IMG/VR virus record: IMGVR_UViG_3300025120_010521
Source of the DNA: a virus
Lineage: Duplodnaviria > Caudoviricetes
Direction: 5' to 3' (one strand)
Length of the DNA stretch: 64,000 bases
Position 1 is the stretch's first letter. Each line of letters opens with the position of its first letter. The translations under genes and the position numbers were made by a program. The notes under the pieces were generated by a model. The model saw nothing but the letters and a program-made list of their open reading frames with translations. It did no database searches and had not been told where the DNA came from. This document shows, piece by piece, positions 1 through 64,000 of this stretch.

Positions 1-814
1 TTACTGAATCCATTGTTAGATCCAAGTAGTGACATCTGGACATAACTGCCTGCAAGTGATCCTGTAGCTTCTTTGACTTAACATAATCAAACTTGATGTT
101 GGTGATCATTATCACACTACCTTGGAATTCAAATCTATCCGGCACACCCTCATTGGCAAGTACTCTGGATTCTGTATTCCAACTTATGTAACGTTTCTTA
201 CTGCTGTCTAGTGCGGCCTTCAATATGTTTAGTGCTACATCATCAAACAGGATACTGTCACAGTCATCCAACACTAGTATGTGTCCTGGGGATGAAAACT
301 TGTACAGTTTCTGATACAAACCAATGGCACTCATTGCACCACGTACGATCTCAAACTTAGGCTTGCTTTCAGATATCTTGTCAAAGATGCCTGCTTCGTT
401 TAGTTTCTCTTCAACACCATATGACTTACCAACTCCTGGAGGTCCTGAAACTATCATTGCTCTAACAGTTCCTTCCATAGTCGCTTCCGTCATTGTGTCC
501 AAGATATCAAAACGTTCTCTGATTCTCTCAATGGCCTTCTCTTCTGTTTCACCAGGAGCATTTAAGTTAGTAGACGAAACTGACTTTTCAAACTCTGTTT
601 CGTTAACAAACTCATATGACTTGGGAGACTCACATCTGATCTTAATGTTACGATCTGGAAAGCCTTCTATCTTGCTGGAGTCAACAGTAACGAAGCCTCC
701 TTGCTTGTCTGTGGCAAATGCATTAACCAATGGAAACATGGTTCCTGCTACGGATGTCTGCTTACCTTTTATTCTGTAAGCGCCATCTACGATCTTTATA
801 AATGTATTTTGCAT
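1..814 (-). CDS. AAA+ ATPase, phage early type (3' end runs off the window)
   Basis: Manual translation from ATG 814: MQNTFIKIVDGAY...; Walker A GPPGVGKS, Walker B ILVLDDCD, sensor-like VIMITN; no stop before base 1, hence absent from the ORF track; early promoter at 847-874. Confidence 0.85.
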   Translation of the reverse strand, partial: MQNTFIKIVDGAYRIKGKQTSVAGTMFPLVNAFATDKQGGFVTVDSSKIEGFPDRNIKIRCESPKSYEFVNETEFEKSVSSTNLNAPGETEEKAIERIRERFDILDTMTEATMEGTVRAMIVSGPPGVGKSYGVEEKLNEAGIFDKISESKPKFEIVRGAMSAIGLYQKLYKFSSPGHILVLDDCDSILFDDVALNILKAALDSSKKRYISWNTESRVLANEGVPDRFEFQGSVIMITNIKFDYVKSKKLQDHLQAVMSRCHYLDLTMDSV

Positions 815-878
815 AGTGTTCCTTTCTTTGCAATTGTTATATTATTATATTAGCACCGTTCTAGGATCTGTCAACCGT

Positions 879-2075
879 TTATTTTGCTATGCAATTTGGG
901 TTGAAACTGATCGTATCATCAATACCTTTTGTCTTTCTCTTCGAGTTCCATACAGGATCATTTACCATATCAACATCAGTCACGATCTTCATCAATGTGT
1001 CTATAGCCATAGAGTCTTGATGCGTGTGCCATCTTGCGTGTGCTGGGTTGGTAGATACATTACTATTGTATTCTCCTGTGAACTCTCTGCTTAAATATGC
1101 ATCACGATCTAGTATAGCTAGGTTAACCAATTCACTTGCTTTAACTAATTTGTTCATGATGCTTTTGGGAATTTCTGCACCCCATAACTGTGCTACATAT
1201 ACATAAGCCAACGCAGAGTTATGTCCATATGAGTGATACCATTGTGCTCTTACTCCTCTAAAACTATTGTTGTTGATGTATCCATCCTTGTAATATACTG
1301 TGTCTATCTGTTTTAATCTTGTGTTGATCTCTTTGGCCGCTAACTTCTTATTGTTAGTCCAAGACGCATATAATAAGATTGGTGTACCACCATCGGCATT
1401 TTGATAAAAGCCTCTATCTTTTACTTTACCTTCTGTAGGCTTTAGAAACTTCTTGTACATCTTTTTAATATACTTGTCTACAATTTTAAATTGTTTGTCA
1501 TCCATGTATGGCTTTAACCATATAGCAGTAATCATATAATTACCAAATACATCTCTTGCAAACTGATATTCATGATATGGACATGGTGCATTAACATCAC
1601 TGTTCTTCCAACATCTAGGCTTCTTCTTAGAATCTAAATAACCTAGTGAGTCATGTAGTGTGTTGGCTTTAGCAAGTTGTACAGCCAAGTCTACCGCAAT
1701 CGAAATTGCTTTTTCATTACCATTACCAATTGCGTTGTGTGTTGCAACCATAAATGTTATTGCAGGACCTGTTATGTTCTGATGATTGACTGTTAATGAG
1801 TTGCTGTTCTTCTCGTGGTCAGCATGCCAATCATAACCAATTAGGCCTTGTACTCTTTTGATGTTGTAGCCTATATCAAATGTTGCACCACCCATTGCTG
1901 AACATTGTCCAATCTCTGTTGTATAAAAGTTTCCCGGAAACTCAATATCTTTTGCTTTTACTTTTGCATTAGCAATGCCGGGGAATAAGATTAATAATAA
2001 TAAAATAGGTACAACTATTGTCATAGGCCAAAAGTGTAAAAATTCTAGTATTTGTTTTTTAGTTTGTCTTTTCAT
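879..2075 (-). CDS. Secreted or membrane-anchored protein resembling an alginate lyase (PL5-like alpha/alpha toroid)
   Basis: N-terminal hydrophobic signal; DGYINNNSFRGVRAQWYHSY resembles the DGxxxxExxRGxRALxYHxY segment of alginate-lyase-family proteins. Confidence 0.5.
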   Translation of the reverse strand: MKRQTKKQILEFLHFWPMTIVVPILLLLILFPGIANAKVKAKDIEFPGNFYTTEIGQCSAMGGATFDIGYNIKRVQGLIGYDWHADHEKNSNSLTVNHQNITGPAITFMVATHNAIGNGNEKAISIAVDLAVQLAKANTLHDSLGYLDSKKKPRCWKNSDVNAPCPYHEYQFARDVFGNYMITAIWLKPYMDDKQFKIVDKYIKKMYKKFLKPTEGKVKDRGFYQNADGGTPILLYASWTNNKKLAAKEINTRLKQIDTVYYKDGYINNNSFRGVRAQWYHSYGHNSALAYVYVAQLWGAEIPKSIMNKLVKASELVNLAILDRDAYLSREFTGEYNSNVSTNPAHARWHTHQDSMAIDTLMKIVTDVDMVNDPVWNSKRKTKGIDDTISFNPNCIAK

Positions 2076-2137
2076 TTGTTTTTGTTCCTTCTGTTTATAT
2101 TATAATAATAGCATGATATAGGTTTCTGTCAACCACT

Positions 2138-2782
2138 TTATTTCATAAAAGTATGGTTACCTAAAGAGCCTATTCTTTCTTTACTATCTGCCCAGTGAGG
2201 ATATACCAAATTATGTGCATAATAGAATGTCGCACCATGTGTATTATCTTTGATCATCATTGAACCAACCTCTTGTATGTATATCGCAAGTTGTACTGAT
2301 TCTCTCCAAGCTCTTGCATTACCTTCAATTGTCTGACCAGTCTTTTCATAGTTGGCCCATATAACATCTTTCTGTCCATCACAATACCAACTAAATTTAC
2401 ATCTATGTTTCTTAGGATAATAAACTCTTTCAGAGTCTGCTAGGTCTTTGTGTTGTTTTGTTTTCCATGACTCTCTAACAGGACCTTGCATTACCACTTC
2501 ACAATAAGTACCAGGCCATCTTGCATCTTCAACTCTATTACGAGTCACATTACCAACGGCCGCCTTACCACCATAACTTTCAGCTCTGGCTTCGAAGTAG
2601 ATGTTTTCTGCTAGGCACATAACCTCTGCATGATATTTCTTATCAACACCTTCTTGTTCTAATTCTGTCCACAGGATGTGTTTTGCTTGTGTAGTAAGTT
2701 CAGCACCTGTTGTAGCATTAGCAGGAGCAATAGCCCAAGCTAACAAGTATATTGTAAAAAAGTAAAATATAAGTTTTTTCAT
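2138..2782 (-). CDS. Cell wall hydrolase, SleB/Hydrolase_2 family
   Basis: CLAENIYFEARAE, VGNVTRNRV, CKFSWYCDG, GATFYYA...PHWA, IGSLGNHTF motifs; signal peptide. Confidence 0.9.
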   Translation of the reverse strand: MKKLIFYFFTIYLLAWAIAPANATTGAELTTQAKHILWTELEQEGVDKKYHAEVMCLAENIYFEARAESYGGKAAVGNVTRNRVEDARWPGTYCEVVMQGPVRESWKTKQHKDLADSERVYYPKKHRCKFSWYCDGQKDVIWANYEKTGQTIEGNARAWRESVQLAIYIQEVGSMMIKDNTHGATFYYAHNLVYPHWADSKERIGSLGNHTFMK

Positions 2783-2839
2783 GTTCTGTTCCTTTTGTTA
2801 TATTAATAATATAGCATATTATAGAAACCTGTCAACCAT

Positions 2840-2879
2840 AAAAAAAGCCCCATAAACCTTAATGATCTATGAGGCTTTT
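2840..2879 (-). terminator. Intrinsic terminator
   Basis: AAAAGCCCCATA/TATGAGGCTTTT stem followed by a T7 run on the minus strand. Confidence 0.75.
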
Positions 2880-2883
2880 AAAC

Positions 2884-3080
2884 AAAGGAACTCTAATCAA
2901 CCTAAGTTTTCGAAGTATCCCGGCTTCCCGGCTCTTATGGGGACTAGTGCTATACCCCTTCATGGTTGATACTACTTCGCATCTGTTGGCTATGTTTAAA
3001 GAGTAAACCCGACCGCAACGGTCAAAACCTCTCTGATGCATTTAAAGTCTGCCGACTAATTGACCAGCACAGTCAAATTC
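2884..3080 (-). ncRNA. Candidate structured ncRNA, family unrecognised
   Basis: GC-richer ORF-free 200 nt with several stems (TTGAC/GTCAA, GACCG/CGGTC, GCATC/GATGC, GGGG/CCCC) and crossing pairs CGAAGTA/TACTTCG and ATCAACC/GGTTGAT; ends just before a terminator. Confidence 0.45.
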
Positions 3081-3083
3081 TTT

Positions 3084-3284
3084 CTACCACTCATCGTGTA
3101 TAAACCCTTCTTCATCATCTAGATCGCTGAATGGAATTGCTTCATTAAGTGCATCCTCCGAACCTGTACGATCGAAACATTGTACGCAGTTCCATTGTTC
3201 TTGATCTTCTGCATACTGTCTATCATCAAAGTGCTCTGTGGACTCTTGACATGATCCACAGAACTTCTGTTTAATTGGTCCCAT
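3084..3284 (-). CDS. Small zinc-ribbon protein
   Basis: CGSC...CVQC motifs, acidic tail. Confidence 0.7.
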   Translation of the reverse strand: MGPIKQKFCGSCQESTEHFDDRQYAEDQEQWNCVQCFDRTGSEDALNEAIPFSDLDDEEGFIHDEW

Positions 3285-3787
3285 TACGCAACCTCTTCTT
3301 TAAGACAACTTCTAGTTAAGATGTCGATGTGATCTTTAACAGCCACCTTCATGTTCTTTTCAAAACCTAGTTGGTCATGTTTTGCATAGTACCAAGTGCC
3401 TGTTGGCTTACCTAAGAAGTCCTTGTCGCCAACATCCTTCATTAGATAAATGTAGTCCTCGCATGAGTTGAAACCATTAGCAAGATATTCTGCTTCGTCT
3501 TTGTAAATTTTATATCCGCTGTTCTTCTCGCCCCTGTCTCTACCATAGTAGACATTTTGATAATCATATGTTTCAGCATCTCTATTGTCGAAGTCTATTG
3601 TGTCTCCAATAAACATTCCCCAAGTACTAGCATCTCCTAATTTGATTGCTTTAGTGACCTTGGCGCTGTTCATCCAATACTCTTCTAACTTGTAGCCAAG
3701 TCCTCCTGGGTATCCGTCCCAGTGTTGATAACTTGCTATGATTCTTCCGGACTTTTGTTGTATTCCTATTCTTGCTCTTGTTGCCAT
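3284..3787 (-). CDS. Conserved phage hypothetical protein
   Basis: MATRARIG...YQHWDGYPGGLG N-terminus; overlapping start/stop with neighbours. Confidence 0.75.
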   Translation of the reverse strand: MATRARIGIQQKSGRIIASYQHWDGYPGGLGYKLEEYWMNSAKVTKAIKLGDASTWGMFIGDTIDFDNRDAETYDYQNVYYGRDRGEKNSGYKIYKDEAEYLANGFNSCEDYIYLMKDVGDKDFLGKPTGTWYYAKHDQLGFEKNMKVAVKDHIDILTRSCLKEEVA

Positions 3788-4207
3788 TTAGGCCTCCCTT
3801 TGTTTATTATTAATAGTAGCATAGGATTCCAGTTTGTCAACCGGAAAATTCAAACTTAATTGTTTCCATAAATCGCCAGTTTGCTTCTTGGCATCTTCTA
3901 CGGCTTCCCATATCACATCATCATACCAATACTCTTCTTTCTTTTCAATTATGCTTTCAGCATGATCATCTTTGTAATACAATCCACCTAGGTTGGCATT
4001 ACCCATTTCATGTCCTTTGAAATATGCTTTTGCCCAAAAGCCAAACCATGCATCATAACCTGCATCGATTCTCTTAGCCATTTCATCTGTGTCTGTTTCA
4101 TCGCAGTACAATTCATTAGGATGTATATCTTCATAGAAGTATCCTACACGGACCTCGAAGCCATCTTTGTTGTGACGGAGATCTTTAACTTCATAGAATT
4201 CAGACAT
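3788..4207 (-). CDS. Hypothetical acidic early protein (likely start MSEFYEV at 4207)
   Basis: ORF track 3788..4222; TAATG overlap with the upstream gene favours the 4207 start. Confidence 0.7.
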   Translation of the reverse strand: MSEFYEVKDLRHNKDGFEVRVGYFYEDIHPNELYCDETDTDEMAKRIDAGYDAWFGFWAKAYFKGHEMGNANLGGLYYKDDHAESIIEKKEEYWYDDVIWEAVEDAKKQTGDLWKQLSLNFPVDKLESYATINNKQREA

Positions 4208-4557
4208 TAAGCTACCTTCCATTCAAATTCATCTGTAGACCATTCTGTGTCTTCATAATCAATACTGTCACTATCTTCGTATGGGATACATTCAGCTACT
4301 TTAACAGCTTCAAATGATTGTGTTGAGTCTGTGTTATAATCTTGTGCATAAACCTCAACCGGTTCGTTATCATGATATCCTTCTAACCATTCAATTTTTT
4401 CTATGCCACCATGATCGATAACAGCATCAACTGCCTGGTCTTTGTTTGTAGCAACCACATCGTATTCTACCCAAACATTGTAACAATGTCTAACTCTAAA
4501 CTTTTGTTTACCGATATCCTTGTGTGGATTCTCTTTACCGTATTCTTTTTTTGACAT
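4207..4557 (-). CDS. Hypothetical acidic early protein
   Basis: ORF track; TAATG coupling. Confidence 0.7.
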   Translation of the reverse strand: MSKKEYGKENPHKDIGKQKFRVRHCYNVWVEYDVVATNKDQAVDAVIDHGGIEKIEWLEGYHDNEPVEVYAQDYNTDSTQSFEAVKVAECIPYEDSDSIDYEDTEWSTDEFEWKVA

Positions 4558-4757
4558 TATGCTTCTCCTCTGTTAGAAATTAATACAGCAGACCCTGTAA
4601 CAAACATTGTAAGTCCAATGCCTGCAAACATTAGCATCTCGCCAATTGTGTTAGCCTGTTCAACGCATTTACCATCACAGTCTCCTGCGGAACCTGCCAT
4701 CATTACAATACCTACGAATACAAGTAATGTTGCTATTGTGTTTATTATAAGTTTCAT
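4557..4757 (-). CDS. Small two-TM membrane protein
   Basis: Two hydrophobic segments flanking GDCDGKC; AAAGGAAC RBS and early promoter upstream. Confidence 0.75.
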   Translation of the reverse strand: MKLIINTIATLLVFVGIVMMAGSAGDCDGKCVEQANTIGEMLMFAGIGLTMFVTGSAVLISNRGEA

Positions 4758-4834
4758 TTTGTTCCTTTGTTTTATTTGTTTATATTATTAATATAGCACG
4801 ATATAGAATCCTGTCAACCATTAATTTATCCGCA

Positions 4835-5200
4835 TTAAATGGCAACATTTTCAGTTATGCTCCATATGGGATCATCCTCATATGCTTCCCAATACAGCCC
4901 TTTGTCTGCTTCTAGTTTATACCACAGCTCTTCGATCTCCTTATATTCTGCTTCTAGGTCTTCCCTAGACATCTTGTGAAAGCCTCTAAAGCCACCCTCT
5001 AGTATATAAGTGAGAGTTGAATAGTCACCTTCGTTGAAGTCATTGTATATCTTTGATGCTTCAACTTGTAGACATCGTTCAGCCATTACATAGTGTGACA
5101 ACACCATTGCCCTACTATCTTCATAGTAGGGATCGTGTTCTTCTTGGTCGTTCAAGTTTGCAGGCAATGTGCCTAGTGGATCAAATCGTTCGTTAGCCAT
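4835..5200 (-). CDS. Hypothetical acidic early protein
   Basis: ORF track; coupled to the upstream gene. Confidence 0.7.
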   Translation of the reverse strand: MANERFDPLGTLPANLNDQEEHDPYYEDSRAMVLSHYVMAERCLQVEASKIYNDFNEGDYSTLTYILEGGFRGFHKMSREDLEAEYKEIEELWYKLEADKGLYWEAYEDDPIWSITENVAI

Positions 5201-5789
5201 TCGCTTGTTCCTCCTTTTGGTCTTCTTCCCATTGCGCCAAGTTCTCTACACAACCCATGTAGTCATCTATCAACTTGCCATCTTCTGTTTGCCAAAACTC
5301 TGAGTCTGACTTTGGTGCATCTTCGCTACACATATAACAACGGTCATCCATGTCTTCCCAAACTCCCATAAAGTCACAGCCCGGTTCATAGTAGACAGCA
5401 CGGATTGACATATCATCATTGTTGGATATGTAATGTTCGTACGCACCGATCGGTGGGGCCCATGCAGTATCAAAACCAAACACCACTCGCTTGTCACCAT
5501 CGTCTTTGCCAAACAGCTCTTCTTGTTCTTGTATAGATCCATCATAGATGTCACAATCCCATTTGGTAGACCAATTGCTTGTTCTCCAATCGTACCAATT
5601 GTTGTGTCCATCCACTACAGGTTGTTTCTTCATCACTTCATCGTCCGAAGTGCTTTGAGTATCTTCTAGCTCTTTAGGCATAGGGTAAAGTGTATTGATG
5701 AACTCTCCCTTCTTTGCACCAGCTATTAACTTGTCGACCTTTGCTTTGGGTCCTACTATTTCTATATTGTTGTTGCACCAGTTCGGCAT
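5193..5789 (-). CDS. DUF1281/YubB-like ferredoxin-fold protein
   Basis: MPNWCNN, WYDWRxxNWxTKWD, FDTAWAPP, YYEPGCDFMG motifs. Confidence 0.75.
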   Translation of the reverse strand: MPNWCNNNIEIVGPKAKVDKLIAGAKKGEFINTLYPMPKELEDTQSTSDDEVMKKQPVVDGHNNWYDWRTSNWSTKWDCDIYDGSIQEQEELFGKDDGDKRVVFGFDTAWAPPIGAYEHYISNNDDMSIRAVYYEPGCDFMGVWEDMDDRCYMCSEDAPKSDSEFWQTEDGKLIDDYMGCVENLAQWEEDQKEEQANG

Positions 5790-5890
5790 ATCTGCTCCTT
5801 TATAATTGTTTATATATTTAATATAGCATAGGATCCTATTATGTCAACCTCTTTTTGCAAATAAATGCTGAGGTTTTAATAGGGAGCGAA

Positions 5891-5914
5891 GGTGCGTTGT
5901 TTTAACGCACCCCC
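5891..5914. repeat. Hairpin at the left edge of the GR-free tract
   Basis: GGTGCGTT-gtttt-AACGCACC; core GTTGTTTTAACGCA matches 7925-7938 at 13 of 14 positions. Confidence 0.7.
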
Positions 5915-5924
5915 ATGCACATGC

Positions 5925-6353
5925 TTATGCAACTAATTTTCTATGTTTGTCTTTGCAGTATACATCCAAACTTAAATAGTCCTCACCCTGCATACCCTGT
6001 TCGCTACCACCAGCTTCCAATAGCTTGTTTGTGCGTGTGTGTATTCTCTCGTTTATTGCGTCATTTAATGCGCCAGTATATGCAAGTCCACTGCCTTTTA
6101 CATAATCCAAATGTACAGTGCCTTCCCATATACTAATCTCATTGTCCCCATACTCGTCACTACAGTCAATTGCTGTCTCTAACGTTAGCTCGTCATTTGT
6201 TACAGCACAGTCACCCCAATAGCCTGCTTCGTAGTTGCCAGCAAAGCCACCTCCTAAGTTAACACTTATGTAATAAATTTCTCTGTCATCCTCAGCGTCA
6301 GTTGTTACTGTTACGTGCTGTAGTGCTTGTAGTTGTTTTACTAATGTGTGCAT
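5925..6353 (-). CDS. Acidic, proline-free early protein (GR-free cassette gene 3)
   Basis: ORF track; GGAAGGAAC RBS and promoter; coding strand has no TC or CC dinucleotide. Confidence 0.8.
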   Translation of the reverse strand: MHTLVKQLQALQHVTVTTDAEDDREIYYISVNLGGGFAGNYEAGYWGDCAVTNDELTLETAIDCSDEYGDNEISIWEGTVHLDYVKGSGLAYTGALNDAINERIHTRTNKLLEAGGSEQGMQGEDYLSLDVYCKDKHRKLVA

Positions 6354-6412
6354 GTTTGTTCCTTCCTTTGTTATATTATTAATGTAGCATACTTGTGCAT
6401 TTTGTCAAGTGT

Positions 6413-6868
6413 TTATTTAAGTTTTTTAATAATGTCCTCCATGTCATCGTTGTTGTACTTGCCACACTTTGTACAAGCAACATCGCCGTCGCAGTTCTCT
6501 GTTACAACTTCGCAAGTCCAATCAAAGTCCCCTTCCACTCTGTTGTTAATACAATCTAAACCATCCATACCATCGTATACAAAATGTTCTTCCAACAGTT
6601 CCTTAACTTGTTCTAACGTTGTTGCTTCTCTTATCTCAGCAACAGCATCTGCAACGTACTCTTCTTGTTTATCCACAAAGTCTGCATAGTCTCTTTCGTC
6701 TATGTGTTTCTCACCGCAGTGTTTACATTTCCAATCACTACATTCGTACACGCCATCCACTATGTCTTTAATTCGCTGTGCACCTTGTTTGCTTGTGCTT
6801 ACTGTAATCGTTTCTTTGTTGCCTAAAAAATATTCTTCGCCGTCTTTGTAACTTTCCCATTTTTGCAT
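6413..6868 (-). CDS. Acidic, proline-free protein with CxxC pairs (GR-free cassette gene 2)
   Basis: CKHC and CTKC motifs; AAAGGGAC RBS; no TC or CC on the coding strand. Confidence 0.8.
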   Translation of the reverse strand: MQKWESYKDGEEYFLGNKETITVSTSKQGAQRIKDIVDGVYECSDWKCKHCGEKHIDERDYADFVDKQEEYVADAVAEIREATTLEQVKELLEEHFVYDGMDGLDCINNRVEGDFDWTCEVVTENCDGDVACTKCGKYNNDDMEDIIKKLK

Positions 6869-6883
6869 GTGTTTGTCCCTTTG

Positions 6884-7060
6884 TTATATTATAAATGTAT
6901 TGTTTTTGTATTGTGCAAACATACTTTTTATGTGCTGTTGCTTTGTTGTGTAACACATACGTGTGTCTGCTTGTAAACGCACAATTGTTTTTTCAAGTTG
7001 TGCGTAAGTTTTTATAGGCAGTTTGTAGTATACGGGTTTTGCTGTTTTACTGTTGTACAT
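6884..7060 (-). CDS. Small basic protein, 58 aa (GR-free cassette gene 1)
   Basis: Manual translation MYNSKTAKPVYYKLPIKTYAQLEKTIVRLQADTRMCYTTKQQHIKSMFAQYKNNTFII*; AAAGGAAC RBS; promoter at 7093-7120. Confidence 0.7.
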   Translation of the reverse strand: MYNSKTAKPVYYKLPIKTYAQLEKTIVRLQADTRMCYTTKQQHIKSMFAQYKNNTFII

Positions 7061-7135
7061 TATTGTTGTTCCTTTGCTTTTGTTATATTATTAATATAGC
7101 ACAATTGTGCATATTGTAAAGAGGGTAAATGCATA

Positions 7136-7169
7136 GGGGACAGTGTAATGTTGTCCCCAACATTACACT
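7136..7169. repeat. Overlapping alternative inverted repeats between back-to-back promoters
   Basis: Perfect 12-bp AGTGTAATGTTG-tccc-CAACATTACACT (7142-7169), overlapping GGGGACA...TGTCCCC (7136-7158). Confidence 0.8.
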
Positions 7170-7196
7170 TGACAGTTTGCAAAAAGATGTTATACT
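7169..7196 (+). promoter_or_regulatory. Rightward sigma70-like promoter, antisense to 7195..7545
   Basis: TTGACA-N16-TATACT with extended TG. Confidence 0.6.
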
Positions 7197-7545
7197 ACGC
7201 GGCTTTTGGAAACTCTATCTTGGTTGGTTCCCAGTAGATGCCATCATCGGAATAATGCCATTCACCCTTCATGTGTATAAACAGACCCTCAAGGTCCTCT
7301 GTGTTCTTTACACCACTTAGGCGTGTGCATAAAGGATCTCCCAAACCATCAACATGTCCGTGATCTTTTAGGTTCCACTGTGCCAGGTGTACAAAGTACT
7401 TGGCAGTTTCTAGAGTTGGTGCAACCTCTTCTAGTTGACGTGCTAGTTCCTCAGCAGTTTTCTTTTGGTACAGCGTAGAGGTAACGTCATATTCGCTGTA
7501 AGCCACTCTAAAGTTTTTTATTTGCATGTGTGCTCCTTTGTTCAT
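7195..7545 (-). CDS. Hypothetical early protein (likely start MQIKN at 7527)
   Basis: ORF track; AAAGGAGC RBS; promoter at 7552-7579. Confidence 0.7.
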   Translation of the reverse strand: MNKGAHMQIKNFRVAYSEYDVTSTLYQKKTAEELARQLEEVAPTLETAKYFVHLAQWNLKDHGHVDGLGDPLCTRLSGVKNTEDLEGLFIHMKGEWHYSDDGIYWEPTKIEFPKAA

Positions 7546-7615
7546 ATGTTTATAGTAGCACCATTACGCAATGTGTCAAGCCCCTAATTGGCCAAAAAGA
7601 TTTAAATTATTCTGG

Positions 7616-7643
7616 TTGACACAATAGGAACCTATGTTATTAT
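7616..7643 (+). promoter_or_regulatory. Rightward early-type promoter firing into non-coding DNA
   Basis: GGTTGACA-N16-TATTAT; no convincing downstream ORF. Confidence 0.7.
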
Positions 7644-8087
7644 TAATAATAAGATAAGGGAACAGAAACTTTATCCGCCGGTTGTAATTAACTAGAACCA
7701 AATAAATCTAGAAAGATAAAATCGATACTCAAAGGATGGGCCGAACTCTGACCTAAATACCATGGCACATTATATAGTCCCCCATCGACTATATCTAGTG
7801 AACCACAACAGCAGTTAGTCTGTTCTTCACGGTTAAACCATTGAAATTATTAGTCTTTTTATCTACTAGATGTTGTGTCGTGCTGTATCGATATGGCACA
7901 CACTGTAGTACCATTAAGTAGGGTGTTGTTTTTACGCAACACCCCCTCGATCTCTCATGTGCTGTTTGTTGTTTTTGTGCAACACTTTTAGACTAGTTGT
8001 TGCATTTCTGCAACACCTCTCAAAATCCTTAAATTCTGAGCTAGGTCCCGAGTCTCTGGAACCTATTCTAAACTCTCCGTTCGCCAC

Positions 8088-8201
8088 CTTTGAACCTCTT
8101 TGAAGTCCCAATGAACCCCTTGAAGCCTTTGAGCCCCATTGACGTCTCATTGATGCATTGAAGTCATTGAAGCCCTACAGTGTCTTTGAACCCTTTGAAC
8201 C
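8088..8201. repeat. Degenerate tandem repeats of about 10-nt period (TTTGAAc/gCC-like), iteron-like
   Basis: TGA cores at 8091, 8101, 8112, 8121, 8130, 8140, 8151, 8159, 8168, 8187, 8196. Confidence 0.7.
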
Positions 8202-8358
8202 GATCGTACTCCAGAGAACTTAATCTCAGACTCTCGGGGCTCTATACGGAGTGTTCCCAAATATGCAACTGATCGCACACCGATGTTCTGGGTACTTGGT
8301 TGTTTACGTGCAGTGATCGATGCCCGCCGTAAAGGCCACCCATGTATTGTTATTTACT

Positions 8359-8389
8359 AGTATATACTCATATAGGCCAACTGTCAACC
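8359..8389 (-). promoter_or_regulatory. Leftward early-type promoter firing into non-coding DNA
   Basis: GGTTGACA (-35 at 8382-8387)-N17-TATACT on the minus strand. Confidence 0.6.
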
Positions 8390-8539
8390 CCAAAGAGGCC
8401 TCTACTACATATAGTGATGGCCACAGCACTGCCCATGAGGCATAGACCGCATGCTCAAGACTAGATATAGTGGTGGCCAAATTAAATGGGGTCATTTAAT
8501 CATGACTACATGTTGTGGTGGCCTCAAACCCCGTATAAG

Positions 8540-8582
8540 CTACAGCGGGGTCCCAGGTATAGCCAACCCCTACAGCGGGGTC
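8540..8582. repeat. 13-bp direct repeat CTACAGCGGGGTC, two copies 30 bp apart
   Basis: 8540-8552 and 8570-8582; partial third copy TACAGCG at 8591. Confidence 0.8.
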
Positions 8583-9099
8583 ATAGTGGTTACAGCGTAT
8601 ATAGTGAGTATAGGGGCAATTGATCAGGGGCCCAATCGTATGTGCTACGCCGTGCGTATGAGTTTACGATACGCACAAGAGCACATATGAAGCCGGAGGC
8701 TAGATCAGAATGATCTATTTCAGACAGCAACAGCTGATTGCCCCACTATCAGGAAGCGATGATCAATGGTGGTTACACGGTTGATAATGGTTAAGAGGCC
8801 ATGGTTATAGCGTAGGTAAATTGGTTTTATCGTCTTCAGATACGGGTAATGAGAGACACGGTTTTACCTTTTGGGTAGGAACTTTCTATCCACATTGTGT
8901 ATACAAAAACAGACTAATCTGTGTAGTGTTTATACCCCAAAATCGCTTCGTACGGTACCTGTAAAATAGCTTTCTTTTTAGTTCATACTGAAAGGATATA
9001 TGCACAATCCACATTGCTTCACTGTGTGTCATGCATTAATGCTGTGTTACAGTCACTCTAGACTAATAGTGTAGTGATCAAGTGTGTGTATGTGTGCTA

Positions 9100-9288
9100 C
9101 TAGCTTATGCCAAATGGGTTATGCTGTGCTTCGTACTGTTCTTTTGTGATATCGTCTATTACTATACAGTCGTAATCTTCACCTAGTAGTTCGTCGAATC
9201 GTTCTTGTATCAGCTTCTTTGTTGAGTATGCACAGAATTCTTCTAATACGATATTGCCTTTGTATGCGTATACGAAACAGTAGTGCAT
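9100..9288 (-). CDS. Small hypothetical protein
   Basis: ORF track; TAATG coupling with the upstream ORF. Confidence 0.6.
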   Translation of the reverse strand: MHYCFVYAYKGNIVLEEFCAYSTKKLIQERFDELLGEDYDCIVIDDITKEQYEAQHNPFGIS

Positions 9289-9806
9289 TAGAACCTAACG
9301 TCCTTGAGATCATAGCCTGTGAATCTATGATATAATTCAGTGAATTTATCCTTGTTACCGAGACCTTGTTCTATCCAACAGCCTGCTAGTGTGGCCATTT
9401 TCCAAGGCTTGTTCACACTCATGCTGTGCTGTTCGAACCACTGTTCTATCTCAGGCATGTACTCCAACAGTGCCAAACCGTCATGTGGCTGTGTGCTGTA
9501 GAGTATACAAGCGGGTGCCCAATATACATCCTCGCAATAGTGTGTGTTGTGTATGTTACGCATCTGTGTGTGGGTTTTCATTGTTGTGGTACTGCGATAT
9601 TTGTTGGTATGATAGCGACTCCAATCAACTGCTTCTATGCTGTGTGTGGCTACGTTTGCCCATGCACAACCTTGATACAGCAGATTCTTATAGTACTGTG
9701 TGATGTTTTGTTCGTAGTAGCTGACGTATCGACTGTAGCTGGGCTCTAGGTCCATTTCCAATTGATTTAATTGTTCAAGTGTGTGATCTATTTGATCTCT
9801 ATACAT
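9288..9806 (-). CDS. Hypothetical protein
   Basis: ORF track; overlaps the nitroreductase 3' end. Confidence 0.55.
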   Translation of the reverse strand: MYRDQIDHTLEQLNQLEMDLEPSYSRYVSYYEQNITQYYKNLLYQGCAWANVATHSIEAVDWSRYHTNKYRSTTTMKTHTQMRNIHNTHYCEDVYWAPACILYSTQPHDGLALLEYMPEIEQWFEQHSMSVNKPWKMATLAGCWIEQGLGNKDKFTELYHRFTGYDLKDVRF

Positions 9807-10558
9807 TTAATGTCGCGATTTTCTTTGGAAAATGATGGGAATTTAATTTCTTTGGGTAGGTAGTGTATGTTACCTTGGTTGTCTTCTGCGGATATCTGTT
9901 TTATATCCACTATTTTACCCGGATTGTCTGTCCATGCTCCAGTGGCTTGTCCTATCAATACTTCATGTTGATCTGACTGTGTGTGTTCTAGATCCTGCTG
10001 TGGATATCCAATGCCTATGCCATATTCCAGTGCTTTCGTACCATCATTTACGCCATCCAATATGTTCAAACGTTTCCACCAATATTCCTTGTCTGGAGGT
10101 GAACTCATGTTCTTGTTGAAGCCTGTTGCATAGCCCATTTCCGCGGCCGAACGTGCAATCAAGCCCATTGCCAGTCCAATTGAAGCCAAACAGTTATCAC
10201 GTCTGCCCTGATATTCTTCTGAACGACCTTCGCCATCTACTTCATAGTTACGCATTGTATCTGGATACTTGCTTACAAAACACATGTAAAAATTAGCACC
10301 CATTTGTGGATTTCTCCAACAGCTAGGTGGTGTTGTTGTGGCTGTAAAACCCCATGTGTATTCTAGCATTTCTTTGATTACTTCAGCTTTGCGAATAAAA
10401 TAAACATCATAATATGCTTCATGTTGTTTGCTTGGGGCATTTTGAGCTATCCATAACCAGTGATCAATATGCTCTTGAGGTATGGATTTTGTTAGGTCCC
10501 AATTGCGTTGGCACTTTTTAATAGTATTAATATACTCTTTTTCTTTATCCATACTCAT
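9788..10558 (-). CDS. Nitroreductase-family flavoprotein
   Basis: IKKCQRNW (R-x-S-x-R equivalent), AQNAPSKQ, and ASIGLAMGLIARSAAEMGYATGF helix. Confidence 0.8.
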   Translation of the reverse strand: MSMDKEKEYINTIKKCQRNWDLTKSIPQEHIDHWLWIAQNAPSKQHEAYYDVYFIRKAEVIKEMLEYTWGFTATTTPPSCWRNPQMGANFYMCFVSKYPDTMRNYEVDGEGRSEEYQGRRDNCLASIGLAMGLIARSAAEMGYATGFNKNMSSPPDKEYWWKRLNILDGVNDGTKALEYGIGIGYPQQDLEHTQSDQHEVLIGQATGAWTDNPGKIVDIKQISAEDNQGNIHYLPKEIKFPSFSKENRDIKCIEIK

Positions 10559-10563
10559 AAAAG

Positions 10564-10571
10564 TATTTATA
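10564..10571 (-). promoter_or_regulatory. T4-late-like promoter TATAAATA (representative copy)
   Basis: Exact TATAAATA upstream of the nitroreductase and at 22713-22720 (+); ATAAATA variants precede genes starting at 11672, 12712, 13503, 26610, 30833, 33396, 37689, 39159 and 57159. Confidence 0.6.
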
Positions 10572-11672
10572 TTACCTTTTAATTATGCTTTTTATATCAG
10601 GATTATGTGCTGTGGAACATTTTTCATTACAGGTTATATAGGATCTATTGTTCCATGCTGACTGTAGCTGAGAAAAATACTTTGAATTTAATATATCTGT
10701 TATTGAATCTTGTGAATAAATTGAATGAATTTCTGGATCAAGTCCTTGTGAAAATGATGAAGCACCTTCTTTGAGGCTACGATCAGTCCCCATCCAACAG
10801 CAAGGAGTAATAAATCCATGTGCTGTGATAAAAAGACTTCGTTTAATTATGCTATTTTTTTCTAAAGCCTTGCAAAAAATGGTATCTTTTTTTACTGTTG
10901 CTGTGGTTTTGGGCATAGAAAATGGTGGTATTTTTTTATTAATTGGTGTATTTTTTATTTGATTGCTAGTATCATGCTGTATATATTTTTTCTTTGGGCT
11001 TTTATCAATTTTAATCTGTGGATTTTTTCTGTTGCTGTTGATTATTTTAATAGAATTAAATCCCCAGGCTTTATAATTGGATTCAATTTCATTTAATTGA
11101 TGTTCATTATGATCAAATACAATAATTTGCCATGTTGAATTACCACCTGCTTGATTATATGCTGTATAATTCTCTTTTAATTTATTCCAATTAACACCTT
11201 TGCGATAGATATGATTTGTATCTTCTAGGCCATCTATACCCCATACAACTCTTAAATCAATATTTTTTTGTTTTAATTGATTGCTTTTTTCTCCTAATTG
11301 TTTCCACCATTCTCTATCTCTAGTACCACCGTTGGTAGCAATACTAATAGACTTTGCTTGTGGTAGATATTCTACAGTATAATCAATAAATTGCATAATT
11401 TTTGGATGTACAGTTGGTTCGTCATAGTTTCCACAATAGTGTATTTCACGTAGACTTTCCCATTTATCATTTGTAATCATTTTTTTGTATCTGTCTATAT
11501 TTAAATGTGTTGAATTTATGCTGACTGGGTATGGTGATTCTTGTTTGTATCCTTTAAGCCAATCTGAATTTAAATAGTTTACTCTTGCACAATGAGGACA
11601 ACCAGCATTACAATAATTTGTAAGCTCTATTTGTAAACGTGTAATTTGATCTGTTTTAAGTGCCCAAGACAT
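10572..11672 (-). CDS. Radical SAM protein with C-terminal SPASM/twitch domain
   Basis: ELTNYCNAGCPHC (CxxxCxxC), GNYDEP, ATNGG, GIDG; C-terminal GFITPCCW...CNEKC. Confidence 0.9.
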   Translation of the reverse strand: MSWALKTDQITRLQIELTNYCNAGCPHCARVNYLNSDWLKGYKQESPYPVSINSTHLNIDRYKKMITNDKWESLREIHYCGNYDEPTVHPKIMQFIDYTVEYLPQAKSISIATNGGTRDREWWKQLGEKSNQLKQKNIDLRVVWGIDGLEDTNHIYRKGVNWNKLKENYTAYNQAGGNSTWQIIVFDHNEHQLNEIESNYKAWGFNSIKIINSNRKNPQIKIDKSPKKKYIQHDTSNQIKNTPINKKIPPFSMPKTTATVKKDTIFCKALEKNSIIKRSLFITAHGFITPCCWMGTDRSLKEGASSFSQGLDPEIHSIYSQDSITDILNSKYFSQLQSAWNNRSYITCNEKCSTAHNPDIKSIIKR

Positions 11673-11685
11673 ATAACTATTTATG

Positions 11686-12036
11686 GAGTGCTAGAATGCA
11701 TAAACCCCGGACTTAGGATGCATTAAGCATCAGCCGGGGAAAAAATCAAAAACATTTTTTCACAAATGAAGACCTAAAGTCTTCTAAGGTTATTATTGTT
11801 TATAACGGTAGCTTAAATTTAAAAGCCTTTTTAAACCTGACTGCCTTGCAGTGCTCTTGGGTTGCTTACTACCAAACATAACCTAAACGAATAAACAAAG
11901 TTTATTCAATAAACAAAGTACATCTACGGCGTCTGTTAGCTTATGCTATATGCCTCGTCTTTGTTGTTACTCAAGTAATAATAGTTATCGCCTTGTAGGC
12001 TACATAAAAACATCTTAGAACTCTATATATAGAGTT
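11686..12036. ncRNA. Candidate structured intergenic element or ncRNA
   Basis: CCCCGG/CCGGGG crossing AATGCAT/ATGCATT; GAAGAC/GTCTTC hairpin; CTACGGCG/CGCCTTGTAG stem; perfect 18-bp palindrome at 12019-12036. Confidence 0.45.
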
Positions 12037-12052
12037 TTAATTCAAAAAAGAT

Positions 12053-12712
12053 TTACAGTTTACCAAAGCCCCATAGTCTTTCTTCACACCACCAGCATTT
12101 ACCACAATGCGGAGTAATTGAAGGATCTAATTCTGTTTCCTCACATGTCCTTGTTACATTAAATAAAGTGTCCATTAAGTTATACTTCTTATAAAGTTCT
12201 GCAACACCTTTCTTATCAATATTAACAAGTATTCTTCCATGTGCTGTGTCTTTTCTTTTCTGTTCTTTATCACGACCTGGAGATGGTTCGTCATTTGGGT
12301 CATCAGGTGACCACTGTTTATAAACTTCTATTGGAGGGTTAGCTGTAACACCACTAAACTTACAATCTATAATTTTGTTTTTAGTTAAGATACTTTGTAG
12401 TTCTTCCATACGTTCGTTATAATCACTACCGTCTGAATGTATTGTAAAATGTTCTTTATGCCATCTAACATTAGGGAACTCTCTTTTTAACCACCATTTA
12501 ACTTTAGAAGCATACCATATATTATGAGGTTTTAAACCATGTATGACTGTAAATGGTACAATGGTACAGTCTGGTCGATGATCACGTATGTACAAGCAAA
12601 TTAGATAGGCTACAATGGATGAATCTAGTCCACCGCTCAACTTTATACCAATGTTTCTTTTGTTTGAATCAACGTTTATTTCTATTGTATCTTGTGATGT
12701 TTCTACAATCAT
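12053..12712 (-). CDS. QueC-like PP-loop ATPase (7-cyano-7-deazaguanine synthase-like)
   Basis: IKLSGGLDSS PP-loop; C-terminal TRTC...HCGKCWWCEER zinc site as in QueC. Confidence 0.7.
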   Translation of the reverse strand: MIVETSQDTIEINVDSNKRNIGIKLSGGLDSSIVAYLICLYIRDHRPDCTIVPFTVIHGLKPHNIWYASKVKWWLKREFPNVRWHKEHFTIHSDGSDYNERMEELQSILTKNKIIDCKFSGVTANPPIEVYKQWSPDDPNDEPSPGRDKEQKRKDTAHGRILVNIDKKGVAELYKKYNLMDTLFNVTRTCEETELDPSITPHCGKCWWCEERLWGFGKL

Positions 12713-12865
12713 TTTTTACCTTTTTACTTTTACATATTTATTATTAAAACTAGTGCAAGAATCCATTAACAGAAGTTTATTAATTAAAGTGGTATGTTTG
12801 ACTACTACTAAATTACAGTAAATATATATGTAGGTTGAGCAATCTACAAATAATGGGAGAGCAGA

Positions 12866-13462
12866 GTGGACAAAATAATTTTAACAGATATTGATGGAGT
12901 TGTCTTTGATTGGCATACAGCATTCGTAAAGTGGATGGAATTGCAAGGCTATTCTTCTACAGGAGTTATACATCATGACGCAGAAATACAAAACGAGTTT
13001 GGTATTTCTTTACAAGAAGCTACTGTGAAAAGAGAAGAGTTCAATGCCTCTATGGCTTGTTCTGTTTTAGAACCAATGAGACAGTCTGAAGAATATATTA
13101 AGAAGCTACACGAAGAAGGTTATCATTTTATTGCTATTACATCATTAAGTGATAAACCGATTGCACAATATTATCGTTACCTAAACATTGAAGATTACTT
13201 TGACACTGATGTATTTGTTGATGTAAGATGTTTACCAGCTGGCGCACCTAAACTAGATGCTATGATGGACTTTGAAAACAGCGGATTAATATACATTGAC
13301 GATAGAATTTCTAACTTAGAAGACGCATTAAAGGTTGGATTAAAGCCTGTACTAATGAAACATGCTTACAATATTCACTACGCAAATAAAAATGTACACC
13401 AGGTTGCTAACTGGAAAGACATCTACGATTACGTTACACAGACGTACAAAAACAGCAAATAA
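12866..13462 (+). CDS. HAD-family 5'(3')-deoxyribonucleotidase-like phosphatase
   Basis: LTDIDGVVFDW motif I, ITSL, YIDDRISN motif IV. Confidence 0.8.
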   Translation: MDKIILTDIDGVVFDWHTAFVKWMELQGYSSTGVIHHDAEIQNEFGISLQEATVKREEFNASMACSVLEPMRQSEEYIKKLHEEGYHFIAITSLSDKPIAQYYRYLNIEDYFDTDVFVDVRCLPAGAPKLDAMMDFENSGLIYIDDRISNLEDALKVGLKPVLMKHAYNIHYANKNVHQVANWKDIYDYVTQTYKNSK

Positions 13463-13502
13463 ATACATTTACGTATAGATATATCAATACTAGAGAAAAA
13501 CT

Positions 13503-14651
13503 ATGACAAAAAAATGGTGTAACGCAGGAACGTCTCATATATGGCTTAGACATGACAGGAAAATAACACCATGTTGTGCCTTAGGTGAACCAATGGAATT
13601 TAACCTAGACAAGGACGGAGACTTTCTAAAAAAGATGCAGTCTTCGGAATTCATTAAAGCAATTGAGCCATTAGCTAACGGTCCGTTACCTAAAGGTAGA
13701 TGCGACCAGTGTCTTTCTCAAGACAGTGCAACAACAACAGAAAATAAAAGATCTAGATCAGTTAGACATAAAATTAATCACTTTTCTAATCCAGTAATTG
13801 GAGCTCATGGAAAACAGAATAACAATCCTTTCTTTTTAAAAATTGACTTTTCAAACAAATGTAATTTAAAATGCGTAATGTGTAATAGTAAAAGATCAAC
13901 CGGTTGGGTAAAAGACGAGCAAAAACTTTCTGAACTTGGTATGTTTCCTAAAAAAGCAATAAGTTCATATGATAAGTTACCAGACAAGTGGTGGTTAAGA
14001 AATAGTAAACAATGGTGGGAGTCAGTAACCAAAGTTGAAATATCAGGCGGGGAACCTTTTTATGAACCTATGCTATTTGAATTTTTAGAGTTTCTATTAA
14101 GTATAGGAAGAAGTAGTATTAATCTTTCAATCATTACTAATCTTACATTATATAATAAAAATATTGATACTATTTTAAGAAAGTTTAAAAACGTTGACCT
14201 ATTATGTAGTGTTGATGCTTGGGAACAAGATGTCTATCAATATTCAAGAGGAGGCATATATACTTTAGAAACAATAAAAGAAAATATCAAACAACTATCT
14301 AAAGTAGCATCAAGATTAAGTATAGTAGACACAATACATTGTACAACGTATGATCAATCTAAACTAGCTAAAAAATGGATTAAAGAACAAAACCTTGATA
14401 ATGTATATCATAATGTAAACTATGTATATACTCCAAGACACTTAGATGTAAGATCGGTATTGCCAGACTCTATGTTAGAAACAAATAAAGATATTAAAAT
14501 TCCACAATCAGGTTTTAAAAAAGAAAAACAATTACAACATAAATTTTATAACTGGATTAATGCACTTGATAAAGTGAGAAACACAAACATACTAAACATA
14601 AGACCAGAATTTGAATCTTGGTTTAAAGAAATTGAAACATGGGCAAAGTAA
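13503..14651 (+). CDS. Radical SAM protein with N-terminal twitch/SPASM-like domain
   Basis: WCNAG...ITPCC; FSNKCNLKCVMC; ISGGEPF; ITN; SVDA. Confidence 0.9.
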   Translation: MTKKWCNAGTSHIWLRHDRKITPCCALGEPMEFNLDKDGDFLKKMQSSEFIKAIEPLANGPLPKGRCDQCLSQDSATTTENKRSRSVRHKINHFSNPVIGAHGKQNNNPFFLKIDFSNKCNLKCVMCNSKRSTGWVKDEQKLSELGMFPKKAISSYDKLPDKWWLRNSKQWWESVTKVEISGGEPFYEPMLFEFLEFLLSIGRSSINLSIITNLTLYNKNIDTILRKFKNVDLLCSVDAWEQDVYQYSRGGIYTLETIKENIKQLSKVASRLSIVDTIHCTTYDQSKLAKKWIKEQNLDNVYHNVNYVYTPRHLDVRSVLPDSMLETNKDIKIPQSGFKKEKQLQHKFYNWINALDKVRNTNILNIRPEFESWFKEIETWAK

Positions 14652-15922
14652 TAGCAATAGACAACGATATACAAAATCCTTATTCATTTGAAGTTACATG
14701 GGATTTAGGATTAAGATGTAATTACGACTGTACCTATTGTCCTGCACATAGACACAACAATACTTCTTCACATGCAAGTTTAGAAACATTAATTAAAACA
14801 AGTAAATTTGTTTTTGAGTATAAAAAATTAATGCAATCACAAATGACTTTTGATAGACAGTGGAATATTGGTTTTACAGGTGGGGAACCAACTAACAATC
14901 CAAACTTCTTAGAAATGTGTCAATACATACATGCACAAAATGATCCAGACGTATTAGTTGATGTTACTACTAATGGAGCATTTAGCCAAAAGTATTGTGA
15001 TAAACTTATAGAAGCTGTTGATTCTATTACAGTAAGTTATCATTGTGAAGCAAAACAAAAGATAAAAGATAATGTAGTTGCAAGAATATATCAGTTACAT
15101 AACTCAGGAATCAAATATAAAGTTAATTTGATGGTACATGCTAAACCAGAATACTTTGATGAATGTATGAAGCTCGTTGATAGGTTTACAGACGATAATA
15201 TAAAGTTTGTACCTCGTATCATTGGTGAAAGCTATGAAGATAGTAAGTATGTACATCGATATACTCCGGAACAACATGCATGGTTTAGAAACTATTGGAC
15301 AAATAAAAACAAAAAAATAAACAAGCCTGATGCAAATAAAGATGCAGAGTATGAATATAAAGATGATCAAAAGAAAGTACAACAACAAAAACAAGTTGTA
15401 CATACTCTAAAAGAAAAACCAAAAGTAGTAAAAGAAATATCACCAAAACCAAAAGAAGTCAATACAAGAAAAGCATTAGGAAGACCTTGCTGTGGGCAAA
15501 GAACTTTTTATACACTAGATGAAGATCAATATAAGAAAGACAATGTAAAGCTAGATACTAATGATTGGAAAAAATCTGTATTTGCGTGTTCAACTGAATA
15601 TAAAGAATGGTCATGCATGATAAATTGGAATTGGCTACACATTGAACAAGAGTATAATAAAATATTACATCATCAAACATGCAGAGCAAATTTTGGAGGT
15701 AAGAAGGGAGAGATAGGAACTATTACTGAGTGTGATCAAATAATAAACAAACTAGAAAAACAGTTTGCTACCGGAACTATGCCAGTGATAACTTGTCCAA
15801 ACAAAGTTTGTGGTTGTGGTTTGTGCGTACCTAAAGCACAGCATCACGATATAACTAAAGCAATGTTTAAAAAATCAGTAAAGAATCTTACTCCTGTAAT
15901 AGGTGGTACATTGAATGCATAA
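14639..15922 (+). CDS. Radical SAM protein
   Basis: WDLGLRCNYDCTYC; FTGGEPT; VTTNG; C-terminal CPNKVCGCGLC. Confidence 0.9.
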   Translation: MGKVIAIDNDIQNPYSFEVTWDLGLRCNYDCTYCPAHRHNNTSSHASLETLIKTSKFVFEYKKLMQSQMTFDRQWNIGFTGGEPTNNPNFLEMCQYIHAQNDPDVLVDVTTNGAFSQKYCDKLIEAVDSITVSYHCEAKQKIKDNVVARIYQLHNSGIKYKVNLMVHAKPEYFDECMKLVDRFTDDNIKFVPRIIGESYEDSKYVHRYTPEQHAWFRNYWTNKNKKINKPDANKDAEYEYKDDQKKVQQQKQVVHTLKEKPKVVKEISPKPKEVNTRKALGRPCCGQRTFYTLDEDQYKKDNVKLDTNDWKKSVFACSTEYKEWSCMINWNWLHIEQEYNKILHHQTCRANFGGKKGEIGTITECDQIINKLEKQFATGTMPVITCPNKVCGCGLCVPKAQHHDITKAMFKKSVKNLTPVIGGTLNA

Positions 15923-17123
15923 AGACTATCAAAAGTTTATTAAAGAACACGGTAATTCTTTTTGTGTGTTGCCTTTTACAGAAATATGTAATACAGCACA
16001 AGGACACGGGCAATTGTGTTGTTTTTCAGATACAATAGATTCAGACATGTACAATAATCAAATAATTGATACATGGAAAAATAATAACGTTCTAAATAAT
16101 ATAAGAGAAAAAATGTTAAGTAACAAACCTATTAAAGAATGTCGTAGGTGTTATCAATATGAAAAAGACGGAGCATATTCATTAAGTAAAAGACTTAATC
16201 AATCAATTGAAATAGAAAATAAATTTCCGGGAACGGTACAAAAAATAAAAGAACAAGGTGGCTTAACACTTAGAACTTTAGATCTAAAGTTTGGTAACAA
16301 ATGTAATCTTGCGTGTGTAATGTGTGATGGACATAGTTCTTCCTTACATACAAAAGAAAAGCAAAAATACCCTGTGCCTAATGATCTAAAAGAATTAATA
16401 GTATCAACCGGTGAAGACAATGACTTTGATAGAAATAACTTACAAGAGTTATTAGAGCAGGCACCAAACTTACTAAGATTAAAGTTTACAGGTGGCGAAC
16501 CAACATTATTAGATGGGTTTAAAGAATTTATACAAAAACTTTCACAAACATCATATGCTAAAAACATAGAAGTTATTATTGTTACAAATGGCACAACTGA
16601 TGTAACTAAATGGATACCTATTTTTAGTAAGTTTAAACTTGTAGATATAAACTGGTCTACAGATGGTATAGGTAGTACATTTGAATATATTAGATGGCCT
16701 GGTAAATGGGAAAAGACAAAACAAATACAGCAATCATTTAATGAAACTATTAAACAATATAGTAATATTAAGTCAACACTAACGTCAGCAATACAATTAT
16801 TAAATTTAGATCAATTGCCAGACTTATTAAAATATGGTAAAGAATATAACTTTACTAAATTTTCACCGGTACTAGTTATGTGGCCTGAAGCACTTAATAT
16901 TGGTATTGTTCCAAAAGAAATAAGAACACAAATAATAAAAGAATGTCAACCTTACATTGAAACATATCCGCAAGTAAAAAGTTTTACAAGCATTATAGAA
17001 AAAGCAAACAGTCATTTAACATGGAAAGACACAAAAAACTTTTTATCCTACTATGATCATATTAGAAACTATTCAGCGAAAGACATGTGTACAATATATA
17101 ATAAAATTAATAGTAGAGTATAA
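15915..17123 (+). CDS. Radical SAM protein with N-terminal twitch domain
   Basis: FCVLPF...QLCC...CRRC; GNKCNLACVMC; FTGGEPT; VTNG; STDG. Confidence 0.9.
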   Translation: MHKDYQKFIKEHGNSFCVLPFTEICNTAQGHGQLCCFSDTIDSDMYNNQIIDTWKNNNVLNNIREKMLSNKPIKECRRCYQYEKDGAYSLSKRLNQSIEIENKFPGTVQKIKEQGGLTLRTLDLKFGNKCNLACVMCDGHSSSLHTKEKQKYPVPNDLKELIVSTGEDNDFDRNNLQELLEQAPNLLRLKFTGGEPTLLDGFKEFIQKLSQTSYAKNIEVIIVTNGTTDVTKWIPIFSKFKLVDINWSTDGIGSTFEYIRWPGKWEKTKQIQQSFNETIKQYSNIKSTLTSAIQLLNLDQLPDLLKYGKEYNFTKFSPVLVMWPEALNIGIVPKEIRTQIIKECQPYIETYPQVKSFTSIIEKANSHLTWKDTKNFLSYYDHIRNYSAKDMCTIYNKINSRV

Positions 17124-17295
17124 GAGGATTAAACCCCTTATACTCTTATATAATTTTTGTGTATAGAAAATAATTGACAGCACCCAAAGTATATAACGCG
17201 AGTCCCTCTTTGGTGTGCTATAAAAATATTTATATGTATCTCAAAAAATATTAACAGGTAAAATTATATTCATATTAAAAGCCCTATTAATATTT

Positions 17296-17369
17296 TGGTA
17301 GCAGTGATGAGAATTGAACTCATAACTCTAGCTACTGAGACTAACGTGTTACCACTACACTACACTGCA
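17296..17369 (-). tRNA. Atypical tRNA: anticodon loop CU-CAG-UA, short variable loop, U1-U72 mismatch
   Basis: Cloverleaf TGCAGTG-TA-GTGT-AGTGGTA-ACAC-G-TTAGT-CTCAGTA-GCTAG-AGTT-ATGAG-TTCAATT-CTCAT-CACTGCT-A-CCA. Confidence 0.75.
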
Positions 17370-17410
17370 TACTATTATTTATAGGTTTCTATGTGTAGTT
17401 ATACAGCAAC

Positions 17411-17578
17411 TTATTTTTTAAATGGGTTTAATTTTTTTATTGATGAACTAACTTTTGAACCCATGTTTTTAGTTCCGTCTTTAGCTTTATTCATTGATGC
17501 TTTAGCAGAACTGCCCATAGCTTTAGCCTTGTCTTGAGCTGTCTTAATTGAACCTTTGATCTTATCAAACATTTTCAT
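17411..17578 (-). CDS. Small Lys/Ala/Ser-rich protein, 55 aa
   Basis: Manual: MKMFDKIKGSIKTAQDKAKAMGSSAKASMNKAKDGTKNMGSKVSSSIKKLNPFKK*; AAAGGAG RBS. Confidence 0.7.
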   Translation of the reverse strand: MKMFDKIKGSIKTAQDKAKAMGSSAKASMNKAKDGTKNMGSKVSSSIKKLNPFKK

Positions 17579-17613
17579 AATTTACTCCTTTGTAAACGAA
17601 CAGTATTTATCAT

Positions 17614-17644
17614 AAAAAAAGCGGGGACTGTTTCCAATCCCCGC
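17614..17644 (-). terminator. Intrinsic terminator after the large structural gene
   Basis: GCGGGGA/TCCCCGC stem plus T7 on the minus strand. Confidence 0.85.
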
Positions 17645-17699
17645 CCAAAGTATTATTAATAGTGTTTGTCTAACTAATAAGTTAGCCTAAACTAACCTA

Positions 17700-20600
17700 T
17701 TATGTTAATGCTTTATATTCAACTGTAACTACTGCAGAACCACCTGTTGGTGTTGACGCTGAAGCATTAGATTTTAAAAATGCTAATGTAATTGTTGCGC
17801 CACCAGCCGTTGCTGTTGCAAACGGAAGGTCAACTACGTATGAACCAGCAGTTGAAACGTCCGCGTCTGCGTCAGCCACAAGTGCTAATGAACCATCACT
17901 AACTGTGATGTGATCCACTGAATCACCTGAGAAGCCTGTTGCTACGTGAACAGTTACTTTTGATACATAGTAAGTTGTTGAACCTGCGTTTGGCATAGTT
18001 CCAATTGTTACTGAAGAAGCGCCAGTACCTACTGCTGTTCTAATAGTTAGATCATCAACAGTTTGTACAACGTTGTCTTCAACCCATTTCTTAGTAACAA
18101 GATCGTCATCGCCAGATACGTTTGCTTCGTAACCATCATAAGTTGTGATTACACCAGTACCTTTTGGAGATAGTGTTAATGAAATGTTTGTGTCGCCACC
18201 AGTTGATGCAATTGAAGGAGCACCTGAAGCCGCCGCGTTAGTGATTGAAATTTCGTTGATAGCCGAAGCTGTTCTTTCGAAAATAGCAATCTCATTGTTA
18301 GAAGAGTCAAGTACTTTTACTTTACCTTCTGAAGCACCGCCAGTACCACCTTTAATTAAAACGTCACCTGATGCGTGAGCACCTGTACCGTTACCACCTT
18401 TGATAACTGCATCACCAGCCGCCGCGCCTGAAGCCGCACCACCTGATACTGTTAAGTCTAAGTTATCATCAGCCATTACAAGTGAGTTACCACCTGAAGA
18501 TTCAGAAATTACAACAACACCGTCGCCTTGTCCTTTAAGAACTAGGTCGATGTTTGCCGCACCGTCATCTGGATCTGTAGCTTGTAATGTTACTTTGTCT
18601 GCCGCATTAGTCATTACCAATTTGATGTTATCAGTTAATGTACCTGAAACTTCAATTGCTGATGTACCAGCCGCATCTCTTAATGCAGTAACATAGTCGT
18701 ATTGGTTAACTGAACCAGTTGATCTTAAGTATTTGTTTACTGTACCAACTGCTGTTAAACCTGTACCACCGTTTGCTACTGGAGTTGCTCCTGTGATGTC
18801 TGCTGTCATATCAACTTTTGCGTATGCTAGAGAACCACCTGAACTTACTTTAAGAACAGTTGAGTTTGCACCTTTGCCTAACTCTGAAACTGTACCGTCA
18901 CCGTCTGTAGTGATGATAGAGCTTTGTGAGAAAGAAGAGATGTTTGTACCTAAACCACCGTTTGCCGCCGCAACAGTACCAGATAAATCTGATGCCGCTA
19001 ATCCAGAAGCTGAGAAGTTAGTTCCGTCTGATCTTAAGTATTGACCCGCTGAACCTACGCCGATTTCGCCGCCGTCTGCTTCAACAAGTGAGTTTGTACC
19101 GTGACCTGAGATTGAAGTACCAAAGCCACCGTATGTTCTTCCTATTACAGAACCGTTCCATGTACCAGCGGCAATTGTACCAAAACGCATAGTTGCGTCT
19201 GCTACTGAAGCCTGGTTAGCTGAACCAGTTTTGAATGTGAAAGAGTCATTTGAATCATCAAAGTTAACAAATGCAAATTGGTCTGTGTCAGCAGTATTTG
19301 ATCTTTTGATCTCGATACCACCAGCTAAACCAGTTTCTTGTGATGTAGCACCACTGTTTACTTGCATGTATTTGTCTTCTGATGTAACTGTTCCAACGTC
19401 TAAAGTAATAGAGTTACCTGAAACAGTTAAGTCACCTGTTACTGCTAGGTCACCAGTGATAGCCATTGAACCATCAATAGTTGCTGTTGAACCTAATGTA
19501 CCAGTTGAGAAAGTAGTAACACCAGTGATTGAACCACCTGTTACTGCTACGTTATTAGCCGCCTGTGTTGCAATTGTGCCTAAACCTAAAGAAGTTCTTG
19601 CTGTTGCACCTGATTCTAATACGAAGTTTGAACCGTCACCAATAATGATGTTACCATCAGTTGGAGTTAAACCTGCGATATCAGCCAATTGTGCGTCAAA
19701 TGCCTGAACATTTGTACCAATAGCCAAACCTAGGTTTGTTCTAGTTGCATCAGAGTTAGCAAGTGTAATTGCACCTGTGTCTGCCAATGTAGCGTCACCT
19801 GACATAGCTGAATCAATCCAAACAGAGTTGCCTGTGTCATATAATAACATAGAACCGTCTGCTGGTGATGTAATGTTTACGTCAGATAATTCACCGATTT
19901 CGTTTGATGAAGCAATTGAGGCATCAACATACGCCTTAGTAGCCGCATCTTGAGCGTTCGATGGATCTGCAACGCCTGTAATAGCCGCTGAACCCATTGC
20001 CGCACCTGTGAAAGTTGGTGTGTCACCAGTGCCTAAGCCTAGTGATGTTCTTGCTGTGTTGCCGTCTTCTGCTACGAAACCTGAAGCTGAACCTACGATG
20101 AATTTACCGTCTGTGTCTGCCAAGCCTGCAATAGAAGCCAACTGTGCATCAAATGCCTGTACGTGAGTACCAATAGTTAAACCTAATGATGCTCTTGCTG
20201 TTGCGCCTGACTCTAATACAAAGTTTGAACCATCACCAATGATGATGTTTCCGTCTGTTGGAGTTAAGCCAGCAATGTCAGCCAATTGTGCGTCAAACGC
20301 CTGTACGTCAGAACCGATTGCTAAACCTAAGTTAGTTCTAGCATCAGCGGCTGATGAAGCGCCTGTACCACCGTGTGCTACGCCAATATCAGTTGCATTC
20401 CAAGTACCAGTTGAAATAGTACCTAAAGTTGTAAGTGATGTTTGACCTGCATACGTTGATTTAATTCTAAGTGCGTCTGAGTTGATTTCAAGTGATGAAT
20501 CATCTACATTGGCGCTCAGTGTGTTACCAGTTTTGTCTAAACCGTTACCAGCTACAATTTGACCTGTACCTGAGAACTGAGTAAACGCAATTGATGTTGA

Positions 20601-21107
20601 ACCAACTGTGATATCATCATCTGTTGAGATAACGAAACCAGAGTCAGCGTTAGTTGAACCTTCTTCTACGAAGAAGAAAGCACCAGCAGTTACTTCTGAG
20701 TTCTCATCGAAATCAGTTGCTCTTGCCGGAGATGCACCTGCTGTGTAGATACCGTTTTCAGAACCAGTAGTTTGGTTCTTAACTAGTACTCTATCACCGT
20801 CTGCAAGTGTTACGCCGTCGATTGCGTCACCTACATTTAAGCCAGTTGCGATAGTTATGTTGCCAGTTGTAGCCGCACGTACAGAGTCTTTTACATCAAG
20901 GCCTGATTTAGTAGCATCAACATAAGATTTTGTTGCTACGTCAGTTGCGTTTGATGGAGAAGCCGCTCTGATTTGTGTTAATGTACTGCCGTCAGTTGTA
21001 AATTTGAAAAATGCTGATGATGAATCGTATACCAATCTACCACCTGATTTACCAAATTGTACGTCTGAGCCAATACCAGCTAAACCGAAGTTTTTAATGT
21101 TAGCCAT
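17700..21107 (-). CDS. Large Gly/Ala/Ser/Thr-rich virion structural or tail-fibre protein
   Basis: 1135 aa; DAATKAYVD and KDSVRAATT...DGDRVLVKNQT motifs typical of myovirus fibre proteins; internal repeats. Confidence 0.8.
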   Translation of the reverse strand: MANIKNFGLAGIGSDVQFGKSGGRLVYDSSSAFFKFTTDGSTLTQIRAASPSNATDVATKSYVDATKSGLDVKDSVRAATTGNITIATGLNVGDAIDGVTLADGDRVLVKNQTTGSENGIYTAGASPARATDFDENSEVTAGAFFFVEEGSTNADSGFVISTDDDITVGSTSIAFTQFSGTGQIVAGNGLDKTGNTLSANVDDSSLEINSDALRIKSTYAGQTSLTTLGTISTGTWNATDIGVAHGGTGASSAADARTNLGLAIGSDVQAFDAQLADIAGLTPTDGNIIIGDGSNFVLESGATARASLGLTIGTHVQAFDAQLASIAGLADTDGKFIVGSASGFVAEDGNTARTSLGLGTGDTPTFTGAAMGSAAITGVADPSNAQDAATKAYVDASIASSNEIGELSDVNITSPADGSMLLYDTGNSVWIDSAMSGDATLADTGAITLANSDATRTNLGLAIGTNVQAFDAQLADIAGLTPTDGNIIIGDGSNFVLESGATARTSLGLGTIATQAANNVAVTGGSITGVTTFSTGTLGSTATIDGSMAITGDLAVTGDLTVSGNSITLDVGTVTSEDKYMQVNSGATSQETGLAGGIEIKRSNTADTDQFAFVNFDDSNDSFTFKTGSANQASVADATMRFGTIAAGTWNGSVIGRTYGGFGTSISGHGTNSLVEADGGEIGVGSAGQYLRSDGTNFSASGLAASDLSGTVAAANGGLGTNISSFSQSSIITTDGDGTVSELGKGANSTVLKVSSGGSLAYAKVDMTADITGATPVANGGTGLTAVGTVNKYLRSTGSVNQYDYVTALRDAAGTSAIEVSGTLTDNIKLVMTNAADKVTLQATDPDDGAANIDLVLKGQGDGVVVISESSGGNSLVMADDNLDLTVSGGAASGAAAGDAVIKGGNGTGAHASGDVLIKGGTGGASEGKVKVLDSSNNEIAIFERTASAINEISITNAAASGAPSIASTGGDTNISLTLSPKGTGVITTYDGYEANVSGDDDLVTKKWVEDNVVQTVDDLTIRTAVGTGASSVTIGTMPNAGSTTYYVSKVTVHVATGFSGDSVDHITVSDGSLALVADADADVSTAGSYVVDLPFATATAGGATITLAFLKSNASASTPTGGSAVVTVEYKALT
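19590..20345 (-). repeat. Three copies of an intragenic repeat of about 45-50 aa
   Basis: LGLAIGxxVQAFDAQLAxIAGL...GDGSNFVLESGATARxSLGL, three times. Confidence 0.85.
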
Positions 21108-21291
21108 TATAAATTCTCCCTTTAATAAGCTATATTATATTTTAACGTATTTGGGAGGGTCTGCCTCATTGTTATATAATCCACTTTCGTTCGGAGTGGT
21201 TAGTTATATTTATTATATAGAACAACAATTAAAATGCGTATATTAAATACTATTATAACATAATAGAAATTCTAATTGGTGTTCAAGCCAT

Positions 21292-21323
21292 AAAAAAAGG
21301 GCCATGTTGCCACAGCCCTTTTT
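21292..21323. terminator. Bidirectional intrinsic terminator
   Basis: AAAAAGGGC...GCCCTTTTT. Confidence 0.8.
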
Positions 21324-21344
21324 AAACTTCGTTATTTAAAAGTC

Positions 21345-21620
21345 TTAAGCTATTGTTCCGTAGTCGTAATTACCACCACTTGAAACAACTGCGTCAGCTA
21401 CTGATCCGTAATCCATAAAGTTATGAAGAAAGCCCATACCTGCCTCACCTGCACCTAAGTTGTGCTGTGGGAAAAGTGAATCTGCTTCAGTTACTAAACC
21501 GTAATTATTTAAATCAGTGTGCATAGGATCAAAAACTCTTCTAACGTTTGAATTAACGTCTAAGTTTCTTACCTTTACATTCGCTAATGTTTTAAGGTTA
21601 AAATATCTCATGTTTGCCAT
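21345..21620 (-). CDS. Small probable virion protein with (D/N)YG repeats
   Basis: NYGLV, DYGSV, DYGTI; AGAGGAG RBS; in the fibre operon. Confidence 0.7.
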   Translation of the reverse strand: MANMRYFNLKTLANVKVRNLDVNSNVRRVFDPMHTDLNNYGLVTEADSLFPQHNLGAGEAGMGFLHNFMDYGSVADAVVSSGGNYDYGTIA

Positions 21621-21637
21621 AATTTATATCTCCTCTA

Positions 21638-22570
21638 CTACATTAAGTTCACTAATACTTCAATAACACCTGTTTCGCCGTCAAAATCTTCCATTGCTTT
21701 ACCAATCATATGACCTGCTTTACCTTCGCCCGCCATAGCGTGTCCCGCCATTGCTGATGAAGTTAGTAAGTCACCTTTTTTGATCGAACCTGTTACTTTA
21801 CATGGCACTCTACCTGTAAGTGCTACGTATGGATGAGTTGCGTCATCGCCTGCTTCTGAGTTCATCATGTAACCTGGTGCTGAAGAAATAACGCCTGCTA
21901 CTCTGTGATCGTATTCTGTTGCTGACATTGAAACTTCTTTGTCACCACCAAATACCATTACTGTACCTGCGTCGTATTGTGCATCTGCTTCGTATCTCTC
22001 AGCCAAATCCGCATATCTTGCCGTTGTTGCTGTTAATGTTGCAACGTCGGCTCTGATGTTTGCGTATGAGGCAATAGTTACGTTACCTGATGTTGTACCG
22101 TCTTCTGTTGTGTTTACAAAAGAAAACTGATCTTCTGATTCGTCCCAAATCATACCAACATTAGTCAAGTCACCTCTTTCGATGATGTGACCAACGTCTT
22201 TTGCGTTGTTACCTGTTGTACCGTTGTTTAATACGATCAACGAATCGTTTACTACTGTGTTAGTAGATGATATTGTAGTAGTTGTACCTGATACTGTTAA
22301 GTTTCCTGAAATGAATACATTTCTTAAACCTGCAGATCCAGAACCTAAGTCTACTGTGTTATCAGTTGCCACTAATAAGTGTGCATTGATAGCCGTTGTA
22401 CCTAAGTTATCAAGTTCTATTGTAGATAGCTCGTGACCACCTGCTGTAGAACCATCATGTACGTGGATCGTATTTCTTGTAGTGTTAACAGTTAATTCTC
22501 CTGCTAAACCTGTAAACGAACCATGCTCTGCCGCAGTACCTCTACGTCTTTGAATTGCATAACTTGCCAT
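21638..22570 (-). CDS. Tail-fibre protein with Mtd/hyaluronidase-like N-terminal head-binding motif and C-terminal chaperone-like domain
   Basis: IQRRRGT...GELTVNT...VHDGSTAGG; YADLAERYEAD...GTV...VALTGRVPCKVTGSIKKGDLL. Confidence 0.8.
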   Translation of the reverse strand: MASYAIQRRRGTAAEHGSFTGLAGELTVNTTRNTIHVHDGSTAGGHELSTIELDNLGTTAINAHLLVATDNTVDLGSGSAGLRNVFISGNLTVSGTTTTISSTNTVVNDSLIVLNNGTTGNNAKDVGHIIERGDLTNVGMIWDESEDQFSFVNTTEDGTTSGNVTIASYANIRADVATLTATTARYADLAERYEADAQYDAGTVMVFGGDKEVSMSATEYDHRVAGVISSAPGYMMNSEAGDDATHPYVALTGRVPCKVTGSIKKGDLLTSSAMAGHAMAGEGKAGHMIGKAMEDFDGETGVIEVLVNLM

Positions 22571-22739
22571 TGTTAATTGCTCCTATATCGATATATTAGC
22601 AACCTATAAAGATTGCTTCGTTGTTGTTTAGAAGAGGCTCGCGTTCTTCCTCTTCATGATTATTTACTTGCTTTCTTGGTCATATTAAATTATAATATAA
22701 CTAGTTTTAATGGTATAAATATATAAAATAAGGTAAAAA

Positions 22740-24119
22740 ATGCTAGGTTCTGATGAAAATATAAAAATAAGATTAGTTTGGGACAACTGGAGTGACAATG
22801 GAACTCCAATGCCTAATGGTCTACATCCAAAATATATCAAAGAATGGGACACAAAATGGAAGCATCGTTATGATATCAACGTACTTACTAGATTTATACC
22901 ACTAGAAAGATACAACAAGGGATTTTTTCCATTACTCTCTGCTCAAGCAGGAGTGCATGTTCATAACATACCACCAGAAGATATTGCTGAAGAAGTAGGA
23001 ACGTTAGATTGGTATGTAATGGAACCAAACCATATGGACATATCATTACTAACAGAAAATATGTTTGGTAATATCAACGAATACACACTTGATATGATTA
23101 GACGTGGTGCTGTAAAACTTGTATTATATTATGCCTACGAAGCTTTCCCAGTAAATCAAGTTAATTGGATTAATATTATTGAAAGAAGTTTAGGATGGTT
23201 AAAGATACCAAAAGAAAATTTCATATTAATATTTGGAGATCAAAAATTTGATCAGAATTATGGCAAATACATAAACTCTGGACAAGGTCCTTTTTATGAG
23301 TATTACTTACAGAATGTTTTTACATTTGATCATTTTGCTTGGGAGTTTTCAGATTATATTAAAAGTCAAGTTATAGGTAAACCAGACGAAGCAAAAGAAT
23401 TAGTACCAGCTACTGAAGAAACTAGAGATAGAATAAGACCTAAGAAGTTTTTATGTTTGAACGGCGGAGGAAGACCTCATCGTAAATTTTTAATGACAGA
23501 GTTTGCTCGTAATGATTTGTTTAAAGACAGTATAGTAAGTTACCTTAATAAGTTTGATATTCCGTATGAGCCAGATCAATTTTGCTTCCAGCCTGTTGTA
23601 AAAGGACAAGGTGATCAACGTTTAATGGATATGATTGACTTCCACAGAAATTACAAAATTAAAGAAATGAATTTAGATGTTGATGCTACACAAGATGCTT
23701 GGCATAACAGAGGCATGACAGCTCAGCACTATCTCGATACTTACTTTAATGTTACTACTGAAACTTGGCCTGCAGAGCCAAGCTTCTTTGTTACAGAAAA
23801 GATTTATAAACCAATAATGAACTTACAACCTTTTATATTATTAGGTCATCCGGGATTACTTGCATACCTAAAAGAAAATGGATATGAAACATTTCCAGAA
23901 ATATTTGATGAACACTATGATGAGATACAAGACCATCCTCAACGTTTTTACAACGTTATGCAAAACATTATTAGAGTTTCTGCAATGCCACAAGAAGAAT
24001 TACACGGCTTGTATAAACGTGTATGGCCAAAGTTATTACACAATAGACAGAAGTTATTAGATCATAGTCATGCCGAGTACTGGAAAGAACTTATTAAGAC
24101 TATGAAAGAAATTAAATGA
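22740..24119 (+). CDS. Putative glycosyltransferase-like protein (GT-B/GT10-like C-terminus)
   Basis: FLCLNG..RPHR; FNVTTET...FVTEKIYKPI...PFILLG..G.LAYLKENGYETF motif; TATAAATA at 22713-22720. Confidence 0.45.
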   Translation: MLGSDENIKIRLVWDNWSDNGTPMPNGLHPKYIKEWDTKWKHRYDINVLTRFIPLERYNKGFFPLLSAQAGVHVHNIPPEDIAEEVGTLDWYVMEPNHMDISLLTENMFGNINEYTLDMIRRGAVKLVLYYAYEAFPVNQVNWINIIERSLGWLKIPKENFILIFGDQKFDQNYGKYINSGQGPFYEYYLQNVFTFDHFAWEFSDYIKSQVIGKPDEAKELVPATEETRDRIRPKKFLCLNGGGRPHRKFLMTEFARNDLFKDSIVSYLNKFDIPYEPDQFCFQPVVKGQGDQRLMDMIDFHRNYKIKEMNLDVDATQDAWHNRGMTAQHYLDTYFNVTTETWPAEPSFFVTEKIYKPIMNLQPFILLGHPGLLAYLKENGYETFPEIFDEHYDEIQDHPQRFYNVMQNIIRVSAMPQEELHGLYKRVWPKLLHNRQKLLDHSHAEYWKELIKTMKEIK

Positions 24120-24667
24120 AAATATTAATGACTGGAAATGCTAACTACGGGTTAGCAGAAAAGTTCTCAATAGTTTGTCCAAACACTGACTTTGCAAGTA
24201 GAACAAACAATTATGACTTATGTAATAAAGATAGTCGCATTAGACTTGCATACGACAGCTTAGGATATGATGTTTTTATTAATGGTAGTGCATTATATCA
24301 ATTTAATCAGTCATTAGTTTTAGAAACAGTTTGGAAAACGTGGAAAGAAAATAACAAGCAAGGACACATTATCAATATTGGATCAACAGTTGATCGTTCA
24401 ACTAAAGGTGCTGAGTGGATTTATCCTCAAGAAAAGAAAGCATTAAAAAGTATGAGTCATCAGTATGCTATGTTAGGCATATGGGGCGGCAGTGGTATTA
24501 GAGTTAGTTATATTTCATTTGGTTCACTTGAAACTAAAAAAGTACATGAAAAACATCCTGATAGAAAATTAATGAATGTTACTCAAGCGGCAGAATATAT
24601 TAAATGGATTATTGATGCTCCTATAAACATTAATATTAATGAGTTACATATGGATCCAATACAATGA
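24116..24667 (+). CDS. Short-chain dehydrogenase/reductase (atypical, short)
   Basis: ILMTGNANYGLA; DVFINGS; IINIGS; YxxxK (YPQEK). Confidence 0.75.
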   Translation: MKILMTGNANYGLAEKFSIVCPNTDFASRTNNYDLCNKDSRIRLAYDSLGYDVFINGSALYQFNQSLVLETVWKTWKENNKQGHIINIGSTVDRSTKGAEWIYPQEKKALKSMSHQYAMLGIWGGSGIRVSYISFGSLETKKVHEKHPDRKLMNVTQAAEYIKWIIDAPINININELHMDPIQ

Positions 24668-26601
24668 CCAATATATTTGATAGTAGTGCAAAGTGGTTGC
24701 AAGAAAACAAGATTGGCATAGGTATATTTGATATTAGTGATAATATTAAAGATGAGACATTAAAAAATTCTAGCGACAACTGTTTAGACTTTTGGATAAA
24801 CGGGTTTAATAATACACTCCATACACCCTTAATAGAAAGAAACAAAGATGCAAACAAATTATTATCATGGGCAGTAAACAATGACTTAAACTTTATTGTT
24901 GTAGGTGCATTAGGTATTACATTCCAAGACAATGATAAACATTTCTTTTTAGAGTTGCAAAAGTATTTTGAAAGTATTGATACTAGTAAAATAGCAATAC
25001 TAGGACATATATTAGATAAAAAAGATATGTTCTATCAGTTACATCATCAAACTTTTATTGTAAATATAAAATGGTGGAAAGAACAAGGCTGTCCAGACAT
25101 AGGAAATAAAACTGCTGAACAAAAAGAATTGCCTAAAGTAATTAGAAGTATAGAAAATCATCATGATGATTACACTCCCCTTTGGATTAAAAAAGATAAT
25201 GGTACTGAACAACATAAAAATTTAAAATTTGGTTGGAATATTATATCAAAAGCATTAGACTCAGAATACACTATAAACAGTTTTAATAAAAATCTTAGAA
25301 TATCAAAAAGATATTTCTATCCAGATGTTATATCAGATAAACAATCACATTTTAAACTTAATACAAAATGGGGAGACACCTTAGGATATTCATACGAATG
25401 GTTAAAATCTAACGGAATAGCTTTTGGAGTTCATGACTGTAGTGATGACGTTAAAGATGATATACTTTTACAATTTTCTAAAAATATTATGGAGCATTGG
25501 ATAGTAGAGATATGCAATGATTACTCTCCTAGCCTTGATGAAGAAATTGTTGCTATAAGAAAAAAAATTCGAGACTTATTTGATTGGGCAATAGAAAATA
25601 AATTTAAATATTTACTTGTTGCACCAATTGGGAATACATTTAAATATAAAGGACAAGAGTTCTTTACAGAATTAAAAAACTTCTTTGATAATAGTATTTC
25701 TTTTGTTGGGCAACATGATGATGTATTTTTAATTAACTTAGAATGGTGGAATGAACAAGGTAAGCCAAACATTGAGAATTTATCAAAAGAATGGCCACAT
25801 AAATTAAAAAACAATATATCAAGAGAGAATCTATTTAACAATGATGACATAACATCATCTATACATAGAATGACACAGACAAATATTCATTTTATTGCTA
25901 ACACTGAAGACCCTAAGCCAATTTCAAAACATGCAGGAGACTTTGATTCAATAGTTTGTACGGCCGGTGGGTTGACTCCAATTACTCGTGCATGGAGATC
26001 AAATTTAAAACCAGGAGGTCAAATACTTGTAGTTGATACTAGCCACCTTGCATTAAAATACTCTAAGGATCTATTTGATGATGTAGTATCTGACAAAGTT
26101 GATATTACAAATATAACCAAATATCTTAAGCAGTCAATGTTAGATTATGCACCTGATGATGAACGTTGGCAAGTAGCAGATGTAGATATATTTCAATCAC
26201 AAGACAATATAGATAAAATGCAAGAGCTTATAAACTCATTTGCGGGAGATGGTTTATTAAATTATGTTAAGAATATTTTACCTCAGTTAGAAATTAATTG
26301 GTTGCATGAAGATTTTTTTGATGTAGAAAGAATATCAAGAAGATTATTAAACAGAACTAAATCAAAAGATAGAGTTTTACTATTTTTTTCAAATGTGTAC
26401 AGTTACTATAACACAGCATGGGTTTATAATTTTAGATTAAGAGAACATTTATATAGAAAGCTACTTTTAAATTTACAAACAGGCGCACCTAATAAATTTT
26501 GGATTCAAAAAGGTAAAACAGTTACATCATTAGAAGAGTCAATTAACTTTTCTAAAAAATATGAAAATAGATTAAATAAATTTGTAAACTGGTACAAATA
26601 A
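24664..26601 (+). CDS. Multidomain protein with an internal duplicated domain and a possible degenerate methyltransferase-like C-terminus
   Basis: Repeat pairs FIVNIKWWKEQGCPDI / FLINLEWWNEQGKPNI and FFLELQKYF / FFTELKNFF; C-terminal ILVVDTS..AL, WLHEDFFD. Confidence 0.55.
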   Translation: MTNIFDSSAKWLQENKIGIGIFDISDNIKDETLKNSSDNCLDFWINGFNNTLHTPLIERNKDANKLLSWAVNNDLNFIVVGALGITFQDNDKHFFLELQKYFESIDTSKIAILGHILDKKDMFYQLHHQTFIVNIKWWKEQGCPDIGNKTAEQKELPKVIRSIENHHDDYTPLWIKKDNGTEQHKNLKFGWNIISKALDSEYTINSFNKNLRISKRYFYPDVISDKQSHFKLNTKWGDTLGYSYEWLKSNGIAFGVHDCSDDVKDDILLQFSKNIMEHWIVEICNDYSPSLDEEIVAIRKKIRDLFDWAIENKFKYLLVAPIGNTFKYKGQEFFTELKNFFDNSISFVGQHDDVFLINLEWWNEQGKPNIENLSKEWPHKLKNNISRENLFNNDDITSSIHRMTQTNIHFIANTEDPKPISKHAGDFDSIVCTAGGLTPITRAWRSNLKPGGQILVVDTSHLALKYSKDLFDDVVSDKVDITNITKYLKQSMLDYAPDDERWQVADVDIFQSQDNIDKMQELINSFAGDGLLNYVKNILPQLEINWLHEDFFDVERISRRLLNRTKSKDRVLLFFSNVYSYYNTAWVYNFRLREHLYRKLLLNLQTGAPNKFWIQKGKTVTSLEESINFSKKYENRLNKFVNWYK

Positions 26602-26609
26602 ATATTAGC

Positions 26610-27374
26610 ATGAACATTGAAGATTTTATAAAAGATTGCAAACAGCATTCTCATTATCAACACATCAAAACTAAACCAGACGAGTTTAATAACTGGCAAG
26701 GTGATGAAAAACTAACATGGAAGTATGCTAAATGGATCGAGCAAAATAGTAATGCTCCGACCCTTAAAATGAATATAGCTGTTCCGCATTTAGAAGAAAT
26801 GGCTAAAGAAGCCAATGAAGTTATTGTTGACTCTGTTAAACATAGAGGCAACACACACCCGGGATGGGAAAGTATTACACTTCATGGACAAAGTTCTACG
26901 CATACACAACCAAAAGAATATTATATCGAGCAAGGAGAGTTTACTTTAGAAAATTGTCCTCCGTATGATTGGACTTCAATAGCAGATAAATGTCCTGCAA
27001 CTGTCGATTGGTTAAAAACAAATTGGCACTATCATAGATTTCATAGAGTAAGATTTATGTTACTAAAGCCAGACGGATATATTAAACCACATCAAGATTA
27101 CAATACAAGAAGACTTGCCGCATATAATTTTGCTGTTACAAATCCTCCAGGAGTAGATTTTGCAATGGAAGAAGCAGGATTAGTGCCGTGGCAACCAGGC
27201 GACGTTAGAGCTATTGATATTGGTAGACTACATGCTGTAAAAAATAATAGCTCACAAGATAGAATACATATGATTGTACATGGAAATCCAAATCATCATC
27301 ACAATGAATTACTTTGTGAAAGTTTTGATATGTTAATGAAAGAATTAAATGCAGATAACACAATGGAATTGTAG
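26610..27374 (+). CDS. 2OG-Fe(II) dioxygenase, Asp/Asn beta-hydroxylase-like
   Basis: VRFMLLKPDGYIKPHQD...IDIGRLHAVKN...DRIHMI (HxD...H...R). Confidence 0.85.
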   Translation: MNIEDFIKDCKQHSHYQHIKTKPDEFNNWQGDEKLTWKYAKWIEQNSNAPTLKMNIAVPHLEEMAKEANEVIVDSVKHRGNTHPGWESITLHGQSSTHTQPKEYYIEQGEFTLENCPPYDWTSIADKCPATVDWLKTNWHYHRFHRVRFMLLKPDGYIKPHQDYNTRRLAAYNFAVTNPPGVDFAMEEAGLVPWQPGDVRAIDIGRLHAVKNNSSQDRIHMIVHGNPNHHHNELLCESFDMLMKELNADNTMEL

Positions 27375-28014
27375 CAGTCAAGATAACTTCGACGAAGCAT
27401 ATCTAGAACAAGCATTAGAAAATAGTAACTTATGTTTATTGCAAAGATGTAAAGATCGTTTCCTTCATGTTGCAATGAACAAGTTTAATAATTATTTTAA
27501 AACTAGCCACAGTGCTGATCGTAGTTTGGTAATAGGTTCAAACTATGAAATATCTGATCAAAAACATTTTGAACTGCCTACTTATAATCACATTGACATA
27601 TACAAATATGACTCCAATCAAGGAAGTATGGCACAGTCTATAGTTATAAAAGACTTACAGATAATAAACTTTCAAATAGCATTTGAAGACCACAGCATCA
27701 GTAGACAATGGACTTACGATGACTTTGAATATATTTTTGAAAACATAGTTCAACATGACAACTGCCTTATGGTAGGTGACATACATTATGAACCTGACAC
27801 TCCTAAAAACTTTGAAAGTCTTATTGAACAACACAATTTTAAAAATAACACAAACAACATTGTTACATTTTCTAAAATTGTTGATGGTGTAGCACATGGA
27901 TTCCGACACGACAGGATACTAACAAAAGGAAAAGTCGACGTACATAACATACAAACTTTTGCAAAGCCACATAACCAAGGCAATGCACATTGGATAATAA
28001 ATTATAATGTTTAA
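27349..28014 (+). CDS. Endonuclease/exonuclease/phosphatase (EEP) superfamily-like protein
   Basis: ITQWN, CLLQ, LMVGDIH, TF...HDRILT, NAH, resembling EEP motifs. Confidence 0.5.
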   Translation: MQITQWNCSSQDNFDEAYLEQALENSNLCLLQRCKDRFLHVAMNKFNNYFKTSHSADRSLVIGSNYEISDQKHFELPTYNHIDIYKYDSNQGSMAQSIVIKDLQIINFQIAFEDHSISRQWTYDDFEYIFENIVQHDNCLMVGDIHYEPDTPKNFESLIEQHNFKNNTNNIVTFSKIVDGVAHGFRHDRILTKGKVDVHNIQTFAKPHNQGNAHWIINYNV

Positions 28015-28156
28015 AACATTGGCAATCACAATAGTGTTATGCACAGTTTATACAATATACTGGCGTAACTTTGAAAGTGTATTACTTTTTATTAATAACA
28101 TAGTTTAACTACTGGACTCTATACTCTTAAATAGTTATAGAGAGGCGGTAATCATT

Positions 28157-28480
28157 ATGTTGTTTAGAATCTTTTTTAAAGATGCATACAAATGGTACGA
28201 AGCAAAAACGTTACAATCATATAACAATGATGATGTTAAGCCGCGAGTCAAACGCAAGAAGTTTTCAACATTAAAAAGAAAAGCACCCAAAGTTCCAGAA
28301 TACACTTGCCCAATCATTGATAGTGTGCTAGATGATTTAAGTTCAGATCCAAATATCAAAGCAAGTAAATTTACTAAAGTCAAACGCAAGATGGAAAAAC
28401 TAAGAACAAAAAATGAATTACTACGTGAATCCGGCATCTACTGGTATGAGATTGCTAAAGGTGTCTTTACTGGCAAATAA
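28157..28480 (+). CDS. Hypothetical protein with coiled-coil C-terminus
   Basis: ORF track; AGAGGCGG RBS-like. Confidence 0.65.
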   Translation: MLFRIFFKDAYKWYEAKTLQSYNNDDVKPRVKRKKFSTLKRKAPKVPEYTCPIIDSVLDDLSSDPNIKASKFTKVKRKMEKLRTKNELLRESGIYWYEIAKGVFTGK

Positions 28481-28533
28481 CACATGAGTTTACTCCATTA
28501 CCTATGCACTTAAATATTAGTGTAGGCTTAAAC

Positions 28534-29250
28534 ATGGCACGAAAAAACAAACGATCAAAGAAATACCGTGACAACATAGACTTCACACACGATGAAGTTT
28601 ATAAATCAACATACAAACAGATCCAACCTCGAAATGAACAGCAACGTCTGTACCACAGATACTTGAACGACTGGAGCAAGGTCATATTGATCGCCCTTGG
28701 CCCTGCAGGAACTGGTAAGACATATCTGGCAGTACAGGAAGCAGTGGAATCGTTCAAAGCCAAAGACATTGAACGCATTGTTATCACAAGACCTGCTGTG
28801 AGTGTGGATGAAAAACATGGATTTCTACCTGGTGGTTTGGTGGAAAAGATGGCGCCATGGATAAGACCTATAGTAGACATATTTAGAGAACACTGGTCAC
28901 CACGCCAAACGGAATACTTCATGAAGCAGGAGAAGATAGAAATTGCACCATTGGCATACATGCGAGGCAGGACTTTCAAGAACTGTTGGATCATCGCTGA
29001 TGAAATGCAGAATGCTACTCCAGAACAAATGAAGATGTTGCTCACAAGAATAGGTGACAACTCACGTTTGGTGGTGACTGGTGACTTACAACAACATGAC
29101 CGAGGTTATGAAAAAAATGGTCTACAAGAATTTATAGAACGATACGACCAAGATCCACAACGTTACAATCTAGTAAACACAGTCAACTTTGGACAAGAAC
29201 ACATCGAACGCCACCCTGTAGTGAGCCAAGTGCTTGACATCTACAAGTAA
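28534..29250 (+). CDS. phoH: PhoH-family ATPase
   Basis: LGPAGTGKT, ITRPAV, GFLPG, EIAPLAYMRGRTF, IIADEMQN, LLTRIG, VVTGDLQQ; start MARKNK at 28534 preferred. Confidence 0.95.
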   Translation: MARKNKRSKKYRDNIDFTHDEVYKSTYKQIQPRNEQQRLYHRYLNDWSKVILIALGPAGTGKTYLAVQEAVESFKAKDIERIVITRPAVSVDEKHGFLPGGLVEKMAPWIRPIVDIFREHWSPRQTEYFMKQEKIEIAPLAYMRGRTFKNCWIIADEMQNATPEQMKMLLTRIGDNSRLVVTGDLQQHDRGYEKNGLQEFIERYDQDPQRYNLVNTVNFGQEHIERHPVVSQVLDIYK

Positions 29251-29269
29251 GGCGCTCGATAAAGTATGA

Positions 29270-29500
29270 TTAGCTAATCATACAAAGTTTTATTTTAATT
29301 TCCCAGTTCTTTTCTTTACATCTTTTTATAAAATGTCTACGAGCTTCACCGGTCCATTTTTCCCATGCACCTGTTTTGATATCAGTTTCAAGAGTTTGCT
29401 TTCTCTTTATTGCATTGTTTTCATTGGGTGAAAATGAAGTAAAGCCTTCTACTGGATTTGATTGTTTTGGGTTGATCCCATACACTATTGTTGCTAACAT
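29270..29500 (-). CDS. Small hypothetical early protein
   Basis: AGGAGG RBS; early promoter -35 at 29577-29582. Confidence 0.65.
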   Translation of the reverse strand: MLATIVYGINPKQSNPVEGFTSFSPNENNAIKRKQTLETDIKTGAWEKWTGEARRHFIKRCKEKNWEIKIKLCMIS

Positions 29501-29598
29501 GTTTACCTCCTGTGGTTTATGTTAATATGAGCTTCATTGCTCAACTATATTTATATAATAGCACATATTATATATTTGTCAACCAAGTAAATAACAGT

Positions 29599-30290
29599 AT
29601 GGATATCATAAAACACCTAAGATCTAAACCTCTTGTACACATCATATCGGAACCTAGGTCGGGCAGTAATTCATTGTATTGGTGTCTCAAACACAATACC
29701 GTACAAAATAAAGAACTTTCGGTAAAGTTTTGGCATCAGAACTCTGCAGAACACAAAAATATAATACCCAATAGGCTAAACAAAAATGAACAGCTTGAAC
29801 TAGCTCACAACAATGTATCTGGACTTTGTGGATACATCAACCACAACCTACAACAATCAAAAGTTATCAAAAATCATCTAGTAGACATGCAGGACTATTC
29901 ACTTCGCGATCAACAAAGGCTATGGCAATTACCTGCATACAAAGTAGGACTATCAAGAAGAAATCTATTTCAACAGGTATTAAGTCGTTGTTTGGCCAAA
30001 CTCACAGGCATATATCACATAGACGAATCACTTGGAGATCATATGGTCCCTAAAACGATTGCACCAGAATTTTTCCTAGATCACCTTGCTAAAGTATCAC
30101 ACAGAAAGCAAGAACTACACAAACACAAATTGCGTTTCCATCAGTTCATCTATTACGAAGACATCGTGTTTCCTATTACGAAGACATCGTGTTTCCTGCA
30201 CACATGGACCAATACAAGTTTCCAGACAAGTCCATCACAGTCAGCAATATTGCCGAACTAGAACAGCTATACCAAAAACACAAGGCGTAG
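29599..30290 (+). pseudogene. Sulfotransferase-like (Stf0-type) gene frameshifted by a 23-bp tandem duplication
   Basis: PRSGS 5'-PAPS-binding loop; removing one repeat copy restores YYEDIVFPAHMDQYKFPDKSITVSNIAELEQLYQKHKA* ending at TAG 30288-30290. Confidence 0.65.
30150..30197. repeat. Perfect 23-bp tandem duplication CTATTACGAAGACATCGTGTTTC, two copies
   Basis: 30150-30172 and 30173-30195. Confidence 0.95.
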
Positions 30291-30832
30291 CCTTTACTTG
30301 CGGATTTATCCGCATTTAGGCCCCTCGGCGGCTATGCAGAAGTAGTAGAGCATCGTCAACCAATATGTATGCGTATAGATCACTCTGTAGCACATGTTCA
30401 ACTCTAATAGGTCACATGCCTAATTCAACTCTAGGACTCAATACAAACTACCGTCAGAACCGCTCAATTCAGATTAGTTTGCCACATCCATCGAGTCAGA
30501 ATATTCTCGAGTATGTCTCTACTCTGTTACATGTTATCCATAAGGCACCACGCACTATCCACTCGCCATTCACAATGTCCTCCACGTGATGTTGCAGTAG
30601 GGCCGCAGTGATGATCTGTGGTGTACCTTGAAGTTTATCTCCAACAGCGTCAGGAACGGTGGCATAGTGTAATGGGAAAACGAATATGAAAATCACGAAG
30701 TGATTTGATGTTGAGTTTTACATTAAAACAGGACTTCCTAAAAATTTAACCGCACATACAATTATAATACAATATTCGCCGGTCTGACCACCCGATAAAT
30801 ATTATGTAGTATTAGAAGTAGAGGGATTTGAT

Positions 30833-31411
30833 ATGAAACAGGGAACACATTATTTTCACGTACCAGAATTAGATATAACAGAGAGCAAACGAAAAACACT
30901 TGTTAAACGTTTTGAAATATATCAGAAGTTTAATAAGGGTGGAGATTGGTATGAAAATGCTGATGGTACTACATCACAAACTTTTAACTATTACCCAAGT
31001 GGAAAATCTACACTAACAAACATATTCAACGATGAGCAAATACGTCATATGAAAAATATATGTAAAAGTATTCCAGGTAACCCACAAACAACTGAACCTT
31101 TTGACTTCTTACATTGTCAAGGAGAAGTTTTTAAACATATAGATGAATTAAGATCAGCTGTTATTACAGTGCCGTTACTGTTAGATAATGATCACGGTTT
31201 ACAATTTTGGAATGATGACGGTACTGAAATCATCGACTACTTAAAATATGATTACAAAACTTATATTTTTAATTCAAAAACACTACATGGTGTAAATACA
31301 TCTACTGAACCAAGATTGTTCTGGCAAGCAAGTATATTTGATGAAGTTGCTAGTTTTAGTGAAATAAGAAAAATGTACGAAACTGATCAGTTATTCAAAG
31401 ATAATCAATAA
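30833..31411 (+). CDS. 2OG-Fe(II) dioxygenase-like protein
   Basis: VFKHID...YIFNSKTLHGV...PRLFWQ. Confidence 0.7.
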   Translation: MKQGTHYFHVPELDITESKRKTLVKRFEIYQKFNKGGDWYENADGTTSQTFNYYPSGKSTLTNIFNDEQIRHMKNICKSIPGNPQTTEPFDFLHCQGEVFKHIDELRSAVITVPLLLDNDHGLQFWNDDGTEIIDYLKYDYKTYIFNSKTLHGVNTSTEPRLFWQASIFDEVASFSEIRKMYETDQLFKDNQ

Positions 31412-31716
31412 TTAAAGTCGTTGTACAAAGTATACTTTGCTGTAAGCTCTTCGCCTGCTTTAATTGGCTTTATCGTTTGTAGATACTTTACAGGAAGTTG
31501 ATGCCAAAATCCATTTACATTTTTACAGTTGGGTTCATCTGAGTGATTATAGAATGCACCCAAGGCAGTTCTAATGCTACCGTGTGGGAAGTTTTTATCT
31601 AATACGTGTACAATACCTAGTATTGTCCATGCATCAAAATCTTGTGTAGCAAACAAGCCAAGGCCTTGCACCTTTGACTCTTTGATAGTTAATCCTTCTG
31701 GTAATGGTCTATACAT
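31405..31716 (-). CDS. Minimal SET-domain protein
   Basis: ESKVQGLGLFAT; FYNHSDEPNC; IKAGEELTAKY. Confidence 0.9.
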   Translation of the reverse strand: MYRPLPEGLTIKESKVQGLGLFATQDFDAWTILGIVHVLDKNFPHGSIRTALGAFYNHSDEPNCKNVNGFWHQLPVKYLQTIKPIKAGEELTAKYTLYNDFNY

Positions 31717-31851
31717 AATATTAATACTTATTATATAATAACTTATCTGTTAATGCAAGAAAAGATTTGTAAACAGATTAGTTAACACCATATGTTGCAT
31801 GTTTATATAGAATCCTACAAGCCTAAATACTATTGACTTTACTAAATCTAT

Positions 31852-32151
31852 ATGGGAGTAGTAGACATGGATAGAAACATCATTGAGCAATTAAACGACA
31901 GAATAGACGAACTAGAACAAAAGATCGAAAGACTAGTTGATCTTTTAGAAATGAATCACGAGTTCGAAGACCAAGATTACGATTCAGATTACAGCGAAGA
32001 AGAGTTAGACGAGTGTGAAGAATGCTACGAAGAACCTTGTGGCTGTGATAACGAAGATGACGACAACGACTTCGAAGAAGACGAAGACGAAGACGAAGAC
32101 CAAGACGAAGATGACTTTGAGTACGACGAAGACGACAAAACTTATAACTAA
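31852..32151 (+). CDS. Coiled-coil plus extremely acidic protein with a Cys cluster
   Basis: N-terminal heptads; ECEECYEEPCGCD; D/E-rich tail. Confidence 0.75.
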   Translation: MGVVDMDRNIIEQLNDRIDELEQKIERLVDLLEMNHEFEDQDYDSDYSEEELDECEECYEEPCGCDNEDDDNDFEEDEDEDEDQDEDDFEYDEDDKTYN

Positions 32152-32161
32152 TTTATGTATA

Positions 32162-32189
32162 AAGGTAGGGTATTAATTTACCCTACCTT
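32162..32189. repeat. Palindrome GGTAGGGTA-N6-TACCCTACC, copy 1
   Basis: 11-bp stem AAGGTAGGGTA/TACCCTACCTT between convergent genes. Confidence 0.85.
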
Positions 32190-33396
32190 AATTATTTGCT
32201 TTATTTGAAATATCTTTTTCAACCCGTGTAACAGTTTTCTTACTGCATATTCTTTTACACATTTCCATATTTTCAAAATTATCCATTATTTTTTTAAATG
32301 CAGGACCGTTTATTATTTCTTTATATGTATTTTTGTAAATGCTCATTGACTCGGCATCCTGCTTTGTAATTCCTGCTTGATCAAAAGTCCATTGTTGGTC
32401 AACTCTCATGAAACAACATGGCAAAAATAATCCTTCACTAGATATAAAATTAGCATAATTTTTTACGTTCATACATTGTGGATACACATTTTCTGTTTGT
32501 ACAATGTCTACTTCATCTTTAGCTAATGGCAATGTTCCGTATGATCTTTTTGCTTTACTACCTTCTGGTAGCTTAACTATGTCTATTGCATTAGACTGTT
32601 TTATTTTAGTTAGCTCTGCACCTGCTTCTCTATTCCATATATATTTTGGCTTTGGTTCTTCTTTTTTACGTTTTGCCAATACTGCTGTTCTTGGAGTGAT
32701 ATTAATTGTTAAATCTGTTACTTTTGTTTTCCAACTATCAGGGCCACTTTTTAAATCATTTACATACAATTCTAATTGATCTAGACTTTGATTAAATTCT
32801 TTTTTATTTACTAATTGTCCAACTGGTGCTCTATGAGTATCAATCAATTCAAAATATGTAAACCCAATTTCGTTAGCTATATCAAATGCAGTCTTCATAT
32901 CGTTGTAAGAATTGTTATATTTAAAAACAATGTATTTCCATTTTATACGTCTATTCTGTTTTGCTAGTATTTCTGTCCCAACTTTAATACTTGGCCAATC
33001 AGCATTGACTCTATATTGTGTAAAGTTTTCTGGTGTTCCATCTAAACTAAATGTTATTAGATCTGAATTTGTCATTAGGTCAGCAATTTGTTCCCAGTCT
33101 TTTGCTTTTCTATAACTACCGTTGGTGTCCATCATAAAGTTAATATTGGCTTCTTTGATTGCTTTTAAGGTCTTTACAAGGTGGGGATGATACAATCCGT
33201 CACCGTAGGCTCCAGTTAATAGTATTTTGGTTACTGGTAGTAGTTTTAAAAAGTCTATTAATTTATCAGCATCTATATGTCCGTTATCCCATAAATGTCT
33301 TTTGTCTGCTTGAAAGGTACGGGGACAGTTAGGACATTTAATTGTGCATTTACTAGTTAACTCTAGCTCTAAAGTATTAGACTCAGGGAATTTCAT
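32188..33396 (-). CDS. Radical SAM protein with C-terminal SPASM/twitch domain
   Basis: ELTSKCTIKCPNC; GAYGDG; DTNGS; FSLDG; FLPCCF...CKRIC. Confidence 0.9.
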   Translation of the reverse strand: MKFPESNTLELELTSKCTIKCPNCPRTFQADKRHLWDNGHIDADKLIDFLKLLPVTKILLTGAYGDGLYHPHLVKTLKAIKEANINFMMDTNGSYRKAKDWEQIADLMTNSDLITFSLDGTPENFTQYRVNADWPSIKVGTEILAKQNRRIKWKYIVFKYNNSYNDMKTAFDIANEIGFTYFELIDTHRAPVGQLVNKKEFNQSLDQLELYVNDLKSGPDSWKTKVTDLTINITPRTAVLAKRKKEEPKPKYIWNREAGAELTKIKQSNAIDIVKLPEGSKAKRSYGTLPLAKDEVDIVQTENVYPQCMNVKNYANFISSEGLFLPCCFMRVDQQWTFDQAGITKQDAESMSIYKNTYKEIINGPAFKKIMDNFENMEMCKRICSKKTVTRVEKDISNKANN

Positions 33397-33421
33397 AATA
33401 CATGTATTTATTATTATGAAT

Positions 33422-33443
33422 GGTAGGGTAATATTACCCTACC
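33422..33443. repeat. Perfect 22-bp palindrome GGTAGGGTAATATTACCCTACC, copy 2
   Basis: Same arms as copy 1; followed by T7. Confidence 0.85.
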
Positions 33444-33737
33444 TTTTTTTATGATTTATAAGAAAAATAAAAGTAACATAGATAGCATTGTAATAACAAC
33501 TGTAGCAACTGCAACTATTCCTGCTACAGTATATACTTTATTCATCATTTTTTAACTTTACCTTTGCCTGACAGGTATTTAACAGTGTGTGGCTCACCAA
33601 ATATTTTTATGTATAATTTTGTAATGAAAGTTGTAATTTTGTTTATAAATTTTGGCATTTTTAACTGCTTATGATTTTATTATAACATATAAAAATAATT
33701 TTGCAATACAAAAAATTAGTTGTTATCCACAATTGAT

Positions 33738-33814
33738 TGGCCTGCCCGGCAGGATTCGAACCTGCAACCTACGGTTTAGAAGACCGTTGCTCTGTCCTGT
33801 TGAGCTACGGGCAG
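33738..33814 (-). tRNA. tRNA-Arg(UCU)
   Basis: Cloverleaf, loop CTTCTAA, encoded CCA. Confidence 0.95.
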
Positions 33815-33997
33815 ACAATAACTTACTTTTTCTTTTTCTTTTTACTGCCCCATCCGTATTTTTTATTAATAGTTTCTGGATCTGACCTTCGCATAGGTGG
33901 ACAAGTTGTTGGTTTATTATTTTTTAACCATTTTTCAATTAAAATTTTATCTTCTAATGTTATTTGTGATCTAGTCAATTTAGTTAATCCTTATGTT

Positions 33998-34084
33998 TGG
34001 TGCGAGTGGAGGGACTTGAACCCACACATCATGATTGATAACGGATTTTAAGTCCGTTGCGTCTACCTATTCCGCCACACTCGC
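33998..34084 (-). tRNA. tRNA-Leu(UAA)
   Basis: Loop CTTAAAA, long variable arm, encoded CCA. Confidence 0.95.
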
Positions 34085-34091
34085 TTTTAAA

Positions 34092-34376
34092 TTATGATCT
34101 AACGTTTCCGCGATCTTTTTCTATTTGCATATAGAAATCGTTAAGCTCGGAAGTAATATTTGGTTGATGTGTAACTATGTGGTCAATTACAAATTGTTTA
34201 AATTGTTCATATGAAGGAACTGTATACGATCCCCAATCAGGAACTTCTTTCCAATTTATTTCATTCTTGTTTGCATCAAGGACTACATGCATATTTTTGC
34301 GTGTATCTTCATCTTCATCATATTCAAGTACATAGGTGTACCCAAGATAGGTATAGTATTCTTTGTATGAGTGCAT
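34092..34376 (-). CDS. Hypothetical protein
   Basis: ORF track; AAGAGG RBS; -35-like TTGACA at 34434-34439. Confidence 0.65.
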   Translation of the reverse strand: MHSYKEYYTYLGYTYVLEYDEDEDTRKNMHVVLDANKNEINWKEVPDWGSYTVPSYEQFKQFVIDHIVTHQPNITSELNDFYMQIEKDRGNVRS

Positions 34377-34466
34377 GACAACCTCTTACTATTGCTCTCT
34401 AACTGTATGCATTATTACATAGGTATTTGATCTTGTCAACCACTTTTGGCCAAATAAATACTACAA

Positions 34467-35240
34467 ATGGCAAATTCAAAAAGTTTTCATACACTTGTTA
34501 AACAAAACAAGATAGAGATTATAAAAGCATCTGATCCTGCAAAAAATCTTATTGACAAAATTTTTAAAACTTCTGCAGAATGGATAGATAAAGATTACAA
34601 AAACCCTGTGCTTGTTTTTCAAGACAAAGACTTTATCTATAAAGTATTCTATCATGATATAAAAATAAATGGTATAACTTTGAAAAATCAGAAACATACA
34701 ATTGATATGTATATAAAGTTTTTTAAAAACTATAAAGGTGACATGCAATTAAAAAATTACTATATCGATACCCAATGTTCTATTTTACAACTAGTTAAGT
34801 TGCCTGGTGAAACATTAACTAATTTAAAAGGTGATATTGACTTAACCATACATCAAGCTGGAGAATGGTTTGCTGAGCAATGCAAACAGATACATTTAGC
34901 AGGTATAGATTGTGTAAAAAAATATAAAGAGTTTCAAATAGAAAGACATATATTTAATAATGGTTATTACTTTATATTTTCAGATTGGAATCCTGATAAT
35001 ATTTTATATGACCAAACAACAAACAAATTATATCTTGTAGATCTGCAACCAGTGAATTGGATCCCAAATGATTTATGGAAATGCACTATAAGATCCCAAT
35101 GGAGAGATATTGCTAGATTAAATTGGAAAATACCAAAAAGACAAATAACAAAGCAACATTTATTAAATATAGAATATAATACCATTAACTTAATTAAAGA
35201 AAGTCTTGGAGAACAATATAGATCAAGGAAAAGCAGATGA
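34467..35240 (+). CDS. Kinase-like (APH/PKc-fold) protein, paralog 1
   Basis: FIYKVF; FSDWNPDNILY...LYLVDL resembles the catalytic-loop DxxxxN and DFG-like motifs. Confidence 0.6.
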   Translation: MANSKSFHTLVKQNKIEIIKASDPAKNLIDKIFKTSAEWIDKDYKNPVLVFQDKDFIYKVFYHDIKINGITLKNQKHTIDMYIKFFKNYKGDMQLKNYYIDTQCSILQLVKLPGETLTNLKGDIDLTIHQAGEWFAEQCKQIHLAGIDCVKKYKEFQIERHIFNNGYYFIFSDWNPDNILYDQTTNKLYLVDLQPVNWIPNDLWKCTIRSQWRDIARLNWKIPKRQITKQHLLNIEYNTINLIKESLGEQYRSRKSR

Positions 35241-35920
35241 ATAAAGATTACGGGAAAAGCATAGTTGAAGAAATATTCAACACTAAAGTTAAGGCAATGT
35301 ATAAAAATGATTATGCAAGTAGTCGTGCCGTGTACTCAGATTCTAATTTTATATATAAAGTTTTTCGCAAAGAAACAGTAGTTGAGCAGTTTAAAAAATT
35401 CTTACAAAATTATCAAGGTGACTTAAAACTACTTGATACTTATGAAAGTGATGAACTAGTTATATTTAAAATGAATAAACTGCCAGGCGAAACTATGTTA
35501 TTAAGATGCAAAGATAAAAATAAAACTTCTATTGATTTGCCTGTGCTAATGTCTTGGTTTAAACAACAGGTACATGAAATACATAACACTGGTGTTAGAT
35601 GCTACAACAAGTATGATGAATATAAGATTAAAGATGACCCATGGGGGAATGGATTTATATTTACATTTTGTGATTGGACCAATGGTAATTTTTTATACAA
35701 CGAAATAGATAAAAAACTGTATCTAATAGATCTAGAGCCAGTTAACTGGATTCCAAGAAATATATGGAATTGTATTGTTAGAGATCATTTTAGGACTTTT
35801 ATTAAAAATTTTGCTGTTAAAGGTTTAGAGGATCCTAACTATGTATCACATTTAGAAGATATAATAGTAGAACAACTGTCAAAAGAAATAGCATTATTTG
35901 GGCACTACACTAGTGATTAA
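35237..35920 (+). CDS. Kinase-like protein, paralog 2
   Basis: FIYKVF; FCDWTNGNFLY...LYLIDLEPVNWIP; tandem paralog with ATGA overlap. Confidence 0.6.
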   Translation: MNKDYGKSIVEEIFNTKVKAMYKNDYASSRAVYSDSNFIYKVFRKETVVEQFKKFLQNYQGDLKLLDTYESDELVIFKMNKLPGETMLLRCKDKNKTSIDLPVLMSWFKQQVHEIHNTGVRCYNKYDEYKIKDDPWGNGFIFTFCDWTNGNFLYNEIDKKLYLIDLEPVNWIPRNIWNCIVRDHFRTFIKNFAVKGLEDPNYVSHLEDIIVEQLSKEIALFGHYTSD

Positions 35921-35949
35921 AAGGTGTCTTAGTCCTGTTTTAAAGCGTC

Positions 35950-35992
35950 TACAAGCGTCATACAGTGTGTGAACTAGTGTTTGACGCTTGTA
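35950..35992. terminator. 11-bp inverted repeat between convergent genes
   Basis: TACAAGCGTCA...TGACGCTTGTA. Confidence 0.55.
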
Positions 35993-36019
35993 CTGTTAAA
36001 ACCCTATTTAAAAGAAGAT

Positions 36020-36463
36020 TTAAGCCAATGCTTGTATTCTATCTCTAAGCCTTTCAGCCCTATTTCCTACTTGTTTTGCCCAACGTGAGTCCATCATTTC
36101 AACGGCCGCTGTGTTCCAGTCGCTGTTATTCACTCCAGCAATAAACTTTTTAAATTTGGCCAATCTTGGAGCACCCATATTGAATGTCATATTTACAATA
36201 ACTTCTTGTGCTTCGCTAGGTAATTCTGTTAGATTAGGAAATACTTTTTTTGCTTCACTTATATAAATTGCAACGTCACTATCAAAAACTGCATTTACTC
36301 TTTGTTCGTTTACAAGAGTGCCTACGGGTTTTCCATATTCTTCGTCTGCTTCTGTAATTAAATGTCCAATACCAAATGTAGGATAACCTAAGTGATCGTT
36401 ATACACTTCGTATTTGACTCCTTCATCTATTTTAAGTTGTTCTCTTAATTTATCTACGTTCAT
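36020..36463 (-). CDS. T4-type lysozyme (GH24)
   Basis: LKIDEG...YNDHLGYPTFGIGH; NMTFNMG; AAVEMMDSRWAKQVGNRA. Confidence 0.95.
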   Translation of the reverse strand: MNVDKLREQLKIDEGVKYEVYNDHLGYPTFGIGHLITEADEEYGKPVGTLVNEQRVNAVFDSDVAIYISEAKKVFPNLTELPSEAQEVIVNMTFNMGAPRLAKFKKFIAGVNNSDWNTAAVEMMDSRWAKQVGNRAERLRDRIQALA

Positions 36464-36492
36464 TGTTTTATCCTTTTACACGTACAATTTAT

Positions 36493-37689
36493 TTAGTTAA
36501 AGTTATAGTGTTTGCTTATCTCTGGAAAATGTTTTGAAAAATCTAAGTTTCTTGTTTTATCAATATTTTTTATTTTTTTAACAAATCCTTGAGTAGCTGA
36601 TTGATCTGTTTTTGTATCTAATCTTTTTAATATTTGTTGAGACTTATCTAAAAATACTTCTTTTTGTTTTAATGGCAGTGAGTTAGCAAACTGGTAAAGA
36701 TTATCCTTTGCTTCTTGCTTTAGTTCTTGTGGCATGTGTTCCATGTTATACTCATTACCTTCAACCATATTAAAATCGTAAGTATCTAAATTACTATCTA
36801 AGAAAAACTTTATTAGTTTTGTAAAATGAATAGCATTATAAGTTCCAATTGTTATCTGCGGTTCTACCCATATATTAGGATTGTCTCTTAATTGTAATAG
36901 GTTTTGTTCTAGTTGGTTCCATATCGTACCATATCTAATATATTCTGCTTGTGGTCCCATAGCATCTATACTTGGTGCTATACTAACTCTTTTAAAATGT
37001 TTCCACAACTCTGTTGTATCTTTATTCTTGTGTGTTAGCTTTAGGATATTACTATTGTAATGTAAATTAACATCTGTTCTTTTAATGTCTATTAACTTTT
37101 CTAGTATATAGTAGTGTTCGTCCATTACTAACGGTTCACCACCTGCAAAATAAATTGACTCTACATTTTTAGCATGGTTATCTATAAACTCATATGTTTT
37201 ATTTTTATCATCAAAATTGTTTAATATTTTGCCTTTGTCTGATTTCAATTCTGCCTGCCATTTACTACTAAATTCTGGACCGCACATAATACAAGCCATA
37301 TTACATATATTACTAAAACGTACATCCCAATACTTTGCAGATACTTCTGTTAAAGTTCCATCTTCTTTAGTAATATCTTTTATTGTATTTTTTACTTCTT
37401 TTGTCCATGGATGGTATTTTTCTAATATTGTTCTAAAACTTTCTCCTAAGACTTCTTCTTTTCTATAACACCTTTCGCAACCTTTTGGTTCAAGATTATT
37501 CATCATTTCTTTACGCATAGTTTTAGCTTTAGGAGAATTTATAATTTCTTCGTAGCTTTGCGTCTTAATGTTACCCCAAAAATTATTTGCTGTCCAATGT
37601 AAACAACATGGCATAACTGTTCCGTCTGGGTTTGTGCTTAATCCAATCCAAGGTAATGGGCACCATGTGTCTAATATCTTTCTGCTCAT
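36493..37689 (-). CDS. Radical SAM protein with N-terminal twitch domain
   Basis: CPLPW...VMPCC...CERC; SNICNMACIMC; FAGGEPL; YNSN; SIDA. Confidence 0.9.
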   Translation of the reverse strand: MSRKILDTWCPLPWIGLSTNPDGTVMPCCLHWTANNFWGNIKTQSYEEIINSPKAKTMRKEMMNNLEPKGCERCYRKEEVLGESFRTILEKYHPWTKEVKNTIKDITKEDGTLTEVSAKYWDVRFSNICNMACIMCGPEFSSKWQAELKSDKGKILNNFDDKNKTYEFIDNHAKNVESIYFAGGEPLVMDEHYYILEKLIDIKRTDVNLHYNSNILKLTHKNKDTTELWKHFKRVSIAPSIDAMGPQAEYIRYGTIWNQLEQNLLQLRDNPNIWVEPQITIGTYNAIHFTKLIKFFLDSNLDTYDFNMVEGNEYNMEHMPQELKQEAKDNLYQFANSLPLKQKEVFLDKSQQILKRLDTKTDQSATQGFVKKIKNIDKTRNLDFSKHFPEISKHYNFN

Positions 37690-37702
37690 ATAATGTATTT
37701 AT

Positions 37703-37779
37703 TGGCCTGCCCGGCAAGATTCGAACTTGCGACCTTCAGTTCCGCAAACTGACGCTCTATCCAACTGAGCTACGGGCAG
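37703..37779 (-). tRNA. tRNA-Arg(GCG)
   Basis: Stem TCAGT/ACTGA, loop TTGCGGA; same acceptor stem as the Arg(UCU) tRNA; CCA. Confidence 0.9.
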
Positions 37780-37782
37780 TCT

Positions 37783-37857
37783 TGGCTGGGGTAGATGGAT
37801 TCGAACCACCGAATGTCGGTACCAAAAACCGATGCCTTACCGCTTGGCTATACCCCA
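37783..37857 (-). tRNA. tRNA-Gln(UUG)
   Basis: Loop TTTTGGT; U1-A72; CCA. Confidence 0.92.
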
Positions 37858-37858
37858 A

Positions 37859-37935
37859 TGGTAGCAGTGGGTAGATTCGAACTACCGACCTTCCGAATAT
37901 GAGTCGGATGCTCTAACCAACTGAGCTACACTGCC
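37859..37935 (-). tRNA. tRNA with CAU anticodon (elongator Met or Ile2)
   Basis: Loop CTCATAT; CCA. Confidence 0.9.
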
Positions 37936-37938
37936 ATG

Positions 37939-38015
37939 TGGTAGGCGATGGAAGACTCGAACTTCCGACCCCTGCGTTATCAACACAGTGCTCTAACCAA
38001 CTGAGCTAATCGCCC
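37939..38015 (-). tRNA. tRNA-Ile(GAU)
   Basis: Loop TTGATAA; CCA; its 5' end overlaps the stop codon of the upstream ORF. Confidence 0.92.
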
Positions 38016-38512
38016 ATATCATATTCAAAGTTAACGGTATTCTTATTTACTCGTAACTCTTTAGCACCGTTCTTTGTATGAAATTTTCTTGCCATTTCTG
38101 TCATTGGTGACAAGGTAATTAATCTAGTTAAATGATTTGATTTCTTAATCATTTTATATACTTCATCTACTATCTTTTGTCCGCCTCCACGTTTACGACT
38201 CCAAACAGTATATGCAATAGCAATACGTCCTTGTACTCCTGCTCTGTGTATGGCTTCCATGTGTGCAACTTTACTCATGGTATCTAATTCTTGTACTGAC
38301 GCTGGTACTTCATTGGTGAATGCAAAACACATCACAGCAACTATTTCATCATTGTCTTGAAGGCCATATATTTTTCTACCATATTGTTGTCTAAACCAAT
38401 TGTCCAGTTCTGGTCTTACTGGATCTTCAGATGTGTCAACTTCGTTAAGTTCTACTAACTTAACTTTTTTTAACCATTCAAATTTATCTAAAATTTTATT
38501 TAAAACGTCCAT
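38006..38512 (-). CDS. GNAT-like fold phage protein
   Basis: IAYTVWSRKRGGGQKIV...LITLSP...ARKFHTKNGA resembles GNAT motifs A and B. Confidence 0.55.
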   Translation of the reverse strand: MDVLNKILDKFEWLKKVKLVELNEVDTSEDPVRPELDNWFRQQYGRKIYGLQDNDEIVAVMCFAFTNEVPASVQELDTMSKVAHMEAIHRAGVQGRIAIAYTVWSRKRGGGQKIVDEVYKMIKKSNHLTRLITLSPMTEMARKFHTKNGAKELRVNKNTVNFEYDMGD

Positions 38513-38568
38513 ACTGTATAATACTTTCTTTTAAGTTTTTGTCAAGTACATGTTTACGATTGTTGTAT

Positions 38569-39159
38569 TTATGGTGTAATTGGTGAAGTATCTAATACTG
38601 TGGCCACTAGATGGACTCTGTCCTCTTCGCCACCATTAAATGCATTATGATATCGTGTGTTGTCTGTAATCCAGACTGATCCATCTGCAGGCATGTGTCT
38701 GACTTCTGTATCAATGCACATTCGAGCTCCGGGGTTGGTAACAATTGGAATATGTAATCTTGGTTCTGGATCTCTATGCCAGCTTAATGTTGTTCTTGGC
38801 AACTTCCATAAAAGTCTAATTCTGCCTAGTTTGTATTTGTTTGTTAATGTAGTATAAACTTCTTTAAAATATGTATCTTCAAATAAATTTACAAATTCAG
38901 AATATTGTGTTTCATCAATTATTGCTTCTCTTGTTACTTCAACACCTGTATGATCTGGTCTAGTCCAAAATAATCCTCTAACGTTTCCACCTGTAATAGA
39001 ATTTGGATCTCCTGGTATTTGTGTAAGACAAATTGCATTTATATCTCTTTCACCTAATGGTGATTGCCTAGCAACTCGTTTATCTACTTCTGTTAGTGCT
39101 GATTGTAACTTTGTTATATCAAAACTAATATCTGGGTCTTTATAAAAGTTTGTATGCAT
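38569..39159 (-). CDS. 2OG-Fe(II) dioxygenase, Asp/Asn beta-hydroxylase-like
   Basis: LSWHRD...RLHIPIVTN...TDNTRYHNAFNGGEEDRVHLV. Confidence 0.85.
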   Translation of the reverse strand: MHTNFYKDPDISFDITKLQSALTEVDKRVARQSPLGERDINAICLTQIPGDPNSITGGNVRGLFWTRPDHTGVEVTREAIIDETQYSEFVNLFEDTYFKEVYTTLTNKYKLGRIRLLWKLPRTTLSWHRDPEPRLHIPIVTNPGARMCIDTEVRHMPADGSVWITDNTRYHNAFNGGEEDRVHLVATVLDTSPITP

Positions 39160-39321
39160 ACTACATATTTATTATTAGATAAATTAATAATCCTATCATT
39201 GCGTTTATAAAAAGTAAAAATGTTATCTTAGCCCAAAAAACTTTATTAGGTATATCTTCCCATTGCTTTTTCTTACTATCACTCAATGGTGGTGGGATGG
39301 TAAACCAGGATCCCCAAGACA

Positions 39322-39594
39322 TTATTCTTCCTTATGAGCTCCACCACGTTTGATTGTATCAAGTATCATCTCAATATCATCAAATGCATCTCTCTCTTCT
39401 GATAAACTATTTTTATATGCAATCTTAATTGCTTTGTTTAATACAGTAGGTTTAACGTCAAGCTCTTCTGCAATATGTTTTACTGTATCTCTTAGACCTG
39501 CTCTCAAATCATCTGACTCTTGCAATACCTGTGTGCCTTCGTCAAACAATCTAATAAGTTTTGCCTTTTCTTCTTGATTAATTGTTAATGCCAT
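39322..39594 (-). CDS. T4 DsbA-like double-stranded DNA-binding protein
   Basis: LRAGLRDTVKHIAEELDVKPTVLNKAIKIAYK, helical 90-aa DsbA/GapR-like pattern. Confidence 0.75.
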   Translation of the reverse strand: MALTINQEEKAKLIRLFDEGTQVLQESDDLRAGLRDTVKHIAEELDVKPTVLNKAIKIAYKNSLSEERDAFDDIEMILDTIKRGGAHKEE

Positions 39595-39595
39595 T

Positions 39596-40039
39596 TTATT
39601 TTCCTATTAGTGTTTGTATTGTAGCTATTGAATACTCACGTGCTCCGTCATCGTCACCGTCGCATTCATGACTGTCAGCTACTTTATTTGCTCCAAGTTC
39701 TACCATACGTTTGTCAATTTTCTTAGGGCCACCACAAAAATAAGTGTGTGAGCTATCTCCTAAACCACAAATAGCATAGTTCATATTACTAAGATCTACT
39801 TCAGCTTCTGATAGTTTATTAAAAAAATCATCTCCGTTTGTAGGAACGTCACCTTGTCCTGTAGTGCTTGATATAAACATTACATTCTTCATATCTTTAA
39901 ACGATTCAATATCAATATCGTTCATTTCATTTATTTTAATGTCGGCACTTGATTCTTTTGATATACTATCAAATACATCGGTGGCTACATCTTCTGCTGT
40001 GCCAAACATCGATGCCCATAATATGTTTACTTGTGTCAT
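39596..40039 (-). CDS. Flavodoxin (MioC/CysJ-N type)
   Basis: ASMFGTAE FMN loop; SSTTGQGDVP; YAICGLGDSS..YFCG. Confidence 0.92.
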   Translation of the reverse strand: MTQVNILWASMFGTAEDVATDVFDSISKESSADIKINEMNDIDIESFKDMKNVMFISSTTGQGDVPTNGDDFFNKLSEAEVDLSNMNYAICGLGDSSHTYFCGGPKKIDKRMVELGANKVADSHECDGDDDGAREYSIATIQTLIGK

Positions 40040-40044
40040 TTATT

Positions 40045-40251
40045 TTATCTTCCTAGTTTTTTACTTCTGCCTAATGGTAAAGATTGATCTTTTTCGTATT
40101 CTCCACCTTTTTTAGCTGTCCATTCCACACGGACAATTTTACTTTTACTTCCGCCTTGAAACGATTTTACTGCTCGTCTATAGCTTAATGCTTCTATAGT
40201 TTTTGGCTCTTCATTGCCTTCAAAGAACGTGTATGTTCTCATTTTTGCCAT
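40045..40251 (-). CDS. Small basic hypothetical protein
   Basis: AAGGAGG RBS; ORF track. Confidence 0.7.
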   Translation of the reverse strand: MAKMRTYTFFEGNEEPKTIEALSYRRAVKSFQGGSKSKIVRVEWTAKKGGEYEKDQSLPLGRSKKLGR

Positions 40252-40277
40252 AACCCTCCTTGGTTACAATTTATTTA

Positions 40278-40448
40278 TTAGTACTTTACTTTCTGCTCTA
40301 AATGTCTTATTTCCCAGCCTCTGCCTTTTTCTTTTTTTTGCAGGTCAACCCAAACATTTTGAGTATCCAGTTTTTGATATATAGAATTTAGTTTAGTTAT
40401 GTTTTCTTTAAAATTCTTTACCAATTCAATAACTTTTGGATCTTTCAT
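40278..40448 (-). CDS. Small hypothetical protein, 56 aa
   Basis: Manual: MKDPKVIELVKNFKENITKLNSIYQKLDTQNVWVDLQKKEKGRGWEIRHLEQKVKY*. Confidence 0.55.
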   Translation of the reverse strand: MKDPKVIELVKNFKENITKLNSIYQKLDTQNVWVDLQKKEKGRGWEIRHLEQKVKY

Positions 40449-40511
40449 AATTATTACCTTTCAATAAATACTATAATATTGTAATATGATACAATAGTCA
40501 AGAGAAATTAT

Positions 40512-41672
40512 ATGAAAAAAGCAAATGTTCCAAACTCTACGTATTTCTGCACCCTACCTTTTAGTGGTGCACAAATCAACGAATTTGGTGTAGTTACACC
40601 TTGTTGTAATTGGGATTTTAATGATCGAAAAGGTTGGCCAAAATTGGAAGATGGTGGATTAGAAAAAGCAGTACAGCATCCTCGATTTCAAGAAGTACGT
40701 AATAACATGCTAGAACAAAAACCTACTTCTGGATGTAGAAAATGCTTTGATAACGAACGTGCTAAAAGTCAAAGTTTTAGACTGTGGACTCTTGAACGTG
40801 ATAAAGAGTGGATTAAAGAATCACAACAAAGAAACCTATTTGATAAAGATTTTTTTGAAATGCGTTATCTAGATAGTGTTTTTAGTATTTTATGTAATTT
40901 AAGTTGTAGAATGTGTAGCTCTAGTGTTAGTAGTACATATAGTAAAATTGTAGAGCCACATAAAAAAGTTTTAAAAACTCCACAATTGGATTTATATGAT
41001 ATTGACTTTTCTAAACTATCTTATTTAAAATTTGTAGGTGGAGAACCATTAATGGAACCAAAGCATGATCAATTTATAGAAAAGATTACACAAGAAGATG
41101 TTGATATTCCTAACCTATCATTAATATATCATACAAATGCAACTATGTTACCAAACAAAAAAGTTCAGGCTGTTTGGAAAAAATGTAAGTCTATACAAAT
41201 AAATTTAAGTATTGACGGGTATGGCGATATTAATTGGAAACAACGTCCAGGTCCATACACATGGCAAGATGTTGAAAAAGTATGTAAACAATATCGATTA
41301 TGGGCAAGAGAATGGAAGAACATTAAAATACGTGTTAGTTCAGTTATAACAAAAATAAATGTTTTTCATCTACACGAATTAGAACAATGGGCAGATACAT
41401 TTTGGGATAAAGATATGCATGATAAAGATCATTCATTATTTGAGGCTCATTGTATTGAACACCCTGGAGAGTTATCTATTTGTGATTGGCATGATAACTT
41501 AGAAAGAAAAACCCAAATAAAAAAATATTTACAAAATATAAAAAGACCGTACTTAAGAGATCATATTCTATATTGGTTAGAAAATGTTTCTTCAAAAACT
41601 GCATTTGATTATAACATTAAATCTAAAAGGCTTGACAAGTACTGGAAATACGATATTGACAAGTATCTATAA
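40512..41672 (+). CDS. Radical SAM protein with N-terminal twitch domain
   Basis: FCTLPF...VTPCC...CRKC; SILCNLSCRMC; FVGGEPL; HTNA; SIDG. Confidence 0.9.
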   Translation: MKKANVPNSTYFCTLPFSGAQINEFGVVTPCCNWDFNDRKGWPKLEDGGLEKAVQHPRFQEVRNNMLEQKPTSGCRKCFDNERAKSQSFRLWTLERDKEWIKESQQRNLFDKDFFEMRYLDSVFSILCNLSCRMCSSSVSSTYSKIVEPHKKVLKTPQLDLYDIDFSKLSYLKFVGGEPLMEPKHDQFIEKITQEDVDIPNLSLIYHTNATMLPNKKVQAVWKKCKSIQINLSIDGYGDINWKQRPGPYTWQDVEKVCKQYRLWAREWKNIKIRVSSVITKINVFHLHELEQWADTFWDKDMHDKDHSLFEAHCIEHPGELSICDWHDNLERKTQIKKYLQNIKRPYLRDHILYWLENVSSKTAFDYNIKSKRLDKYWKYDIDKYL

Positions 41673-41692
41673 TAGGATTATAATATTAGTAT

Positions 41693-42742
41693 ATGGATTT
41701 AGAAAAAATAAAACAGTATGAAATAGAAATAACATCTAAGTGTAATGCTAGATGTCCTGGATGTTCACGTACTCATAATGGAGATACACACCCTGACTTA
41801 AAGATGTTAGAAATTTCGTTGTCACAATTTAAACATATATTTCCACCAAACACAATTAAAGATAGAGCATTTGGTTTTTCTGGAGTATATGGTGATCCAG
41901 GAATGGCTAAAGATATAATTTTAATTTGCAAATATATTTTAGAAAATAATCCTTCTAAAGTTTGGTTAGATACAAATGGTGGTATGCAAACAGAAAAGTT
42001 TTGGCATGATTTATCTCAGTTAAGTTTTAAATACAATCACAAACTTGTTGTTGGTTTTAATATAGATGGCTACAAGGATACAAATCATATGTATCGTGTT
42101 AATGTTATTTGGGATAAACTTATAAAAAATATTACAGCATATTCAAAAGGGCAAGGCAGAGCGACATGGTCTTATATTGAGTTTGATCATAATACTAGTG
42201 ATATAGATAATGCAAGACAACTAGCAAAAGAGCTAGGATTTAATTTTAGAGTAAGGAGATCTTCAAGAAATCAAATTAAGGCTCCATGGAAAACTAATAA
42301 AACAACTATTACAACTAATAAAAAAGAAATTCAACATTCACAAGCTCAAGTTAAATTTAATGTAACTAAGAAAATAGAATCAGAAACAGTAAAGAATACA
42401 AAATTTAAAGATATCAGTTGCAGATTAATACATGAGCAAAGAGCTTACATATCACATGACATGAAATTATGGCCTTGTTGTTGGATTGGTGATATGTATC
42501 ATGATTCTATAAGACCGAGTGTACAAAAACAAGGCAGAGATAAGTTGTTTGAAATTGAAGAACAATATGGAAAAAACTGGAATGATCTAAGACATAACTC
42601 AATTGATAATATACTAGGTCACGAATACTATGATTCTGTATTAGAAGACTCGTGGGATACTGATCATAATTTATATATTAAAAGATGTGTGATAGAATGT
42701 GGCGGGCACGGCTCTAGAGCAAAAGTAGAATATCAAAAATAA
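41693..42742 (+). CDS. Radical SAM protein with C-terminal SPASM/twitch domain
   Basis: EITSKCNARCPGC; GVYGDP; DTNGG; NIDG; LWPCCW...CVIEC. Confidence 0.9.
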   Translation: MDLEKIKQYEIEITSKCNARCPGCSRTHNGDTHPDLKMLEISLSQFKHIFPPNTIKDRAFGFSGVYGDPGMAKDIILICKYILENNPSKVWLDTNGGMQTEKFWHDLSQLSFKYNHKLVVGFNIDGYKDTNHMYRVNVIWDKLIKNITAYSKGQGRATWSYIEFDHNTSDIDNARQLAKELGFNFRVRRSSRNQIKAPWKTNKTTITTNKKEIQHSQAQVKFNVTKKIESETVKNTKFKDISCRLIHEQRAYISHDMKLWPCCWIGDMYHDSIRPSVQKQGRDKLFEIEEQYGKNWNDLRHNSIDNILGHEYYDSVLEDSWDTDHNLYIKRCVIECGGHGSRAKVEYQK

Positions 42743-42743
42743 C

Positions 42744-42944
42744 TTAAGATTTTTTTTTAAAAGTATCTGATGTTAATCCAGCTTTAGCAAATGCCTCAGC
42801 AAAGGCGTTATTAATCATTGGTGCTTCTTTAGTTTTAAATGCTTGTGGCTGAACGTTTCTAACAGGTTTTTTCTTCTGCTTTGGTTTGGTTATTTTTTTA
42901 GTAGGTGTAATATCACCTATAATGTATGTTTGCTTTTTTTTCAT
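42744..42944 (-). CDS. Small basic hypothetical protein
   Basis: ORF track. Confidence 0.6.
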   Translation of the reverse strand: MKKKQTYIIGDITPTKKITKPKQKKKPVRNVQPQAFKTKEAPMINNAFAEAFAKAGLTSDTFKKKS

Positions 42945-42989
42945 AGACTGCTCAATCTTACTTTGTATTTATATAGATATCTGTATTTA

Positions 42990-43232
42990 CTACCTATAAT
43001 CGTCTTTATTGATCTTTCCTGCTTGTTCTTTTAAGTATAACCACCAATCAATAAACAATAGTTGCATCACAGTACCTAAAGGTGTTAGCAGATATCCAAA
43101 TAAAAATGGAAGGCCTATTAGAAAGAATACAATTGTTAATAGATATTTTAAAGGATTATCTGGTTGCCATCGACTCCACTTTGGAGGATCATATGGATCT
43201 TTATTTCTATAGTCGTTAAATTCATAATTCAT
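42990..43232 (-). CDS. Small membrane protein
   Basis: Two hydrophobic segments. Confidence 0.6.
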   Translation of the reverse strand: MNYEFNDYRNKDPYDPPKWSRWQPDNPLKYLLTIVFFLIGLPFLFGYLLTPLGTVMQLLFIDWWLYLKEQAGKINKDDYR

Positions 43233-43338
43233 CTAAATTCCAATATTAAATATTAATAAGGTTATTATAATAATACTTATAGTAACTACATAAATCCAAG
43301 CATCAGATAAGAGATCTTTTAATGCTTCTTTAATGAAA

Positions 43339-43626
43339 TTACTTATCTTCATACTTGTGAAGATCTTCAAGAACACCCAAAGCCATAGCAGATGTCATTC
43401 TCAATGTTTGAGATGTTTTGCCAATCCTTTTTAGATGTGCTTTGGCAGTATCATTGTATTTGATACCATAATGGTTTTTGACATATTTGGCAAACTCAAG
43501 TATTTCTCCTTCAAGTTCTTCCAACCACCAAACTTTCATGTCAAGTTTTGATGCAACAGAATGTTTAACGTATGCTGGATCTAATTTAATATGATCGTCT
43601 TTTTTAGTTATACGTTTCCTCGCCAT
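43339..43626 (-). CDS. Hypothetical protein
   Basis: ORF track. Confidence 0.6.
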   Translation of the reverse strand: MARKRITKKDDHIKLDPAYVKHSVASKLDMKVWWLEELEGEILEFAKYVKNHYGIKYNDTAKAHLKRIGKTSQTLRMTSAMALGVLEDLHKYEDK

Positions 43627-43907
43627 TTGCCATACCTTTCTCTTTTAACTTTTTTTTTAACTTTTTTCTTTTTAGTTATAATACGAGATACCCACCATCT
43701 GTCTAATAGATAGTACCAAACTGAATTAACCAAAGGTTCAACTATTGCATCTGTGATTGCTACCCAAAGCTCTATGCCTGGATCTAATAGTTTTAATATT
43801 GTGGCCGCAATTATAAAATGGCCAATAGTGAATATTATTGTTCTAGTTAATGACCCTTTTGCTTGTTTATCAAATAGTTGTTTTATTTTTATTTTCATTT
43901 TTATCAT
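43608..43907 (-). CDS. DUF2061-like membrane protein
   Basis: SLTRTIIFTIGHFII...AITDAIVEPLVNSVWYYLLDRWW. Confidence 0.65.
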   Translation of the reverse strand: MIKMKIKIKQLFDKQAKGSLTRTIIFTIGHFIIAATILKLLDPGIELWVAITDAIVEPLVNSVWYYLLDRWWVSRIITKKKKVKKKVKRERYGKWRGNV

Positions 43908-44054
43908 TTATTTTATTTTATTTTTTTCTTTCCATTAACCATACAATTATAGGTAATGAAAATGCCATTATTAAATAAATTTCTAAAGTAGTTAGATCCA
44001 TTCCGCATTGCAGTATGCATTCTCCCCACCAAGTGTTTATTGCATCAATCAATG

Positions 44055-44330
44055 TTAACCTACAGGTTCAAGTTTGCCGTTTTTATCTGTAAACCAAGTA
44101 TATCCAGCGATTTTGGCCTGTTTATCATAACCTTTAAGATTATAAGCAAAAAGTAATTCAGGTTGATGCGTATTTCTAATCAATCCGTATCTTGACTGTC
44201 TATTACCTTCTAGGATATAACTTGCTTGTTTAGTAGTAGGATCTTGTACTAATTCTACCTTAAACTTGTGTTTACCAATCTGAACTTCAGTGCTTTTTAG
44301 TAAATCACTATGTTGTTTAACGTCACTCAT
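44055..44330 (-). CDS. Hypothetical early protein
   Basis: GAGG RBS; early promoter TTGACA at 44388-44393. Confidence 0.7.
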   Translation of the reverse strand: MSDVKQHSDLLKSTEVQIGKHKFKVELVQDPTTKQASYILEGNRQSRYGLIRNTHQPELLFAYNLKGYDKQAKIAGYTWFTDKNGKLEPVG

Positions 44331-44517
44331 TTATTTTACCTCGTTTATTAGTTATATATTTCTATAGTATAGCACAATATAGATATCTGTCAAGTGAAAA
44401 GATACCTATCTATCTTGTTTTTCTGTAAATAAAATCCTATATTTTTCAATAAAATACACTATAATAGATAAATAACATTGTATATACTAAAAACAAATAC
44501 ACATAGGAGAGCTCATT

Positions 44518-44790
44518 ATGTTAATATCTTGGAAAACAAACGGTTCTGCAGATGCAGTAGATACTATGAGAGGTCGTTTAGAAAATAACGATTTCACAGA
44601 CTATATTACTTGGGCATCAGTTAACGGCAGAGTCAATTTCAAATATGAGATGGTTGGTGATGATCTTGTTATCAGTGAAGAATGGAATTGTGATAGAGCG
44701 GCATACGACGCACTAAACATTGACCAAACTGACGGCGAAGGCAACGCATTACCAATGGTAGAAACTACTGACCATTTATCATTCGATTAA
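44518..44790 (+). CDS. Small acidic hypothetical protein
   Basis: AGGAGAG RBS; phage-like codon usage. Confidence 0.75.
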   Translation: MLISWKTNGSADAVDTMRGRLENNDFTDYITWASVNGRVNFKYEMVGDDLVISEEWNCDRAAYDALNIDQTDGEGNALPMVETTDHLSFD

Positions 44791-44807
44791 TAATTAATTA
44801 TTAAGGC

Positions 44808-45410
44808 TCACTGTTGGACAAACAATGGTGAGCTTTTATAATACTCATACACATCATTTATAGTCATACCATAATCAAAGTCAAGTTGAAACCCATAACG
44901 TGTCATTGTGTCGCCGCCTTTAGCACTGTGTAATTGTCCTGTGTTTACTACTACCGGGTGGTTGTAATACAGTGTTTTTGTATGTTCTCTTTTATTATTA
45001 TACCAACTAATAGAACCACCTGCAGGTTTAAATTCTACAAGTAAAGCTACCATTCGTTGTACATCTCGATGAATATTTAAAAACCAACCAGGAGACATCT
45101 TTGTGTATTGTTTTCTAACAATAAGACTTGTAGGCATATTTAAAACTTTACAAGTGTCTTCTACTATCTTTTCAATTAATGGACTACCATTAAAATCTGC
45201 TCCATGGTCAACATCTTGATAGTATACCCATTCATGATCGTTTTTATCTTCTTTAATACCTTCTTCATAAGTTACTTGGTGTCCTGCATAGGCTACATCA
45301 ACTTTTTGAAACTTATCTTTTAATTGGTCAATAGCATCAATGTTTGATTTATTATCTATTTTTAATTGTGGTAGTTCAAAGTACTCAAAGTGATTCATGT
45401 TTATCTCCAA
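44808..45410 (-). CDS. 2OG-Fe(II) dioxygenase-like protein
   Basis: LNIHRD...VVVNTGQLHSA...TRYGFQ. Confidence 0.75.
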   Translation of the reverse strand: MEINMNHFEYFELPQLKIDNKSNIDAIDQLKDKFQKVDVAYAGHQVTYEEGIKEDKNDHEWVYYQDVDHGADFNGSPLIEKIVEDTCKVLNMPTSLIVRKQYTKMSPGWFLNIHRDVQRMVALLVEFKPAGGSISWYNNKREHTKTLYYNHPVVVNTGQLHSAKGGDTMTRYGFQLDFDYGMTINDVYEYYKSSPLFVQQ

Positions 45411-46155
45411 ACTCTATTGCATAGTCTTTATATTTGTTCCAACTACGAACTAACGTATCTAAATGTTTATTAGGATCAATAGATCCTGTAGTAGTAATAA
45501 CAAACTTTTGTTGTTCAATTTTTTTAGCACCATGTGGTCTATCTAATTCATTTAATACAAATGTATTTGTGTCCATTGGTAGTTCCATAAATCTATAATC
45601 TTTTTTATCTTGTTGCTCTAAACGTTCTGTCCAAAATAAACTAGGTTCACGTACATCATTAATTAACAATCTGTATCCTGAAGGCTCTAAAGGTCTTAAA
45701 GTACTATGATCAGAAGATGATAAACCTGGCACATCCATATGCAATGGAACATCTCTGCGTTGTCTAATTAGTTCTGCATGATTGCATTGTATTGGTAATT
45801 GTTCTATTAGTTTAATTATTCCGTATAGTTCTTTTGGTAACGCAGGATTAATATTTACTTTTCTTTTTCTAGTTAAACGATTCAACCAACTTTCTCTAAC
45901 TTTATCTGCTTTGCCAAAGTCTTCTTCATCGAGCTGTCCAAGTAAACAAACAATACGCCATAATTCGTGTGGTGCAGTTTCTACATATGGAGCATTTTCT
46001 AAGTTGTTAGCTGAATAAGATTCCGTAACAACATCCGGTGGCCACATGTAGTTTCTATCATGGAATACTTCTAACTCGTCTAAATTAATTTTTTGGTAAG
46101 GCAAGTCGATTGGTAAGTAACATACGTTACGAAAGTCTTTATAGTCCTTCTTCAT
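45385..46155 (-). CDS. 2OG-Fe(II) dioxygenase-like protein
   Basis: VPLHMD...FVLNELDRPHGA...KFVI. Confidence 0.65.
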   Translation of the reverse strand: MKKDYKDFRNVCYLPIDLPYQKINLDELEVFHDRNYMWPPDVVTESYSANNLENAPYVETAPHELWRIVCLLGQLDEEDFGKADKVRESWLNRLTRKRKVNINPALPKELYGIIKLIEQLPIQCNHAELIRQRRDVPLHMDVPGLSSSDHSTLRPLEPSGYRLLINDVREPSLFWTERLEQQDKKDYRFMELPMDTNTFVLNELDRPHGAKKIEQQKFVITTTGSIDPNKHLDTLVRSWNKYKDYAIEFGDKHESL

Positions 46156-46897
46156 CCTTATACCTCTTATCTAATAAAAAAGTTTTTATAACCCATCCTG
46201 GAAAATCTATTTCCCACCATTTTTCTTTATTCGTCCAACTCTGTGGTTTTTGATGATGTGTATTGTGTAGTCCACTACCAAGTGTTATTAGATTTACCCA
46301 TGTATTATTTGTACTACCATCAGGTGTATTAAATAATCTATAACCCCATTTATGACACAATACATTAACAGCACCAGCACTATGAAAAGTTATCACTGCT
46401 GGAATTGATATTAAAAATACTGCAATACGCCAATCAACTAAAGCAATGGCTCCATAAGAACATAGTAATAACTTTAAGTAATGTTGATGTATAAATTTAA
46501 TCCATTTATCTTTAATTAAATCTTTTACAAATTTTGTTTCAATTGTAAATGGTTCCCAAAAAGTTGTCCATATTCTCCATGCTGGTTGACCACCATGTGG
46601 ATCTTCTTTAGTTTCAGGAACTGCATGATGCTTTCTGTGTACACCACACCAAGCAATTGGTGATCCAAAACAGTTAAACATACTTAATATGATTAACATT
46701 CTTGATTTCCAATAAGATGTTTCAAAACTTTTATGTGATAGGTATCTATGTAAAGCTATTTCTCCACCGACTTTACCAAACATAATCCAGCCAATAAGAG
46801 ATAGCCATAGCCAGCTTAGATCTGCGTATAATAACCCTACTATAAGCAGTAAGTGGTTAGTTAATAAAATTAGTTTTAATTTATACTCGTAGCTCAT
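46139..46897 (-). CDS. Delta-9-type fatty-acid (acyl-lipid) desaturase
   Basis: His boxes HRYLSH, HRKHH, HNTHH; TM segments. Confidence 0.92.
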   Translation of the reverse strand: MSYEYKLKLILLTNHLLLIVGLLYADLSWLWLSLIGWIMFGKVGGEIALHRYLSHKSFETSYWKSRMLIILSMFNCFGSPIAWCGVHRKHHAVPETKEDPHGGQPAWRIWTTFWEPFTIETKFVKDLIKDKWIKFIHQHYLKLLLCSYGAIALVDWRIAVFLISIPAVITFHSAGAVNVLCHKWGYRLFNTPDGSTNNTWVNLITLGSGLHNTHHQKPQSWTNKEKWWEIDFPGWVIKTFLLDKRYKDEEGL

Positions 46898-47546
46898 TCT
46901 TTTTTATAACCTGTGTATTGTATTTATTCGCACTTTGCTTTATTAGGTTTTGATGTTCTGATTTAATCACTTTTCCTAGTACAAACCCAACTATACGATC
47001 GTCATCGATACCTTCTTGTACATCAACACCGTGTGGCTGTGTACAATTATTAATTAAAAACGCATCTGTTTCTTCTGGTATTGTACAAAAATGTTTAAGC
47101 TGATTACTCATATCTTGACTATAATCATATTCTTTGCACATATACAAGCTATCACGTGATCCGCTTACTACAAATCTATATCCTATAGGTTCATTTGCTC
47201 GTTGATGATCAAACATTTCTTGAGTAATTGTCATATGATGTGGGTGTGGTGCTTTAACATAATTACCGTCCACATGTGGAGCAACATTCCCTGTTGACCG
47301 TGCTATTCTTACGTAAAATTTATATTCAAATGGAAAGTATGTATCTATCCAATTTAGTAATTCTGGATACTTTTGTTTAGCAGAAGCATTCCATTCCTGC
47401 ATTTCACCAAATGGTTTGGAAAGATCTTTTACCCCTAATAGTGTTTCTTCTTTCCACCATGCAAACTTTTCTCCACCGATGAAATTATCTAGTATCGATT
47501 GTTTGTTTGGAATTGGTGGTATATCTAAAGGAGTGAATACTATCAT
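46881..47546 (-). CDS. 2OG-Fe(II) dioxygenase-like protein
   Basis: VAPHVD...AFLINNCTQPHGV...DRIVGF. Confidence 0.65.
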   Translation of the reverse strand: MIVFTPLDIPPIPNKQSILDNFIGGEKFAWWKEETLLGVKDLSKPFGEMQEWNASAKQKYPELLNWIDTYFPFEYKFYVRIARSTGNVAPHVDGNYVKAPHPHHMTITQEMFDHQRANEPIGYRFVVSGSRDSLYMCKEYDYSQDMSNQLKHFCTIPEETDAFLINNCTQPHGVDVQEGIDDDRIVGFVLGKVIKSEHQNLIKQSANKYNTQVIKKNELRV

Positions 47547-48304
47547 CTTTGCACAAATGCCTTCTCTACTACAAATTGTCCTGGAATGGATGTGTTACCT
47601 TCCTGCATACCTAAAGACTCAAAATGTTCAATTAAATCTTTGTTAAGACCTTGCGATCCACATATCATAAATCTATCTTCTTTTGTATCTAAACTTTGTC
47701 CAGCAGTCTCAGAAAACAATTTATTATTCTTTATCCATTCAGTAATTCTACCTTTGCGTGGCCAGTCTTGTTGCGTTAGTGTATTGAAATACTTAAAGTT
47801 TCCTAGTGTTAATTCTTTCCATTCTTCATTAAACCAATTAAGAGGCTCATGATATGCTAACTCGTTTTCATACTGTACTGTATGAGTTAAGATAACTTTT
47901 TCAAAACGTTCATATGTCGCAGGATCTTTTATTATTCCTAGAAATGGTGCAAGACCTGTACCTGTTGCAATCAAGTATAAATTACGACCAGGTAATAGGT
48001 AATCAATTACAAGTGTACCTGTTGATCTAGGATTAATTAGTATCTCATCACCTTCTTTAATATGTTGTAGTTTTGATGTTAATGGTCCATCATTTATTTT
48101 AATAGATAGGAATTCTAAATAATCTTCATGATTGGCTGATGCAATTGAGTATGCTCTCATTAATTTTTTACCTTCATGCTCCATACCTATCATTGCAAAC
48201 TCACCGTTATTAAATTTGTTTGGATAGTTTCTTGTAGTTTTAAATGAAAACGTTTTATCGTTCCAGTGTTTAACCCAAGTTACTGTTTCTTTATTAACTG
48301 CCAT
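47543..48304 (-). CDS. fpr: Ferredoxin/flavodoxin-NADP+ reductase
   Basis: RAYSIAS; GPLTS; LIATGTGLAPF; MICGS; FVVEKAF. Confidence 0.92.
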   Translation of the reverse strand: MAVNKETVTWVKHWNDKTFSFKTTRNYPNKFNNGEFAMIGMEHEGKKLMRAYSIASANHEDYLEFLSIKINDGPLTSKLQHIKEGDEILINPRSTGTLVIDYLLPGRNLYLIATGTGLAPFLGIIKDPATYERFEKVILTHTVQYENELAYHEPLNWFNEEWKELTLGNFKYFNTLTQQDWPRKGRITEWIKNNKLFSETAGQSLDTKEDRFMICGSQGLNKDLIEHFESLGMQEGNTSIPGQFVVEKAFVQR

Positions 48305-49519
48305 TTATACGTTCCTTGTGTTACCATACTCAATTACTGTGCAACCTTCTAACTGTGGACATTGTCTCCACGGGTCAACAATAATTGATCCTTTTGGAAA
48401 ATCATATTTAGAAGTGTCATCTGTACCGTATGTTACGTTTGGATTATGTGCAAGTAGATAAACTGCGTTACCTAAATCTTTTGGTGGCTGATCACCTGTA
48501 TGCTCATCTTTATAATATAATGTTCTACCTGCTTTTTCAATGTAATGTCCAATAAGCAAACTATATGATCCATTAGTGTAAGGCACGTGAGGCTTATATG
48601 CTTTACCTACAATCACAATTGGTAAGTTATACGACATTAATTTTTTAGCAAGATTTTCTGCTTGTATTTCTCTAGCACCCATAATAGCATCAAACAAATC
48701 GTAACCTAAGCCTAGATGGTCTGCCATCCAACGTAATGCAATGTTATCACGTGGGTGACAAGCACCGCCATCGCCCATACCTGCTGTCATATATTTTGGA
48801 CCCATAATACGCATATCAGAATATGCAAGTGCAGATGTTACTACATCAACATTAATATTACCCTGTTTTTCTGCTACGTCTTGAATCATATTTACTAAAC
48901 CAATCTTTGCTGAAATAAAGGTGTTGTAAAAAATTTTAATTGATTCACATTCATCCCAAGTACCAACTACATATCTAGGACTATTCTGCATCATTGGTTT
49001 ATAAAAATCTATAAGCTCTTTTGCATCACCAGTTTTTGATCCATCTTCAGTACCAATCATAATCATTTCTGGATTTACCATATCCCATTTTACTGACCCC
49101 ATTGCAATTAGGTACGGGTTATAAACAAAACGTGCATTTGTAATTAAAGGTTCAAGCTCACGTCTTGTTGTACCTGGTAGTACTGTTGATATAAGAACTA
49201 CTAATTGTTTTTTGTTAACAACCTTATTAACTTCTTTTAAAATATTTTTTACAATTGTATAATCAAAATCTTTTGGCTCTAAGTGTGCTGTTGGTGTTGA
49301 CCCATCATAACGTGGATCATGTGGTGTTGGCGCCGCAATAAAAACAATATCTTTGTCTTTTACTGTTTCAGAAATTGATGTCTTCATTGCAAAATTTTCT
49401 GGTGTTCTTGGTTCTACATCGTAGCCTTCAACCATATATTGTTGTGCCATAACTTCTGCACAGTCTTGTCCTAGTTTACCGCAACCTATCATTGCGACTT
49501 TTGTATTTTTTGGTTTCAT
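48305..49519 (-). CDS. UDP-glucose/GDP-mannose dehydrogenase family protein
   Basis: GCGKLG; FIAAPTP; ISTVLPGTT; YNPYLI; ESIKIFYNTF; GDGGACHPRD. Confidence 0.9.
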   Translation of the reverse strand: MKPKNTKVAMIGCGKLGQDCAEVMAQQYMVEGYDVEPRTPENFAMKTSISETVKDKDIVFIAAPTPHDPRYDGSTPTAHLEPKDFDYTIVKNILKEVNKVVNKKQLVVLISTVLPGTTRRELEPLITNARFVYNPYLIAMGSVKWDMVNPEMIMIGTEDGSKTGDAKELIDFYKPMMQNSPRYVVGTWDECESIKIFYNTFISAKIGLVNMIQDVAEKQGNINVDVVTSALAYSDMRIMGPKYMTAGMGDGGACHPRDNIALRWMADHLGLGYDLFDAIMGAREIQAENLAKKLMSYNLPIVIVGKAYKPHVPYTNGSYSLLIGHYIEKAGRTLYYKDEHTGDQPPKDLGNAVYLLAHNPNVTYGTDDTSKYDFPKGSIIVDPWRQCPQLEGCTVIEYGNTRNV

Positions 49520-51000
49520 GAATATACCCTCACTTTATGTTGTTGTTCAAATGCGTCTGCATGTTGTCTTGTGTTTACTAACGGTTCACCTTTAATATTT
49601 AGGCTAGTGTTTAATAATATTGGACATCCTGTTTGATCATAGAACTTTTTAATTAAATTATAAAATCCTGGTGCTTCTTTTTGTGTTACTGTTTGTACAC
49701 GAGAAGTACCATCAGCATGTATTATTGCTGGAAACTCTTGTGGCTTTCTACATATAGCAACTGCCTGCATATATGGTGATTCTGTAATACCTCCTGGCAT
49801 TGTAAAATATTGATGAACATGTTCTTCAAGAATAGCAGGAGCAAATGGTCTAAACTTTTGTCTTTTTTTAATGTCATTTACTCTATCTTTTATTTCAGTG
49901 CCTCGAGGATCAGCAAGTAGACTTCTATTACCTAATGCTCTTGGTCCAAACTCTGCTTTGCCACTTGCTACACCAATAATATTTCCATTTAATAATGCAT
50001 CACAGGCAGAATCTACAGGATAATCACCTTCAATATTTGTACCTAAGAAAGGTCCTTGCCAATCTAACTTATCGCCATAACCTATTGCCGCGGCTCCTAA
50101 TGAATTACCTGCGTCGCCTGGGTTAGGCATAATCCATATATTTGGATTTTTATTATACATTAATGAATTAGCTACACAATTAAGTGCAACTCCTCCCATC
50201 CATACAATGTTTTTTTGTGAACTATATGAACGTGCTATTTCAAATAGTGTAAGAATTTTCTTTTCAATAACTTGTTGAATTGATGCCGCAACGTCATATG
50301 AAAACTGATGATCAATCAACGGCATGTGTGCCATCCATTCCTCAATACCTGCATGAACATTCATTGTTAGTTTCAAAGGATCTTTTTTATCAAAGAAATG
50401 CTTTTCAATATCTTTTGCATACTTTGGTTCTCCATAGGCCGCCATGCCCATTAAAATGTATTCTTCTTCGTTTGCTTTTAATCCAACTCTTTGTGTGAAT
50501 GCTGAATACAATAACCCCAACGAGTGTGGATATTGGTATGTCTTTAATCTTTTTAATCCGTTTGGTGCTGTATATTCCCATATTGACATAGTATCAAACT
50601 CTCCAATAGCATCAGCAACAATAACACAGGCACTATTGTAAGGTGATGTATATGCTCCTGCGGCCGCGTGTGCTTTATGATGTTCTACATATTCTAACTT
50701 ATGTGGTACCATATGTTGGAACTGTTTCATATATTGTGATGGTAAGTTAGACGTTTGAAATAATTCATTCCATTGCCCAGAAACCATTTGTCTACGTTTT
50801 TTTAGCCAAGGTCTTTCATGCCATATAACCTTATCTGGATCACCATGTTCTAATGCTTCATTTATTATTTCATCGCACAAGTAAGGATCATTTTTTATTC
50901 TTGTGTATCTTTCTGTATGACCAGCAAATACTATTTGATTGTCTTTTATTACAGATAAAGATCCATCATGACCTAAACCACATATACCCCAAGTTATCAT
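49516..51000 (-). CDS. O-carbamoyltransferase, NodU/CmcH family
   Basis: GHDGS; EHHKAHAAA; DAIGE; LMGMAAYG; GGVALNC; EFGPRALGNRSLLADPR; RPFAP; NTSLN. Confidence 0.95.
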   Translation of the reverse strand: MITWGICGLGHDGSLSVIKDNQIVFAGHTERYTRIKNDPYLCDEIINEALEHGDPDKVIWHERPWLKKRRQMVSGQWNELFQTSNLPSQYMKQFQHMVPHKLEYVEHHKAHAAAGAYTSPYNSACVIVADAIGEFDTMSIWEYTAPNGLKRLKTYQYPHSLGLLYSAFTQRVGLKANEEEYILMGMAAYGEPKYAKDIEKHFFDKKDPLKLTMNVHAGIEEWMAHMPLIDHQFSYDVAASIQQVIEKKILTLFEIARSYSSQKNIVWMGGVALNCVANSLMYNKNPNIWIMPNPGDAGNSLGAAAIGYGDKLDWQGPFLGTNIEGDYPVDSACDALLNGNIIGVASGKAEFGPRALGNRSLLADPRGTEIKDRVNDIKKRQKFRPFAPAILEEHVHQYFTMPGGITESPYMQAVAICRKPQEFPAIIHADGTSRVQTVTQKEAPGFYNLIKKFYDQTGCPILLNTSLNIKGEPLVNTRQHADAFEQQHKVRVYS

Positions 51001-51515
51001 TTTGCACTCACCATTAATTGTTTTACTTCATATGATTGATCAATAATCCATTTTATTGTTTCAACTATATCTTTATATGACAGCTTTGCTCCATCATAGT
51101 CTTTGTTAAATTCTGTATCAACATACCCTAGTCCTAGTGTTGTAATTTTACATTTACGTTGTTGATTGTGTAACAATTCAACTTGCGAATGTAATGCAAC
51201 TTTCTCTACAGGATATTGCTGGTGCACTACTTGCCAGTTACTATAAGGAACTGTATCAACACCAATGTTAATTATTAATTTGCTATAATCTTTCCATGCT
51301 GTAAAAACATCATTTAACAATTCTACTTGTCCAAATCCTTCATGTGCATTATTAATAAACACATCACAATCATTAATAGCATGAACTATTTTAGTTCTTG
51401 AATTTTTATCAGTAATATCAAATCCTTGTGATTTACTTAATCCAATACTATTTGGAAATGCATCATAGATTGCCTTACCAATTCTTTTTGTGTGTCCAGT
51501 AATTGCTACTTTCAT
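50997..51515 (-). CDS. Short-chain dehydrogenase/reductase (short)
   Basis: VAITGHTKRIG; DVFINNA; IINIG; YPVEK. Confidence 0.8.
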   Translation of the reverse strand: MKVAITGHTKRIGKAIYDAFPNSIGLSKSQGFDITDKNSRTKIVHAINDCDVFINNAHEGFGQVELLNDVFTAWKDYSKLIINIGVDTVPYSNWQVVHQQYPVEKVALHSQVELLHNQQRKCKITTLGLGYVDTEFNKDYDGAKLSYKDIVETIKWIIDQSYEVKQLMVSAK

Positions 51516-51874
51516 TCTTTTAAATATCCTTTTCTTATTTGTGTAGCACTAATTTTATGAATTTCTTCACCAAGGTCATGTTTAGTAAACGTATATCCTA
51601 CATCTCTTCCATAACTAATATCTACAATATTCGGAACACTAATAATATCATAATCGTGTTTAAATACGTATCCTTCTTTTGATAAATGCTCTTGTATTTT
51701 TAAACCAACCTGACCTCCTGCATATGGATTACTGTTATTAACTTCCATATCACGTATCATTATTACCACTTGCCCAGTTTCATTCATTGCTTTTTTAAAT
51801 AAAGCTGTATGCCCATCATGCCATGGTTGAAATCTTCCTAGCATTTGTGCTGTTGGTTTTTTACTATTGTACAC
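51512..51874 (-). CDS. Cytidylyltransferase-like (HxGH) nucleotidyltransferase
   Basis: LGRFQPWHDGH; ISATQIR. Confidence 0.85.
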   Translation of the reverse strand: MYNSKKPTAQMLGRFQPWHDGHTALFKKAMNETGQVVIMIRDMEVNNSNPYAGGQVGLKIQEHLSKEGYVFKHDYDIISVPNIVDISYGRDVGYTFTKHDLGEEIHKISATQIRKGYLKE

Positions 51875-51876
51875 AA

Positions 51877-52743
51877 TTAAATCCTTTCATATGCTGGTGT
51901 TAAGCACACTCGGTTTATACCATTTTCTCTTTTAAATCTATCCCATTCAGCATCTGTTGTAGTTCCTAACAGATATGAATCACTTGGTTGTAAGTTAAAT
52001 TGTTTACATAATGTTTGTTGCATTTTGTTATATTCTTCTTTTTTTGCAAACACACTACTACTTATTATTACCGCTCTAAATACATCAATTATTGCATGGT
52101 TAAAATATCCAACTCCTTGCAATTCTTGTTGTACTAATTCTGGTTCTCTAACAAAACGTACACCTGCTCTTAATAATCCAAGCCCATATGGTTTTGAACA
52201 ACTCCAAAATACTTCTTTAACATTTTCATATAATTTTATTTTATGTGGTCCTGTGGTTCCAGCAAATGCTAAATCTAAATATATTGGGCATTGTTGTCTT
52301 TCACCAACTTCATCATATCTTTTATCAAAGTTTCCTGTTGCACTAAATGGATTACTCATATACAAAGGTACACTAGATAATAAGTCATTAACAGATTTAG
52401 CAACATGTACTGGTTTTTTTATAAATGTTGGGTATCTATATTCTCCTTCAAATACTTGATACTGCGTAACTTTATTACACATCCAATCAATACTTTCATG
52501 TATACCATTTGTAGGATACCCCCATCTTAGTTCCGATAAGTCAATAAGCGGATTTAAATAATTTCTAATTTGATTTTGACAGTTTTCCCAACGTACACGT
52601 CTTTTTACAGATGGTGTTTTATCATTCTCGTTTGTACTTTCAATATAAGAACCATATGTACTAGATAGCATAGTTTTAATAGCCATATCGGTTGGTGAAT
52701 GTATTGCTTTACTTTTACCAAATGTTTCGTTTGTTATTTTCAT
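51877..52743 (-). CDS. PLP-dependent aminotransferase-like protein (short)
   Basis: TNGIHESI; SNPFSATGN; YLDLAF; SCSKPYGLGLLRAG. Confidence 0.7.
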   Translation of the reverse strand: MKITNETFGKSKAIHSPTDMAIKTMLSSTYGSYIESTNENDKTPSVKRRVRWENCQNQIRNYLNPLIDLSELRWGYPTNGIHESIDWMCNKVTQYQVFEGEYRYPTFIKKPVHVAKSVNDLLSSVPLYMSNPFSATGNFDKRYDEVGERQQCPIYLDLAFAGTTGPHKIKLYENVKEVFWSCSKPYGLGLLRAGVRFVREPELVQQELQGVGYFNHAIIDVFRAVIISSSVFAKKEEYNKMQQTLCKQFNLQPSDSYLLGTTTDAEWDRFKRENGINRVCLTPAYERI

Positions 52744-52745
52744 AT

Positions 52746-53408
52746 CTACCTTTGCTTCATATTTTTACACACACCTGCAAGTGTTTCTTCATTTACATCA
52801 ACATTAACAACTAACCAATACGCAGGATCAGGTGTTGTATTAAAAAGATAATGCATTTTAGCAGTATCAACAAAATATAAGATTCCTTGTTGCCATTGTA
52901 AAACTTTATCTTCTAATATAAATGTCATACCAGGAGTGTCACAATTCTTTAACGGCATTATTAATCTAAATGTATCAAAAATTAATTTATTTGATTGATG
53001 AAAATCATATTCATCTGGATGATCTCTATGTGGAGGAAAAAATCCACCTGTGTTTAATTTTAAAATATGTGTTCTAAATATATGTCCTTTAAATGGTTCT
53101 AAACATTCTTGTAATGACTGCCAATCAAATACCGGCGTTGGTGTTTTAAAGTCTCTTTCGGTCCACTCTGTTCCATTTTCTTTATTATATTCATATACAC
53201 TATCTAAATCTGGTCTACCAGATAGTCCGCCATCTAAACTTGTAATACTTAAACCTTCTCTAGGATAACTTTTTCTTGGATTATACTGTACATAATCAAA
53301 CTGTTTTTCAGTCCAATCAATAAATGCAGAAGAATCCTTCATACGAAGTTTTAAAGGATACTGTGCTCCAAATGTTATTAGATCTCTGTATAAACTGTTT
53401 TTACTCAT
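52746..53408 (-). CDS. 2OG-Fe(II) dioxygenase, Asp/Asn beta-hydroxylase-like
   Basis: GGFFPPHRD...YFVDTAKMHYLFN. Confidence 0.8.
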   Translation of the reverse strand: MSKNSLYRDLITFGAQYPLKLRMKDSSAFIDWTEKQFDYVQYNPRKSYPREGLSITSLDGGLSGRPDLDSVYEYNKENGTEWTERDFKTPTPVFDWQSLQECLEPFKGHIFRTHILKLNTGGFFPPHRDHPDEYDFHQSNKLIFDTFRLIMPLKNCDTPGMTFILEDKVLQWQQGILYFVDTAKMHYLFNTTPDPAYWLVVNVDVNEETLAGVCKNMKQR

Positions 53409-54571
53409 TCGTATGTTTTATCTCCTGGCCATAATGGTAATTTAGTTCCTTTGGCTCTCTTTGGTATTTTTGAATCAGCACTTGATACACAGCTTTGTGA
53501 AATACAAGTCTGTGGCTTATCAAATAGTTTAAATCCTGTTTCAATATTTCCAAGAGGCTTATCGTGACAACTGTAACTTCTTTTTATACTACCATCTGGT
53601 TCTCTAATAATAATTGATCTATACCCTGACGAGCATTCCCATCCTTCAAATTTATTAAAATTAAATGCGTTAAATCTTTCTGCTTGATCCATAAAGTAAG
53701 GATTGTTTTCTTTGTCTCTAAATTCAACTTGAAAGTGTTGTGGTACTCCTTCCGAGTATGTTTGTTTTTGCATAGTACGATCATCATCTATTTTAAACGT
53801 TGGCTTTGGTCTTTTTACATGTTGATTTTTTTCTTCAGTAAATCCACGTTGTGGCATTCCGTTATGTAACTTGTCAAGCATTTCTTTCGTGTAGCCATGG
53901 ACAACTTCTGATGCTGTTGGATCGCTTTGAGCTTTGAGCGTAACGTTAATACCTCTATTGTGGAAATATAATGATTCCTCGTATAGTTCATTAAACCATT
54001 CTGGAACCATAACTTGGTTAATTGTAACTTGGACATCGTGTTCTTGTGCGAAGCATAACTTATCGGCAAAATCTGCTCTTTTTTCTTTTGAGTTAACGTG
54101 TTCCCTGTGGTATGAAGCCGTGATACTGGCTCTATGGAACGGTGCGACTGCTTTAACATATTGTTCAAACCATTTCATGTTTCTACTGCAATTACTTGTC
54201 ATATGGACAGAAGTATAATTAGTGTTTTTTGTATCATCAGCAAGATGCTGAAGAATATCAAGGTAACCAGGATGAAACGTAGGCTCGCCTCCAGAAAGAC
54301 TGAAGTGGAAACTATTAAATCCTCTATCTCTTGCTTGTCTTTTAATCTCGTCAATGGTAGCAAGACAAAGCTCAGTAGGCCTATGATCTTTTCTGTCACT
54401 TCTAGCATACGGCCAACAGTAGCTACACCTGTAATTACAAAACCTACCAAGAAGCCAACTGACTGTAAAAAGATCCCTGTAAAGCATAGTACGTTGTCCA
54501 ACACGTACGAGATTGTTGTACGGAATTTGTGTAAAATCATATTCACTCCATTTTAAATCACTCATTGCCAA
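53405..54571 (-). CDS. Radical SAM protein (same subfamily as 14639..15922)
   Basis: WLLGRFCNYRCSYC; LSGGEPT; MTSN; WECSSG...SC...CVSSAD. Confidence 0.9.
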   Translation of the reverse strand: MAMSDLKWSEYDFTQIPYNNLVRVGQRTMLYRDLFTVSWLLGRFCNYRCSYCWPYARSDRKDHRPTELCLATIDEIKRQARDRGFNSFHFSLSGGEPTFHPGYLDILQHLADDTKNTNYTSVHMTSNCSRNMKWFEQYVKAVAPFHRASITASYHREHVNSKEKRADFADKLCFAQEHDVQVTINQVMVPEWFNELYEESLYFHNRGINVTLKAQSDPTASEVVHGYTKEMLDKLHNGMPQRGFTEEKNQHVKRPKPTFKIDDDRTMQKQTYSEGVPQHFQVEFRDKENNPYFMDQAERFNAFNFNKFEGWECSSGYRSIIIREPDGSIKRSYSCHDKPLGNIETGFKLFDKPQTCISQSCVSSADSKIPKRAKGTKLPLWPGDKTYE

Positions 54572-55791
54572 TAGTCCTTAAATTCTGGATACACTTCTAG
54601 AAAATTAGTTTTGTTTAATCTATCCATGGTTTCAATATATTCCCTTGTTGATTTTGGCAATGTATCATTGTTTATATCAGTATTATTCATATAATCTAAT
54701 ACATAGTTTGACCATTTAATTATTTTGGCCAAACGGTTCTCCTTAATATTTTCTAAACTTTCTATTTTATTATAAACTCTTTTTGTTATAATGTCTTTCA
54801 TTTTCTTTGGTATATATTGAATATTTAGAGCTTCTGGGTATTGTACCAAACTACAATGAAAGGAACAATCCAAAGATGTATAATAATCAATAATATCATC
54901 AAATCTAGAAATATTGTACAACGAAACTGTACATGTTGTTGTTAAATTAAAAACTTCTTGTGATAATTTAGATTTTAATGTTTTTATATTATCTTCAACT
55001 GCTTGTAAATTACTTCCTGTTCTTAAATAACTGTGTATTTTTTTATCACCATCTAAACTTACACGACAGTTTATCTTTTTAAATTTACTCCAAAGGTCAC
55101 TAATATGCTTATCCTTTAATACTATATTGTTTAAATTTGTATTATATTCTAGTGTAATGTTATGAGCATAGGGTAAAAGTTTTTCTAATGCATCATAATG
55201 CTGTGGCTGTATCAAAGGCTCGCCACCTGCTATAATTATTTCTTCTACTCTTGGTCCTATGTCATTTACTACTTGATTAAATGTTTCTATAGGTAATTTT
55301 GCTATGCCTCTCCATGTGCTGGTTTCAGTTAGTTGATATTTGTCAAACAAACGTTTAACCTCATCATGCTTGTTAACTGCTACTGCCCAAGTTGAACTGT
55401 ATATCGAAGAACAATGTCTACATCTTAGATCACACACATTACCAAAACGTAATTCAATTGTTTTAACGTTCATAGGTAATTCACCGTCATTTACTTCTTT
55501 TAATACTTGAGGAATATGCTTTTCATAGTCTTGATTACATTGTTGCCTAGTTGATATGACATTTGCTTTTTCCATATCCCAACAACTTTTACAGCCGTCA
55601 TGCTGTACTCCATTCATTAAATTATCACGTATTTTTTTATAGTTGTCATTGTTCCATATTTCTTTTAAAGTTTTATCTCCATAATGTCCTAGCGAATCAT
55701 GATTACGCCAACAAGCACTTACAAAGCCTTTTGGCTTTAGGTTCATGTGTATAAATGGCATTATACAAAATGTATTTGATTGTTTGCTCAT
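54562..55791 (-). CDS. Radical SAM protein with N-terminal twitch domain (likely start MSKQ at 55791)
   Basis: FCIMPF...SAC...CKSC; GNVCDLRCRHC; IAGGEPL; YNTN; SLDG. Confidence 0.9.
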   Translation of the reverse strand: MSKQSNTFCIMPFIHMNLKPKGFVSACWRNHDSLGHYGDKTLKEIWNNDNYKKIRDNLMNGVQHDGCKSCWDMEKANVISTRQQCNQDYEKHIPQVLKEVNDGELPMNVKTIELRFGNVCDLRCRHCSSIYSSTWAVAVNKHDEVKRLFDKYQLTETSTWRGIAKLPIETFNQVVNDIGPRVEEIIIAGGEPLIQPQHYDALEKLLPYAHNITLEYNTNLNNIVLKDKHISDLWSKFKKINCRVSLDGDKKIHSYLRTGSNLQAVEDNIKTLKSKLSQEVFNLTTTCTVSLYNISRFDDIIDYYTSLDCSFHCSLVQYPEALNIQYIPKKMKDIITKRVYNKIESLENIKENRLAKIIKWSNYVLDYMNNTDINNDTLPKSTREYIETMDRLNKTNFLEVYPEFKDYWQ

Positions 55792-57035
55792 GTCAATGCC
55801 TCTGATAGTTCTAAAAAAGTAGTACGCCAATTCTCATTACGAACACTATCAATTAGATTTGCTTTCTCAAAGAACTCTGTCGACAGATCACTAGAAGCAT
55901 AATTTAATCCTTTTAATATTTTATCATAACTTTTTTCTATAATAGATATTAATTCCTTATTACTTTGATATGTTAACAATAACTGATCTTTATGTTGTAA
56001 TACTAAATTTTTAATTTTAGATTGATTAGATATACTTAAATTTGATAATGACAGATACTGTGGTGTTTGTGCTAAATGTAAATCTAAAAAGTTTTTTGTT
56101 ATAATACTTTTTGGAAAATAATTAGCTATCCAATTAATAAACTCTTTTAGATACAAAACATTATATATTGTTAAGGTATGTCCAATTACAACTGAAACGT
56201 TTGTATGCTGTTGACTTACATCTACCCACTTTGTAGCTGATTCTGTAACCTTATCCCATTGCGAACCTTTTCTTAAAAACTCTGCTCGTTTTTCAATTGC
56301 ATCTAAACTTAGATCTATTTTAGCACTTTTAAAATTTGGTATTAGTTTTCTATATTGATCTTTTGGAAAGAAAGAACAATTTGTAAAAACTTCTAAATGT
56401 ATATTTTTTGCTATATCCCACTTAACTAAATTAGCTAGAAAAGTTTGAAATTGATCATTTAAAAAAGGTTCACCGCCTGTTGCTTTTACATTTTTTAAAT
56501 GTTTTACTGTATCAAATGATATTGTCGATAACGATTGATTTGTTTTTGGAAGTTGTTTTATATTAATATATTCGTGGTGTTCATTTCCAAAAAAGTTTTT
56601 TATTAGTTCACTATCTTTATCTAAATCTTCATCCCATGTTGTTGATAGTTTTGGTCCACATGATCTACATTTTAAATTACAATACCTACCTGTTTGTATT
56701 TCAAGAAACTCTAACTGTGTTTCATCATATTTAGGGTTTTGTTTATAATCATAACTTATTTCACCATTTGTATCAATAGCACTTTCACGCATTGATTTTA
56801 TACCAGCTTGTTCATCTTGATAACATCTCCAACATCCTTTAATTTGTTTACCTTCTAATGATTTTTTTCTTAACGTATCCCATATCTTATTGTATCCATT
56901 ATCAAAAGACTTTGAATATTCTAATGAATCATCTTTATATCGACAGCATGGAACAATAGAGCTATCAGGAACCTGCATGACAGCACCCCGAAAAAGGTAT
57001 GGACAGTAAGTTTTATTGTTTTTTAGATCAATCAT
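55788..57035 (-). CDS. Radical SAM protein with N-terminal twitch domain
   Basis: YCPYLF...VPCC...CWRC; GRYCNLKCRSC; ATGGEPF; FTN; SLDA. Confidence 0.9.
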   Translation of the reverse strand: MIDLKNNKTYCPYLFRGAVMQVPDSSIVPCCRYKDDSLEYSKSFDNGYNKIWDTLRKKSLEGKQIKGCWRCYQDEQAGIKSMRESAIDTNGEISYDYKQNPKYDETQLEFLEIQTGRYCNLKCRSCGPKLSTTWDEDLDKDSELIKNFFGNEHHEYINIKQLPKTNQSLSTISFDTVKHLKNVKATGGEPFLNDQFQTFLANLVKWDIAKNIHLEVFTNCSFFPKDQYRKLIPNFKSAKIDLSLDAIEKRAEFLRKGSQWDKVTESATKWVDVSQQHTNVSVVIGHTLTIYNVLYLKEFINWIANYFPKSIITKNFLDLHLAQTPQYLSLSNLSISNQSKIKNLVLQHKDQLLLTYQSNKELISIIEKSYDKILKGLNYASSDLSTEFFEKANLIDSVRNENWRTTFLELSEALT

Positions 57036-57158
57036 TTTTTTATAAGTATACAGTAAAATCTTAATTAAATCAATATAAAGTGTGTACTTTATATATTTAC
57101 CACTTGCATTCTATGATAAATATATGTATAATATTGCTTATTAGGAGAAATAATTAAA

Positions 57159-57974
57159 ATGTTAGTACGTAAAAAATATCAATTACCAACAATGTGGAAA
57201 TTTGAGAACCATAAGTTTGACATCGAACGATTAAAGAAAGAAGCACTTGTTTTAGCTAATGACTATGGTAATGTGATGGACACTAATAAAGCATTATGTT
57301 CAAACAATCACGAATTAGTTATGAGTGTGTATAAACATTTTAAACAAATTAATCTTACAGAATTTGATCCGCAAGGAGAAGCACCTACTGTTGAGTCTTG
57401 TGAAGTAATGGGTAAGACTGCGGGAACTGGTGATGAAGCAATTAGTAAAATTGCAAAATATAGGTTAAAAGCAAGACGTGGAGAAAACTTAGATCCAGCA
57501 TTAAACGAGCATAACTATAATACTCCTACTGAAAAGTATAAAGGTACATACTTTGAAGAAGTAGTAAACTCTTTTAATTCAGATGCAATAAGAGTAAGAC
57601 TTGTAAGGTTAGATCCCGGCAAGACTCTTACGCCACATATTGATTACGATCCGACTTATGCTGTAAGAGTTATTATTCCTATCTTTGCAGAAGAAGAAGC
57701 AACAAATTACTTTTGGAGAAAAAGTAAAGAAGAAGCATATCATTTAAAAGCAGATGGTTCAGCATATTTCTTAAATATAGGATTTACTCATACTGTAGTA
57801 AATTCTGGAAATACACCAAGAATTAGCTTAATGTTTAGTTTAAAAGATCAATCAGACTTACAAGAAATACCAGAGAATGATTGGAATGAAAATAACAACA
57901 TGGGCAACTTGCAAATACAAAAAGCATATAAAGAACATAAGGCCCAGGCAGATGCCCAACCATTGGCTGTTTAA
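57159..57974 (+). CDS. 2OG-Fe(II) dioxygenase, Asp/Asn beta-hydroxylase-like
   Basis: RVRLVRLDPGKTLTPHID...FLNIGFTHTVVNSGNTPRISL. Confidence 0.85.
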   Translation: MLVRKKYQLPTMWKFENHKFDIERLKKEALVLANDYGNVMDTNKALCSNNHELVMSVYKHFKQINLTEFDPQGEAPTVESCEVMGKTAGTGDEAISKIAKYRLKARRGENLDPALNEHNYNTPTEKYKGTYFEEVVNSFNSDAIRVRLVRLDPGKTLTPHIDYDPTYAVRVIIPIFAEEEATNYFWRKSKEEAYHLKADGSAYFLNIGFTHTVVNSGNTPRISLMFSLKDQSDLQEIPENDWNENNNMGNLQIQKAYKEHKAQADAQPLAV

Positions 57975-58278
57975 AACAGAAGTAAAAGAATCAAATATAC
58001 ACGGACAAGGAAGGTTTGCATTAGAAAACATTCCAATTGGTCGACAGGTAGTTGAGCTTAAAGGCTCTATTGTTCCAAAAGAACAAGCACCTCAAAAATT
58101 TCCTGTTAGTTTAACTCACAACATGGATTGTGAAGATACATTTATTAATCACAGCGAAGATTCAAATTTAGCATACTTAGGTGGTACTAGTTTTGTTTCT
58201 GCTAAAAATATAAAAAAGGGTGAAGAATTAACTATGGACTATAAAGAATTTGCTGGTGATAGAAAATTTTTATTCTAA
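57952..58278 (+). CDS. Minimal SET-domain protein (second copy)
   Basis: ESNIHGQGRFA; FINHSEDSN; IKKGEELTMDY. Confidence 0.85.
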   Translation: MPNHWLFKTEVKESNIHGQGRFALENIPIGRQVVELKGSIVPKEQAPQKFPVSLTHNMDCEDTFINHSEDSNLAYLGGTSFVSAKNIKKGEELTMDYKEFAGDRKFLF

Positions 58279-58542
58279 TGAACGATCCATTAAGTTATAA
58301 ACTTAAAAAACTTATTGAGTGGCTATTAATACAGCAGGTTCCTGCTATTTTAGTAATACTATTTTTAATTTACTACTTTATATTTTAATCTTGTTTTTCA
58401 ATTAATTTTGCAAAATACTTTGTTAAAGGATTATTTGGCTGATAGTGGTTATATTCTGAACGTACATATTTACGTTTTTTAACTGTTGTTTTACGTTTCT
58501 GTTTCTTTTTTTGACTATCCTGCATCAAAGCAATATTTATCA

Positions 58543-59232
58543 TTATTGATTAAATTTTGCTTTCCAATCCATATTAGCAAATGGCCAGCCTGTAATAACA
58601 ACACGACAATTTGGTTTAGCATTTGTAACAGGATTTACATAATGAGCTGATCCTACTCGCATTAGCACACAAGAGTTTCTTTTTGGTTTAATTGCTAATG
58701 GACCTACTAGATAAGGGTCTTGTTTTGATTCTTTAAATAATTTTGTTTTAAATTCTTCCCAGTTTTCTTTTTCTTCAGGATGAAAGTTAAAATGATCTGC
58801 TAACATATATTCGTTTGGCAATACTAATTCGCCGCCTTCTTCATTTGTTAGATAATGTATAAAAACAAATTCACCATATATATCTTTACGTTCAGTGTGG
58901 ACATTATATATACTTTTTGGATTAAATGTTTTAGTAGTAAATTGTAAAACATTTTTTTCATTTATATCTTCTATTAGTATTGGTTTATATACATCTGCTA
59001 ATATTTCATTTAGTTTATTAATTACTGCTAATACTATATCATTATCTTGATGTACATTATATTTTACATGATTATAATTGTAGTATGACTTACTAATAAT
59101 ATGTGGTTGTTCATTACCATCTAGTTCTTTAGTTTCTGATTCACGGATATGACTTAATGCTTTGTCTACAAGAGCATCATCGATAAAATGTTCTGTGTGC
59201 CATACTTCATCATAAACTAATTCATTCCACAT
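58543..59232 (-). CDS. 2OG-Fe(II) dioxygenase (HxE variant)
   Basis: VHTE...EEGGELV...GSAHYVNP...RVVITGW. Confidence 0.75.
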   Translation of the reverse strand: MWNELVYDEVWHTEHFIDDALVDKALSHIRESETKELDGNEQPHIISKSYYNYNHVKYNVHQDNDIVLAVINKLNEILADVYKPILIEDINEKNVLQFTTKTFNPKSIYNVHTERKDIYGEFVFIHYLTNEEGGELVLPNEYMLADHFNFHPEEKENWEEFKTKLFKESKQDPYLVGPLAIKPKRNSCVLMRVGSAHYVNPVTNAKPNCRVVITGWPFANMDWKAKFNQ

Positions 59233-59999
59233 TAATGACAGTCCTCTGGCTTTGGTTGTTCATGACGTTTAGAGTCAAAGTAATAATTAAAATTACAATG
59301 TTGATCTAAACCATTAATGAGATCTTTTGTAGCATAAGGCCATCCAGTGACTACTTGTCTTGATTCTTTAGTTACTTCGCCTTGCAAAGGATTTACATAA
59401 TGAGCTGACCCTATTGCAAATACTACACACTTATTATACGTTGGCTTTACAACTACATCATCTAAATAACGCATTGGAAATCCTTTTGATTCTACTAACT
59501 GTATATTTTCTTGCCATCTAGCTTCTTGTTTAGGAAACTGCTGTAAATGTTTTTCTACTCCATTGCGACTAGGAAATACTAACTCACCACCTTCTTCAGA
59601 AGAAAGAAAATGCATAAAAGCATATGGACCGTATTTGTCAATTGGCTCAGTATGTAGATCATACCAACCACGTTTTGAAAAACTCTTTGTGAATAACTGT
59701 AAGCCTTCTAAGTTATCCATAGGTACTGTTGCTTCTGTAAGTGGTTGCATTAGCTCATTCACTTTACCCATATATAAATCAATCAATACTCTATCTTTAT
59801 GTATATCAGTTCTATGCACTGTGTAATTATATGTTGTTGCATTAACTCCTGAATTTCTAAAGTTTGGCAATATTGCTTCGCCAGGTTCTAGTTCAGTTTT
59901 ACCTGCTGTTAACATATTTTGTTTTATTTGACTAATTGTACTGTCATCAAGAAAGTTATCATATTCCCATAACTCATTCTTTACTAATTCTTTCCACAT
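59232..59999 (-). CDS. 2OG-Fe(II) dioxygenase (HxE variant), tandem paralog
   Basis: LHTE...EEGGELV...GSAHYVNP...RQVVTGW. Confidence 0.75.
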   Translation of the reverse strand: MWKELVKNELWEYDNFLDDSTISQIKQNMLTAGKTELEPGEAILPNFRNSGVNATTYNYTVHRTDIHKDRVLIDLYMGKVNELMQPLTEATVPMDNLEGLQLFTKSFSKRGWYDLHTEPIDKYGPYAFMHFLSSEEGGELVFPSRNGVEKHLQQFPKQEARWQENIQLVESKGFPMRYLDDVVVKPTYNKCVVFAIGSAHYVNPLQGEVTKESRQVVTGWPYATKDLINGLDQHCNFNYYFDSKRHEQPKPEDCH

Positions 60000-61780
60000 T
60001 ATCTTTCGCTCCCTATAGCAACAATCTCAGTTGGTTTAATACGAGCGTCTGTACCATACATACTCATATCAAATTCTTTTTTCCATTCTGATATATCATA
60101 TTTAACCAACTTCTCTGGAAATACTTTTGACAAATCTTCTACAAACTGATCTTGGTTATGCCAAAACTGATATATTTCATCTGCACGTAAACATCTTGAA
60201 AAATACAAATATGTTGCTAAATCTTTTACTTCTGTTCTTGGCTCATCTTTAAATATATTTCTAATTATTTGTCTGTTCTTTTCTACTAGTTTAATCATTA
60301 AAGGCATTTTATCTAAATGCTTATAAAACCATTTAACTTGGAACTCTATATCATGCCCAGTATCAAATAAATCTTTCATAGTATGATTTAATGCTCTTGA
60401 GTTATGAAAGTTATGGTAGAACCACCAATAGTCAAACATACGAACAATTTCATCTTCATCATATGAAAAACATTTATGCATAATTTCTATCTCTTCAAAT
60501 TCATATGTGCTACGTTCATCTCTGTACTCTGGATGATTATGCAATTGCTTATATCCTAGTCCTGAAAACGAATAAGGAAATGCAAGTATCTTAGATTCTA
60601 CCTTGTGTTCTTTTTGAAACTTATCTGTATATAATTCTGTATTAGGTACTAGGTTTAAAAAGTATGATCGCATAAAATCAATACCAAGCTCATAATCTTT
60701 ATTCAATGAGTATAACCAACTGTCTGCTGTTTCGCCAGGTAAAGCAATAATCATTTCTGATGTTACTGGTAATCCTTTAGACTTAAAACTATCAATTAAA
60801 GGTAATAGTTTATCATTGTTAATATTTGCTCTGTTAATAACTTTTAATGTTTCTTTTGCATGTGTTTGGAAACTTACTTTCAAATTACGTTGATCAGCAT
60901 CTAAATTGTTATGTATTATATCGATAATCTCTGGTAACCATTTACTACCATTCTTTGCAAGTCCACTATAAGATATTTTAGGATTATTGCCTGTTGCTTC
61001 TTTATTTGCTTTCATTTTTTTAACGACATCTAAATCTCTAGGTAACATACCAAAGTTAGCATCAAGTATCTCTACTTCTGCTATGTTGGTGTGTTTGTAT
61101 ATAAAGTCTAATTGTTCATTTACAGGATCCATATCAAACTTTGTAACTTTTGATCTTGCTTGTCCACCCCAATCGCAGAATGCACATTTAAAAGGACAAC
61201 CACGATTAGTTTCAAATGATGCTTTAACTCTTTTTTCTTCAGCAAGTATAGAATCAAATACTCCATCTAAATATGGTGTAGGCATTTCATGAGTTTCAAT
61301 TTGATATAATTTTTTTCCTACCTCTACGTTATTCCATCCTAACCCAAAACTACCGTCATGTGTACTCATTGGAGTATCAATATTTTGTAAAAACTTACTA
61401 ATTAACTTTTCACCAGGACCTACCCAAAATATATCTATATAAGGATGATCTTTTGCAAACTTTTCTGCAAGTTTAGGATCTTCAGGTACATTAGGTCCAC
61501 CATACATTGTAATACCATTTGGGTTTACATCTTTGTAATGACTCATCAATTGATCATTATATGCTTGGTTCCATACGTAACAAGTTAACCCAAATACATC
61601 AATATTTTTAAACTCTTCTGTATATTCTTCTACAGGTTTATATTTGTATATTGGATCATTGAATTTATAATTTGATTTTATTTCTGGAATCTTATTACAG
61701 TAACTAATAAGGCATGCCGCGGCATATGGCAACCATGTTTCATGTATAACCGATACTGTGCCTAATTGTACTGTTTTCAT
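59999..61780 (-). CDS. Cobalamin-binding (class B-type) radical SAM protein
   Basis: N-terminal B12-binding-like DVFGLTCYVWN...GGPNV...GPGE; ETNRGCPFKCAFCDWG; ILDANFG; IIALPGET. Confidence 0.9.
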   Translation of the reverse strand: MKTVQLGTVSVIHETWLPYAAACLISYCNKIPEIKSNYKFNDPIYKYKPVEEYTEEFKNIDVFGLTCYVWNQAYNDQLMSHYKDVNPNGITMYGGPNVPEDPKLAEKFAKDHPYIDIFWVGPGEKLISKFLQNIDTPMSTHDGSFGLGWNNVEVGKKLYQIETHEMPTPYLDGVFDSILAEEKRVKASFETNRGCPFKCAFCDWGGQARSKVTKFDMDPVNEQLDFIYKHTNIAEVEILDANFGMLPRDLDVVKKMKANKEATGNNPKISYSGLAKNGSKWLPEIIDIIHNNLDADQRNLKVSFQTHAKETLKVINRANINNDKLLPLIDSFKSKGLPVTSEMIIALPGETADSWLYSLNKDYELGIDFMRSYFLNLVPNTELYTDKFQKEHKVESKILAFPYSFSGLGYKQLHNHPEYRDERSTYEFEEIEIMHKCFSYDEDEIVRMFDYWWFYHNFHNSRALNHTMKDLFDTGHDIEFQVKWFYKHLDKMPLMIKLVEKNRQIIRNIFKDEPRTEVKDLATYLYFSRCLRADEIYQFWHNQDQFVEDLSKVFPEKLVKYDISEWKKEFDMSMYGTDARIKPTEIVAIGSER

Positions 61781-62379
61781 AATACCTCTGAAACATCTTT
61801 TATAGTTCCATTATGTTGATGCAATATTACTGCGTTGGTTGGTTTCCATTTATAATTTGGATCAATGTAATAGCTATAGATAAACTGTATCATATTTGAT
61901 TTTGGCTTATCGTGAAACACTAGATCTTTTTCAAGTGTTAGCTTTTTATAATCTTCATCTTCAAACCAACTGTTATCGCCACCTACGTATTTTTTCTTAT
62001 GCTGAAATAATTTATTAATTGCTACATCTTTAACATCATGTGTCCAGTAATAATGTTTAAACCCATTGTCTTTTGCCCAAGCAATTTGATGCTTCATCAT
62101 TTTAAATCCATAACGTCCATGCCTGTGTTTTTTAAGAATATGATATCTGCATTTCCTAATAGACTCTGGAGTGCCTGTGATAAAACTTCTTTCAGCATAA
62201 CTTATACTAGCAACTTCGTTATCAACTAATGCTAACCACAAACTGCTTTTATCATCTAATTCATCTATGTTAAATTTTTCTTTTTTATAAGTTCCGGAAC
62301 TTCCTTCTATTACTGCTTGTATGAGAAAGTCTTCAACTATTGGTTTATATGCTGAAGTATATTTTAATATTTTTTCCAT
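61777..62379 (-). CDS. GNAT-like acetyltransferase (likely start MEKI at 62379)
   Basis: RKCRYHILKKHRHGRYG motif-A-like; AWAKDNGF. Confidence 0.55.
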   Translation of the reverse strand: MEKILKYTSAYKPIVEDFLIQAVIEGSSGTYKKEKFNIDELDDKSSLWLALVDNEVASISYAERSFITGTPESIRKCRYHILKKHRHGRYGFKMMKHQIAWAKDNGFKHYYWTHDVKDVAINKLFQHKKKYVGGDNSWFEDEDYKKLTLEKDLVFHDKPKSNMIQFIYSYYIDPNYKWKPTNAVILHQHNGTIKDVSEVL

Positions 62380-62380
62380 A

Positions 62381-63043
62381 TTATATGTACCATGATTCAA
62401 TAGATATATTTTTGATATGCACATTCTTTGGTTGGTTGACCATATAGTATACTGATTCAGCTATCTTATCTGATGGTACTAGTTTTACTCCCATAGGAAT
62501 TGTTTTTTTATATTCAGGAGATTTTTCAAATAGTCCTGTGTCTACCCAACCTGGTCTTATGATAGAAACTTTACATTTTCCTTTTCCATAAACACCAAAG
62601 TTATCAACAACTGTTTCTAATGCAATTTTTTGATGATAATAAGGTTTGACTATTTCAGCTGGCTCATTATGATCTTTTGCTGTTGACCCTATGCAAATAA
62701 TCAGTTTATTTTGTTTTTGCCACATTTCATAAACAGCATAGAGTAAATCTAACTGGCTCCATTGTAAGTGAGCATTGTTGATGAATATATCATAGTCTTT
62801 GATTTCTCTCAAAAATCTTTTTGTATCTTCTGTGTATTCAAAGTCTTGGTGTTTATCAGATTCTTGATCAGTAGTATATTGTTTTCCGATGTTTTTTAAA
62901 TTAAAACCTGTGGCACGACTAAAGCCAACAACATCATGGCCTTGTAAAATTCCCATATTGTATATGGATTTACCAATTCCGGATGTATGACCTGTTACTG
63001 CTATTTTTAAATTTTTAGAAGATTGAGTCTTCCTTTTTCCCAC
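62381..63043 (-). CDS. Short-chain dehydrogenase/reductase
   Basis: IAVTGHTSGIG; DIFINNA; ICIGS; YYHQK; IRPGWVDT. Confidence 0.85.
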   Translation of the reverse strand: MGKRKTQSSKNLKIAVTGHTSGIGKSIYNMGILQGHDVVGFSRATGFNLKNIGKQYTTDQESDKHQDFEYTEDTKRFLREIKDYDIFINNAHLQWSQLDLLYAVYEMWQKQNKLIICIGSTAKDHNEPAEIVKPYYHQKIALETVVDNFGVYGKGKCKVSIIRPGWVDTGLFEKSPEYKKTIPMGVKLVPSDKIAESVYYMVNQPKNVHIKNISIESWYI

Positions 63044-63044
63044 T

Positions 63045-63797
63045 TTATTTTACCTCTAATTGTTTTATGAACCAACCACCCATATCAAACTCCCACCATT
63101 TATGTTGAAAATTTGAATTGTTAGGATTTGCATGATGATTATTATGCCAGCCTTCACCCCACATTAATATTCCTAACATTGGAACATTAGTTGAGTTATC
63201 AGGAGTTTCATGGTTTCTATATCCAATCATATGAGAAAGAGTGTTAATAAATGATCCTGCATTCCAAAGTATCATTGCTGGAAATAGATAAGCTGATACT
63301 AGTAACATTGGATCAATCATATACCATGTTCCGGCAATTGCTAAATGTATTAAAATATAATATCTATGAGTGAACAAATGAAATTTATTTCTAATAAGTT
63401 TAACAACGTACCTCGGTTTTGGCTTATCAAACATGCTTAACCATTGAACTTTAAAAAAGCCTTTGTACGATGGTGAGTGTGGATCATCTTCGCTATCAGT
63501 ATGCACATGGTGTTCTCTATGAATAGCTACCCATCCTATAGTTGATCCGGTTAACCCGTATGTACCTGCTAGTGATCCAAAGTAGTAAAACCATTTAGGC
63601 GCCTTCCAACTTGCATGACTTAACAATCTATGATATGTCATTGTCATTCCAAAACATCCAGTAATAAAATATACAAAAAATGCTATCACCCAATGATACC
63701 AAGCACCATACACAATCATAGGTATAATGCTTAGATGTGCGATCATCTGAGCAACAAATAAAAAATACTGATCTTTAGTTGTTTCTTGCTTTTTCAT
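63045..63797 (-). CDS. Delta-9-type fatty-acid desaturase (second copy)
   Basis: HRLLSH, HREHH, GEGWHNNHH. Confidence 0.92.
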   Translation of the reverse strand: MKKQETTKDQYFLFVAQMIAHLSIIPMIVYGAWYHWVIAFFVYFITGCFGMTMTYHRLLSHASWKAPKWFYYFGSLAGTYGLTGSTIGWVAIHREHHVHTDSEDDPHSPSYKGFFKVQWLSMFDKPKPRYVVKLIRNKFHLFTHRYYILIHLAIAGTWYMIDPMLLVSAYLFPAMILWNAGSFINTLSHMIGYRNHETPDNSTNVPMLGILMWGEGWHNNHHANPNNSNFQHKWWEFDMGGWFIKQLEVK

Positions 63798-63853
63798 GGT
63801 TTTCCTTTATTAACACAATTATAACAATATTTATCCTAATTTACAAGTCTATA

Positions 63854-64000
63854 TTAAAACTTTAATTTCCATCCAACTGTTATATTTCTTCCGCCTTGAT
63901 TATAACCATCTGGTCTTTCATACTGATCATCTGTTAAGTTTTTTACGTTTAAAACTATTTCAGAATCTTGTGTTAGATAATAACCTGCTGTAAGATCTGC
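63854..64000 (-). CDS. C-terminus of a TonB-dependent outer-membrane receptor (BtuB-like), partial
   Basis: Manual: ...ADLTAGYYLTQDSEIVLNVKNLTDDQYERPDGYNQGGRNITVGWKLKF*; NLxDxxY...GYxxxGR...terminal F is the TBDR C-terminal signature. Confidence 0.75.
   Translation of the reverse strand, partial: ADLTAGYYLTQDSEIVLNVKNLTDDQYERPDGYNQGGRNITVGWKLKF

Follow-up and report, generated by a model that had tools for sequence, protein, structure and literature searches.

The window, by which we mean the whole stretch of 64,000 nucleotides analysed, contained seven tRNA genes according to ARAGORN, a check proposed in an earlier sequence-only reading of this DNA. One of them, on the minus strand at positions 17296–17369, was called as a 74-nt tRNA with the anticodon CAG, Leu(cag). 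It matched the Rfam family RF00005 over its full length with 59 bits (E 3e-10, for a gathering threshold of 29 bits), and the sole non-standard pair was 1:72. The acceptor stem showed a U1xU72 mismatch followed by six Watson–Crick pairs (G2–G7 with C66–C71). The D stem of 4 bp (GUGU/ACAC) carried a 7-nt D loop with GG. The anticodon stem UUAGU/GCUAG contained two G-U pairs, U27-G43 and U31-G39, and closed the loop C32 U33 C34 A35 G36 U37 A38. The variable loop was short (4 nt, AGUU), the T arm read AUGAG-UUCAAUU-CUCAU, and the 3' end consisted of A73 and an encoded CCA. The sequence-only reading had described an intact but non-canonical gene. Its details of the D arm, the T arm, the CCA, U37 and the U1-U72 mismatch were all correct by direct reading and by Rfam, and of the two or three G-U pairs that it expected in the anticodon stem, two were found. 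It had also seen an acceptor stem shared with the CAU tRNA at 37859–37935, and indeed positions 2–7 and 66–73 were identical in the two tRNAs, the CAU tRNA having G1-U72. As ATA occurs at 27 per 1000, this CAU tRNA may be a tRNA-Ile2 rather than a Met tRNA. The minimum free energy fold of the single CAG tRNA sequence was not a cloverleaf, which we did not hold against it because of the covariance-model match and the covariation described below.

The gene was isolated, the closest other tRNA of the window being 16 kb away, so that it did lie apart from the tRNA clusters as had been noted. Upstream was found a 1135-aa tail-fibre-like protein, beside a gene with an Mtd N-terminal domain; the fibre gene and a 55-aa ORF preceded the tRNA on the same strand. 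On its other side the tRNA converged on a conserved operon (12053–17123 in the window), collinear in all relatives, which encodes a HAD/NT5C-like hydrolase, a divergent PP-loop ATPase and two to three twitch-domain radical SAM enzymes. The matches of the PP-loop protein to TilS and QueC were confined to the shared PP-loop motif. A functional coupling of the tRNA to this operon was considered and dropped, since gene order is kept throughout the region in every relative, which makes synteny uninformative on this point. Elsewhere in the window, the 172-aa protein encoded at 9288–9806 had a weak Pfam match to the Glu/Gln synthetase catalytic domain (16.7 bits, below the cut-off), which we judged to be spurious; the protein is poorly conserved. 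A G+C-rich hairpin at 17116–17145, to which no strand is assigned, overlapped the convergent radical SAM gene at its stop codon. A GGGG/CCCC hairpin existed at the same place in the relatives, and it is probably a bidirectional terminator closing both transcription units.

A T4-type late promoter box, TATAAATA, was located on the minus strand at 17376–17383 and ended exactly 6 nt before the +1 of the tRNA. This sequence is the T4 late-promoter consensus. The box was present at the same 6-nt spacing in all 24 copies of the tRNA gene described below, in the form TTTAAATA or TTAAATA in some copies of the more distant clade B. Base -1 of the tRNA (17370 in the window) was A and base -2 was T in every copy. 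From the position of the box we infer that transcription is late and begins at A(-1) or +1, which would yield a nearly leaderless tRNA. In the window TATAAATA was depleted, with 6 sites for 13 expected. In a complete relative with terminal repeats (328,149 bp; G001, IMGVR_UViG_3300020477_000990) 29 copies were present, and 21 ORFs had a box at most 80 nt upstream of their start; in the relative L103 the box precedes a tail-tube-like gene. The depletion, the placement before ORFs and the tail-tube-like gene suggest that in this lineage the box is a genuine signal. Directly upstream of the window's six other tRNAs no late box was present. The tRNA-Thr(UGU) of the complete relative (G001, around 323381, L243) showed a CTATAAATA box 7 nt before its +1, so that the CAG tRNA may not be the only late-box-driven, nearly leaderless one. 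Another TATAAATA box of the window (10564–10571, minus strand) was located 6 nt before the ATG of a nitroreductase-like gene (9788–10558); together with the two genes that follow it on the same strand, it contains 8 of the 40 CUG codons of the window.

Other conserved elements flanked the tRNA on the minus strand. The upstream alignment revealed a short inverted repeat, ATAG-N4-CTAT, at 17381–17392, overlapping the late box and extended to TATAG-N4-CTATA in most relatives. The same design was seen upstream of a second late box in clade B. In the window, this second TATAAATA box was located downstream of the tRNA, at 17227–17234, and was followed by a conserved hairpin at 17172–17223, visible in the alignments and in single-sequence folds (in the window -16.9 kcal/mol, z -3.5). 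The hairpin was judged by single-sequence folds; MAFFT left the stems of the two clades out of register. Its stem varied between relatives and its loop kept ACUCGCGUYA and a mini-stem GAC/GUC. The box and the hairpin together (17172–17234) were found at the same place in L081–L102 and L121, the GGGG/CCCC terminator hairpin coming next. The hairpin region had no match in Rfam, and we regard it as a candidate late small RNA of about 100 nt.

Orthologues of the CAG tRNA were gathered by means of the adjacent radical SAM protein, whose identity to that of the window lay between 37% and 88%. Related marine phage contigs contained 23 more 74-nt Leu(cag) tRNAs at the same convergent junction, and the 24 copies corresponded to 17 distinct sequences. 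The tail-fibre protein was an unsuitable handle because its N-terminal domain is widespread: none of the 80 loci that it gathered had a tRNA. Across the 17 distinct sequences, 95% of the cloverleaf cells were standard pairs, and both-sided, compensatory changes affected 14 of the 21 stem pairs. This combination of pairing and covariation was reached by none of 500 shuffles, and when the 3' partners were slid as a control the pairing was only 39–54%. The pairs 2:71, 4:69, 5:68 and 7:66 all flipped by compensation (2:71, usually G2:C71, was C2:G71 in L102), and the R15:Y48 Levitt tertiary pair mostly covaried. The D-loop GG (G18G19) was present in 16 of the 17 sequences, L093 being the exception, and the UUCRA of the T loop was kept with UUC and A58 invariant. 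C34-A35-G36, U33, U31-G39, C3:G70 and A73 were invariant in all copies, and the loop positions 32, 37 and 38 varied. The conservation of CAG and U33 in a loop that otherwise varies argues that the anticodon is used. The variable loop had 4 nt in 24 of 24 copies, in agreement with the earlier description of a CAG anticodon on a short-variable-loop body. CCA was encoded in all copies except one: L092 has UCA instead (L092:5508–5510), and this copy would therefore need 3'-end repair by the CCA-adding enzyme.

With 23 further copies in relatives and strong covariation, the CAG tRNA is well beyond chance. Seen in one sequence, U37, the U1xU72 mismatch and the two G-U pairs look like damage, as in a decaying pseudogene or a sequencing error. 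The 24 copies, their compensatory evolution and their invariant functional positions refute this explanation, to which we give practically no credence. Judged by its pattern of substitution, the CAG tRNA is a working RNA under purifying selection.

The copies fell into two clades distinguished by the anticodon loop. In the clade of the window (16 copies, 12 distinct) the loop was CUCAGUA, with U37, in all members. In the more distant sister clade B (8 copies, including that of the 328-kb genome) it was UUCAGGA or UUCAGGU, the latter identical to the loop of the E. coli leuV tRNA-Leu(CAG). A canonical loop in relatives, which the sequence-only reading had associated with sequencing error or decay, thus exists in clade B, but the 16 copies of the window clade all share CUCAGUA. 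U37 does not result from error or decay, because it is fixed in this clade while the stems change by compensation. The comparison of the clades indicates that U37 is a derived, fixed state and that the ancestor had the loop of an ordinary CUG decoder.

The first pair of the acceptor stem was Watson–Crick in none of the 24 copies. In 16 of the 17 aligned distinct sequences 1:72 was UxU, CxU, CxC or UxC, and in the remaining one (L101, with L161 identical) it was G-U. The changes at positions 1 and 72 were mostly U/C transitions. As these keep a mismatch by default, they reveal its persistence and do not prove positive selection. We also observed U72, as a G1-U72 pair with A73, in the CAU tRNA and the Ile(GAU) tRNA (37939–38015) of the window and in the Leu(UAA) tRNA of the 328-kb relative, and U72 is therefore common among the A73 tRNAs of the lineage. 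In one rival explanation the CAG tRNA would be a late, non-elongating tRNA. It would either hand its amino acid to a non-ribosomal transferase or act on a tRNA-binding enzyme, for example an anticodon nuclease or an acceptor-end toxin, as a decoy or inhibitor; recognition would then rest on the CAG loop together with the open end of the acceptor. The four pyrimidine–pyrimidine states of a pair that is never Watson–Crick, in a molecule where other stem pairs are repaired by compensation, are consistent with such a role, as are the late promoter of the gene and the near absence of its cognate codon (see below). EF-Tu binding is reduced by a 1x72 mismatch, which also protects from peptidyl-tRNA hydrolase (PMC6393288, PMC11231383). 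Against it, the U/C transitions maintain the mismatch without any need for selection, a donor charged by LeuRS would not need an invariant anticodon, and the loop of clade B is a textbook decoding loop. We consider a donor or decoy unlikely, also in view of the enzymes discussed further on.

The distribution of the family was narrow. A blastn search of 50,697 cultured or deposited phages found no homologue of the CAG tRNA; the best matches, all weak and partial, were with tRNA-Gly, Trp, Met and Asn. In IMG/VR only the one 328-kb relative was matched by exact and degenerate tRNA patterns, and the clade of the window was absent by these patterns. A family-wide degenerate pattern had no match in 185,579 prokaryote genomes, and no host or prophage source therefore emerged. 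The CAG tRNA family is confined to one lineage of giant, uncultured marine T4-type phages, and we found no description of it in the papers searched.

The codon read by this anticodon is hardly used by the phages. CUG represented 40 of the 18,004 codons of the window (2.2 per 1000) and 69 of the 101,286 codons of the complete relative (0.68 per 1000), where it is the fifth-rarest sense codon. In the latter genome 364 of 423 ORFs had no CUG, and the 59 with at least one included the tail fibre and a 3986-aa protein. The 14 other tRNAs of the complete relative serve codons used at 8–57 per 1000, which makes the CAG tRNA an outlier. Codon supply fails to explain it, because CUG is so rare in both the window and the relative, and the earlier doubt that this is an ordinary Leu tRNA was justified. 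CUG is not specifically avoided, its share being in line with that of other G-ending codons: in the complete relative CTG made up 8.7% of CTA plus CTG, compared to 9–14% in the other pairs. Across loci, CUG use showed no consistent link with the presence of the tRNA. In homologous regions the U37 clade (L081–L096) used CUG at 2–5.6 per 1000, often above the G-ending share, and the G37 clade (L097–L121, L161) at 0.3–1.1 per 1000, below this share, the counts being small.

A rare codon associated with a dedicated tRNA under a stage-specific promoter recalls a bldA-like timing switch. The host would read CUG poorly or not at all, or would lose its reader, and genes containing CUG would reach completion only with the arrival of the late tRNA. 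The fibre gene has a single CUG, at Leu197 (20517–20519, minus strand), which was kept in 9 of 11 orthologues despite synonymous variation of the flanking codons, as would be expected of such a switch. This conservation was not counted as evidence, as about ten other columns of the same gene keep other rare codons (ACG, AGT, ATA, CGT) and the codon identity between the clades is still 68%, with unsaturated synonymous sites; CUG is statistically unremarkable in this respect. The switch is also at odds with the lack of a late-gene bias of CUG in the complete relative (0.42 per 1000 behind late boxes and 0.47 per 1000 elsewhere). The enrichment at N-termini, with 39% of the CUG codons within the first 30 codons, offers it no help: CTC, CGG and CCC were enriched likewise, this being common to all rare G+C-rich codons, and a CUG-specific effect was rejected. 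Such a switch seems to us quite improbable.

CUG start codons were also rejected, as the N-proximal CTGs lie in ordinary N-terminal coding sequence and no Shine-Dalgarno sequence was found ahead of the CTGs in the first 30 codons of the ORFs of the 328-kb relative. Both observations weigh against an initiator-like tRNA that would be formylated and would start translation at CUG. A73, which the phage tRNA possesses, is a further Fmt determinant. The other determinants of the acceptor end, the 1x72 mismatch, G2:C71 and C3:G70 (PMC6393288), are present as well, but since the CAU tRNA shares G2:C71, C3:G70 and A73, nothing in these features singles out the CAG tRNA. Pair 11:24 is U:A, of the elongator type, and the three G:C pairs of the initiator (29:41, 30:40, 31:39) are absent, 31:39 being U-G in all copies and 29:41 being A:U in the window. 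An initiator is disfavoured to the point of having very little probability.

Which amino acid the tRNA receives can be approached from its identity elements. The E. coli LeuRS relies on A73 and the D/T-loop elbow, without the anticodon or the long arm, and its identity set also includes the A15:U48 Levitt pair and A20a (PMC9976931). In the phage family A73 is invariant and the G18G19/T-loop elbow is present, with GG in 16 of the 17 distinct sequences. Pair 15:48 varies between A15:U48 and G15:C48 among the copies, with G15 and U48 in the window, and the 7-nt D loop has no 20a. The long variable arm typical of bacterial (type II) tRNA-Leu was absent in all 24 copies. We know of no anticodon-reading synthetase that accepts CAG, and the tRNA lacks both the G3:U70 read by AlaRS and the long arm read by SerRS, which leaves LeuRS as the remaining candidate. 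Leucylation is plausible on these grounds, even if two points speak against it: the only known bacterial short-arm tRNA-Leu is not charged by the E. coli LeuRS (PMC6614811), and A20a is missing from the phage tRNA. In the complete relative no class Ia synthetase, formyltransferase, L/F-transferase or FemAB (for the last two, PF03588 and PF02388) was found, and host enzymes must therefore act on the tRNA.

These results bear on the roles initially put forward. A mistranslating or recoding tRNA, inserting an amino acid other than leucine at CUG, would fit the non-Leu-like body and its best phage matches, weak as they all are, with Gly, Trp, Met and Asn tRNAs. It would also fit the upper acceptor stem equal to that of the phage's own CAU tRNA, and the avoidance of CUG by the phage. 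This avoidance is, however, what the general shortage of G-ending codons predicts, LeuRS is the sole candidate synthetase, and the phage appears to have no class Ia synthetase of its own. We give mistranslation only a slim chance, slightly below that of the timing switch. The aminoacyl donor has no partner enzyme among those searched in the complete relative, where L/F-transferase, FemAB and formyltransferase are missing, although host enzymes could still act. The notion of a repair substrate is weakened, no Rnl2-type RNA ligase having been found in the complete relative; a search for T4 Rnl1 was blank too, but its control also matched no genome, so that it is uninformative.

We tentatively propose, with somewhat less than even confidence, that the CAG tRNA is a private CUG reader made late in infection, probably leucylated by the host LeuRS and unlike the host tRNA-Leu in the eyes of tRNA-targeting enzymes. 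In this model, a T4-type promoter of the gene itself would drive late synthesis of a transcript having hardly any 5' leader. The product would most likely be charged with leucine by the host LeuRS, because the bacterial enzyme reads A73 and the elbow and ignores the anticodon and the long arm, and it would decode CUG on the ribosome. Its short-arm, non-Leu body and its unpaired 1:72 would act as a disguise, to which the window clade would have added the change of G37 to U. The enzymes evaded would be those recognising the long arm, a G36G37 loop motif or a paired acceptor end. They could be host anticodon nucleases or toxins, or the agents of a phage-induced attack on the host CUG reader. The few CUG codons of the phage genes would in this way still be readable late in infection.

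The attack on the host reader has a precedent among T4-type phages: T-even infection reportedly leads to cleavage of the host CUG-reading tRNA-Leu, as attributed to Yudelevich (1971) and to Kano-Sueoka and Sueoka. A cleavage of this type would create the need for a private CUG reader. The toxin VapC-mt11 cuts tRNA-Leu(CAG) in vivo, after a required GG in the anticodon stem-loop (PMC6459853). In the window clade only, U37 removes G36G37 and C32 replaces U32, so that the tRNA differs from the canonical isoacceptor at a position read by a nuclease. Phage tRNAs have been proposed to escape anticodon nucleases by loop changes (PMC10264068). The suggestion of the sequence-only reading that anticodon nucleases are involved is retained as a possibility in the form of evasion, which the loss of the G36G37 motif fits.

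The private reader has its weak points. A spare CUG reader would bring little advantage, as CUG is nearly unused and the other phage tRNAs serve codons at 8 per 1000 or more, and the host tRNA-Leu(UAG) may read CUG anyway. The 1:72 mismatch lowers EF-Tu binding without abolishing it (PMC6393288), and decoding should suffer from a pyrimidine at position 37. The same points, codon demand and the costs of U37 and 1:72, also feed the rival readings. We see a modest chance, greater than that of the donor or decoy taken alone, that the family represents a new functional class unrelated to leucine supply, a late, nearly leaderless tRNA binding EF-Tu poorly, with a regulatory, decoy or non-ribosomal role. 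The CAG anticodon and a deliberately unpaired 1:72 would then serve this role, for example by gating or sabotaging late CUG decoding, with the pyrimidine at position 37 as a further step taken in one clade.

Codon supply is the usual explanation of phage tRNAs, to which escape from anticodon nucleases has recently been added. Codon supply does not fit the CAG tRNA family at all, and nuclease escape fits only partly. Here a tRNA under clear selection, with its own late promoter, reads a codon that is among the rarest of the genome encoding it. It combines three features each very rare in bacterial-type tRNAs: a short-arm body with a Leu anticodon, a maintained pyrimidine–pyrimidine 1:72 and a pyrimidine at position 37. 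So unusual a structure suggests a specialised role late in infection. If it is leucylated, the tRNA constitutes a natural test of the minimal needs of the bacterial LeuRS and could be put forward directly as an orthogonal CUG decoder. Should it prove not to be, giant phages would seem to use tRNAs in a way not yet known.

Several known systems resemble the CAG tRNA in part. Randau et al. (2008) are said to have described leaderless tRNA genes in Nanoarchaeum equitans, with a promoter at a fixed distance. The phage gene shares the fixed distance, and with it the implication that transcription should start at the tRNA +1 or one base before, as well as a purine that never varies at -1, position 1 being a pyrimidine. 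It differs in belonging to a bacterial virus, in its T4-type late promoter and in being a single gene, whose start is predicted from sequence. In Streptomyces, bldA is a temporally controlled tRNA-Leu(UAA) for the rarest Leu codon of the genome. The phage offers a mirror image in composition, with an A+T-rich genome and a rare G-ending codon, and a regulated gene set is not apparent. The bacterial initiator tRNA-fMet has in common with it the 1x72 mismatch, G2:C71 and C3:G70 (PMC6393288) and A73, but the phage anticodon is CAG instead of CAU and pair 11:24 is U11:A24 instead of A11:U24.

The tRNA-Leu(CAG) of E. coli (leuV/leuP/leuQ) has the same anticodon, the same A73 and, for clade B members with UUCAGGU, the same loop. 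With 87 nt and a stem-loop variable arm, leuV contrasts with the 4-nt variable loop of the phage tRNA, whose 1:72 is unpaired, whose D arm is unrelated and which in the window clade has C32 and U37 where leuV has U32 and G37. The m1G37 modification cannot be made in this clade, since U37 replaces G37. In its build, a Leu anticodon on a short-variable-loop body, the phage tRNA resembles the tRNA-Leu(CAA) of Streptomyces coelicolor and animal mitochondrial tRNA-Leu (PMC6614811). The short-arm tRNA-Leu also coexists with a long-arm tRNA-Leu (PMC6614811), and the phage likewise encodes a long-arm Leu-UAA. The known short-arm tRNAs are leucylated by an adapted LeuRS, the Streptomyces type I tRNA being rejected by that of E. 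coli (PMC6614811), whereas the phage likeness is one of build. Finally, nuclease-escaping phage tRNAs are represented by the T5 model (PMC10264068), the T5 tRNA-Lys facing PARIS (PMC11464382) and a phage tRNA-Tyr facing retron effectors (PMC11555353). As in these cases, the loop of the CAG tRNA departs from the host form at a position read by a nuclease, here the GG of VapC-mt11 (PMC6459853). The tRNAs of those phages replace heavily used isoacceptors, whereas the CAG tRNA serves a hardly used codon and differs from the host form in its body type and acceptor end as well.
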